Assembly: GCA_005397905.1 (NCBI GenBank) | Contig: GCA_005397905.1_4318.1 | Reading direction: 5' to 3' (one strand) | Origin: Escherichia coli | GTDB lineage: Bacteria; Pseudomonadota; Gammaproteobacteria; Enterobacterales; Enterobacteriaceae | DNA: 14,769 nt | Part shown: positions 1 through 14,769 of the stretch, one piece after another | How positions within the stretch are numbered: position 1 is the stretch's first letter | Layout: each line of letters begins with the position of its first letter | The notes under the pieces: model-generated | The model's database searches: none | The model's input: only the letters and a program-made list of their open reading frames with translations | What the model was told of the DNA's origin: nothing | Position numbers and translations under genes: made by a program

Positions 1-193
1 TTACCTTTAATTGCTTTGCCATATTTGCCTTTTTGCCGAAGAAATCAAGGACAATTTCCAGCCTCGCGCGTAACCCTGCCCTTACCTCATCTTTTAAAAC
101 GTAGTAGCCTGATGGTCGTTTACGTTGCTTTTTGTCTTCGGTGCGGACTGTCCCGTTATTACCGTTAATGGTTCGCTTGTCTACTGCATTCAT
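1..193 (-). CDS. hypothetical protein, N-terminal fragment (gene continues beyond the left edge)
   Basis: Minus-strand ATG at 193-191 with GAGGTG Shine-Dalgarno 5 nt upstream (rc of 199-204); frame stays open to position 1 (64 codons, MNAVDKRTINGNNGTVRTEDKKQRKRPSGYY...). Not in the ORF track because it runs off the window. Confidence 0.45.
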   Translation of the reverse strand, partial: MNAVDKRTINGNNGTVRTEDKKQRKRPSGYYVLKDEVRAGLRARLEIVLDFFGKKANMAKQLKV

Positions 194-206
194 TTCATCA
201 CCTCAA

Positions 207-249
207 TAGCATTTTTTGTTAAAAGTCATTCCGATTTGATGGTAGTATT
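207..249 (+). promoter_or_regulatory. TAGCAC-type promoter-like element, variant TAGCAT-N3-TTGTTA, -10-like TAGTAT
   Basis: TAGCAT 207-212, TTGTTA 216-221, -10-like hexamer 243-248; upstream of the helicase ATG at 295. Its -10 overlaps the -10 of the divergent leftward promoter. Confidence 0.4.
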
Positions 250-275
250 GTACTCAATTAAACGCTACAAGACAA
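247..275 (-). promoter_or_regulatory. canonical sigma70-like promoter (TTGTCT-17-TACAAT) reading leftward
   Basis: On the minus strand: -35 TTGTCT (plus 275-270), 17-bp spacer, -10 TACAAT (plus 252-247); lies about 50 nt upstream of the leftward ATG at 193. Confidence 0.5.
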
Positions 276-294
276 TTTTTATAGGAATTTAGAT

Positions 295-2289
295 ATGTTG
301 CCTATCGAGAAGCTGGTTGCAAACTTCGATAAAGAAAGAATAAAACAGATTCAGAAAGATTATCAGTTTGGTGAGATAACTCCTTACGAATTCCAGTGCG
401 TAACATTTGATGCAATCGGAAAGGCTATTGGAAAGTACGAGGCACCATTTATCGCTGACCTTTCAGTATCTGCGGGTAAGACAATCATTCTCGCTATGAT
501 TGGAAAGCGTATGGAACAATTGGGATTGCCTTATATGGTTCTTTCTCGCCAGTCAGAAATTATCAGCCAGAACTCAGAGGAGCTTCGCAACTTCGGCATC
601 CGTAATAGCGTCTATTGCGCTGGCCTTAACGTTAAATCAGTTTACTACCCAACCATAGTTGCTAGCGAGGGTACGGCTGCTAATGGTTTGTTTAAGGGGC
701 TTGGTGACTATGTTCCGGCGGTTATCGCAATCGATGAATGTCACATGGTAGATCACATGGATATCGTGGAAGCTGAAGAGAACGAAGAAACATTTGAGCA
801 AATGAGCACAAAGAAAGGTGAGATGGTTTTCAAGGATGGAATTAACACTGGATTAATTGGCACTGGTCGCGCGCAGTACACACTAATCATTACCGAGATG
901 AAACGTCGCTGTCGTGAGAAGTATGGTCGTGAGCTAAGGATTTTTGGCCTTACTGGCAGCCCATATCGTAACAACGATCACATCGTAGTTAGTAACCCAA
1001 ACATCCGTGGATTCTGGCGGAAGACGGTAATTCAAGTACCAACCAATTACCTGGTTGACTTGGGGTTTGTTGTGCCTACTGTTTACGGCGAGGTAGGCGA
1101 TTTGGGTTACGATCTTAGTGAGTTTGTTCCCGATGGGAGCGATGGCGTGAAGGACTTTGGCAAGAAAGAAATGGATGCAATGGAAGAGAAAATCCACCAA
1201 AGCCAATCCATGACGCAAAAGATTATGCAATTTGCTGCAAAGTTCATGGATACTCGTAACGCGGCTCTTGTGACATGTTCTGGTAAGCGTCACTGCGAGG
1301 AAGCGGCAGCGGCGCTTCCTGATGGTGTGACATGGGCTATAGTAACTGACTCTACAGGTGAGAAAAAGCGCCGTGAGATTCTGGCTGATGCATATGAAGG
1401 TAAGTATAAATTCATATTTCAGATAGGTTGCCTTACAACCGGCGTGAACGTCCCGCCGTGGGACACATCAATCATTCTTCGCAAGGTTGGTAGCATCACG
1501 TTACTGATTCAGCTTTTGGGTCGAGGTATGCGAATTCTTAAGAAGAAGCATAAAGAAATGGGAATGATTAAGGAAGATCACGTGGTACTAGACTTCGCTG
1601 GCACCCTTGATGATATGGCGGAATTGTACTTTGACCCAATCATAGAGGAGGTGCAGGACCAGAAGTTTAAATCATCCCGCAAAGGCGGCGATGAGCCGAG
1701 GGTTTGTCCAGTATGCAGCTATGAGAACTCTCCGTTCGCCCGTCGATGCAATAACGTAATTGATGGAAAGCGTTGCGAACATTTTTTTACATTTCGCTTG
1801 TGTGAAGATATAGAGGACCCGCAGACAAAAGTTATTATTAAGAAAGGTTGTGGTGAGAAGAATGATATTGCTGCTAAAAACTGTCGATGCTGCGGCGAGA
1901 TGCTAATAGACCCGAACGCAAAGCTATCTGGGAAAATGTATCGTAAAGGCGACTGGTTGCGAGTCTATGACTTTAAGATTGGATTAACAAAGAATCAATC
2001 AGGGATTGTTGCCTCATACGAGGTCATGGCCCATAGTGGGGATAGGTTCCGAGCCTATGAGACGTTTTTTCCAGAGTCAGACCATCGCGTTTGCTCTGTA
2101 AAATGGAAATCATTTTGCTCTGCTCACATAGAGAACAGGACTGAGGCTTTTAGAATTGGCAGATTGCGTAATGCTAAGATGATTATGACTAATGCTCATC
2201 TTTTTCGAGCGCCATTAAGGATTACACACCGCAAGAACCAGAAGTCTCAAGATATTATCGCAAACAAATCATTTACTATGGAAGATTGA
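295..2289 (+). CDS. SF2 (DExH-box) DNA helicase with C-terminal Cys-rich zinc-ribbon-like region
   Basis: 664-aa ORF. Motif I SAGKT (DLSVSAGKTIILAMIG), motif II DECH (VIAIDECHMV), motif III-like LTGSP, motif VI QLLGRGMR; C-terminal Cys clusters CPVCSYEN...RRC and GCGEKNDIAAKNCRCCGE. Confidence 0.85.
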   Translation: MLPIEKLVANFDKERIKQIQKDYQFGEITPYEFQCVTFDAIGKAIGKYEAPFIADLSVSAGKTIILAMIGKRMEQLGLPYMVLSRQSEIISQNSEELRNFGIRNSVYCAGLNVKSVYYPTIVASEGTAANGLFKGLGDYVPAVIAIDECHMVDHMDIVEAEENEETFEQMSTKKGEMVFKDGINTGLIGTGRAQYTLIITEMKRRCREKYGRELRIFGLTGSPYRNNDHIVVSNPNIRGFWRKTVIQVPTNYLVDLGFVVPTVYGEVGDLGYDLSEFVPDGSDGVKDFGKKEMDAMEEKIHQSQSMTQKIMQFAAKFMDTRNAALVTCSGKRHCEEAAAALPDGVTWAIVTDSTGEKKRREILADAYEGKYKFIFQIGCLTTGVNVPPWDTSIILRKVGSITLLIQLLGRGMRILKKKHKEMGMIKEDHVVLDFAGTLDDMAELYFDPIIEEVQDQKFKSSRKGGDEPRVCPVCSYENSPFARRCNNVIDGKRCEHFFTFRLCEDIEDPQTKVIIKKGCGEKNDIAAKNCRCCGEMLIDPNAKLSGKMYRKGDWLRVYDFKIGLTKNQSGIVASYEVMAHSGDRFRAYETFFPESDHRVCSVKWKSFCSAHIENRTEAFRIGRLRNAKMIMTNAHLFRAPLRITHRKNQKSQDIIANKSFTMED

Positions 2290-2290
2290 C

Positions 2291-2710
2291 ATGCAAATTA
2301 CAGATAAAGAAGATTACATTGAGTTTTACCCAGGCCCGGTTAAGTCATGCCCTAAAGAGGATAACGAACAAATATTTTGCTCTGATTGGGTTAAGTATAA
2401 CTACCCGGAGATGGTGTTCTTCCACTGCGTGAATGAGGGCAAGAAGACCATTGGTCAAGCAAGAAAGGACCAGGCTAAGGGGCTTCTCAAAGGCGTATCA
2501 GACTGCATGTTTCTTATTCCTGAATCTATCCGAGGAAAATACCCTTTTGGGGCCATAGAGCTAAAGAGGGCTGGGAAGACTCAGGCAAGCACAGTCAGCG
2601 ATGAACAAAAGTCCTTCCTAAAAAGCGTAAGGGAATCAGGAGGATTCGCTGCTGTAGCTTACGGTCGCGAGGGTTTTCTGGCAGCATTCAAACAAATGAT
2701 TTCAAAATAG
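2291..2710 (+). CDS. VRR-NUC domain (PD-(D/E)xK) nuclease
   Basis: 139-aa ORF starting 2 nt after the helicase stop; ...SDCMFLIPE...GAIELKRAGKTQ... fits the D/E...ExK core of VRR-NUC. Helicase plus VRR-NUC adjacency is a common phage module. Confidence 0.7.
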   Translation: MQITDKEDYIEFYPGPVKSCPKEDNEQIFCSDWVKYNYPEMVFFHCVNEGKKTIGQARKDQAKGLLKGVSDCMFLIPESIRGKYPFGAIELKRAGKTQASTVSDEQKSFLKSVRESGGFAAVAYGREGFLAAFKQMISK

Positions 2711-2750
2711 CACGAATTGCTAAAGACGTATCGGTGAAGTGGTGTATTAT
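2708..2750 (+). promoter_or_regulatory. TAGCAC-type promoter-like element
   Basis: TAGCAC 2708-2713 (its TAG is the stop codon of the VRR-NUC gene), TTGCTA 2717-2722, 22-bp spacer, TATTAT 2745-2750. The -10 sits in the loop of a 7-bp dyad (2735-2741 / 2751-2757). Confidence 0.55.
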
Positions 2751-2783
2751 CACTTCATCGAAAACAAACTGGGAGATAAAAAA

Positions 2784-2984
2784 ATGAATACTATCTATAC
2801 TGCTAAATTCTACGAATCACGCAAAACTGGTTACAAATATGAATTAGGAATTACACCTGATTCTTATATTCTGGTTGATGTTGAAGATGAAAACTATGCA
2901 TTCGAAGTTAGTCCGACCTACAAAGATGATTTAGAGACTGTTAAAAACGCATTTGGCGAAAAATTTGATGAGGTATTAGAATAA
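2784..2984 (+). CDS. hypothetical protein (66 aa)
   Basis: ATG at 2784 preceded by GGGAGA; the track start at 2739 is GTG inside the promoter element, so the downstream ATG is preferred. Leader contains CATCGAAAAC. Confidence 0.55.
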   Translation: MNTIYTAKFYESRKTGYKYELGITPDSYILVDVEDENYAFEVSPTYKDDLETVKNAFGEKFDEVLE

Positions 2985-3202
2985 TGAAATTAACCTTTGA
3001 CAAGCAATGGGAAGTTTTTAAGCTAATGGCGGTTCATGAGCTAAAGAAATCTGGATATAACAAAAACCCGTTGGACTTAGCATTTTGCCTAGATATGAGT
3101 TTTGAGGAAGACTACTTGAACACTGATATTGAAACATGGCGCGACCGTATGATTGCTGATATCGAAGAAATGAAAAAAGATTGCCCGGAGGATTTCTTAT
3201 GA
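2984..3202 (+). CDS. hypothetical protein (72 aa)
   Basis: ATG overlaps the upstream stop (TAATG); GAGGT about 10 nt upstream. Confidence 0.5.
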   Translation: MKLTFDKQWEVFKLMAVHELKKSGYNKNPLDLAFCLDMSFEEDYLNTDIETWRDRMIADIEEMKKDCPEDFL

Positions 3203-3399
3203 TTACTGCTACATGTGTAAAAACGAACGGCTCGTTCACTTTATTTAATGAGTATGAATTCAAGATAGACCCGATAAATGACCAGGTTGAAATAGTTAGC
3301 GATGACGGATTTGCATGGAAGTTACATAATGAATTTGATGGTTACTACGGGTGTAATGATTCGAAAGGCAAGCATGTAAGTTTTCTTGTTTATGAGTAA
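3199..3399 (+). CDS. hypothetical protein (66 aa)
   Basis: ATG at 3199 overlaps the upstream stop (ATGA) with GGAGG 8 nt upstream; the track start at 3181 is TTG. Stop TAA directly precedes a TAGCAC element. Confidence 0.5.
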   Translation: MITATCVKTNGSFTLFNEYEFKIDPINDQVEIVSDDGFAWKLHNEFDGYYGCNDSKGKHVSFLVYE

Positions 3400-3400
3400 A

Positions 3401-3443
3401 TAGCACTTTTTGTTAAAACTCCAATCCATGGATTGATTATATT
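3401..3443 (+). promoter_or_regulatory. TAGCAC-type promoter-like element
   Basis: TAGCAC 3401-3406, TTGTTA 3410-3415, 22-bp spacer holding a perfect 12-bp palindrome AATCCATGGATT (3423-3434), TATATT 3438-3443. Confidence 0.55.
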
Positions 3444-3473
3444 AATCACACCAATAACGCAGAGGATTTAATA

Positions 3474-3599
3474 ATGAAGATTGTAGACAAAGAGATGTTT
3501 GAGATCGCGCAGGTTTATGCAAATGACGCAGTGAAAACTGGTTCTGATTATTGCTGGATGTGTGCTAAAGAATACCTGAAAATGGCTTACGGATTATGA
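3474..3599 (+). CDS. hypothetical small protein (41 aa)
   Basis: ATG 3474 with AGAGGA 7 nt upstream; MKIVDKEMFEIAQVYANDAVKTGSDYCWMCAKEYLKMAYGL; stop overlaps the next ATG (ATGA). Below the track length cutoff. Confidence 0.4.
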   Translation: MKIVDKEMFEIAQVYANDAVKTGSDYCWMCAKEYLKMAYGL

Positions 3600-3838
3600 T
3601 AGTTGAAACCGGACGTGACGCCGTATGGGCTCATTGTGGAGAGGCTGGTTTGCAGGATGATATTAAACAGATATCCCGCTTCTTTGACATAAAAGATATC
3701 AGCGTCGTGTTCAATGGTAAATTCTCTTACATGGATGAGAGACCAAGAAAATACGTAAGAGTTAAGCCTGGTGTAAGGATTGATGTTAACGAATTCCTTA
3801 AATCTCAGGGATGCAAATTTAAGATAACGAAGGCGTAA
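3596..3838 (+). CDS. hypothetical protein (80 aa)
   Basis: ATG-initiated ORF translationally coupled to the upstream small ORF. Confidence 0.5.
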   Translation: MIVETGRDAVWAHCGEAGLQDDIKQISRFFDIKDISVVFNGKFSYMDERPRKYVRVKPGVRIDVNEFLKSQGCKFKITKA

Positions 3839-3841
3839 ATT

Positions 3842-4093
3842 ATGTTGGGATTGGATTTTCAGCCAGAGCATTACGACTTAGTGCATGGACATGGTGGGAA
3901 GAAGTTTAGAGCGATACCTATTCCTGATTGGTTTCCTCCTGACTATGTTGATGTTAATGCGAAGACAAATGATGGCAGGTGGGTTCAGATTTACTACTCC
4001 CCAGCGTGTGGAAACCTTTGCATGACTGACCTTGATCAAAAATTAGCAATTAGTGCGGAATTGATAGACTACTGGTTGAAAGAAGTTGAATGA
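3842..4093 (+). CDS. hypothetical protein (83 aa)
   Basis: ATG 3842 with GAAGG upstream; same strand and operon context. Confidence 0.5.
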   Translation: MLGLDFQPEHYDLVHGHGGKKFRAIPIPDWFPPDYVDVNAKTNDGRWVQIYYSPACGNLCMTDLDQKLAISAELIDYWLKEVE

Positions 4094-4176
4094 CGAGCCT
4101 AATACTAGTAGCATCGTTACCACTGTTTAGCTTTACCATCTTATACTTTATCGTAATGAATTAAGGAACTTATATA

Positions 4177-5313
4177 ATGGCAACTGCAAAGATTACCAAC
4201 GAACAACTTCGTGAAGAACTGGCAAATGGCATGACAAACAAAGAAATCGCAGAGAAATACGGAATGAACATTCGCAATGTTGAATTGCGTCGTAGTAAAT
4301 TGGCAAAATCCGGCGAGCTTCATGGAAACCCTGGGATTAAGAAGCTAGTTCCTGACGGCTATTTGGTCAAAGGGACTTCAACGATGATTGATGCGGAAGG
4401 TAACGAGAAGATCCGGTGGGTTAAGACCTCAATTGATAATGAGCGCCTTGAGGTTCTTATGGAGCAGGCTCGAGAAGCATTTTGCTCTGAGTTGCCAAAG
4501 GCAGTTCCATCTGAATCACCTAATGTTAACTTTGACGATAACACGCTTGCGATGTATCCGGTTTTTGATTTACACATTGGAGCAATGGCACACAAACATG
4601 AGTGCGGCGAAAACTACGACACAGCGACAGCCGAGAAGGTAATGAATGGATTCTTTGATTACGCCGTAGATAAGGCCCCAAACTCAAAGAATGCTGTATT
4701 GGTATTGGGTGGCGATTTCCTACATTACGATTCCCTGGAGGCTAAAACCCCGGCCTCAGGCCATATCTTAGACTCTGACAGTCGTTACGCTAAGATTGTT
4801 TATGTTGCAATCCGTTCAGTACGACGTGCAATTTCTCGAATGATGGAAAAGCATCAAGTCATTGATATTAAAGTAATAAGCGGAAATCACGACGAGGCTG
4901 GAATGGTTTGGCTCCGCGCTGCACTTGCTGCATTTTATGAATATGAGCCTCGCGTAAATGTTGATGTTAGCCCAGCTGCAATGATGATGACCAGCTTTGG
5001 AACGACGCTTATTGGATACACTCACGGGCACCAAATGCGGAAAGCCGATACTCGACTAACTGTTATGGCAACTGATTTTCGTAAGTTATTTGGTCAAAGT
5101 GAGTATGTTTACACACATAGTGGCCACTGGCATTCGCAGAAGATTACAGAAACAAACTTGGGAATTGATGAGGTTCATGGGCAGCTGGGAAGTCCTGATG
5201 CGTACTCCGCAAATGGCGGCTGGCGCTCTCAACGTCAAGCGGCAGTTATTGTCTACCATAAAGAATTCGGTGAAGTTGGGCGATTCATTTGTCGCCCTAA
5301 AATGTTTAGCTAA
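4177..5313 (+). CDS. N-terminal helix-turn-helix domain fused to a calcineurin-like metallophosphoesterase (Mre11/SbcD-type fold)
   Basis: 378 aa. HTH-like MTNKEIAEKYGMNIRNVELRRSKL at the N-terminus; phosphoesterase motifs in order: DLH (VFDLHIGAMAH), GDxxxxD (VLGGDFLHYD), GNHDE, THGH, GHWH. AAGGA RBS upstream. Confidence 0.8.
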   Translation: MATAKITNEQLREELANGMTNKEIAEKYGMNIRNVELRRSKLAKSGELHGNPGIKKLVPDGYLVKGTSTMIDAEGNEKIRWVKTSIDNERLEVLMEQAREAFCSELPKAVPSESPNVNFDDNTLAMYPVFDLHIGAMAHKHECGENYDTATAEKVMNGFFDYAVDKAPNSKNAVLVLGGDFLHYDSLEAKTPASGHILDSDSRYAKIVYVAIRSVRRAISRMMEKHQVIDIKVISGNHDEAGMVWLRAALAAFYEYEPRVNVDVSPAAMMMTSFGTTLIGYTHGHQMRKADTRLTVMATDFRKLFGQSEYVYTHSGHWHSQKITETNLGIDEVHGQLGSPDAYSANGGWRSQRQAAVIVYHKEFGEVGRFICRPKMFS

Positions 5314-5356
5314 TAGCGCTTTTTGTTAAAAAACCCCCAGGTTACTGGGGTATAAT
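5314..5356 (+). promoter_or_regulatory. TAGCAC-type promoter-like element (variant TAGCGC)
   Basis: TAGCGC 5314-5319 directly after the stop TAA 5311-5313; TTGTTA 5323-5328; hairpin CCCCAG-GTTA-CTGGGG (5335-5350) in the spacer; TATAAT 5351-5356. Confidence 0.55.
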
Positions 5357-5425
5357 TATCTTGCTTTCAACGAGGAGAATAAATAATTAAAATTGTGGGT
5401 TATTAATAAGATGGAGAATTAGATA

Positions 5426-5980
5426 ATGACCAAATTGTTTATACTGAATGGGCCAGCTGGGGTCGGCAAAGATACAATTGCTGACGTCATGGTTAGTTCT
5501 GGCGCTTGCTGTGAGAAGGTTTCTTTTAAGTCACCCGTGTTTGATGTGGCTAAGGGTATGTTATCAAGCGATGAATTTGATTGGTTTATTGAAAACTACA
5601 ACAATAGAGACGAGAAAGATAAACCTCAGAAAATTCTCGGAGGTAAAACTATTCGAGAGTTTATGATATGGATTAGCGAATCAGTAATGAAACCTGTTTT
5701 TGGTAATGATGTCTTCGGCAGGAGATTGGCTAGTTCACTTGGTGATGGTTGCTATATTTGTGCTGACGGTGGATTTGCTAGCGAGATTGAGCCACTGATC
5801 GACGCTGGTGTTAAGGTCACGTTAATCAGGTTGCATAGGGCAGGGTACACATTTTATGGCGATAGTCGCTCATATATTCACGGGGTGTGTGAAAGAGAGA
5901 TTGATGTTCATGTTGTTGATGGTGATATTAATGGAACATCAGCATTGGTAAGGCACGTAATAAATAGCACGAATTGCTAA
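5426..5980 (+). CDS. deoxynucleoside monophosphate kinase-like P-loop kinase
   Basis: 184 aa; Walker A LNGPAGVGKDT; the N-terminal stretch KLFILNGPAGVGKDTIADVMVS resembles the N-terminus of the T4 gene 1 dNMP kinase as I recall it. GGAGA RBS. Protein ends ...NSTNC with the stop TAA supplied by a TTGCTAA element. Confidence 0.65.
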   Translation: MTKLFILNGPAGVGKDTIADVMVSSGACCEKVSFKSPVFDVAKGMLSSDEFDWFIENYNNRDEKDKPQKILGGKTIREFMIWISESVMKPVFGNDVFGRRLASSLGDGCYICADGGFASEIEPLIDAGVKVTLIRLHRAGYTFYGDSRSYIHGVCEREIDVHVVDGDINGTSALVRHVINSTNC

Positions 5981-6007
5981 AGATAATAGTAAAAACTGGG
6001 TTATCAT
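5965..6007 (+). promoter_or_regulatory. TAGCAC-type promoter-like element
   Basis: TAGCAC 5965-5970 inside the 3' end of the kinase gene; TTGCTA 5974-5979 (its TAA is the kinase stop); 22-bp spacer; TATCAT 6002-6007; leader CATCGAAACGAG...AACGAGGA. Confidence 0.55.
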
Positions 6008-6046
6008 TAACACATCGAAACGAGATGAACCAAACGAGGAAAAAAA

Positions 6047-6223
6047 ATGACTAAAATGACTTACTGCACCAAGAACAACTCCAAGACACTGCCATTTACG
6101 GTTAACCAGCCTTACAATGCCGAGTATCAGGGTGACGGATACTACAAAATTTACGGCGACGATATGACGTGGATTTTAGCGCCGATTGATGGTTCGCTTG
6201 TTGAATTTATTATCGCTGACTAG
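6047..6223 (+). CDS. hypothetical small protein (58 aa)
   Basis: ATG 6047 with ACGAGGA about 7 nt upstream; MTKMTYCTKNNSKTLPFTVNQPYNAEYQGDGYYKIYGDDMTWILAPIDGSLVEFIIAD; followed by an intrinsic terminator. Below the track length cutoff. Confidence 0.5.
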   Translation: MTKMTYCTKNNSKTLPFTVNQPYNAEYQGDGYYKIYGDDMTWILAPIDGSLVEFIIAD

Positions 6224-6249
6224 CGCAGAAAAAACATAGCTTTACAAGC

Positions 6250-6276
6250 GGGGGGCCTTTTGGCTCCCCTTTTTTG
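6250..6276 (+). terminator. rho-independent terminator
   Basis: 8-bp GC-rich stem (6250-6257 / 6262-6269, one G-U pair), TTTT loop, then a 6-T tract (6270-6275). Confidence 0.7.
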
Positions 6277-6354
6277 TGCTTCTTTTACGAACAGGGCTAC
6301 TGTATCATGTTTACACTAACTTAAATATTGACAAATAGACAAATGGAGGATCAC

Positions 6355-6570
6355 ATGAGGGAAGTCATCAACGCCGCTACGGCATCAACTGGCGGTGCTG
6401 CGGTAACTGGAGCGGCAACTGGTCAGATGACTATAGCAATAATCAGCCTTATCGCTCTAATCATTTTTGGTGCCTGGGGTGCTTACTGGAAGTTTAAGGA
6501 TAGCCAGGCGATTCGTCGAGCCCTTGAATCTGGCGACCTAAAAACAGCAATCAAGATAAGGAGCAAGTAA
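6355..6570 (+). CDS. holin, probable pinholin (two TMDs)
   Basis: 71 aa from ATG 6355 (GGAGG 5 nt upstream): a weakly hydrophobic Ala/Gly-rich TMD1, a strongly hydrophobic TMD2 (ISLIALIIFGAWGAYW) and a charged C-terminal tail. An in-frame ATG at 6343 gives a possible dual-start; the track start 6328 is TTG. Sits directly upstream of a SAR endolysin. Confidence 0.6.
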   Translation: MREVINAATASTGGAAVTGAATGQMTIAIISLIALIIFGAWGAYWKFKDSQAIRRALESGDLKTAIKIRSK

Positions 6571-7056
6571 ATGAAGCAGAAGCTGGCAATCAGTGCGGCC
6601 ACGGCTGCGGCAATATACATCGCAGCGCCGCTTATTGAGCTTGTCGAGGGAGTAGAGAACAAGCCATACATGGACATTGCCGGGATACCTACAGTCTGCG
6701 CGGGTATCACTGGTCCCGACGTAGTTTGGGGCAAGACTTACAGCAACAGGGAGTGCCGGAACTTACTGGAGAAACACATTCAGATTCATGCCAAGCATGT
6801 TCAGAATGCAGTTACCTACCCAATTGCACCGCAGACAAGGGCGGCGTTAATCAGCTTTAGCTATAATGTTGGCGGTCATGCAATGAGGAATTCTACCGCT
6901 GTAAGGCTAATTAACCAGGGTAAGGTGGAGCAGGGTTGCAATGCCCTCGGGATGTGGACAAAGGCCACCGTTAATGGCAAGAAGGTTGTCGTTAAGGGGT
7001 TAGTGAATCGCAGGAATGAGGAGATTAAGTTATGCTTAAGTGGATTGCAGCGTTAG
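6571..7056 (+). CDS. SAR endolysin, T4-lysozyme-type (GH24) muramidase
   Basis: 161 aa; N-terminal signal-anchor-release-like segment LAISAATAAAIYIAAPLIELV followed by the E-x8-D-x5-T catalytic pattern of T4 lysozyme (EGVENKPYMDIAGIPT). AAGGAG RBS; start abuts the holin stop. Confidence 0.88.
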   Translation: MKQKLAISAATAAAIYIAAPLIELVEGVENKPYMDIAGIPTVCAGITGPDVVWGKTYSNRECRNLLEKHIQIHAKHVQNAVTYPIAPQTRAALISFSYNVGGHAMRNSTAVRLINQGKVEQGCNALGMWTKATVNGKKVVVKGLVNRRNEEIKLCLSGLQR

Positions 7057-7421
7057 TGGTGTGCATGGCTTTATCCGGATGCTCAGCAACAGACGCACTG
7101 ACTGGTTTGATTGGAAGTAAGCCGGAAGTTACGGCTCAGGCCGGGTCGGAGAATAACAAGGTCGGAGTTGGGTTAACTAACAAGGTTGACTCCAGTAGCT
7201 CCAGTGAAGCCACGGTTAAGGATTCTAGAGTAGGGTCTCTTGATAGCTCAAGTGGCAAAAAGACTGCCGACAATTCCATCAAGGCATCTACAATAACCGC
7301 TGAAAAGATTGAGATTACCAATAACGACTCATCCGCGCTCCCGTGGATTGGAACCGGAGCTATGGGGTTGCTGGTTCTGATTCTCTTGGCTGTAATCTTA
7401 AGACGTAAAAAAGCCTCCTAA
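7032..7421 (+). CDS. unimolecular spanin (u-spanin), outer-membrane lipoprotein with C-terminal TMD
   Basis: 129 aa; signal peptide with lipobox LSGC (MLKWIAALVVCMALSGCSA), Ser/Thr/Gly-rich middle, C-terminal TMD LPWIGTGAMGLLVLILLAVIL then RRKKAS; start overlaps the endolysin 3' end out of frame. Same architecture as T1 gp11. Confidence 0.75.
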   Translation: MLKWIAALVVCMALSGCSATDALTGLIGSKPEVTAQAGSENNKVGVGLTNKVDSSSSSEATVKDSRVGSLDSSSGKKTADNSIKASTITAEKIEITNNDSSALPWIGTGAMGLLVLILLAVILRRKKAS

Positions 7422-7438
7422 TGGAGGCTATATTTTTA
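7412..7438. terminator. bidirectional intrinsic terminator at the convergence point
   Basis: 7-bp stem AGCCTCC / GGAGGCT (7412-7418 / 7423-7429) with loop TAAT (holding the spanin stop codon); T-rich run after it on the plus strand (ATATTTTT) and a 5-6 T tract after it on the minus strand (rc of 7407-7411). Confidence 0.65.
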
Positions 7439-7771
7439 ACTAAATAACTCGTCGTCCGTCATTGTTCCTATATTCATCATCTCTTTTATGTACTTGCTTT
7501 CATACCCGTTAAGCGCCTCGAAGTTAAAACCGAATGGCCTCTTCAAACTCCCCTTGCTAACAAATTCACCGCACTTACCATCAATGTATCCCATGCTAAG
7601 CATCTTCGCGCAGAACTCCTTTGAAGCGGCGCTGCAAAACTCTCTATGCGATAAACCCGCTGCTTTGCTGAATCGCTGAGAGTCCTTATGTTGGTAGATG
7701 AATCGCGCCAAATGCTGGCGCGTAAAATAGCTATAGGATTCGCAGAATCGGTACAAGTCTAAAATAAACAT
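7436..7771 (-). CDS. hypothetical protein (111 aa)
   Basis: ATG 3 nt after the stop of the 527-aa gene (translational coupling); ends at the bidirectional terminator. Confidence 0.5.
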   Translation of the reverse strand: MFILDLYRFCESYSYFTRQHLARFIYQHKDSQRFSKAAGLSHREFCSAASKEFCAKMLSMGYIDGKCGEFVSKGSLKRPFGFNFEALNGYESKYIKEMMNIGTMTDDELFS

Positions 7772-7774
7772 TAA

Positions 7775-9358
7775 TTACCCCAGCAGTCGCGGATTAATGT
7801 AAACCTTATCACCAATCAGGCAGGTGTAGTTTTTCTCATCAAGCATCGGAAGTAAATGGTCTTTAATCTTAGCCATTACGCCAGCCTGACCCTCAAACGG
7901 CCTAACCTTGCGTGCTGATTCATATAGTGAACGAAGTCCTACAACGCCCTTACTGTTCTTTCCTTGCTTAATCAATATGTCAATTAACTTGTTCATCTCT
8001 GCATTATCGCCAGCGTGACCAGCCGAACTAGCAGCAGAAAGGTAAGTTTTACTTTGTTCGTAAAACATGATAATTGCCTCTTGCATTGTCTCTAGGTCAA
8101 TTTGCCTTGACTTCAATGGCCGCTCATTATTCTTGCATGACCAGTTTCTTATTGTATGAAGAATTGCCGCCATTCGAATAACTTGCTTATCCATCTTGCC
8201 AAGAGCGCCACGCAGCATAGAGTGAGAGTATTTACCTCCATCCGCAAGGTGCGGCTCCATATCCTGGCGTGCTAGATTAAGATATCGCATAGCTGATTCT
8301 GAAATAGATAAATTAACTTGTGTTTCGTTCATAATGTTGTGAATCATTCTAAAGTAATCAGCTTTCAATTCGCCATCAACCGGTTCGTATGTCGACTCAC
8401 CTTTTTCATTAATAAAAACGCGATTTCCAATCATGGGGCGCTCCCTAACCAGCCAGAATCGCTCAGATACACCTATACCACGAGCACCAGCCTCCATAAT
8501 TGCATTGATTGTTTCATCCTGAGCTATTACAGCTATTGCGCCAAGCGCGGTAAACATCAAGTTGTTGTCAGCATTGGCGCGAGATATTGATATATTTCCA
8601 GAATCCCACGCCTTAAGAACTAACTCACTGTTTGTTTTCTTGCTGCCATCTCCGTAGGTCATCCCAAGCAATGAGTTAATTGCCGTTGCTTCGTCTGATA
8701 TTACCGCAAAGTTACCCTGTCGACTGTTTATTCGAGCCAGACCTTCAGGTGTTGTATCAGATACCGGAAAGACAATATCACACAGCTTTTCTAACTTCTC
8801 TTCTAAATCCTCTTTCTCCTCAAACAATGACGCCATTTCGGATGGCGACTTCTCCTGCTTCATCTCTTTCGCCAGCGCTGATAGCTTGGCCATAATCTTT
8901 TTTCTTTCACGCTTTCGCTGGTCATTGATTCGCTCAACCTCGGCTACCATTGGAGCTATTGCGAGTGAGTTAATGGCTGACTTACCAGTCGATGGTGGCT
9001 GGCTGGTTACTACGTACAGTGAGGTTGGTTGCTGCGTTCCGTGATACTCAACAGTAAAACGCCCTAGCATGGCAGCGGAAATACACCCCAGGAAATGCAT
9101 GTATGCGGAAGACTCTGGGAACTGAACAGATCGAGCGATATTGGATGAGAGTTTGCCAACAACATCAATATCATTTCCGAGTGAGATTACGGGATACTTG
9201 TCATTTGCAGCATCAATCTCCACTGGTGCTTTCCAGAATGATTGAGACTGGCGATAGCCATTTGCATTAATGGCGACTCGCAGTGGTGGGAGGTTGTCTG
9301 CGGCAGCAATTGCCATAACCTGTTCAACAGATAGTTTATCTTCGTTGAAATCAAACAT
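7775..9358 (-). CDS. P-loop NTPase of unknown function (527 aa), RecA/DnaB-like Walker A
   Basis: Walker A-like VVTSQPPSTGKSAI (about residues 115-128), Walker B-like FAVISDE (about 217-223), a highly charged predicted helix between them; GGAGAG RBS. N-terminal 43 aa and C-terminal 55 aa are homologous to the 181-aa ORF at 12482-13027. Confidence 0.8.
   Translation of the reverse strand: MFDFNEDKLSVEQVMAIAAADNLPPLRVAINANGYRQSQSFWKAPVEIDAANDKYPVISLGNDIDVVGKLSSNIARSVQFPESSAYMHFLGCISAAMLGRFTVEYHGTQQPTSLYVVTSQPPSTGKSAINSLAIAPMVAEVERINDQRKRERKKIMAKLSALAKEMKQEKSPSEMASLFEEKEDLEEKLEKLCDIVFPVSDTTPEGLARINSRQGNFAVISDEATAINSLLGMTYGDGSKKTNSELVLKAWDSGNISISRANADNNLMFTALGAIAVIAQDETINAIMEAGARGIGVSERFWLVRERPMIGNRVFINEKGESTYEPVDGELKADYFRMIHNIMNETQVNLSISESAMRYLNLARQDMEPHLADGGKYSHSMLRGALGKMDKQVIRMAAILHTIRNWSCKNNERPLKSRQIDLETMQEAIIMFYEQSKTYLSAASSAGHAGDNAEMNKLIDILIKQGKNSKGVVGLRSLYESARKVRPFEGQAGVMAKIKDHLLPMLDEKNYTCLIGDKVYINPRLLG
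9233..9262. repeat. 30-nt perfect inverted repeat, copy A (inside the NTPase gene)
   Basis: rc of 9233-9262 = AATGGCTATCGCCAGTCTCAATCATTCTGG, identical to 12584-12613, while flanking synonymous sites have diverged. Confidence 0.9.
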
Positions 9359-9388
9359 TACTTCTCTCCGTATTGTTTTTGAGAGGCC

Positions 9389-9431
9389 ATTATATCAACG
9401 GCCTCTTATAAAGCATTATCAATTTGTGCTA
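9389..9431 (-). promoter_or_regulatory. TAGCAC-type promoter-like element
   Basis: Minus strand reads TAGCAC-AAA-TTGATA, 22 bp, TATAAT (plus 9431-9389); the -10 lies in the loop of dyad AGAGGCC / GGCCTCT (9382-9388 / 9400-9406). Confidence 0.55.
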
Positions 9432-9544
9432 TTAATTACTCTTAATCCACTTTATGCACATCCATGCTCCGGAAACATAGAGCGCTAGCTTTGCTAACTC
9501 AGCCGCTAAGTGTATAAATAAAGCAAAATCAGAAATAAGCTCAG

Positions 9545-9784
9545 TCATTTTTTAATCTCCATCTCCATAATTTCATAACTTATGTAATTATTTATCATTC
9601 CAATAAGTGATTTTGGGTATGTTTGCATATGATTCTTGGCTGAATCTTCATCAAGATGCGCTGATATGTTGTGAAAATTGTATTCATAATCCATGCCCAT
9701 TAGTATGTATATCTTATCGTGCGCCTTAATGAGGTTATTTGATTTTATTTCCCCAAGCGACCATCCTTTTCCTTTTCTAATCAT
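9545..9784 (-). CDS. hypothetical protein (79 aa)
   Basis: ATG overlaps the stop of the upstream minus-strand gene (ATGA). Confidence 0.5.
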   Translation of the reverse strand: MIRKGKGWSLGEIKSNNLIKAHDKIYILMGMDYEYNFHNISAHLDEDSAKNHMQTYPKSLIGMINNYISYEIMEMEIKK

Positions 9785-10134
9785 TTGTATTGAGCCTCAA
9801 AGCGATAGTCTCCGCAAACTGTAACAAATCCAACATCTTCGTCACGATATAGCTGCCATGCGCTTCCCTCTTTATCGTAAATGTATCCAGCACGCTGCCC
9901 AAGTCCAGCATGGAGATCTACTTGATATCGCTTCCCTTCGGTGAAGTATTTACGAATGGATGAGCGATGATTAACCTTTGTGCAGTAAATTGTCTTGGTC
10001 TTAATATACTTGCCGCGCTCTTCAAGGTTAATCCATTTCCCATCTTTCTTGATTTGTTCTACACCATCTTTAACGCGAGCTTTGTATAGTACGTTTTCGT
10101 TGCTAATCCAGTTTTTGGTAATCGTAGTAGTCAT
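9781..10134 (-). CDS. hypothetical protein (117 aa)
   Basis: Start chosen at the ATG giving MTTTITKNW... (plus 10134) because the track start 10179 lies inside the promoter -10; conserved leader CATCGAAACGAAACAACGAAGGG precedes it. Confidence 0.55.
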   Translation of the reverse strand: MTTTITKNWISNENVLYKARVKDGVEQIKKDGKWINLEERGKYIKTKTIYCTKVNHRSSIRKYFTEGKRYQVDLHAGLGQRAGYIYDKEGSAWQLYRDEDVGFVTVCGDYRFEAQYK

Positions 10135-10170
10135 TTCTTTTACCCTTCGTTGTTTCGTTTCGATGAGTTT

Positions 10171-10213
10171 AATATACATGAAAAGCCACGAAGGGTTTTA
10201 GCAATTAGTGCTA
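10171..10213 (-). promoter_or_regulatory. TAGCAC-type promoter-like element
   Basis: Minus strand TAGCAC-TAA-TTGCTA (plus 10213-10199), 22 bp, TATATT (plus 10176-10171). Confidence 0.55.
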
Positions 10214-10362
10214 TTTCGTGCTTTTTCTATGGCCTTGAGCATAATCTCATGACTCTCAAGCAAGTCATCGCGGAACCAATCACCGCAAGGCCAGCCTTTT
10301 CCGCTGTAGGTGCTGATTACCTCAAGATCGAAATAATTTATCTCAGATGGTAGAAGCATCAT
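10198..10362 (-). CDS. hypothetical small protein (54 aa)
   Basis: Minus-strand ATG at 10362 overlapping the upstream stop (ATGA), GAGGTG RBS; MMLLPSEINYFDLEVISTYSGKGWPCGDWFRDDLLESHEIMLKAIEKARNSTNC; ends in the same ...NSTNC-stop inside the TAGCAC element as the kinase gene. Confidence 0.45.
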   Translation of the reverse strand: MMLLPSEINYFDLEVISTYSGKGWPCGDWFRDDLLESHEIMLKAIEKARNSTNC

Positions 10363-10598
10363 TTCACCTCGTCAAAAGTTGCAATCCCAGGGATAAACAT
10401 TCCAACCTTCCAGCCTGCAATGGCAATCCATCCAGAATCGTGCTTATGCGGTCGCTCAGCGCCATTAATCAACCATTCGTTCGGGATTGTCTTGCCGTTA
10501 ATGATTAGCGGCTCAGCGTCGTATACAGAGCCTTTTACGAATGGTGTTAAAACTTTCTTGTCGGTGCTCGCAATAACGTTGGTGCAGCGAATTTTCAT
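10359..10598 (-). CDS. hypothetical protein (79 aa)
   Basis: ATG with GAGGA RBS; same strand as the flanking small genes. Confidence 0.5.
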   Translation of the reverse strand: MKIRCTNVIASTDKKVLTPFVKGSVYDAEPLIINGKTIPNEWLINGAERPHKHDSGWIAIAGWKVGMFIPGIATFDEVK

Positions 10599-10608
10599 AT
10601 CTCAATCC

Positions 10609-10788
10609 TCAAATAAATGGTAAACATTCATTACAGCCAAGTCCATCACAGCACATGAATTCATCATCTGACTGGAATTGCTTAGCCAAATCAATGTCCA
10701 ACTTTCCGCGCACCACAAGGTCGGTGTAATCTTCGTTCAGCCCAATCAGTGAGCATTCGTGGAGTAACTCATCTTTATCAATCTTCAT
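10609..10788 (-). CDS. hypothetical small Cys-rich protein (59 aa)
   Basis: Second in-frame ATG (MKIDKD...) preferred over track start 10794 on AAGGGG spacing; C-terminal CCDGLGCNEC cluster suggests metal binding. Confidence 0.45.
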   Translation of the reverse strand: MKIDKDELLHECSLIGLNEDYTDLVVRGKLDIDLAKQFQSDDEFMCCDGLGCNECLPFI

Positions 10789-10816
10789 ATCCATCCCCTT
10801 GTTGTTAGTGAGTTAA

Positions 10817-10859
10817 CTGTAGCCTCGCCAGCAACAGATGTCTTTAGCAAAAAGTGCTA
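10817..10859 (-). promoter_or_regulatory. TAGCAC-type promoter-like element (weak -10)
   Basis: Minus strand TAGCAC-TTT-TTGCTA (plus 10859-10845); the -10 at the expected distance is only TACAGT/CTACAG-like. Confidence 0.4.
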
Positions 10860-10861
10860 CT

Positions 10862-11053
10862 TCAGAAATTGATGTTCTCGACAACATGAACCATCTGATA
10901 ACCAAGGCGATAACTGTCACCGAGGATTAATCGACCCATAAACTGATCGTTTGTGAAGCTCTCCTTACCCATAGTGCGAAGCGTTCCGTTATGGATGATG
11001 GTGTCACCAATCTTTACGTCATTCTTATGCGTCAAAACAATATTATTGCTCAT
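10862..11053 (-). CDS. hypothetical protein (63 aa)
   Basis: ATG (MSNNIV...) with GAGGTG 6 nt upstream; the track start 11062 is GTG. Stop TGA lies 2 nt before a TAGCAC element. Confidence 0.5.
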   Translation of the reverse strand: MSNNIVLTHKNDVKIGDTIIHNGTLRTMGKESFTNDQFMGRLILGDSYRLGYQMVHVVENINF

Positions 11054-11067
11054 TATCAACACCTCTA

Positions 11068-11250
11068 TTACATGTGTTTCAGGTAGAAAGCGATTTCTTT
11101 AATGTTGTCTTCTGGATGAGCCTTCACGACTACCGCTAACATCTTCTCAACCAGAGTCTTGCTGCTCTCAGGGTTATAACCTTCCTGAACCAGTAGGGCG
11201 ATAGTGTTTTCGACGGTGACTGGTGAGTTTTTGTTGATGCGCTTAGCCAT
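11068..11250 (-). CDS. hypothetical protein (60 aa)
   Basis: First gene of the leftward operon; AAGGA RBS; leader CATCGAAACGACACGCACTAAAGGAAACC. Confidence 0.5.
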   Translation of the reverse strand: MAKRINKNSPVTVENTIALLVQEGYNPESSKTLVEKMLAVVVKAHPEDNIKEIAFYLKHM

Positions 11251-11287
11251 GATGGTTTCCTTTAGTGCGTGTCGTTTCGATGAGGTA

Positions 11288-11331
11288 ATAATAGCAAATC
11301 ACAGTCTTTTGATTATTAGCAAAAAGTGCTA
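11288..11331 (-). promoter_or_regulatory. TAGCAC-type promoter-like element
   Basis: Minus strand TAGCAC-TTT-TTGCTA (plus 11331-11317), 23 bp, TATTAT (plus 11293-11288). Confidence 0.5.
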
Positions 11332-11357
11332 TTCGTTAGATTTATGTATTGTTGCAG

Positions 11358-11418
11358 ATATTGCAATGATTCACATGACTATTGCACATATAGCAATATT
11401 GCTTCCGATGCAATGATG
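11358..11418. promoter_or_regulatory. cluster of ATTGCAAT-type palindromic operator-like sites
   Basis: ATATTGCAATGAT (11358-11370), ATTGCACATATAGCAAT (11381-11397) and GATGCAATGATG (11407-11418) share TTGCA / TGCAAT half-sites. Confidence 0.35.
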
Positions 11419-11419
11419 T

Positions 11420-11502
11420 TTTTGATTGTTGCGAAAAGTGAAATGAAGTGGTGATTGAGTGAATGAAGGATTGATGGACTACCATACAAGTTGATTTTGA
11501 TT
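11420..11502. repeat. direct-repeat array with GATTG core (five copies) plus TGAA(A)TGAAG repeats
   Basis: TTGATT/GATTGA at 11422, 11453, 11469, 11491 and 11497; TGAAATGAAG (11439-11448) and TGAATGAAGG (11460-11469). Confidence 0.4.
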
Positions 11503-11645
11503 CTGGCTGAGCCATTTTGAGCATACGCGTTATAAAAGTTATGCCGTGTGGATGCGCCAGCTCCCCGCGGGAATCATGTACGCCTATCACGCTAAATTAC
11601 GCAATGGTTACATAATAATATCTATATATATCAACCATTTAGTAA

Positions 11646-11666
11646 TATTATTATTATTATTATTAT
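11646..11666. repeat. (TAT)7 trinucleotide microsatellite in an AT-rich tract
   Basis: Seven uninterrupted TAT units at 11646-11666, flanked by (TA)n and further AT-rich sequence. Confidence 0.8.
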
Positions 11667-11726
11667 ATACGTGTATATAATGTAGATAGTGGATATTGGA
11701 TATTGCGATAGTTTTCTATGATTTTT

Positions 11727-11762
11727 TCCTACACTTGTAGGAATGGTACTACACTGTAGGAA
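11727..11762. promoter_or_regulatory. two adjacent palindromic operator-like sites sharing a TGTAGGA half-site
   Basis: TCCTACA-CT-TGTAGGA (11727-11742) and CTACA-C-TGTAGG (11749-11760), centres about 21 bp apart. Confidence 0.4.
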
Positions 11763-11891
11763 TAAATAGGCATATATGGGCCAATCCACCATAAAAACTG
11801 ATGTACAAGCTGTACACGGTTTTACATTGAGCTATATCTGGGGTTGTGAGCTGAAAAGCGTAAATAAATTGAATTAAACCATGAATAACAC

Positions 11892-11920
11892 TTGATAACA
11901 TGTAACCGCGATGATATTAT
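11892..11920 (+). promoter_or_regulatory. canonical sigma70 promoter with extended -10 (TTGATA-17-TGaTATTAT)
   Basis: -35 TTGATA 11892-11897, 17-bp spacer, TG at 11912-11913, -10 TATTAT 11915-11920; about 40 nt upstream of the ATG at 11961 (CAGGAG RBS). Confidence 0.65.
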
Positions 11921-11960
11921 GCACCCATCTTAACGAAGGAAACCAATCAGGAGTATATCT

Positions 11961-12482
11961 ATGTCAAATCGCATTCAACCAGTAAGCCTTGGTGATGTTA
12001 TCCGCTACATGGCTAAGCAGGCGCTTAAGGCCGACAATCGGACTTTCCATGTTCCAATCCACCTGATAGCTCGCCAGGTTTACGGGCTAACGTCTGATGA
12101 TATTGGTCGAATCAGCGCTGAGGATCTCGAGAGTGGCGGCAAATACAGTTTGGCAAAGTTGAAGGCTTCATATGTCTCTAACACAGTTGCCAGGATGCCA
12201 GAGATTCAGGAGGCGAACGTTCGGGCTAAGCTGTCAATCAAGGACGGAGACTTTGGGGATGATGTTGATGTTCGATGCGCATACATCACCTTGGTCGATG
12301 GGGCAATACAGACAGGAAAGAGAGTGATGGCCAACAACCAGGTAGCCGATAAGGCTGTAAGCGACTTTAAGGCTAGAATCCTCAAGCTGATGCCATCAGT
12401 GACTGAGTTTGAAGGTGATGAGATTACCGGAGCCATCAAAGCAATTAAGATGTACCAGGAAATGATTAAGGAGGCAAAATAA
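11961..12482 (+). CDS. hypothetical protein (173 aa), first gene behind the canonical promoter
   Basis: ATG with CAGGAG RBS; no recognisable motif. Confidence 0.65.
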   Translation: MSNRIQPVSLGDVIRYMAKQALKADNRTFHVPIHLIARQVYGLTSDDIGRISAEDLESGGKYSLAKLKASYVSNTVARMPEIQEANVRAKLSIKDGDFGDDVDVRCAYITLVDGAIQTGKRVMANNQVADKAVSDFKARILKLMPSVTEFEGDEITGAIKAIKMYQEMIKEAK

Positions 12483-13027
12483 TGGGGATGTTTGATTTTA
12501 ACGAAGATAAGCTAACTAATGATGAGATTATGAAGATTGCCATGCGGGATGGACTTCCTCCGCTACGGGTTGCAATCAACGCTAATGGCTATCGCCAGTC
12601 TCAATCATTCTGGTGTAGTGTTGAGGAGTTGCTCAGCGCAAAGCTCAACAGCAAGTCTGGCGTAGTTATGTGTAAGATTCACGGACAGAGCAGGAATGGC
12701 AAGGGGGTTGTCGGAATTCGATCAACATATGAAGCGCTGAGAAAGGTCAAGCCATTCGCCGGACTCAACGGAGTCATGCATGACCTGAAAAATAACATCC
12801 TGCCATCGTTACAGGACGCAGGAATCATCTGCTTAATCGGGGATAAGATTTACGTGCATCCATACATCGTTGGCATGCATGCGATAGAAGTTGAAGAGTG
12901 GTGCGACACCTGGGCTGTTGATGAGCATGCTAGTAGACTACCATACCACTTACGGTACGACGAAGATGAGGTAGAGAAGGCGATTGAGTTCTACCGGAAA
13001 GCTAAATCACTCCTGACCGGTAAATAG
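12482..13027 (+). CDS. hypothetical protein (181 aa), truncated paralog of the 527-aa NTPase lacking the P-loop core
   Basis: MFDFNEDKL...LPPLRVAINANGYRQSQSFW matches the NTPase N-terminus (20 consecutive residues identical); KGVVGIRSTYEALRKVKPF...CLIGDKIYVHP is about 55% identical to the NTPase C-terminus; no Walker motifs. AAGGAGG RBS; stop TAG is part of a TAGCAC element. Confidence 0.75.
   Translation: MGMFDFNEDKLTNDEIMKIAMRDGLPPLRVAINANGYRQSQSFWCSVEELLSAKLNSKSGVVMCKIHGQSRNGKGVVGIRSTYEALRKVKPFAGLNGVMHDLKNNILPSLQDAGIICLIGDKIYVHPYIVGMHAIEVEEWCDTWAVDEHASRLPYHLRYDEDEVEKAIEFYRKAKSLLTGK
12584..12613. repeat. 30-nt perfect inverted repeat, copy B (inside the paralog gene)
   Basis: AATGGCTATCGCCAGTCTCAATCATTCTGG at 12584-12613, in inverted orientation relative to 9233-9262. 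Confidence 0.9.
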
Positions 13028-13067
13028 CACTAATTGCTAAACAATAAATCGGGTAGTCAGCTATGAT
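13025..13067 (+). promoter_or_regulatory. TAGCAC-type promoter-like element
   Basis: TAGCAC 13025-13030 (TAG is the stop of the paralog gene), TTGCTA 13034-13039, 22 bp, TATGAT 13062-13067. Confidence 0.5.
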
Positions 13068-13098
13068 TACCATATCAACCAAACGAGAGGGAAGAAAG

Positions 13099-13203
13099 AT
13101 GATTATTATTAAAGATTTTCATGGCGGCGAGCTGATGATTCAGAAATCATTCCATTTAAAGACAGGTATCAGCCTTATTGAGATTGAGTTCGACTGGGAC
13201 TGA
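13099..13203 (+). CDS. hypothetical small ORF (34 aa), possibly the 5' part of an interrupted gene
   Basis: ATG 13099 with GAGGG RBS and conserved leader; the same frame stays open for 31 more codons after its TGA (to 13299). Confidence 0.3.
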   Translation: MIIIKDFHGGELMIQKSFHLKTGISLIEIEFDWD

Positions 13204-13295
13204 TGTCAGGATGGTCATAGCTACAAGCACCTGAGTTTAGAAAATGCAGTAAAGCTTCGTGACGAGATGTCGAAACTTATTGAGGAATTATCAAA

Positions 13296-13523
13296 ATGAT
13301 TACCATCAACCTGTCAGACAAGCAGGCGGCAGAACTCAAGTCCATGATGAACTCTTTCATGCCAACGCGCTGCGACGGTCAGCGTAATGTGGTAGATGAA
13401 GTTAGAGACCAAATCAACAATCAGCAATTCGACGTTAGTGACTTCGAGTCATCACGTCAATATGAGGCGATGAGTGTCAACGCTGCATACCTGGCTAATT
13501 GGGATAAGGAAACGAAGAAATGA
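13296..13523 (+). CDS. hypothetical protein (75 aa)
   Basis: ATG with GAGGA RBS. Confidence 0.55.
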   Translation: MITINLSDKQAAELKSMMNSFMPTRCDGQRNVVDEVRDQINNQQFDVSDFESSRQYEAMSVNAAYLANWDKETKK

Positions 13524-13657
13524 TTTACATCCACACTTACTACACTGGCAAGTTCAATAGCGTTAAGCACGTTCGGGTTCACGATACCTACGATAGCGCA
13601 AAGGCTCAGTGGTTGGTTCTTGGCGGCGATATTAATTCATATAGAATCGCTGAGTAG
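13520..13657 (+). CDS. hypothetical small protein (45 aa)
   Basis: ATG overlapping the upstream stop (ATGA); MIYIHTYYTGKFNSVKHVRVHDTYDSAKAQWLVLGGDINSYRIAE; stop TAG is the TAG of a TAGCAC element. Confidence 0.4.
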   Translation: MIYIHTYYTGKFNSVKHVRVHDTYDSAKAQWLVLGGDINSYRIAE

Positions 13658-13697
13658 CACGAATTGTTAAAACAGCATTGGGGTAATTTGTTATAAT
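13655..13697 (+). promoter_or_regulatory. TAGCAC-type promoter-like element
   Basis: TAGCAC 13655-13660, TTGTTA 13664-13669, 22 bp, TATAAT 13692-13697 within dyad TGGGGTAAT/ATTGCCCCA; leader CATCGAAACTAACGAGGAAG. Confidence 0.55.
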
Positions 13698-13727
13698 TGC
13701 CCCATCGAAACTAACGAGGAAGCAGAA

Positions 13728-13940
13728 ATGAAGATTGAAATTATCGACGTTGACTACAAGACAGATGTTGAATTACTTACGCTACGTGAATGTGGTTTTC
13801 AGGTTGGTGATGTGCTTGAGGTTGCTGGCGAGTATCCATCCGGAAGAATTTACGTTAAAGCGATCCGCACAACAGGCGTAGTATCTATCGGCGATGCCGT
13901 TGGTGTGCAAGCAAGTGAATACAAGGTGGCTGAAGAATGA
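13728..13940 (+). CDS. hypothetical protein (70 aa)
   Basis: ATG with GAGGA RBS downstream of a TAGCAC element. Confidence 0.6.
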   Translation: MKIEIIDVDYKTDVELLTLRECGFQVGDVLEVAGEYPSGRIYVKAIRTTGVVSIGDAVGVQASEYKVAEE

Positions 13941-14182
13941 GCAACGATCCAATATTTGACATGATGATGGCTCGATGTGAAGCAGTTGGTAAAGAAATGG
14001 CTATGCGGTTCCACCAATCAGAACCCAAGCTGCAGGCCAACCACTTCGACGGCTACGCAACATTCATCATTGCCCAGGCTTGTGGAATGCGTGACGAGCC
14101 ACAGGTTCACACTATCCACTTAACCGAAGAGCAAGCTCGAGAGTTGGCCTACGAGATTCTTGAGCAGCTTAAAAAAATCTGA
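13937..14182 (+). CDS. hypothetical protein (81 aa)
   Basis: ATG overlapping the upstream stop (ATGA). Confidence 0.55.
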   Translation: MSNDPIFDMMMARCEAVGKEMAMRFHQSEPKLQANHFDGYATFIIAQACGMRDEPQVHTIHLTEEQARELAYEILEQLKKI

Positions 14183-14192
14183 GGTTAGAGAT

Positions 14193-14327
14193 ATGCACGT
14201 AGAGTTAATGATGGACGATGTTTTTGTTGAGGCCCTACCGTGGTTACTTTGGTCTATAGGCTTTGCCATTATTTACATAATTTCGGCAGCCGTAGACGAC
14301 GACAAAACGCATTCTAACGAACAATAA
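14193..14327 (+). CDS. hypothetical small membrane protein (44 aa)
   Basis: ATG 14193 with GAGG 8 nt upstream; MHVELMMDDVFVEALPWLLWSIGFAIIYIISAAVDDDKTHSNEQ has one hydrophobic TM-like segment. Below the track cutoff. Confidence 0.4.
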   Translation: MHVELMMDDVFVEALPWLLWSIGFAIIYIISAAVDDDKTHSNEQ

Positions 14328-14345
14328 TTTAAGTGAGGTGATTCT

Positions 14346-14507
14346 ATGATTAAGATTGTTTATGTGGGTGAGAGTGATTATGTGGCGCTCATTCAGAGTG
14401 GTGATGTGTTCTTCGCAGGGCTGAGTGAGGATGGAAAATATTACATCGTAAAGAACAAGAATGGCGAAGATATCTACCTTTCAAAAGATGAGGTCATCAT
14501 TTACTAA
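14346..14507 (+). CDS. hypothetical small protein (53 aa)
   Basis: ATG 14346 with GAGGTG 6 nt upstream; MIKIVYVGESDYVALIQSGDVFFAGLSEDGKYYIVKNKNGEDIYLSKDEVIIY. Confidence 0.45.
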   Translation: MIKIVYVGESDYVALIQSGDVFFAGLSEDGKYYIVKNKNGEDIYLSKDEVIIY

Positions 14508-14638
14508 TGGATAACTACGAATCACCAAGCCAGTGGTGCAAGCGAATGCAGGACGAAGCAAAGACGGGCGAAGAGGCTATGGCTTACTACGAGCTAGCGC
14601 AAATGTGGATGGAGCGGGAGGGCAAGAGCAATGGTTAA
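14507..14638 (+). CDS. hypothetical small protein (43 aa)
   Basis: ATG overlapping the upstream stop (TAATG); MDNYESPSQWCKRMQDEAKTGEEAMAYYELAQMWMEREGKSNG. Confidence 0.35.
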   Translation: MDNYESPSQWCKRMQDEAKTGEEAMAYYELAQMWMEREGKSNG

Positions 14639-14769
14639 CACTTGTATTTATTCTTATGATAATGAATTTATTGATGACTTAATCTACTTTCATGAAAAGT
14701 ATGGCGATAAATTTGAATGCGACGGCGACAACCTTGAGGTGCTATCAACATTCAATAGAGGTGAAAAGA
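14631..14769 (+). CDS. hypothetical protein, N-terminal fragment (continues beyond the right edge)
   Basis: ATG 14631 overlapping the upstream stop (ATGGTTAA), GAGGG about 10 nt upstream; open to the end of the window (MVNTCIYSYDNEFIDDLIYFHEKYGDKFECDGDNLEVLSTFNRGEK...). Confidence 0.4.
   Translation, partial: MVNTCIYSYDNEFIDDLIYFHEKYGDKFECDGDNLEVLSTFNRGEK

What the first reader, a model, noticed from the sequence alone, without database searches (positions are those of the whole stretch)
9233..12613. 30-nt perfect inverted repeat inside the paralog pair, amid diverged synonymous sites
The codons for NGYRQSQSFW are nucleotide-identical over 30 nt in both genes (rc of 9233-9262 equals 12584-12613), whereas the ten codons just upstream encode identical amino acids with different third positions. 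That points to recent gene conversion or selection on the nucleotide sequence itself. Because the copies are inverted and 3.3 kb apart, recombination between them would flip the segment carrying the small-gene cluster and the control region.
Basis: seen in the sequence. Interest (0 to 1): 0.5.

Follow-up and report, generated by a model that had tools for sequence, protein, structure and literature searches.

The report
Gene-conversion patch between phage helicase paralogs
The 30-base perfect inverted repeat is real, but it is an old, short copy-and-paste event between a T1-like phage's helicase gene and a shortened relative of that gene, not a conserved signal or a DNA-flipping switch, so it is ordinary.

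Summary
The reverse complement of 9233-9262 equals 12584-12613. The match is exactly 30 nt, and the ten codons upstream all differ at third positions.

The window comes from a T1-like phage (Drexlerviridae, Braunvirinae). One arm lies in codons 33-42 of the DUF3987 helicase gene. The other lies in a 181-aa paralog that keeps the helicase N- and C-terminal modules but lacks the ATPase core.

The identity exceeds chance (run permutation p about 1e-4; codon-usage expectation about 5e-5 to 8e-5).

In 17 related genomes with both genes, the paralogs differ at 1-15 of these 30 positions. Among 50,697 phage records, no record has two copies.

In the short gene, the 30-mer matches the helicase-type sequence (0-3 differences) and is 9-12 differences from short copies outside its clade. 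The flanking codons group with other short copies. This fits a 24-36 nt helicase-to-paralog gene conversion, inherited by a small clade (window, FP, JulesPiccard, one IMG/VR contig, possibly Msk).

Synonymous variation here is normal, which argues against nucleotide-level selection. No inversion isomer appears among 808 related records, and no invertase gene was found. Rare homologous inversion within a phage population remains untested. Interest is low.

The parts
9233..9262 (-). Left arm of the 30-nt perfect inverted repeat; codons 33-42 (NGYRQSQSFW) of the helicase gene. Inferred donor-type sequence.
   Evidence: The same 30-mer sits in the helicase gene of 54 deposited phage records.
12584..12613 (+). 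Right arm; codons 35-44 of the short paralog counted from the ATG at 12482 (33-42 from MFDF). Inferred recipient of the conversion.
   Evidence: It is 0-3 nt from Braunvirinae helicase 30-mers but 9-12 nt from short copies outside its clade.
7775..9358 (-). DUF3987 putative replicative helicase gene, 527 aa.
   Evidence: Pfam PF13148, E = 4.5e-41; PHROG 2373 'DNA helicase', E = 1e-247.
12482..13027 (+). Short paralog, 181 aa. It consists of the helicase N-terminal module, the helicase C-terminal winged-helix-like module and a unique tail, with no ATPase core. Its ATG overlaps the upstream stop codon (TAATG).
   Evidence: BLASTP against the helicase: residues 1-51 are 69% identical and residues 433-527 are 40% identical. 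PHROG 7327, unknown function. AF2 model pLDDT 83.
9233..9358 (-). 126-nt N-terminal homology block, helicase side. It is 74.6% identical to 12488-12613.
   Evidence: (I1, I2).
12488..12613 (+). 126-nt N-terminal homology block, short-paralog side.
12554..12583 (+). Ten codons (LPPLRVAINA) upstream of the arm. All differ from the helicase at third positions and carry the short-copy-specific synonymous signature (CTA CGG GTT GCA ATC).
9263..12583 (.). 3321-nt segment between the arms. It holds both N-terminal coding stubs, the helicase promoter-like site, nine small leftward ORFs, a roughly 700-nt AT-rich non-coding region and the DUF7174 gene.
11961..12482 (+). DUF7174 gene, always directly upstream of the short paralog and translationally coupled to it.
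   Evidence: Pfam PF23796, E = 2e-50. The same order is seen in every annotated relative fetched.
7778..7966 (-). C-terminal homology block, helicase codons 465-527. It is 57.7% nt identical to 12686-12874, with no long identical run.
12686..12874 (+). C-terminal homology block of the short paralog (residues 67-129 from MFDF).

Best explanation
The repeat is the footprint of a short, non-reciprocal transfer (ectopic gene conversion or template switch) between two old, divergently oriented paralogs. About 24-36 nt of the helicase gene, from codon 31-35 to the end of the N-terminal homology at W42, overwrote the matching stretch of the short paralog. This happened in the common ancestor of a small clade: this phage, FP, JulesPiccard, IMG/VR contig 3300000290_000010 and probably Msk. 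Afterwards the two copies drifted apart by 1-7 substitutions in the sister phages. Only in this phage are they still, or again, identical over 30 nt.

Shown: the patch is non-random; it groups with helicase sequences while its flanks group with short-paralog sequences; and the state is shared by descent.

Inferred: the molecular route, plausibly the RecE/RecT-like recombination genes that relatives carry, or host RecA, acting on replicating concatemers. Also inferred: the patch has no function of its own.
For: - Non-randomness: run permutation p = 1e-4, Fisher p = 1e-5; codon-usage chance 5e-5 to 8e-5.
- Incongruence: in codons 23-32 the window's short copy is 0-9 nt from other short copies and 6-11 (mostly 9-10) from helicases. 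In codons 33-42 it is 0-3 nt from Braunvirinae helicases and 9-12 from short copies outside its clade.
- Polarity: the exact 30-mer is the common helicase allele. It occurs in 54 records, including phages whose short copy encodes QTQGFW or HVQHLW at this position. It occurs in a short paralog only in FP.
- Age: FP's short copy is 30/30 identical to the window's, JulesPiccard's 29/30 and contig c290's 27/30. These short proteins are 81-93% identical to the window's, against 65% or less for all others.
- Elsewhere the paralogs are about 58-75% nt identical, and no other genome's pair has an identical run longer than 20 nt.
- Machinery: the relative JulesPiccard is annotated with exodeoxyribonuclease VIII, a recombination protein and an SSB.
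Against: - All statistics are post hoc, on a feature chosen because it looked odd.
- The synonymous-only run test is modest (p = 0.012).
- The tract is very short and ends exactly where homology ends, so there is little flanking identity for classical double-strand-break repair.
- Only five genomes define the clade, so tract limits (24, 30 or 36 nt) and the number of events (one, or one plus a later GGA to GGC change) cannot be resolved.
- No recombination event was observed directly.
Confidence: 0.8

Rival explanations
1. Coincidence. The two genes are constrained to encode the same ten amino acids and happen to use the same codons, helped by the many two-fold-degenerate codons in this stretch.
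For: Five of the ten codons are two-fold degenerate and one is Trp, so the stretch has fewer synonymous sites than the ten codons upstream (per-class variability). The synonymous-only run test gives only p = 0.012. The feature was picked post hoc.
Against: The codon-usage probability of identity is 5e-5 to 8e-5, and most of the codons used are not the preferred ones. The P817 helicase encodes the same peptide with 10 nt differences. Coincidence does not explain why the whole clade's short copies are helicase-like here while their flanks are short-copy-like.
Confidence: 0.09
2. A functional nucleotide element. The 30-mer would be a cis-acting DNA or RNA site, for example a shared target of a regulator or small RNA or a structured RNA, kept identical in both genes by selection.
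For: Both mRNAs carry the 30-mer in the sense orientation, so one trans-acting factor could in principle see both (this follows from the sequence itself). The helicase allele is identical in many Braunvirinae.
Against: Synonymous variability of helicase codons 33-42 is 0.92 of the degeneracy-class expectation, rank 156 of 518. Paralogs differ at 1-15 of the 30 positions in all 17 relatives. Short copies outside the clade even change the amino acids. There is no Rfam match. The predicted fold is only a 4-bp hairpin at -4.9 kcal/mol. 43 of the 55 records carrying the 30-mer are near-identical isolates from one host strain.
Confidence: 0.03
3. A recombination substrate with biological use. The inverted arms would let the 3.3-kb early-control segment flip, by a site-specific invertase or by RecET/RecA, swapping the promoters and N-termini of the helicase and its paralog.
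For: The geometry is right. The arms are inverted, in frame and 3321 nt apart, so a crossover preserves both ORFs (one search shows the chimera translating cleanly). 30 bp just exceeds the 23-27 bp minimal processing segment quoted for RecA/RecBC (PMC12074656). Relatives encode RecE/RecT-like proteins.
Against: The perfect repeat occurs in this genome only. The inversion-junction query hit 808 records with none contiguous over 80% or more; every top-ranked place shown (25 rows) begins at the normal helicase ATG. In every genome with both genes, the helicase body carries the helicase-type N-terminus and DUF7174 precedes the short paralog. No recombinase domain appears in the window's ORFs or in JulesPiccard's annotation. 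The 30-mer has no dyad symmetry, 4 of 30 positions.
Confidence: 0.04

Closest known systems
Interparalog (ectopic) gene conversion between inverted duplicate genes, e.g. tufA/tufB of Salmonella and E. coli (from my own knowledge, not checked in the paper library)
   Same: Two paralogs lie in inverted orientation in one genome. There is non-reciprocal transfer of sequence, a patch of identity against diverged flanks, and in principle the same repeats can mediate inversion.
   Different: Here the tract is only 24-36 nt, in paralogs that are otherwise 58-75% identical. It appears to reflect one old event rather than continuing homogenisation of near-identical kilobase genes. The recipient is a domain-deleted derivative of the donor.
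Programmed invertible segments of phages (Mu G segment with Gin, P1 C segment with Cin; about 3-kb segments flanked by short inverted repeats inside tail-fibre genes) (from my own knowledge)
   Same: Short inverted repeats of about 30 bp lie inside coding sequence, about 3 kb apart, so that inversion would fuse alternative gene parts in frame.
   Different: There is no invertase gene, no dyad-symmetric crossover site and no conservation of the repeat. No second orientation was found in 808 related genomes. The two 'alternative' N-termini encode nearly the same peptide.
Templated (template-switch or quasipalindrome) mutagenesis, in which an imperfect inverted repeat is corrected to a perfect one (from my own knowledge)
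   Same: A short tract in one arm of an inverted repeat is rewritten from the other arm, producing clustered changes and perfect complementarity.
   Different: Classical cases involve arms tens of nucleotides apart that can form a hairpin. Here the arms are 3.3 kb apart, so an inter-strand or inter-molecule switch would be needed. This was not tested.
PHROG 2373 (DNA helicase, DUF3987) and PHROG 7327 (unknown function) of Drexlerviridae
   Same: The two genes are clear members: E = 1e-247 and 3e-74. The divergent arrangement with DUF7174 is conserved in Braunvirinae, Rogunavirinae and Nouzillyvirus.
   Different: None as to membership. The 30-nt perfect identity between the two genes is particular to this genome.

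Membership tests
Interparalog gene-conversion tract | Two homologous sequences in the same genome | tested here: met
   The helicase and the short paralog share N-terminal (69% aa) and C-terminal (40% aa) blocks. The pair is present in about 109 phage records.
Interparalog gene-conversion tract | Identity patch longer than expected from the divergence of the flanks | tested here: met
   Run of 20 matching polymorphic sites, p = 1.05e-4; Fisher p = 1.1e-5. Codon-usage probability 5e-5 to 8e-5. Other genomes' pairs have runs of 20 nt or less.
Interparalog gene-conversion tract | Phylogenetic incongruence: the patch groups with the other paralog while the flanks group with orthologs | tested here: met
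   Codons 33-42 are 0-3 nt from Braunvirinae helicases and 9-12 from non-clade short copies. Codons 23-32 are closer to short copies (0-9) than to helicases (6-11).
Interparalog gene-conversion tract | Identifiable donor and recipient | tested here: met
   The 30-mer is the widespread helicase allele (54 records). It is found in a short paralog only in FP and the window.
Interparalog gene-conversion tract | Homologous-recombination machinery available | tested here: inconclusive
   RecE-like exonuclease, a recombination protein and an SSB are annotated in the relative JulesPiccard outside the region covered by the window. The window itself shows only a 'DNA repair exonuclease' PHROG 704 hit. 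Activity was not tested.
Programmed DNA-inversion switch (Gin/Hin/Cin-type or shufflon) | Inverted repeats flanking the segment, placed so that inversion keeps reading frames | tested here: met
   The chimeric junction translates in frame.
Programmed DNA-inversion switch (Gin/Hin/Cin-type or shufflon) | Site-specific recombinase encoded by the element or genome | tested here: not met
   No recombinase domain in the window's ORFs of 111 aa or more that were scanned; the window's other ORFs, all under 120 aa, were not scanned. No integrase, invertase or resolvase among the 90 annotated features of JulesPiccard.
Programmed DNA-inversion switch (Gin/Hin/Cin-type or shufflon) | Crossover repeats conserved in related genomes | tested here: not met
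   1-15 differences between the arms in 17 relatives. No record has two copies of the 30-mer.
Programmed DNA-inversion switch (Gin/Hin/Cin-type or shufflon) | Both orientations found in nature | tested here: not met
   The inversion-junction query found 0 of 808 records with a contiguous match. Within-population isomers are not testable with these tools.
Programmed DNA-inversion switch (Gin/Hin/Cin-type or shufflon) | Dyad-symmetric recombinase binding site | tested here: not met
   4 of 30 positions are self-complementary about the centre.
Conserved cis-acting element embedded in coding sequence | Depressed synonymous variation relative to the rest of the gene | tested here: not met
   Ratio 0.92, rank 156 of 518 ten-codon windows across 21 distinct helicase genes.
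Conserved cis-acting element embedded in coding sequence | Match to a described RNA family or a stable structure | tested here: not met
   No Rfam hit at gathering score. The minimum-free-energy fold is a 4-bp hairpin at -4.9 kcal/mol.

The most novel reading that the evidence does not exclude
In this one phage, the chance restoration of 30 bp of perfect inverted identity might allow host RecA or the phage's RecE/RecT-like system to invert the 3.3-kb early-control segment at low frequency during replication. That would create a subpopulation in which the helicase body is expressed behind DUF7174 with the paralog's N-terminus, and the reverse for the short paralog. This would be a recombinase-independent form of structural heterogeneity in a virulent phage. 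The comparative data exclude fixed isomers but not rare ones.
Probability: 0.04. Interest if true: 0.55.

Novelty: new member of a known kind. Interest (0 to 1): 0.15.

Why it matters
It matters little. The case shows that even in small virulent T1-like phages, an essential replication gene and its ATPase-less derivative exchange very short sequence patches. It also shows that a striking perfect repeat inside paralogs can be an evolutionary footprint rather than a signal.

On the practical side, the repeat is a possible, weak site for rearrangement or mis-assembly in this genome. More usefully, the work draws attention to the conserved pair of helicase and N+C-domain paralog (PHROG 2373 and 7327, with DUF7174), whose function is unknown.

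Tried and rejected
- Rfam scan of the window: no hits.
- PDB sequence searches for both proteins: no hits.
- Foldseek of the AF2 model of the short paralog against PDB: nothing at E <= 0.001. The weak matches are to winged-helix proteins (MukE, JetB, Cdc6/Orc, MarR), so the fold is only suggestive.
- Metagenome scan with a degenerate short-paralog-specific junction pattern: 0 hits.
- Exact 30-mer scans of metagenomes and IMG/VR: only single-copy helicase hits.
- Exact-protein look-ups of the window's short paralog and of the predicted inversion chimera (helicase N-terminus plus short body): neither is on record, so this was uninformative.
- Search for a donor of the odd 7-substitution patch in Msk's short copy elsewhere in the Msk genome: none found.
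- Test for conversion in the C-terminal homology block: no genome has a run longer than 20 nt.
- Literature searches for Drexlerviridae with DUF3987, and for phage paralog conversion or inversion: nothing on this gene pair.
- Codon bias as an explanation: rejected.
- Programmed inversion: rejected on four defining features.
Full report
**Observation.** On the minus strand, 9262..9233 reads AATGGCTATCGCCAGTCTCAATCATTCTGG. The plus strand at 12584..12613 reads the same. The match is maximal at 30 nt because the neighbouring bases differ on both sides, and 3321 nt separate the arms. The repeat finder reports it as the core of a 60-nt, 83% inverted repeat (I1), next to a second 53-nt, 79% one (I2). 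There is no third copy in the window at up to 3 mismatches. Both arms encode NGYRQSQSFW. The ten codons before them (LPPLRVAINA) differ at the third position in all ten cases.

**What the genes are.** The window is 77-85% identical to T1-like coliphages of the Drexlerviridae. The closest are Msk and JulesPiccard (Braunvirinae).
- The left arm lies in a 527-aa DUF3987 protein, annotated 'putative helicase' (Pfam E = 4.5e-41, PHROG 2373).
- The right arm lies in a 181-aa protein of PHROG 7327, function unknown.
- The short protein matches helicase residues 1-51 (69% identity) and 433-527 (40%). It lacks the ATPase core and adds a unique tail of about 50 residues.
- An AF2 model (pLDDT 83) shows a small helical N-module followed by an H-beta-H-H-beta-beta unit. 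Its only structural neighbours, all weak, are winged-helix proteins.
- The short gene is translationally coupled to an upstream DUF7174 gene.
- The layout is helicase (leftward), small ORFs (leftward), an AT-rich non-coding stretch, DUF7174 (rightward), then the short paralog (rightward). It is conserved in Braunvirinae, Rogunavirinae and Nouzillyvirus. About 109 of 817 matching phage records hold a full-length short paralog.

**Is it more than chance?** Yes.
- Within the 126-nt N-terminal homology block the two genes differ at 32 positions, none of them in the last 30 nt.
- Using only the sites that vary in an alignment of 39 helicase and short-copy sequences, the run of 20 matching sites has permutation p = 1.05e-4.
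- A run test on synonymous codons alone gives p = 0.012. Fisher's test of 10/10 against 0/9 gives p = 1.1e-5.
- With the window's own codon usage, two independent choices would coincide at all ten codons with probability 5e-5 to 8e-5. Five of the nine degenerate codons are not the preferred ones.
- Part of the contrast with the upstream codons is trivial. Those codons are nearly all four- or six-fold degenerate, whereas half of the 30-mer's codons are two-fold.
- All of these tests are post hoc.

**Relatives.** I compared both genes in 17 further genomes.
- Differences between a genome's own two copies in these 30 positions: FP 1, JulesPiccard 3, IMG/VR contig 3300000290_000010 3, Msk 7 (with an in-frame TAA), and 9-15 in all others.
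- In those others the short copy also changes the amino acids, for example QSFNFW, HVQHLW, QTQGFW, QSTAFW.
- No other pair has an identical run longer than 20 nt, in either homology block.
- The exact 30-mer occurs in 55 of 50,697 phage records, always once per record: 54 times in the helicase gene and once (FP) in the short paralog. 43 of these records are near-identical isolates from one host strain.
- IMG/VR (4 contigs) and metagenomes (2 contigs) also hold single copies only.
- The perfect inverted repeat is therefore particular to this genome.

**What produced it.** The window's short copy was compared segment by segment with every other sequence.
- In codons 23-32 it is 0-9 nt from other short copies and 6-11 (mostly 9-10) from helicases. 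Short copies share a synonymous signature of their own, CTA CGR GTT GCA ATC.
- In codons 33-42 the pattern reverses: 0-3 nt from Braunvirinae helicases and 9-12 from short copies outside its clade.
- This incongruence is the signature of a non-reciprocal transfer from a helicase gene into the short paralog.
- The 30-mer is the common helicase allele even in phages with quite different short copies, so the helicase was the donor.
- FP's short copy is 30/30 identical to the window's, JulesPiccard's 29/30 and c290's 27/30. These proteins are 81-93% identical to the window's, against 65% or less for all others. The event therefore predates the split of this small clade and is not recent in this phage.
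- The tract runs from somewhere between codon 31 and codon 35 to W42, where homology between the genes ends. That makes it 24-36 nt.
- JulesPiccard and c290 have GGA at codon 34, while the window and FP have GGC. A later point change, or a second event, completed the 30-nt identity.
- The molecular route is inferred, not shown. Relatives are annotated with an exodeoxyribonuclease VIII, a recombination protein and an SSB.

**Selection on the nucleotide sequence.** This is not supported.
- Across 21 distinct helicase genes, synonymous variability of codons 33-42 is 0.92 of what their degeneracy classes predict. That ranks 156th of 518 ten-codon windows.
- The P817 helicase encodes the same decapeptide with 10 nucleotide differences.
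- There is no Rfam match.
- The 30-mer folds only into a 4-bp hairpin and has no dyad symmetry.

**Inversion.** It would exchange the first 32 residues and the upstream operons of the two genes.
- I built that junction (DUF7174 3' end, short N-terminus, then helicase body) and searched the phage collection. 808 records matched, none contiguously over 80% or more, and every top-ranked place shown (25 rows) starts at the normal helicase ATG.
- In every genome examined, the helicase body carries the helicase-type N-terminus and DUF7174 precedes the short paralog.
- No invertase, integrase or resolvase is present in the window or annotated in JulesPiccard.
- 30 bp is only just above the 23-27 bp minimal processing segment quoted for RecA/RecBC (PMC12074656). 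Rare homologous inversion within a population of this phage cannot be excluded, and it cannot be tested without reads.
- The segment contains the AT-rich non-coding region where the record of relative SU57 ends. The SU57 paper places the terminal repeat there and, by analogy with T1, the pac region (PMC7718038).

**Comparison with known systems.**
- The feature behaves like ectopic gene conversion between inverted paralogs. The textbook case is tufA/tufB (my own knowledge). It meets the tested criteria for such a tract.
- It resembles Mu G or P1 C invertible segments (short inverted repeats in coding sequence about 3 kb apart). However, it fails four defining features of that family.
- It is a new instance of a well-known process, of low general interest.
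- The gene pair itself, a helicase plus its N+C-domain derivative and DUF7174, is the more interesting open question. It is already catalogued as PHROG families of unknown function.

**Dead ends.**
- A degenerate metagenome pattern found nothing.
- Exact-protein look-ups of the short paralog and of a predicted chimera were not on record.
- PDB sequence searches were empty.
- Literature searches found nothing on this pair.
- No donor was found for Msk's aberrant patch.

Noticed in passing
window 204-227, 2705-2724, 3398-3417, 5311-5334, 5962-5981, 13022-13041, 13652-13671 (+); 9415-9434, 10197-10216, 10843-10862, 11315-11334 (-): A family of intergenic promoter-like sites, all pointing in the direction of the downstream genes. 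The pattern is AATAGCAC-N3/4-TTGCTAAA (a -35 of TTGCTA or TTGTTA), then about 17 nt, a TATAAT-like hexamer, and often CATCGAAAC. There are 8 matches at up to 3 mismatches against 0.01 expected. One copy sits directly upstream of the helicase gene.
   Followed up: partly
window 11260-11960: A roughly 700-nt AT-rich non-coding region between the divergent gene blocks, with an (ATT)n run near 11640-11665 and several short direct repeats (TGCAATGAT...). The SU57 record ends inside the equivalent region. Its authors place the terminal repeat there and, by analogy with T1, the pac region (PMC7718038).
   Followed up: partly
window 7799-7846 (-), helicase codons 505-520: This is the lowest synonymous variability in the whole helicase gene across 21 relatives (ratio 0.38-0.5 of expectation). 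It lies just upstream of the next gene (7436-7771). It may be an embedded signal for the downstream gene.
   Followed up: no
L003 6366-6395 (Msk; same as L035 37966-37995): Msk's short paralog carries 7 substitutions clustered in 13 nt inside the 30-mer, including an in-frame TAA (CGG TAA TCA CAG AGA). No donor copy exists elsewhere in the Msk genome. The record is flagged UNVERIFIED, so this is either a pseudogene or a sequence error.
   Followed up: partly
window 12572-12583 (short-paralog codons 29-32): GCA ATC AAT GCT is almost invariant at the nucleotide level among 17 distinct short paralogs (synonymous variability 0.12-0.34). The helicase varies freely at three of the same four codons (A29, I30, A32: 0.39-0.77). 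This is a paralog-specific synonymous signature of unknown meaning.
   Followed up: partly
L008 7001-7423, L012 (DTL), L006 7001-7535: The short paralog varies in length. 140-aa forms lacking the C-terminal tail occur in 12397II-type phages and DTL, and the gene is split into two ORFs in IME542. Sf12's copy (L027) has a C-terminal domain 71% identical to its own helicase, against 52% in the window.
   Followed up: no
window 12482-13027: The AF2 model of the short paralog (pLDDT 83) shows four short helices (residues 11-50), a winged-helix-like unit (55-123) and a terminal helix (159-177). There is no significant PDB neighbour. The weak matches are MukE, JetB, Cdc6/Orc and MarR winged-helix domains.
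   Followed up: partly

What the first reader, a model, noticed from the sequence alone, without database searches (positions are those of the whole stretch)
9545..11250. Leftward operon of six short ORFs feeding into the 527-aa NTPase
ORFs of 54-117 aa are tightly packed with overlapping stop/start codons (ATGA) and internal TAGCAC elements at 10213, 10859 and 11331. None has a recognisable enzymatic motif; one carries a C-terminal CCDGLGCNEC cluster. Such clusters of small early or middle proteins in virulent phages often include host-takeover or anti-defence factors.
Basis: inference. Interest (0 to 1): 0.45.

Follow-up and report, generated by a model that had tools for sequence, protein, structure and literature searches.

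The report
Small phage genes behind marbox-like promoters
This is the variable accessory-gene block at one end of a T1/Rtp-like coliphage genome, split into four short transcription units, and the "TAGCAC" elements are the heads of a promoter type used throughout these phages that matches, in sequence and spacing, the E. coli promoters switched on by the stress regulators MarA, SoxS and Rob.

Summary
The window comes from an Rtp-like member of the Drexlerviridae (T1-like phages), 85-90% identical in DNA to known relatives.

**The genes.** The leftward block is real but holds eight small genes, not six: seven of 54-117 aa plus a missed 38-aa one. Six of the eight are under purifying selection. 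None matches a family of known function.

**The TAGCAC elements.** They are not internal oddities. Each heads a conserved module: ATAGCACnnnTTGnTAAA, then 20 nt, then a TATAAT-like -10, then +1 A.
- The module occurs 11 times in the window, always pointing the same way as the genes. Four copies lie in this block.
- It occurs about 20 times in each of Rtp, T1 and Bas11, and never in lambda.
- So the "operon" is a run of four nested transcription units with no terminator before 7412-7429.

**What the box resembles.** It matches the published E. coli marbox consensus and has the geometry of micF, a known class II MarA/SoxS/Rob promoter.

**Experimental support.** In Bas11 the same module drives gp54, a trigger of the CapRel defence protein that sits in the matching gene block. 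Published data show this module works in uninfected cells and is weakened by mutations that I map to the GCAC core and to the -10.

**Still open.** The small proteins' functions are unknown. F is predicted to have an SH3-like fold closest to the Gp54 protein of Bas11. Binding by Rob, MarA or SoxS is inferred, not shown.

The parts
11315..11332 (-). P1 upstream box (ATAGCACTTTTTGCTAAT). It has one mismatch to the marbox consensus and heads the A-B unit. The -10 TATTAT is at 11293-11288 and the predicted +1 A is near 11281.
11068..11250 (-). ORF A, 60 aa. DUF7421 and PHROG 7717, function unknown. Absent from the closest Rtp-like relatives.
10862..11053 (-). ORF B, 63 aa from the ATG that has a GAGGTG ribosome-binding site. 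PHROG 3623, function unknown. It travels with A as a cassette bounded by two promoter modules.
10843..10860 (-). P2 upstream box (GTAGCACTTTTTGCTAAA). Its 15-bp core matches the marbox perfectly and it heads the C-D-E unit. The -10 TACAGT is at 10821-10816 and the predicted +1 is near 10809.
10609..10788 (-). ORF C, 59 aa (61 aa from the upstream ATG). Very acidic (pI 4.05), with a conserved C-terminal CCxGxGCxxC cysteine cluster. Predicted to form three helices. PHROG 9053.
10359..10598 (-). ORF D, 79 aa. PHROG 4448. dN/dS 0.07-0.10.
10198..10362 (-). ORF E, 54 aa, acidic. PHROG 4548. dN/dS 0.02-0.14. Its last five codons and its stop codon (NSTNC*) are encoded by the P3 box itself.
10197..10214 (-). 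P3 upstream box (ATAGCACTAATTGCTAAA). It matches the marbox perfectly and heads the F-G-H unit. The -10 TATATT is at 10176-10171 and the predicted +1 A is at 10164. That start lies downstream of the ATG of the 132-aa reading of F, so the 117-aa reading is favoured.
9781..10134 (-). [not shown]
9545..9784 (-). ORF G, 79 aa. The reading frame is intact in four of the five relatives compared and absent from JulesPiccard. No PHROG or Pfam match. Synonymous divergence is unusually low (dS 0.05-0.19).
9432..9548 (-). ORF H, 38 aa, hydrophobic. Conserved in relatives and annotated in BEK6. dN/dS about 0.23.
9415..9432 (-). P4 upstream box (ATAGCACAAATTGATAAT). It has one mismatch to the marbox and heads the helicase unit. 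The -10 TATAAT is at 9394-9389, bracketed by a 7-bp inverted repeat (AGAGGCC / GGCCTCT).
7775..9358 (-). 527-aa P-loop protein. DUF3987 in Pfam and PHROG 2373 'DNA helicase'. Homologous to T1 gp9 and Rtp67.
7436..7771 (-). 111-aa conserved protein. PHROG 2794. Homologous to T1 gp10 and Bas11 gp45. It is the last gene of the leftward block.
7412..7429 (.). Bidirectional intrinsic terminator that ends both the leftward block and the rightward lysis genes.

Best explanation
**What it is**
- The region is the variable accessory-gene arm at the right end of the map of an Rtp/T1-like phage. It corresponds to T1 genes 1-10, Rtp genes 66-75 and Bas11 genes 45-55.
- Eight small genes (A-H), a DUF3987 helicase and a 111-aa protein are all read leftward. 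They start from a divergent control region at 11250-11960 and end at a bidirectional terminator at 7412-7429.
- The block is not one operon. Four copies of a family-wide promoter module give nested transcripts for A-B, C-D-E, F-G-H and helicase-111aa. Read-through is likely because no terminator intervenes.

**The module**
- Each module is ATAGCACnnnTTGnTAAA, then 20 nt, then a TATAAT-like -10, then +1 A.
- It has no usable -35 hexamer. Its upstream box is a positive element that works with host proteins only.

**Shown**
- The architecture, its conservation and its enrichment.
- By published experiment, in the matching Bas11 module: promoter activity in uninfected cells. Point mutations that I map to the GCAC core and to the -10 lower expression.

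**Inferred**
- The box is a forward-oriented class II marbox centred at about -40.
- A host MarA, SoxS or Rob monomer therefore binds it and recruits sigma-70 RNA polymerase in place of -35 recognition. In unstressed cells Rob is the only abundant one of the three (from general knowledge).

**Cassettes and proteins**
- The repeated modules also act as junctions where gene cassettes are swapped between phages.
- The small proteins are real but of unknown function.
- F, the helicase and the 111-aa protein are a conserved core, probably linked to replication.
- A-E, G and H are lineage-specific accessories of the kind that interact with host defences.
For: **Identity and gene order**
- DNA similarity and matching gene blocks place the window among Rtp/T1-like phages.

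**The genes are real**
- All have ribosome-binding sites.
- All but G and H match phage protein families.
- dN/dS is 0.02-0.25 for C, D, E, F and H.

**Module statistics**
- The motif is enriched: 16 matches against 0.52 expected.
- The window has 8 perfect marbox matches against 0.17 expected, all belonging to the repeat and all pointing the same way as the genes.
- 56 of 68 modules from the window, Rtp, T1 and Bas11 have exactly 20 nt between box and -10. The -10 has A2 and T6 by selection (the scan required them), and an A lies 7 nt downstream in 54 of 68.
- Perfect marbox matches followed by a correctly placed -10 number 15 in T1, 13 in Rtp, 8 in the window and 0 in lambda.

**Match to the published marbox**
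- The consensus is gcannwwntgnnaaa (PMC12052159) or GCAHWWWWTGYYAAA (PMC6900184).
- Two positions left free in my search pattern are A or T in 68 of 68 modules, matching the 'WW' of the consensus. A third free position is C or T in 64 of 68, matching 'Y'.

**Geometry**
- The E. coli micF promoter reads GCACTGAATGTCAAA, 20 nt, TAGAAT, 7 nt, +1. This is the same spacing as the phage module.
- Class II sites are forward-oriented, lie near -41 and lack a -35 (PMC10268841, PMC8811837). The generic sigma-70 scan misses every module.

**Experiment in a sister phage (PMC11578894)**
- The 75-nt region upstream of Bas11 gene 54 is exactly one module.
- The cloned 'native promoter' begins at TAGCAC, judging by primer TZ-58.
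- It expresses Gp54 in uninfected MG1655.
- The escape mutations '-71mut' and '-37mut' lower expression. Counted from the ATG, they fall on the A of GCAC and on A2 of TATCAT.

**No phage-encoded MarA**
- No MarA-like protein was found in Rtp or the window.

**Cassette behaviour**
- The A-B unit, bounded by P1 and P2, is 85-87% identical in otherwise different 50-kb phages.
- Relatives carry different genes directly behind the conserved P3.
Against: - No binding or activation by MarA, SoxS or Rob has been tested for any of these boxes. The link rests on sequence and geometry.
- Transcription start sites are predicted, not mapped.
- Position 19 of the older 20-bp marbox consensus, which I quote from memory, is usually A in the phage box where that consensus has C or T.
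- P1 and P4 each have one mismatch in the AAA element, and P2 has a weak -10 (TACAGT).
- Rob is reported to be largely held in inactive clusters in unstressed cells (PMC10268841). MarA and SoxS are then scarce (from general knowledge). Strong phage transcription from about 20 such promoters would therefore need explaining.
- No phage-resistance screen that I could search reports rob, marA or soxS. Redundancy among the three could hide such an effect.
- The mutation positions are inferred from the construct names '-37mut' and '-71mut', read as distances from the start codon. The figure showing them was not available.
- The plasmid experiment cannot exclude some read-through from vector sequence.
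Confidence: 0.6

Rival explanations
1. The ATAGCAC box is a positive promoter element, but it is read by something other than MarA, SoxS or Rob. Candidates are the alpha C-terminal domain of RNA polymerase (an unusual UP-like element), sigma-70 itself, or another host DNA-binding protein. On this view the match to the marbox is coincidental.
For: - The TLS genome paper proposed an UP-element or enhancer role (PMC11447400).
- The conserved TAAAA lies where the proximal UP subsite sits.
- The Bas11 plasmid data show only that host factors suffice, not which one.
- High activity in unstressed cells is easier to explain without Rob, MarA or SoxS.
Against: - UP elements are A/T-rich and have no invariant G or C (from general knowledge). 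Here G4, C5 and G13 are invariant or nearly so.
- The box matches the marbox at all of its specified positions, including positions left free in my search.
- It has the same orientation and the same 20-nt distance to the -10 as micF. That joint coincidence is improbable.
Confidence: 0.22
2. A phage-encoded regulator binds the near-palindrome TAGCA-N5-TGCTA and switches these promoters on or off as a timing device. Candidates are the Cro-like HTH protein (homologue of Rtp52 and T1 gp23) and the first rightward gene product (DUF7174).
For: - TAGCA/TGCTA is an inverted repeat in most copies.
- These phages encode a Cro-like HTH protein.
- A canonical sigma-70 promoter at 11892-11920 could express an early activator.
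Against: - The Bas11 module drives expression in uninfected cells, and the mutation that I map to the GCAC core lowers it there. No phage protein is therefore required.
- Conservation is asymmetric. G4 is invariant while its palindromic partner is C in only 43 of 68 modules. The conserved AAA has no mirror-image TTT on the other side.
- A separate, better candidate operator set for a dimeric HTH protein lies at 11351-11414 (ATTGC-N7-GCAAT, three copies).
- No MarA-like protein was found in the phage.
Confidence: 0.1
3. The elements act negatively or after transcription. They would be stoperator-like roadblocks, terminators, or RNA hairpin or processing sites between genes of a single operon.
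For: - The TLS paper raised the stoperator idea.
- TAGCA...TGCTA could form a 5-bp hairpin.
- Module spacers are enriched in short inverted repeats, with a mean best stem of 5.2 bp against 4.14 ± 0.16 in shuffles.
- Several of the intrinsic terminators annotated in the T1 record fall within module spacers.
Against: - A rigid 20-nt distance to a high-quality -10 and a conserved +1 A is a promoter signature.
- The GCAC mutation lowers expression, which is the opposite of what relieving a roadblock would do.
- No Rfam family matches.
- These phages are virulent and no repressor gene is annotated in their genome records.
- The terminator-like hairpins lie in the spacer, not in the box, and they are weak or absent in P1-P3 of this block.
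Confidence: 0.04
4. This is the first reader's reading: one leftward operon of small early proteins whose main role is host takeover or anti-defence.
For: - The genes are small, acidic or basic, non-enzymatic and variable between relatives.
- The matching Bas11 block is dispensable and holds a defence trigger (PMC11578894).
- The SU57 paper notes that small genes at the genome ends are the most variable part of the genome (PMC7718038).
Against: - Four internal promoters mean it is not a single operon.
- No match to any defence-related family was found, and PADLOC covers defence systems rather than anti-defence proteins.
- F and the 111-aa protein are conserved with the helicase across subfamilies, which suggests a core function.
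- No functional data exist for any of A-H.
Confidence: 0.2

Closest known systems
The 21-nt direct repeat of T1-like phages (aaATAGCACnnnTTGnTAAAA), described for phage TLS and noted in T1, Rtp and Rogue1 (PMC11447400)
   Same: It has the same consensus and the same orientation as transcription. It sits in intergenic positions about 65-82 nt upstream of start codons, with about 20 copies per genome.
   Different: That paper left the function open, offering stoperator, enhancer or UP element. Three things are added here:
- the fixed 20-nt link to a -10 hexamer and a conserved +1;
- the match to the marbox;
- the mapping of published Bas11 promoter-down mutations onto the box.
Class II MarA/SoxS/Rob (RamA)-dependent promoters of enterobacteria, such as micF
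   Same: - The 15-bp asymmetric box matches GCAnnWWnTGnnAAA.
- It is forward-oriented and centred near -40/-41.
- There are 20 nt from the box to the -10.
- There is no recognisable -35 (PMC12052159, PMC6900184, PMC10268841, PMC8811837).
   Different: - The phage boxes are far more uniform than chromosomal marboxes. ATAGCAC is almost invariant, with an added conserved AT(A) at the 5' end and a fourth A at the 3' end.
- They occur about 20 times in a 46-kb virulent phage genome.
- Binding by any of the three regulators is untested.
Gp54 of phage Bas11 (PDB 9AXB), a direct trigger of the CapRel-SJ46 defence protein
   Different: - There is no sequence relationship: 13% identity and hhalign probability 0.7%.
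- F is twice as long.
- F belongs to another family (T1 gp7 and Bas11 gp48), which coexists with gp54 in Bas11.
- No protein in the window is a sequence homologue of Gp54.
Phage T4 middle promoters (MotA box plus -10, with sigma appropriation)
   Same: Both are phage promoters that replace the -35 hexamer with an activator box containing a TGCT core and keep a sigma-70 -10.
   Different: - The MotA box is centred at -30 and needs the phage proteins MotA and AsiA (from general knowledge).
- Here the box is centred at -40, no phage protein is needed, and no MotA or AsiA homologue was seen.

Membership tests
Class II MarA/SoxS/Rob-dependent (marbox) promoter | A 15-bp asymmetric box matching gcannwwntgnnaaa or GCAHWWWWTGYYAAA | tested here: met
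   In the window, 8 modules match perfectly and 3 have one mismatch. In this block, P2 and P3 are perfect and P1 and P4 have one mismatch each. Positions left free in my search pattern are A or T in 68 of 68 modules and C or T in 64 of 68.
Class II MarA/SoxS/Rob-dependent (marbox) promoter | Forward orientation relative to the transcribed gene | tested here: met
   All 11 window modules, and all but one of those in Rtp (33762, which has no -10 and faces minus-strand genes), point the same way as the downstream genes.
Class II MarA/SoxS/Rob-dependent (marbox) promoter | The box overlaps the -35 position and is centred near -41, at the same distance from the -10 as in known class II promoters | tested here: met
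   The box centre is at -39 to -41 relative to the predicted +1. There are 20 nt from box to -10, exactly as in E. coli micF. The start sites are predicted, not mapped.
Class II MarA/SoxS/Rob-dependent (marbox) promoter | A poor or absent -35 hexamer together with a good -10 | tested here: met
   The generic sigma-70 scan finds none of the modules. The -10 hexamers match TATAAT at 4-6 of 6 positions.
Class II MarA/SoxS/Rob-dependent (marbox) promoter | Binding and activation by MarA, SoxS or Rob | not testable with these tools
   The evidence is only indirect. The Bas11 module is active in uninfected E. coli, and a mutation that I map to the GCAC core lowers expression (PMC11578894).
Drexlerviridae 21-nt direct repeat (TLS-type DR) | Consensus aaATAGCACnnnTTGnTAAAA, oriented with transcription, about 76 nt upstream of start codons | tested here: met
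   In P1-P4 the distance from TAGCAC to the start codon is 65-81 nt.
Sigma-54 (-24/-12) promoter | A GG at -24 and a GC at -12 with fixed TGGCAC-N5-TTGC spacing | tested here: not met
   The box reads TAGCAC-N3-TTGC. It has AG instead of GG and the spacing is 2 nt too short. A conserved sigma-70 -10 lies 22 nt further downstream. The consensus is quoted from general knowledge.
UP element | An A/T-rich tract from -40 to -60 without invariant G or C | tested here: not met
   G4 and C5 are invariant, and C7 and G13 are 93-97% conserved.
Stoperator (mycobacteriophage L5 type) | A negative cis element bound by a phage repressor | tested here: not met
   The GCAC mutation lowers expression. The element is tied to a -10 at a fixed distance. 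The phage is virulent.
Gp54-Bas11-like SH3-type beta-barrel proteins | Fold similarity to PDB 9AXB | tested here: met
   [not shown]
Gp54-Bas11-like SH3-type beta-barrel proteins | Sequence homology to Gp54 | tested here: not met
   hhalign probability is 0.7%. phmmer finds no hit.
DUF3987 / phage helicase (the 527-aa protein) | Pfam DUF3987 domain and a P-loop | tested here: met
   Pfam E 4.5e-41, PHROG 2373 E 1e-247, and the sequence PPSTGKS.
Known defence or anti-defence proteins | Homology to a described family | tested here: not met
   Nothing in PADLOC, NCBIfam or Pfam. No dedicated anti-defence library was available.

The most novel reading that the evidence does not exclude
T1-like phages (Drexlerviridae) have built nearly all of their roughly 20 transcription units on class II marbox promoters. 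Phage gene expression would then be driven by the host's Mar/Sox/Rob stress regulators: Rob in unstressed cells, and MarA or SoxS under antibiotic, bile or oxidative stress.

That would:
- tie phage development to the host's antibiotic-resistance and stress state;
- predict impaired growth on a rob marA soxS triple-deletion host;
- explain how these phages manage without an RNA polymerase, a sigma factor or -35 elements.

The repeated promoter modules would also serve as the recombination junctions that shuffle small accessory and defence-interacting genes such as A-H and Gp54.
Probability: 0.4. Interest if true: 0.75.

Novelty: new member of a known kind. Interest (0 to 1): 0.5.

Why it matters
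**As a gene block the finding is ordinary.** These are hypothetical small genes already annotated in Rtp, T1 and the BASEL phages.

**The value lies in the TAGCAC elements.**
- The literature records them only as an unexplained repeat.
- Here they are placed in a precise promoter architecture that matches a well-studied host activator system.
- Published mutations that lower Bas11 gene 54 expression map onto them.

**If Rob, MarA or SoxS do drive these promoters:**
- The transcription programme of a classic and notorious phage family becomes directly testable.
- Phage success would be linked to the same regulators that control intrinsic antibiotic resistance.

**Practical use for annotation:**
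- It gives transcription-unit boundaries.
- It gives corrected start codons for C and F.
- It adds the missed 38-aa gene.
- It points to this arm as the place where defence triggers or counter-defence genes are exchanged as promoter-bounded cassettes.

Tried and rejected
**Family searches**
- Pfam, PHROGs, NCBIfam and PADLOC scans of all ten proteins gave only DUF or unknown-function families, plus DUF3987 for the 527-aa protein.

**Searches against solved structures**
- Sequence searches with B and D alone, with a concatenation of 24 small ORFs from the window, and with profiles of F and C found nothing real. The only hits were artefacts of the linker I inserted.

**Structure predictions**
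- C model (pLDDT 75): Foldseek against the PDB found nothing.
- F model against predicted viral structures (BFVD): only uncharacterised phage proteins.
- hhalign of F against Gp54: no relationship.

**Other negative results**
- A generic sigma-70 and terminator scan finds none of the modules and finds fewer promoter-like sites than chance. It did locate the terminator at 7412-7429 and a canonical promoter at 11892-11920.
- Rfam found no RNA family.
- A search for a phage-encoded MarA-like protein was negative.

**Readings considered and rejected**
- Sigma-54 reading of TAGCAC...TTGC: the GG is missing and the spacing is wrong.
- MotA-box reading: the position is wrong and no phage factor is needed.
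- Symmetric-dimer reading of the palindrome: conservation is asymmetric.

**Literature and tool notes**
- Searches for any link between T1-like phages and marbox, Rob, MarA or SoxS found none. One search was wasted on 'marboxil'.
- The first homology search timed out.
- Remote structure tools were repeatedly busy.


Full report
**1. Where the window comes from**

Megablast places the window in the Rtp-like Drexlerviridae (subfamily Braunvirinae). It is 84-90% identical, in patches, to Rtp, BEK6, SU57, JulesPiccard (Bas03), Msk and Veterinaerplatzvirus.

In the Rtp record the region corresponds to genes rtp66-rtp75, a leftward block at the right end of the map. T1 has the same block as genes ST1-ST10. 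Bas11 has it as genes 45-55. The window runs across the conventional ends of these circularly permuted genomes. From 11961 onward the genes are the rightward block that begins with the rtp1 homologue.

**2. The observation**

The minus strand carries the following genes.

| Gene | Coordinates | Length |
|---|---|---|
| A | 11068-11250 | 60 aa |
| B | 10862-11053 | 63 aa |
| C | 10609-10788 | 59 aa |
| D | 10359-10598 | 79 aa |
| E | 10198-10362 | 54 aa |
| F | 9781-10134 | 117 aa |
| G | 9545-9784 | 79 aa |
| H | 9432-9548 | 38 aa |
| DUF3987 P-loop protein | 7775-9358 | 527 aa |
| conserved protein | 7436-7771 | 111 aa |

- The count is therefore seven ORFs of 54-117 aa plus a short hydrophobic one, not six.
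- ATGA overlaps join D/E, F/G and G/H. The other junctions are gaps of 10-73 nt.
- Every gene has a Shine-Dalgarno sequence.
- For C, the homologues (58-59 aa) and the position of the ribosome-binding site favour the second ATG.
- For F, the 132-aa reading starts upstream of the predicted transcript start of its own promoter. The 117-aa reading is therefore preferred.

*Conservation.* C-H, the helicase and the 111-aa protein are conserved in the five relatives compared, except that G and H gave no hit in JulesPiccard.

| Gene | dN/dS |
|---|---|
| C | 0.14-0.18 |
| D | 0.07-0.10 |
| E | 0.02-0.14 |
| F | 0.02-0.13 |
| H | about 0.23 |
| G | 0.14-0.85 |

The G values rest on very few substitutions, because its synonymous divergence is oddly low.

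A and B are absent from those relatives. They occur together, at 85-87% DNA identity, in otherwise different 50-kb Drexlerviridae.

**3. What the TAGCAC elements are**

*Distribution.*
- TAGCAC occurs on the minus strand at 11331, 10859, 10213 and also 9431.
- It occurs on the plus strand at 2708, 3401, 5965, 13025 and 13655. Variants lie at 206 and 5313.
- Every copy points the same way as the local genes.
- The extended pattern gives 16 matches against 0.52 expected.

*Architecture.* Aligning the copies shows a fixed layout: ATAGCACnnnTTGnTAAA, 20 nt of unconserved spacer, a TATAAT-like hexamer, then an A seven bases further on. This A often begins ATCGAAAC. A ribosome-binding site and a start codon follow.

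In 68 such modules collected from the window, Rtp, T1 and Bas11:
- the spacer is exactly 20 nt in 56 and is 19 or 21 nt in the rest;
- positions 2 and 6 of the -10 are A and T in all 68, but the scan required this;
- the +1 A is present in 54.

There is no usable -35 hexamer at the normal distance, and a generic sigma-70 scan finds none of these modules. This is a promoter family, not a set of internal operon elements.

*Module coordinates in this block*.

| Module | Box | -10 | Predicted +1 |
|---|---|---|---|
| P1 | 11332-11315 | 11293-11288 | about 11281 |
| P2 | 10860-10843 | 10821-10816 | about 10809 |
| P3 | 10214-10197 | 10176-10171 | about 10164 |
| P4 | 9432-9415 | 9394-9389 | about 9382 |

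The only convincing intrinsic terminator is the bidirectional one at 7412-7429. The block is therefore best described as four nested units: A-B, C-D-E, F-G-H and helicase-111aa.

**4. Prior knowledge of the element**

The TLS genome paper (PMC11447400) describes the same 21-nt repeat, aaATAGCACnnnTTGnTAAAA:
- it occurs at 21 places in TLS;
- it is oriented with transcription;
- it lies about 76 nt upstream of start codons;
- similar repeats are noted in T1, Rtp and Rogue1.

The paper leaves the function open between stoperator, enhancer site and UP element. The repeat itself is therefore known. Its mechanism is not.

**5. The marbox match**

*Sequence.* The consensus binding site for the E. 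coli regulators MarA, SoxS and Rob is given as 5'-gcannwwntgnnaaa-3' (PMC12052159) and as 5'-GCAHWWWWTGYYAAA-3' (PMC6900184).
- The phage box contains this 15-mer.
- Eight window modules match the first form perfectly and three have one mismatch, against 0.17 perfect matches expected by shuffling.
- Positions 9 and 10 of the box, which I left free when collecting modules, are A or T in 68 of 68 cases. This matches the 'WW' of the consensus.
- Free position 14 is C or T in 64 of 68, matching 'Y'.

*Geometry.* The literature defines class II promoters as having the marbox in forward orientation, overlapping the -35, near position -41, and lacking a recognisable -35 (PMC10268841, PMC8811837).
- The phage boxes are forward-oriented and centred at -39 to -41 relative to the predicted starts.
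- I fetched the E. coli K-12 micF promoter, a known class II target. It reads GCACTGAATGTCAAA, 20 nt, TAGAAT, 7 nt, then the annotated 5' end.
- That is the same box-to-(-10) distance and the same -10-to-start distance as the phage module.

*Control genomes.* Perfect marboxes followed by a correctly placed -10 number 15 in T1, 13 in Rtp, 8 in the window and 0 in lambda.

**6. Experimental anchor in a sister phage**

- Gene 54 lies in the Bas11 block that matches this one.
- Its entire 75-nt upstream region is one module: ATAGCACTTTTTGTTAAA, 20 nt, TATCAT, 32 nt, ATG.
- The paper cloned gp54 'with its native promoter'. The forward primer (TZ-58) begins at TAGCAC.
- Gp54 was detected from this plasmid in uninfected MG1655.
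- Two CapRel-escape mutations upstream of the gene lowered expression. The constructs are named -37mut and -71mut.
- Counted from the start codon, -37 is the A at position 2 of TATCAT and -71 is the A of GCAC.
- Numbering from the transcript start would place -71 outside the cloned fragment. The start codon is therefore the only consistent reference point.

The consequences are:
- The module is a working promoter.
- It needs no phage protein.
- Its upstream box is a positive element.
- The stoperator and phage-activator ideas are largely excluded.
- The remaining question is which host component reads the box.

**7.

- The box is nearly palindromic (TAGCA-N5-TGCTA), and the phages encode a Cro-like HTH protein (Rtp52; Pfam P22_Cro, E 4e-6, below the family threshold).
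- Conservation is asymmetric, however. G4 is invariant while its mirror partner is C in only 43 of 68 modules. The invariant AAA on the right has no TTT counterpart on the left. That pattern fits a monomer with two different reading heads, as MarA is described (PMC6900184).
- A better target for a dimeric HTH protein lies just upstream of P1. Three ATTGC-N7-GCAAT palindromes sit at 11351-11414, and matching sites lie at the equivalent place in Rtp.
- phmmer found no MarA-like protein in Rtp or the window.
- A sigma-54 reading fails because the GG is missing and the spacing is N3 rather than N5.
- An UP-element reading fails because of the invariant G and C positions.

I could find no paper that connects T1-like phages with marbox, Rob, MarA or SoxS.

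**8. Cassette structure**

- P2, P3 and P4 sit at the same relative positions in JulesPiccard, BEK6, A110b and T145P1. Their spacers differ while the box, the -10 and the leader are kept.
- In JulesPiccard and A110b, a different gene follows P3 directly.
- The A-B segment shared with distant phages runs from one module to the next, 10854-11340.
- The boxes often supply the stop codon, or even the last codons, of the upstream gene. The C-terminal NSTNC and the stop codon of E are encoded by the P3 box.

These features fit exchange of promoter-bounded gene cassettes, with the repeated modules as the junctions.

**9. The proteins**

- None of A-H matches a family of known function.
- F is the only widely conserved one, with homologues T1 gp7 (E 1e-20) and Bas11 gp48 (E 2.5e-21). 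Its database relatives all come from contigs of Drexlerviridae size.
- There is no sequence relationship between F and Gp54.
- F is basic (pI 9.4) and always sits just upstream of the helicase. A nucleic-acid-binding or helicase-associated role is my inference only.
- C is very acidic (pI 4.05) with a conserved cysteine cluster. Its model has three helices and a low-confidence C-terminus, and it has no structural match. Metal binding is plausible but untested.
- In Bas11, Gp54 and its neighbours can be deleted (PMC11578894). At least part of this arm is therefore dispensable in the laboratory.

**10. Verdict**

- The 'single operon' reading is wrong.
- The anti-defence idea remains open.
- The gene block itself is ordinary and already annotated as hypothetical proteins.
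- The useful result is that the TAGCAC elements belong to a family-wide promoter module that depends only on host factors, and whose box matches a class II marbox in sequence, orientation and spacing.
- I rate the promoter and cassette reading as very likely. I rate the specific involvement of Rob, MarA or SoxS at roughly 40-50%.

Noticed in passing
window 12482-13027 (+): A 181-aa ORF is a cut-down paralogue of the 527-aa helicase on the other strand. It keeps the N-terminal 51 residues (69% identical) and the C-terminal ~95 residues (40% identical) but lacks the whole DUF3987 ATPase core. JulesPiccard and BEK6 have the same arrangement.
   Followed up: partly
window 11351-11414: Three 17-bp palindromes of the form ATTGC-N7-GCAAT (two perfect, one with one mismatch) are clustered just upstream of P1 in the divergent control region. 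Matching sites lie at the equivalent place in Rtp (7-23 and 37-53). They look like operators for a dimeric HTH protein such as the Cro-like Rtp52 homologue.
   Followed up: partly
spacers of the promoter modules, e.g. window 5331-5350 and 9389-9407; L001 2377-2396; L008 41974-42007: Short inverted repeats are enriched between the box and the -10, or bracketing the -10. The mean best stem is 5.2 bp against 4.14 ± 0.16 in shuffles. Their sequences differ from copy to copy while the pairing is kept. Several look like small terminators followed by a T-run, and several terminators annotated in the T1 record fall in these spacers. Terminator and next promoter appear to be interleaved.
   Followed up: partly
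window 10197-10214, 2707-2710, 13654-13657: The promoter box doubles as the end of the upstream gene. The last five codons and the stop of E (NSTNC*) are the box sequence. Elsewhere the TAG of TAGCAC, or a TAA just before it, is the stop codon.
   Followed up: no
window 9545-9784 (ORF G): G has much lower synonymous divergence from relatives (dS 0.05-0.19) than its neighbours (0.3-1.9). It has no PHROG match and is only 37% G+C. This suggests recent horizontal spread or an overlapping constraint at the DNA level.
   Followed up: no
window 10854-11340: The A-B cassette, including both flanking promoter boxes, is 85-87% identical to phages TH21, XT34 and 50EP (about 50 kb, other Drexlerviridae). 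It is absent from the closest Rtp-like relatives. The homology ends at the boxes.
   Followed up: partly
window 11892-11920 (+): This is the only canonical sigma-70 promoter found in the 7300-12100 stretch that was scanned (TTGATA, 17 nt, TATTAT, with an upstream TG). It serves the first rightward gene, a 173-aa DUF7174 protein. That gene may be transcribed without any activator.
   Followed up: no
window 11600-11700: A very A/T-rich stretch contains an (ATA)n run and several inverted repeats in the long intergenic region. It lies in the area where the pac site or genome ends of T1-like phages are reported.
   Followed up: no
L004 (MG065688, 'Campylobacter phage A110b') and other hits: Records labelled as Campylobacter, Pseudomonas or Enterococcus phages are 85-90% identical to these coliphages and carry the same modules. 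The host labels are probably wrong, for example because of contaminating T1-like phages.
   Followed up: no
L001 33762 (+): One Rtp copy of the box has no -10 and is followed by a strong terminator-like hairpin. It lies between two minus-strand genes, so it is an orphan or decayed module.
   Followed up: no

What the first reader, a model, noticed from the sequence alone, without database searches (positions are those of the whole stretch)
11251..11960. A 0.7-kb non-coding control region with direct repeats, operator-like palindromes and an AT-rich microsatellite
Between the divergent operons lie a TAGCAC element reading left (11288-11331), ATTGCAAT-type palindromes (11358-11418), five GATTG-core direct repeats (11420-11502), a CCGCGG-centred GC block (about 11550-11560), an AT-rich tract with (TAT)7 (11646-11666), a tandem GGATATT x2 (11691-11704), two TGTAGGA-half-site palindromes (11727-11762), TGTACA x2 (11813-11826) and a canonical extended -10 promoter reading right (11892-11920). 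Direct repeats next to an AT-rich unwinding-prone tract and operators are the classic layout of a replication origin combined with a transcriptional switch. No convincing ORF fits here.
Basis: partly seen in the sequence, partly recalled or inferred. Interest (0 to 1): 0.6.

Follow-up and report, generated by a model that had tools for sequence, protein, structure and literature searches.

The report
Phage packaging-start and divergent promoter region
This 0.7-kb gene-free stretch of a T1/Rtp-like coliphage holds two outward-facing promoters, the probable DNA-packaging start site, and an AT-rich repeat module present twice per genome in relatives, which is a testable candidate for the still-unknown replication origin of T1-like phages.

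Summary
Window 11251-11960 is a conserved non-coding gap between divergent operons of an Rtp-like Drexlerviridae phage, and almost every listed element is present.

It splits into four parts.
1. 11288-11331 (minus strand) is a copy of the family-wide TAGCAC element. Here it behaves as a promoter box at a fixed distance from a -10 hexamer.
2. 11336-11475 is a near-invariant cluster of TTGCA, GATTGTTGC and GCAATGA repeats. Coordinate 1 of the T1, TLS and Rtp reference genomes falls in the equivalent repeat cluster. So do the ends of several other records. This makes it most likely the headful packaging start (pac), not origin iterons.
3. 11521-11690 and 11822-11842 form a module of three phased TACGC repeats, an IHF-like site, the (TAT)7 tract and tandem 9-mers. 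The module recurs in the cor/recE gap of relatives. It is the only part with real origin-like anatomy, and its function is untested.
4. 11892-11920 is a conserved sigma-70 promoter reading right.

The layout is broadly already known for T1 and TLS. The duplicated module is apparently undescribed.

The parts
11251..11287 (-). 5' leader of the leftward operon. It contains the conserved start-of-transcript motif CATCGAAACGA (11282 to 11272) and the ribosome-binding site AAGGA upstream of the ATG at 11250.
   Evidence: Sequence. The same CATCGAAAC motif follows the -10 hexamer of other TAGCAC promoters in the window.
11288..11331 (-). Leftward promoter P_L of the TAGCAC class. On the minus strand it reads TAGCAC (11331-11326), N3, TTGCTA (11322-11317), 23 nt, then the -10 hexamer TATTAT (11293-11288). 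The predicted start is the A at about 11281.
   Evidence: It matches the TLS 21-nt repeat aaATAGCACnnnTTGnTAAAA. It is near-invariant in 14 relatives.
11336..11475 (.). Probable pac (packaging initiation) region. Its parts are unit a AGATTTATGTATTGTTGC (11338-11355), ATTGCAATGA (11360-11369), the palindrome AGCAATATTGCT (11392-11403), GCAATGA (11410), unit b GATGTTTTTGATTGTTGC (11414-11432), and GATTG at 11453 and 11469.
   Evidence: T1 coordinate 1 (GATT|GTTGCA) corresponds to window 11351. ESCO41 and XT34 start at 11352. Rtp and OzMSK start at 11392. Rogue1 ends at 11397. T1 annotates its terminal redundancy as 1-2800. The TLS start equals its restriction-mapped pac end. The block is 85-96% identical in 130 records and usually occurs once per genome.
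11476..11520 (.). Variable spacer with degenerate GATTT/GATTC repeats. The ends of three related records fall here.
   Evidence: The SU57 end, set by PhageTerm plus a coverage step, corresponds to 11498. ZL19 ends at 11518 and CEB_EC3a at 11517.
11521..11690 (+). Module that occurs twice per genome in relatives. It comprises TACGCGT (11524), TACGC / CACGC / TACGC at 11579, 11588 and 11598, GGTTACAT (11605), the IHF-like site TATCAACCATTTA (11629-11641), (TAT)7 (11646-11666), and the tandem 9-mers TGTATATAA and TGTAGATAG (11672-11689).
   Evidence: Its second copy lies in the cor/recE gap of JulesPiccard (82% identity over 115 nt, E 8e-26). That copy is 95-99% conserved across genera. The IHF consensus matches only twice in the window. 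This is the most AT-rich 60-bp and 100-bp stretch of the window. The 9-mers change in step between phages.
11685..11710 (+). Period-7 tandem repeat, (G)GATATT about 3.6 times.
   Evidence: TRF. It is poorly conserved outside the closest relatives.
11726..11762 (.). Three half-sites, TTCCTACA / TGTAGGAA / TGTAGGAA, forming an operator-like palindrome plus one direct repeat, or alternatively a hairpin.
   Evidence: As single-stranded DNA it folds with z = -5.2. Phage 12210I carries a compensated variant, TTCTGACA/TGTCAGAA. The element is absent from Rtp, IME542, C119, Phleasolo, DTL and Phagiculus.
11802..11816 (.). TGTACA twice, 9 bp apart.
   Evidence: These are the only two copies in the 14.8-kb window.
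11822..11842 (+). TTACATTGAGCTATATCTGGG, the second block shared with the cor/recE gap. It contains an AGCTATAGCT-type palindrome.
   Evidence: 20 of 21 bases are identical to JulesPiccard 22605-22625, and the order relative to the AT module is the same.
11892..11920 (+). Rightward sigma-70 promoter P_R: TTGATA, 17 nt, TG-a-TATTAT. The predicted start is the A at about 11927.
   Evidence: 10 of 12 positions match, plus the TG. The -35 and -10 columns are conserved in 14 relatives.
11926..11960 (+). Leader of the rightward operon: CATCTTAACGAAGG (11926-11939) and the ribosome-binding site GGAG (11950-11953), upstream of the ATG at 11961.
   Evidence: The leader resembles that of the TAGCAC promoters.

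Best explanation
The region is the pac-proximal divergent control region of a T1/Rtp-like headful-packaging phage. It is a composite of four cis elements.

(a) Leftward promoter P_L (11288-11331, minus strand). This is a TAGCAC-class promoter. The 15-bp palindrome TAGCA-N5-TGCTA sits 21-23 nt upstream of a TATAAT-like -10 hexamer, centred near -42. It probably acts as the binding site of a phage-encoded dimeric activator that stands in for a -35 element.

(b) The pac site (11336-11475). This is a near-invariant cluster of TTGCA, GATTGTTGC and GCAATGA repeats. The P22-gp3-type small terminase would assemble here on concatemeric DNA. The first cut would fall around 11351-11392, with some ends up to about 11500. 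Headful packaging would then run rightwards, so the rightward early operon lies in the terminal redundancy.

(c) A 170-bp module plus a 21-bp block. The module has phased TACGC repeats, an IHF-like site, a (TAT)n AT tract and tandem 9-mers. In relatives the genome carries it twice, each time between a leftward TAGCAC promoter and a rightward sigma-70 promoter. Its role is architectural, regulatory or origin-like, and is unresolved.

(d) Rightward promoter P_R (11892-11920). This is a canonical extended -10 sigma-70 promoter that host RNA polymerase can use immediately after infection.

What is shown: the anatomy, the conservation, the duplication, and the position of related genome termini.

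What is inferred: terminase binding, the cut positions in this particular phage, activator dependence of P_L, and the timing of both promoters.
For: Location of related genome ends:
- Coordinate 1 of T1, TLS and Rtp lies in this same gap, 538-588 nt upstream of the first rightward gene.
- T1 annotates 1-2800 as its repeat region.
- TLS coordinate 1 reproduces the published restriction map of its pac end. HindIII lies at 5876 and EcoRV at 2733, against 5,882 bp and about 2.7 kb in the paper.
- T1 starts at GATT|GTTGCA. ESCO41 and XT34 start at ATTG|TTGCAG. These are the same motif, one nucleotide apart, corresponding to window 11351/11352.
- The SU57 end, set by PhageTerm plus a step in read coverage, corresponds to 11498.
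- Six of 43 separate assembly records of one phage group open within 300 bp of the block.

Conservation and uniqueness of the pac block:
- It is found once per genome in nearly all of 130 records, at 85-96% identity. The adjacent DUF7174 gene falls to 31% amino-acid identity in the same phages.
- It is absent from the second copy of the control module.
- The small terminase of the close relative JulesPiccard is related to P22 gp3 (T1 annotation).

Promoters:
- All 12 TAGCAC copies have a -10-like hexamer 21-23 nt downstream of the box. The exact-match copies are followed by a CATC-type leader, CATCGAAAC in four of them.
- P_R scores 10 of 12 plus the TG, and its hexamer columns are conserved.

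Non-coding status.
Against: - No physical end data exist for this phage. Many record starts are conventions copied from T1 or Rtp, and I could not retrieve how the Rtp and ESCO41 starts were chosen.
- Record ends scatter over about 170 bp (11323-11518).
- The final TLS pac assignment rested partly on a 6-nt resemblance to P22 pac. The best match to the 22-nt P22 pac sequence in this window is only 15 of 22.
- The pac block is more conserved than the small terminase across Nouzillyvirus: about 85-90% nucleotide identity against 56% amino-acid identity. A more conserved binder is therefore possible.
- The TTGCA-type half-sites resemble the TAGCA/TGCTA promoter box, so the cluster could be a regulator-binding array.
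- The AT-rich microsatellite could also explain why assemblies break nearby.
Confidence: 0.6

Rival explanations
1. Replication origin, a refinement of the first reader's idea. The module 11521-11690 would be an iteron-type origin. A phage initiator, for example the DUF3987 replicative helicase with its C-terminal winged-helix domain or its truncated paralogue at 12482-13027, would bind the phased TACGC and GTTACA repeats. IHF would bend the DNA at 11629-11641. The (TAT)n tract would melt. This reading is compatible with pac lying next to it.
For: - Three TACGC-type repeats lie 9-10 bp apart, against 0.11 expected (P about 2e-4). In the second copy the spacing is exactly 10 bp.
- A perfect WATCAANNNNTTR match is one of only two in the window.
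- This is the most AT-rich 60-bp and 100-bp stretch of the window. In JulesPiccard and T1 the two most AT-rich 100-bp windows of the whole genome fall in the two gaps corresponding to the two module copies.
- The module is conserved at 95-99% across genera.
- In T1, 7 of 24 TGTAAC motifs flank the AT tract of the cor/recE gap.
- The published TLS and SU57 analyses found no origin.
- DUF3987 proteins are considered replicative helicases with a winged-helix domain.
Against: - The repeats are only 5-6 bp long and number three.
- DnaA boxes are not enriched.
- The module is duplicated. The copy richer in repeats and closer to the recombination and replication genes is the other one, outside this window.
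- AT-rich DNA between divergent promoters is common without any origin function.
- No replication data exist.
- From my own recollection only, T1 concatemers form by recombination and T1 does not need the host initiation genes.
Confidence: 0.3
2. Purely transcriptional control region. The 11336-11475 cluster would be an array of half-sites (TTGCA / TGCAA) for the same regulator that binds the TAGCA-N5-TGCTA promoter box. It would tune P_L. The genome-record termini here would be only convention or assembly artefact.
For: - The palindrome AGCAATATTGCT is TAGCA-N4-TGCT, close to the promoter box.
- The cluster directly abuts P_L and is conserved together with it.
- Several record starts were probably copied from Rtp or T1.
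Against: - The T1 and TLS pac ends were mapped experimentally to this gap.
- SU57 shows a step in read coverage here.
- The other TAGCAC promoters, including the one in the otherwise parallel cor/recE gap, lack such an array.
Confidence: 0.15
3. The gap hides a small protein gene or a small RNA.
For: - ORFs of 42 aa (11326-11454, plus strand) and 82 aa (11590-11342, minus strand) recur in several relatives.
- Some annotators called small genes here.
- The 11715-11775 stretch folds unusually well (z = -5.2).
Against: - Both ORFs carry in-frame stops in 3-6 of 14 relatives, and there is no third-position bias.
- The annotated ORFs differ in strand and position between records.
- Rfam gave no match even at E up to 1.
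- The hairpin is not followed by a U-run on either strand.
Confidence: 0.05

Closest known systems
pac regions of coliphages T1 and TLS (Drexlerviridae headful packaging start)
   Same: It has the same position, in the non-coding gap between the leftward and rightward small-gene operons and about 540-610 nt upstream of the first rightward gene. It shares motifs: GATTGTTGC twice and GCAATGATTG with T1, and GATTG/AGATTT with TLS. A leftward TAGCAC element lies to its left and an AT-rich tract to its right.
   Different: Apart from these short motifs the sequence is not alignable with T1 or TLS. This lineage has about 47 extra nucleotides of TTGCA palindromes between the two GATTGTTGC units. No end mapping exists for this phage.
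P22/Sf6-type pac recognised by a gp3-like small terminase; multi-repeat pac sites of P1 and SPP1 (my own knowledge of those systems)
   Same: The small terminase is gp3-like. Packaging is headful and in series. The recognition region contains clustered short repeats, and possible ends are spread over roughly 100-150 bp.
   Different: P22 pac lies inside the terminase gene. Here it lies in an intergenic promoter region, about 8 kb upstream of the small-terminase gene in T1. The 22-bp P22 pac sequence is not significantly matched.
TLS 21-nt intergenic repeat aaATAGCACnnnTTGnTAAAA (PMC11447400)
   Same: The 11317-11331 element matches the consensus and points in the direction of transcription.
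   Different: The TLS paper leaves its function open. Here every copy is tied to a -10 hexamer 21-23 nt downstream, and the exact copies to a conserved start-of-transcript motif. This argues for a promoter with an activator site at about -42. That is an inference, not a test.
Iteron-type origins with two copies per genome: SPP1 oriL/oriR, P4 ori/crr, lambda ori (my own knowledge)
   Same: Short phased direct repeats lie next to an AT-rich tract and an IHF-like site. The module is present at two loci in the same orientation.
   Different: There are only three 5-6-bp repeats, no known initiator, and no replication evidence. The module sits between divergent promoters rather than inside or beside an initiator gene.

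Membership tests
Drexlerviridae (T1/TLS-type) pac region | It lies in the non-coding gap between the divergent small-gene operons. | tested here: met
   The gap architecture is conserved in 14 relatives and in T1, TLS and Rtp.
Drexlerviridae (T1/TLS-type) pac region | Experimentally placed packaging ends of reference phages map to the homologous sequence. | tested here: met
   T1 coordinate 1, with its repeat_region 1-2800, corresponds to window 11351. TLS coordinate 1 equals its mapped pac end (HindIII 5876, EcoRV 2733). The SU57 coverage-step end corresponds to 11498.
Drexlerviridae (T1/TLS-type) pac region | The genome encodes a P22-gp3-like small terminase. | tested here: inconclusive
   This holds for the close relatives JulesPiccard and T1. 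The terminase genes lie outside this window.
Drexlerviridae (T1/TLS-type) pac region | Virion DNA of this phage shows a physical end, or a submolar pac fragment, at this site. | not testable with these tools
   This needs virion DNA reads or restriction mapping.
Iteron-type replication origin | It has an array of direct repeats in helical phase. | tested here: met
   TACGC / CACGC / TACGC lie at 11579, 11588 and 11598. Copy 2 has exact 10-bp spacing. The expected count is 0.11. This is weak support, because the repeats are short and only three.
Iteron-type replication origin | It has an adjacent AT-rich region that unwinds easily. | tested here: met
   11603-11702 is 82% A+T, the highest value in the window. 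The two corresponding gaps hold the two most AT-rich 100-bp stretches in JulesPiccard and T1.
Iteron-type replication origin | It has host-factor sites (DnaA boxes, IHF). | tested here: inconclusive
   The IHF core consensus matches at 11629-11641. DnaA boxes are not enriched: 56 found against 51 expected in the window, and only matches with two mismatches in the gap.
Iteron-type replication origin | It supports initiator binding and initiation or autonomous replication. | not testable with these tools
   No experimental data are available. The TLS and SU57 papers report that no origin was found.
Sigma-70 promoter with extended -10 | It has -35 and -10 hexamers 17 nt apart with an upstream TG. 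| tested here: met
   TTGATA-17-TATTAT with TG at 11912-11913. The columns are conserved. The transcription start has not been mapped.
TLS-type 21-nt repeat (TAGCAC element) | It matches the consensus ATAGCACnnnTTGnTAAAA, lies upstream of a gene, and points in the direction of transcription. | tested here: met
   On the minus strand, 11331-11313 reads TAGCACTTTTTGCTAATAA. All 12 copies in the window point the same way as the local genes.
Protein-coding gene or known RNA family | It has a conserved open frame with codon-like substitution, or an Rfam match. | tested here: not met

The most novel reading that the evidence does not exclude
The duplicated module (TACGC repeats, IHF-like site, (TAT)n tract and tandem 9-mers) is the long-sought replication origin of T1-like phages. 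It would exist as two copies, one beside pac and one in the cor/recE gap. It would be fired by the phage's split primase and DUF3987 helicase, in the manner of SPP1 oriL/oriR or P4 ori/crr. The pac-side copy would link replication physically to packaging initiation.
Probability: 0.25. Interest if true: 0.7.

Novelty: new member of a known kind. Interest (0 to 1): 0.45.

Why it matters
T1 is one of the classical T phages and a notorious laboratory and fermenter contaminant. Its replication origin, its promoter classes and the sequence determinants of its pac site have never been defined. The recent TLS and SU57 papers say so explicitly.

This analysis turns a vague "control region" into four delimited, testable elements:
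- A roughly 140-bp pac candidate with named motifs. This is useful for engineering transducing or packaging-deficient phages.
- Two promoter classes with predicted transcription starts.
- A 170-bp module present twice per genome. This is the best current candidate for an origin or a key architectural site.

Tried and rejected
- Rfam at gathering threshold and at E up to 1, and ARAGORN, found nothing.
- ORFs in the gap are not conserved as coding sequence.
- A DnaA-box scan showed no enrichment.
- The 22-nt P22 pac sequence has a best match of 15 of 22, which is not distinctive. The 8-mer AGATTTAT is unique in the window and nearly invariant in relatives, but is too short to carry weight.
- I tested whether the TGTAGGAA palindromes co-occur with the truncated helicase paralogue. 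They do not, because the paralogue is also present in C119, DTL, ESCO41 and IME542, which lack the palindromes.
- I modelled the neighbouring DUF7174 protein with AlphaFold (pLDDT 81.5) and ran Foldseek against the PDB. No match reached E below 0.03, so no DNA-binding fold could be assigned.
- PDB sequence searches with the helicase and its paralogue found nothing.
- I looked in lambda for the reported T1 packaging start between genes P and Q. I found a 13-nt exact match to the T1 cut site inside gene P (E 0.016). This cannot be tied to the old genetic mapping.
- The Rtp genome paper is not held in the library. The BASEL, SH6, KanT1, UDF157lw and OzMSK papers gave no pac coordinates. One literature search was too broad to be useful.
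- No conserved sigma-70 promoter could be placed inside the AT tract. The phiSITE promoters annotated there in CEB_EC3a are predictions only.
Full report
**What the window is.** The 14.8-kb window is 83-86% identical over its alignable parts (about two-thirds of its length) to Rtp-like phages of the family Drexlerviridae. These include JulesPiccard, Msk, Rtp and ZL19. It has the same gene order as JulesPiccard: SNF2-type helicase, VRR-NUC nuclease, lysis genes, then a leftward operon with a 527-aa DUF3987 helicase, then a rightward operon of small genes. The finding, 11251-11960, is the gap between the first leftward gene (11250..11068) and the first rightward gene (11961..12482). The equivalent gap is the largest non-coding stretch of the JulesPiccard genome.

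**Check of the observation.** Nearly every listed element is present.
- The TAGCAC element is present.
- ATTGCAAT and the 12-bp palindrome AGCAATATTGCT are present.
- (TAT)7 and a period-7 GATATTG repeat are present.
- The three TTCCTACA/TGTAGGAA half-sites are present.
- Two TGTACA copies are present. They are the only ones in the window.
- A TTGATA-17-TG-n-TATTAT promoter is present.

Three corrections apply. Only three GATTG copies are exact. CCGCGG lies at 11565-11570. TGTACA lies at 11802 and 11811.

Enrichment is real for TTGC/GCAA (8 against 1.24 expected in 100 bp) and for TACGC (3 against 0.11 expected). It is modest for GATTG.

The stretch is non-coding:
- Rfam and tRNA searches found nothing.
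- Substitutions show no codon periodicity, and the recurrent ORFs are broken by stops in relatives.

**Comparative anatomy.** I aligned the gap from 14 phages of three lineages: Braunvirinae, Rogunavirinae and Nouzillyvirus. Conservation is very uneven.
- 11316-11430 is almost invariant.
- 11521-11690 is well conserved in patches.
- 11690-11890 is variable.
- The -35, -10 and leader columns of the rightward promoter are conserved.
- The invariant block is 85-96% identical in 130 database records. The neighbouring DUF7174 gene drops to 31% amino-acid identity in the same phages. The block is therefore under direct selection as DNA.

**The leftward promoter.** The "TAGCAC element" is the 21-nt repeat aaATAGCACnnnTTGnTAAAA described for phage TLS. 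The TLS authors list its function as an open question.
- All 12 copies in the window share one layout.
- The layout is TAGCAC-N3-TTG(C/T)TAAA, then 21-23 nt, then a TATAAT-like hexamer.
- In the exact-match copies, 5-6 nt further on comes a CATC-type leader, which reads CATCGAAAC in four of them.
- TAGCA-N5-TGCTA is a palindrome centred near -42. The TTG lies too far from the -10 hexamer to act as a -35 element.
- I infer an activator-dependent promoter class.
- The copy in this finding occupies 11331 to 11288 on the minus strand, with a predicted start near 11281.
- The rightward promoter (11892-11920) is a normal sigma-70 promoter, yet it shares the leader motif CATCTTAACGAAGG.
It remains untested.

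**The repeat cluster is where related genomes begin.** Several independent lines place packaging ends here.
- Coordinate 1 of T1, TLS and Rtp falls inside this gap, 538, 588 and 545 nt upstream of the first rightward gene.
- T1 annotates 1-2800 as its repeat region, which is its terminal redundancy.
[quoted passage not shown] In the record, HindIII lies at 5876 and EcoRV at 2733. Coordinate 1 is therefore the mapped pac end, and packaging runs rightwards.
- T1 begins at GATT|GTTGCATGG. The motif GATTGTTGC occurs twice in T1. In the window, ATTGTTGC occurs at 11348 and 11425, and the second copy reads GATTGTTGC in full. In both phages it is followed by GCAATGA-type repeats.
- ESCO41 and XT34 begin at ATTG|TTGCAG, one nucleotide from the T1 position, which corresponds to window 11352.
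- Rtp and OzMSK begin at the palindrome (11392). Rogue1 ends at 11397. FP begins at 11323.
- The SU57 end was chosen from PhageTerm output at an abrupt change in read frequency. It corresponds to 11498. ZL19 and CEB_EC3a end at 11517-11518.
- Six of 43 separate assembly records of one phage group open within 300 bp of the block, against about 0.6 expected.
- The small terminase of these phages is related to P22 gp3.

Together these make 11336-11475 the probable pac region.

Several caveats apply.
- Several record starts are conventions.
- The method used for Rtp and ESCO41 is unknown to me.
- The AT-rich microsatellite could also break assemblies.
- The block is better conserved than the small terminase in Nouzillyvirus.
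- Its TTGCA half-sites resemble the promoter box, so a regulator array cannot be excluded.

**A module that occurs twice per genome.** The second most AT-rich gap of JulesPiccard lies between the cor-side genes and the exonuclease/Erf/SSB module. It contains the same sequence as window 11521-11690. Identity is 82% over 115 nt, E 8e-26. The 21-nt block TTACATTGAGCTATA(G/T)CTGGG (window 11822-11842) is there too, in the same order and orientation.

That gap has the same overall layout: a leftward TAGCAC promoter, the module, then a rightward sigma-70-like promoter with a CATCGAAAG leader. It lacks the pac block.

The second copy is 95-99% identical across Braunvirinae and Nouzillyvirus, and about 80% in Rogunavirinae. 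T1 shows the same pair of AT-rich gaps, with partial similarity between them.

The module contains:
- three TACGC-type repeats 9-10 bp apart;
- a perfect IHF core consensus, TATCAACCATTTA, which is one of two matches in the window;
- a (TAT)n run of 4.7-7.3 units in all 16 copies examined;
- two tandem 9-mers that change together between phages, for example ATGTAGATA twice in 50EP and ATGTATATC twice in Rtp.

**Is it an origin?** The module is the part of the finding that looks like an iteron origin. It is also the most AT-rich DNA in the window, and its counterparts are the most AT-rich in two complete genomes. No origin has been identified in T1-like phages. They encode a separate primase and a DUF3987 helicase, a class regarded as replicative and carrying a winged-helix domain.

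Four points count against it.
- The repeats are few and short.
- DnaA boxes are not enriched.
- The module is duplicated, and the copy richer in repeats lies elsewhere. In T1, 7 of 24 TGTAAC motifs lie in the cor/recE gap.
- AT-rich DNA between divergent promoters needs no origin to explain it.

I give it about 0.25-0.3.

**Remaining elements.** The TTCCTACA/TGTAGGAA triplet is present in only 8 of the 14 aligned relatives (9 of 17 sequences examined). It has one fully compensated variant, in phage 12210I. As single-stranded DNA it folds with z = -5.2. It is either an operator for a lineage-specific dimeric protein or a hairpin. It does not co-occur with the helicase paralogue. The GGATATT repeat, the CCGCGG block and the TGTACA pair are poorly conserved, and I assign them no function.

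**Verdict.** The region is a composite of a pac site and two promoters, homologous to the genome "ends" of T1, TLS and Rtp, plus a duplicated AT-rich module of unknown role. It is a new member of a known kind. The duplicated module and the promoter-class architecture are the parts that appear undescribed.

Noticed in passing
window 12482-13027 (+) versus 7775-9358 (-): The 181-aa second gene of the rightward operon is a cut-down paralogue of the 527-aa DUF3987 helicase. It keeps the N-terminal 51 aa (69% identity) and the C-terminal 95 aa (40% identity) and lacks the whole ATPase core. Homologues exist in most relatives but not in Rtp or Phagiculus. It could compete with or regulate the helicase at its DNA or protein partners.
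   Followed up: partly
window 207, 2708, 3401, 5314, 5965, 6177, 13025, 13655 (+); 9431, 10213, 10859, 11331 (-): Twelve TAGCAC elements share one architecture: the palindrome TAGCA-N5-TG(C/T)TA, then 21-23 nt, then a TATAAT-like hexamer. The exact-match copies continue with a CATC-type leader (CATCGAAAC in four). This looks like an activator-dependent promoter class, and may answer the question the TLS paper leaves open about its 21-nt repeat.
   Followed up: partly
L025 (JulesPiccard) 22290-22784; T1 29851-30378: A second copy of the AT-rich module lies in the cor/recE intergenic gap. It is 95-99% conserved across genera. In T1 this gap holds 7 of the genome's 24 TGTAAC motifs around its AT tract. 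It is an equally good or better origin candidate.
   Followed up: partly
whole window: GATC is strongly under-represented: 17 sites against 59.6 +/- 7.8 expected, and none in 11251-11960. By contrast, TLS DNA is reported to carry over 200 GATC sites and, like T1 DNA, to be adenine-methylated at GATC.
   Followed up: no
L020 (lambda) 39898-39910, inside gene P: The T1 packaging-cut sequence T|GTTGCATGGTG has a 13-nt exact match in lambda (E 0.016 in 6.5 kb). This is near where, as I recall, T1 was reported to start packaging lambda DNA, between genes P and Q. It may be coincidence.
   Followed up: partly
L005, L007, L013, L004 and CEB_EC3a: equivalents of window 11300-11900: Several database records annotate small 'hypothetical' or 'membrane' proteins inside this gap. 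They lie on different strands and at different positions, so they are probably over-calls.
   Followed up: partly
L025 22631-22978 (JulesPiccard bas03_0033): The annotated start lies upstream of a promoter-like TTGGAC-16-TATATA and a CATCGAAAG leader. An ATG at 22785, preceded by a ribosome-binding site, looks like the real start.
   Followed up: no
window 11961-12482 (+): The first rightward gene (DUF7174) holds the same position from TLS to Rtp-like phages, next to pac and inside the presumed terminal redundancy. A confident AlphaFold model (pLDDT 81.5) has no significant match in the PDB.
   Followed up: yes

What the first reader, a model, noticed from the sequence alone, without database searches (positions are those of the whole stretch)
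11892..13027. The only rightward canonical sigma70 promoter drives the 173-aa protein and the truncated paralog, candidate regulators of the TAGCAC class
TTGATA-17-TGaTATTAT at 11892-11920 is a near-consensus host promoter with an extended -10, unlike the eleven TAGCAC elements. Its first products (11961-12482 and 12482-13027) are therefore likely made by unmodified host polymerase, and are reasonable candidates for whatever factor activates or remodels transcription at the TAGCAC elements.
Basis: inference. Interest (0 to 1): 0.5.

Follow-up and report, generated by a model that had tools for sequence, protein, structure and literature searches.

The report
Early host promoter of T1-like phage
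This is the conserved early promoter at the left end of a T1-like coliphage genome, read by the host's own RNA polymerase; the two proteins it drives (one of unknown function, one a helicase copy with its motor deleted) are probably not the regulators of the phage's repeated TAGCAC promoter elements, for which a conserved Cro-like protein is the better candidate.

Summary
TTGATA-17-TGaTATTAT (11892-11920) is the best sigma70 match in the window. A match this good appears in 31% of shuffled windows, so its support is position and conservation: 11 Drexlerviridae that carry the DUF7174 gene have a promoter at this spot, and Klebsiella phage GH-K3, which lacks that gene, has one before its first right-early gene.

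It drives two translationally coupled genes. One is DUF7174 (rtp1 family, 173 aa). The other (181 aa) is a truncated paralog of the phage's own 527-aa DUF3987 helicase (7775-9358, minus strand). It keeps the N-terminal 51 aa and the basic C-terminal winged helix but lacks the ATPase core.

The TAGCAC elements are the published T1/TLS repeat aaATAGCACnnnTTGnTAAAA, whose function is unknown. Here they resolve into promoter modules: a TAGCA-N5-TGCTA palindrome centred at -42, no -35, a -10 that is often extended, and a conserved leader.

The proposed regulator role is poorly supported. GH-K3 has 11 identical modules but neither protein. T1 has 18, no 181-aa protein, and only a sub-threshold DUF7174 relative. 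A Cro-like HTH regulator co-occurs with the modules in all four genomes scanned. It has its own conserved canonical promoter; its 5' end is at 1-193 (minus strand).

The parts
11892..11920 (+). Early-right sigma70 promoter: -35 TTGATA (11892-11897), 17-nt spacer, TG (11912-11913), -10 TATTAT (11915-11920)
   Evidence: Conserved in 11 relatives and positionally in GH-K3. Annotated as a promoter in the EC3a record.
11927..11960 (+). Predicted transcript start (A of CATCTTAACGA) and a 34-nt leader with the AGGAG ribosome-binding site at 11950-11954. The -10 and leader resemble those of the TAGCAC modules.
   Evidence: Inferred from -10 spacing. The leader is conserved. It shows 72% complementarity to the leftward module's -10 and leader (pair I1).
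11961..12482 (+). 173-aa DUF7174 protein (rtp1 / JK_47 family), function unknown. The model has an N-terminal alpha/beta domain with a long beta-hairpin and two C-terminal long helices.
12482..13027 (+). 181-aa truncated paralog of the DUF3987 helicase: N-terminal about 51 aa, a winged helix (about aa 54-131, pI 9.8) and an extra acidic tail. No ATPase core.
7775..9358 (-). 527-aa DUF3987 helicase with a C-terminal winged helix; the full-length parent of the 181-aa paralog.
   Evidence: Pfam PF13148, E 4.5e-41.
13025..13074 (+). TAGCAC promoter module directly after the 181-aa gene; its TAG is that gene's stop codon. Palindrome 13025-13039, -10 TATGAT 13062-13067, predicted start about 13074.
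13655..13704 (+). TAGCAC module: palindrome 13655-13669, TGt-TATAAT 13692-13697.
11281..11331 (-). TAGCAC module of the leftward operon, divergent from the sigma70 promoter: palindrome 11331-11317, TGc-TATTAT 11293-11288.
10809..10859 (-). TAGCAC module (-10 TACAGT).
10164..10213 (-). TAGCAC module (-10 TATATT).
9382..9431 (-). TAGCAC module in front of the DUF3987 helicase gene (TGa-TATAAT).
207..255 (+). TAGCAT-variant module in front of the 664-aa SF2 helicase gene. Its palindrome (207-221) lies between the regulator gene's promoter and its ATG.
2708..2757 (+). TAGCAC module.
3401..3450 (+). TAGCAC module.
5965..6014 (+). TAGCAC module.
1..193 (-). First 64 codons of the Cro-like HTH regulator (T1 ST23 / bas03_0040 homolog). 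The gene runs off the left end of the window.
   Evidence: Sub-threshold P22_Cro match on the full-length JulesPiccard homolog.
247..275 (-). Canonical sigma70-like promoter of the regulator gene: TTGTCT-17-TACAAT.
   Evidence: Conserved position in T1 (TTGAAT-17-TATAAT) and GH-K3 (TTGTCA-16-TATAAT).

Best explanation
The window is a contig of a T1-like coliphage (Drexlerviridae, Braunvirinae; about 90% identical to vB_EcoS_FP and JulesPiccard).

The site at 11892-11920 is the family's conserved early-right promoter. It lies about 550 bp inside the point that corresponds to T1's mature left genome end. Unmodified host sigma70 RNA polymerase most likely starts at about 11927. It would then transcribe two translationally coupled genes and read on into a string of small early genes, each of which also has its own TAGCAC module. 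That read-through is inferred from sequence, not measured.

The two products are lineage-restricted accessory early proteins, not the general TAGCAC factor.
- The 181-aa protein is an internally deleted copy of the phage's DUF3987 helicase. It keeps the N-terminal module and the basic ORC/Cdc6-like winged helix and has lost the ATPase. Its most likely role is as a non-catalytic competitor or adaptor at whatever DNA site or partner the helicase recognises. That would modulate the start of replication. This is inference.
- DUF7174 is a small protein restricted to these phages. Its role is unproven. A nucleic-acid-binding dimer is the best guess.

The TAGCAC elements are the upstream half of a roughly 50-bp promoter module:
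- palindrome TAGCA-N5-TGCTA centred at -42;
- no -35;
- a TAtaaT -10 with G at -14;
- a start at the A of CATCGAAAC.

This is the geometry of promoters helped by a dimeric helix-turn-helix protein, as at lambda PRM/OR2 or CRP class II promoters. The best candidate for the binding protein is the core Cro-like regulator, which is itself made from a canonical promoter.
For: Identity of the phage.

Promoter:
- Sequence and rank.
- Conservation: 11 of 11 DUF7174-bearing relatives keep the -35 and -10 and 10 of 11 keep the TG, with diverged spacers. GH-K3 has one at the equivalent place. EC3a carries a promoter annotation there.
- Position relative to T1's left end.

p181:
- Paralogy to the helicase.
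- Winged-helix fold.
- Basic winged helix.
- No ATPase domain.

TAGCAC module anatomy, from 53 copies in four genomes:
- the spacer is 22 nt in 40 of 50;
- the -10 matches at least 5/6 in 35 of 50, against 2% of control positions;
- G at -14 in 40 of 50 and TGn in 21 of 50;
- the best -35 match is 3/6 or less in 39 of 50;
- the predicted start base is A in 41 of 50.

Published description of the repeat, with function left open: PMC11447400.

Distribution:
- Regulator 825 records, DUF7174 160, full-length p181 109.
- GH-K3 and T1 keep the modules without these two proteins.

Regulator:
- 50-66% identical across genera, with an invariant N-terminal region and a conserved HTH.
- Its own promoter is conserved, and the palindrome lies between that promoter and its ATG.
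Against: - No transcript data: the start site, timing and polymerase requirement are all inferred.
- The promoter match is not significant by shuffling (31%).
- The HTH match of the regulator is below Pfam's cut-off (26.1 against 30.2 bits), and nothing shows that it binds the palindrome.
- T1's first gene gives weak DUF7174 signals (Pfam 21.3 bits; hhalign E 0.002, probability 12%; Foldseek hit to the 191-aa first-gene protein of a T1-like phage, E 1e-3). DUF7174-like proteins may therefore be more widespread than BLAST shows. Only GH-K3 is a clean negative, and it is a single genome.
- About 40% of modules have a full TGn and could work with host polymerase alone.
- No origin has been mapped in these phages, so the replication role proposed for p181 is an analogy.
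Confidence: 0.55

Rival explanations
1. DUF7174 and/or the 181-aa protein, made first by host polymerase, are the factors that activate or remodel transcription at the TAGCAC elements.
For: - They are the first genes behind the best canonical promoter.
- p181 has a basic winged helix.
- The TAGCAC modules lack a -35, so some helper is plausible.
Against: - GH-K3 has 11 modules of identical consensus but neither protein.
- T1 has 18 modules, no p181, and only a sub-threshold DUF7174-like first gene.
- G8, ES, EC3a and Rogue1 have no p181-sized gene annotated after DUF7174.
- DUF7174 is found in 160 records and p181 in 109, against 825 for the HTH regulator.
- p181's modules derive from a replication helicase.
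- An invariant DNA motif would be expected to go with a conserved binder.
Confidence: 0.1
2. No phage factor is needed. The TAGCAC modules are host sigma70 extended -10 promoters, and the upstream box acts only as a cis enhancer (UP-like, or an odd -35 surrogate). On this view the 11892 promoter is simply one host promoter among many, and no regulator is waiting to be found.
For: - G at -14 in 40 of 50 modules, full TGn in 21 of 50, and a good -10 in most.
- The 11892 promoter and the modules share the same -10, leader and start design.
- Modules precede early, replication, lysis and structural genes alike.
- The TLS paper lists an UP-like role as one option.
- No phage RNA polymerase or sigma factor was found in TLS, according to that paper.
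Against: - A perfect 5+5 dyad with fixed N5 spacing, kept across genera, looks like a site for a protein dimer rather than an A/T-rich UP element.
- 29 of 50 modules lack TGn as well as a -35.
- The TTGCTA to -10 spacing of 22 nt cannot serve as a -35.
Confidence: 0.25
3. The TAGCAC dyad is a repressor or 'stoperator'-type site. The Cro-like regulator, or another protein, binds it to shut modules down or to block read-through. On this view the canonical promoters are those that escape such control.
For: - The TLS authors raise stoperators as a possibility.
- The dyad of the helicase module lies downstream of the regulator's own promoter, a position suited to autorepression.
- The regulator's weak family matches are to Cro, DicC and RacR repressors.
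Against: - The dyad is always oriented with the downstream gene and fixed at -42, just upstream of the core promoter. It does not lie over the -10 or the start site. This is an activator position rather than an occluding one.
- The modules lack a -35, which argues for help rather than hindrance.
Confidence: 0.12
4. The sigma70 match at 11892 is a chance match with no function.
For: A match this good occurs in 31% of shuffled windows.
Against: - It is conserved at the same distance from the first gene in 11 phages of several subfamilies, despite spacer divergence, and a promoter is present at the equivalent place in a Klebsiella phage.
- It sits in the only long non-coding region of the window and has a conserved leader and ribosome-binding site.
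Confidence: 0.04

Closest known systems
Direct repeats aaATAGCACnnnTTGnTAAAA of phage TLS, also noted in T1, Rtp and Rogue1 (PMC11447400, 2024)
   Same: Same consensus, same orientation with transcription, and a similar distance to start codons: 73-88 nt for four modules here (207, 5965, 9431, 13655; coordinates), against about 76 in TLS.
   Different: The paper leaves the function open (stoperator, enhancer site or UP element). It does not describe the dyad symmetry, the fixed 22-nt distance to a -10 hexamer, the conserved start and leader, or the hairpins.
Lambda PRM with cI at OR2, and CRP/FNR class II promoters (from my own knowledge of these systems)
   Same: A dyad site for a dimeric helix-turn-helix protein centred at about -42, a weak or absent -35, and a usable -10.
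   Different: No activator has been shown here. Membership is untested beyond geometry. The element is repeated 10-18 times per genome and is fused to a conserved leader.
Early sigma70 promoters at the entering end of virulent coliphages such as T7 A1-A3 and T5 early promoters (own knowledge); promoter annotated in the vB_EcoS_CEB_EC3a record
   Same: A near-consensus host promoter in front of the first genes near the genome end. The EC3a record marks a promoter at the same place.
   Different: A single promoter rather than a cluster. Timing has not been measured.
Initiator proteins with a C-terminal origin-binding winged helix (phage P4 alpha; ORC/Cdc6), and shortened initiator forms that regulate replication (short pi forms of R6K; papillomavirus E8^E2). 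These comparisons come from my own knowledge.
   Different: It is encoded by a separate duplicated gene, not made by an internal start or by splicing. No origin or DNA binding has been shown. It has an extra acidic C-terminal tail that the helicase lacks.

Membership tests
sigma70 promoter, extended -10 type | -35 hexamer close to TTGACA, 16-18 nt spacer, -10 hexamer with A at position 2 and T at position 6 | tested here: met
   TTGATA (5/6), 17 nt, TATTAT (5/6).
sigma70 promoter, extended -10 type | TG one base upstream of the -10 hexamer | tested here: met
   TG at 11912-11913; kept in 10 of 11 relatives.
sigma70 promoter, extended -10 type | More than a chance match; conserved position before a gene | tested here: met
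   Not significant by shuffling (31%), but conserved in 11 relatives and in GH-K3.
sigma70 promoter, extended -10 type | Mapped transcription start that depends on the host holoenzyme | not testable with these tools
   No transcript data were found.
DUF7174 (Pfam PF23796) | Score above Pfam's gathering cut-off | tested here: met
   170.7 bits against a cut-off of 27.
DUF3987 helicase (Pfam PF13148) | DUF3987 ATPase/helicase core present in the 181-aa protein | tested here: not met
   No Pfam hit in p181. Only aa 1-51 and 433-527 of the 527-aa helicase are represented.
Winged-helix domain of ORC/Cdc6 type | Fold match of p181's C-terminal half | tested here: met
Winged-helix domain of ORC/Cdc6 type | Binds DNA | not testable with these tools
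   Only a basic pI of 9.8 for the domain.
T1/TLS ATAGCACnnnTTGnTAAAA repeat | Consensus, intergenic position, orientation with the downstream gene | tested here: met
   10 copies in the window, all pointing at a start codon; described in PMC11447400.
Class II activator-dependent promoter (lambda PRM / CRP class II geometry) | Dyad site centred near -41.5/-42, poor -35, functional -10 | tested here: met
   Spacer 22 nt in 40 of 50, which puts the centre at -42. Best -35 match 3/6 or less in 39 of 50. The -10 matches at least 5/6 in 35 of 50.
Class II activator-dependent promoter (lambda PRM / CRP class II geometry) | A protein that binds the dyad and raises transcription | not testable with these tools
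   The candidate is the Cro-like regulator.
   DUF7174 and p181 are absent from GH-K3, which has 11 modules. p181 is absent from T1, which has 18, and DUF7174 is only sub-threshold there. The HTH regulator is present in all four genomes scanned (only its first 64 codons fall within the window).
sigma54 promoter | GG and GC exactly ten bases apart (TGGCAC-N5-TTGC) | tested here: not met
   TAGCAC-N3-TTGC is two bases too short and has AG in place of GG. The consensus is quoted from my own knowledge.
T4 middle promoter (MotA box) | MotA box centred at -30, replacing the -35 | tested here: not met
   The element is centred at -42 and is a dyad. MotA or AsiA homologs were not specifically searched for.

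The most novel reading that the evidence does not exclude
The two early proteins could be a lineage-specific layer of control laid over the TAGCAC modules. In this reading the helicase-derived winged helix of p181, or a DUF7174 dimer, recognises the module's dyad, or the hairpin that encloses its -10 hexamer in two thirds of copies. The canonical promoter would then set a timer for a structured class of promoters in Braunvirinae and Rogunavirinae. That would be a replication-protein fragment recruited as a transcription factor.
Probability: 0.07. Interest if true: 0.6.

Novelty: new member of a known kind. Interest (0 to 1): 0.33.

Why it matters
T1-like phages are common laboratory and industrial contaminants and are candidates for phage therapy, yet their transcription programme is essentially unmapped.

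A 2024 reannotation of TLS found only three sigma70-like promoters and about 20 TAGCAC repeats of unknown role. This analysis does three things:
- It places one of the few canonical promoters as a conserved early promoter.
- It shows that its products are accessory proteins, one of them a helicase with its motor deleted.
- It turns the repeat into a defined promoter module (dyad at -42, -10, fixed start) with a named candidate binding protein.

That makes the open question directly testable with a reporter assay and a gel-shift assay.

Tried and rejected
- Paralogy between the 173-aa and 181-aa proteins: none (E 0.89).
- p181 against the 664-aa SF2 helicase: none.
- Profile searches of PDB sequences for both proteins: nothing.
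- PADLOC and NCBIfam: nothing useful.
- Rfam on the whole window: no family.
- Foldseek against viral models: only uncharacterised relatives in T1-like phages.
- The afdb50 library was unavailable.
- My own HMM built from 55 family representatives did not recover T1 ST77 or any GH-K3 ORF. The T1 link therefore rests only on Pfam's sub-threshold hit and a low-probability hhalign match.
- A search for distant regulator homologs, meant to test covariation with the dyad, failed. The 120 best of its 153 clusters are at least 46% identical, and the large contigs among them are Drexlerviridae-sized, about 45-52 kb.
- sigma54 and T4 MotA-box readings of TAGCAC-N3-TTGCTA: rejected on spacing and position.
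- TTGCTA as a -35: rejected, because the spacer is 22 nt.
- Literature: nothing on DUF7174. No transcript maps for Drexlerviridae were found. The Rtp genome paper is not held.

Full report
**What the window is.** The region 11600-13300 matches Escherichia phages vB_EcoS_FP (91.6%) and JulesPiccard/Bas03 (89%), both Drexlerviridae, Braunvirinae. Gene order follows JulesPiccard and T1:
- SF2 helicase, small genes and the lysis cassette;
- a leftward operon that contains a second helicase;
- a non-coding gap of about 700 bp;
- a rightward string of small early genes leading towards terminase.

An identical 181-aa protein is on record from a 14,769-bp contig labelled Escherichia coli. The window is therefore a whole phage contig within a bacterial assembly.

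**The observation.** TTGATA (11892-11897), a 17-nt spacer, TG (11912-11913) and TATTAT (11915-11920) are present as described and give the best score in the scan. By sequence alone this proves little. A site of at least 10/12 with TGn turns up in 31% of shuffled windows. Sites of at least 10/12 are actually rarer than expected (2 against 5.6).

What makes the site credible is its context:
- It lies in the only long intergenic region.
- It is 34 nt upstream of an ATG that has an AGGAG ribosome-binding site.
- The same -35 and -10 recur at the same distance before the DUF7174 gene in 11 phages from several subfamilies, with the TG kept in 10 of them, although their spacers differ.
- Klebsiella phage GH-K3 has TTGACG-17-TATTAT before its unrelated first right-early gene.
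- The EC3a record annotates a promoter at this spot.

The other rightward 10/12 site (14635) lies inside an ORF.

The -10, the spacing to the start and the leader (CATCTTAACGA) resemble those of the TAGCAC modules (pair I1).

**The two products.**

The first is a clear DUF7174 member (E 2e-50), the rtp1/JK_47 family.
- The family is small: 59 clusters at 50% identity among 1.84 billion proteins. Every relative identified by name comes from a T1-like phage.
- The AF2 model (pLDDT 77) has an N-terminal alpha/beta domain with a long beta-hairpin, an invariant polar helix and two long C-terminal helices.

The second protein is not related to the first. It is a truncated paralog of the 527-aa DUF3987 helicase at 7775-9358 on the minus strand.
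- Residues 3-53 are 69% identical to helicase residues 1-51.
- Residues 37-131 are 40% identical to helicase residues 433-527.
- The ATPase core in between is missing.

**The TAGCAC elements.** Nine of the 12 TAGCAC hexamers, plus one TAGCAT variant, belong to a long motif. That motif is the repeat aaATAGCACnnnTTGnTAAAA published for TLS and noted there for T1, Rtp and Rogue1. Its function was left open between stoperator, enhancer site and UP element, and only three sigma70-like promoters were found in TLS (PMC11447400).

I collected 53 copies: 10 from the window, 14 from JulesPiccard, 18 from T1 and 11 from GH-K3. They show a fixed design:
- a dyad, TAGCA-N5-TGCTA;
- then 22 nt (40 of 50 copies);
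- then a -10 hexamer, matching at least 5/6 in 35 of 50 against 2% of control positions;
- G at -14 in 40 of 50 and a full TGn in 21 of 50;
- six bases further on, the A of CATCGAAAC (A in 41 of 50);
- then a ribosome-binding site and the start codon.

At canonical spacing there is no -35 (3/6 or less in 39 of 50). The dyad centre falls at -42. That is the position of cI at OR2 for lambda PRM and of CRP at class II promoters (my own knowledge).

**Who acts on them.** The cis element is essentially unchanged across four genera, so its binding protein should be conserved as well.
- GH-K3 has 11 modules but no DUF7174 and no stand-alone p181.
- T1 has 18 modules and no p181. Its first gene ST77 gives only a sub-threshold DUF7174 signal (Pfam 21.3 bits against a cut-off of 27; hhalign probability 12%).
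- G8, ES, EC3a and Rogue1 have no p181-sized gene annotated after DUF7174.
- In the phage collection DUF7174 is found in 160 records and full-length p181 in 109.

By contrast a 150-160-aa protein with a Cro-like helix-turn-helix (T1 ST23, bas03_0040) is found in 825 records.
- It is 50-66% identical between T1, JulesPiccard and GH-K3.
- Its first 64 codons are in the window, at 1-193 on the minus strand.
- In all four genomes it has its own canonical promoter: TTGTCT-17-TACAAT at 275->247 here, TTGAAT-17-TATAAT in T1 and TTGTCA-16-TATAAT in GH-K3.
- In all four, the dyad of the divergent helicase module lies between that promoter and the regulator's ATG. That layout would let one bound dimer help the helicase promoter and dampen its own.

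None of this shows binding. The HTH match is below Pfam's cut-off. Many modules have an extended -10 and might need no helper at all.

**Most likely working model.**
- Shown: the promoter's sequence and its conservation; the identity and domain make-up of the two proteins; the module anatomy; the distribution of the candidate factors.
- Inferred: host polymerase fires the 11892 promoter early. DUF7174 and p181 are accessory early proteins. p181 competes or cooperates with the full helicase at its DNA site or partner, through the shared N-terminal and winged-helix modules, and so tunes the start of replication. The Cro-like regulator binds the dyads.

I put about 0.85 on the promoter being real and about 0.1 on either product being the TAGCAC factor.

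**Verdict.** The finding is a correct reading of an ordinary feature, a conserved early host-type promoter, combined with an interpretation that the comparative data mostly contradict. Its value is indirect. It points to a published but unexplained repeat, and that repeat can now be described as a promoter module with a specific candidate regulator.

Noticed in passing
window 2725-2757, 9395-9425, 13049-13071, 13677-13703 and other modules; L012, L003 and L013 copies: In 33 of 53 TAGCAC modules a stable hairpin (z below -1.5 against shuffles; mean z -2.6) has arms that flank or overlap the -10 hexamer. The arm sequences differ between copies, for example GGGGTA..TACCCC, AAGGCCA..TGGCCTT and GAGGCC..GGCCTC. 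Some carry a GAAA loop followed by a T-run, and the T1 record annotates these as terminators. They may be 3'-end hairpins for the upstream gene packed into the next promoter, or a structured promoter. This is unexplained.
   Followed up: partly
window 11340-11450: A cluster of TTGCA/TGCAA repeats (ATTGTTGCAGATATTGCAATGA, three copies). It aligns with the first bases of the T1 record, where the annotated terminal repeat begins, and with the end of the GH-K3 record. It is probably the pac/terminus region. Several phage records start here.
   Followed up: partly
window 11600-11700: An (ATT)6 microsatellite inside an AT-rich TATATA stretch, flanked by TTACGC-like repeats. The layout recurs in the intergenic regions of the 11 relatives examined and in T1 and GH-K3. 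It could be an origin-like unwinding region; no origin has been mapped in these phages.
   Followed up: no
window 11726-11765: Two adjacent palindromes, TTCCTACAcTTGTAGGAA and TACTACActGTAGGAA, about 130-165 bp upstream of the -35 hexamer. They are conserved in JulesPiccard, FP, P817 and Rogue1, and in altered form in JeanPiccard and CJ19. They are absent from G8, ES, AHS24 and EC3a. The binding protein is unknown.
   Followed up: partly
window 11898-11905: The spacer next to the -35 carries a conserved ACAYGT/ACACGT palindrome in the DUF7174-bearing phages (TTGATAACATGTAAC, TTGATAACGTGTAT, TTGACTACACGTGTAAG). GH-K3 does not have it. It may be an operator for shut-off of the early promoter.
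   Followed up: no
window 1-294: Face-to-face promoters. The regulator's -10 (252->247, minus strand) overlaps the -10 of the helicase TAGCAT module (243-248, plus strand). The window is cut inside the regulator gene.
   Followed up: yes
whole window: Canonical sigma70-like matches are under-represented: 24 against 34.4 expected at 9/12 or better, and 2 against 5.6 at 10/12 or better. This fits a genome that relies on a different promoter design.
   Followed up: partly
window 12330-12479 and 12875-13024: The C-terminal helices of DUF7174 and the tail of p181 each come in two alternative versions that are shuffled among relatives. The p181 tail plus the following TAGCAC module is conserved at DNA level in phages that lack the rest of the gene (query 1323-1503). 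Both tails and helicase residues 422-442 share a loose AIxx[FM]Y helix motif.
   Followed up: no
window 2739/2784, 13063/13099, 10179/10134: Predicted module start sites lie downstream of the first in-frame start codons given by the mechanical ORF list. The true starts of these small genes are therefore probably the later ATGs, each with a ribosome-binding site.
   Followed up: partly
whole window: The identical 181-aa protein is recorded from a 14,769-bp NCBI contig named Escherichia coli. The window is therefore a lytic-phage contig inside a bacterial assembly (carry-over or an infected culture), not a prophage.
   Followed up: no
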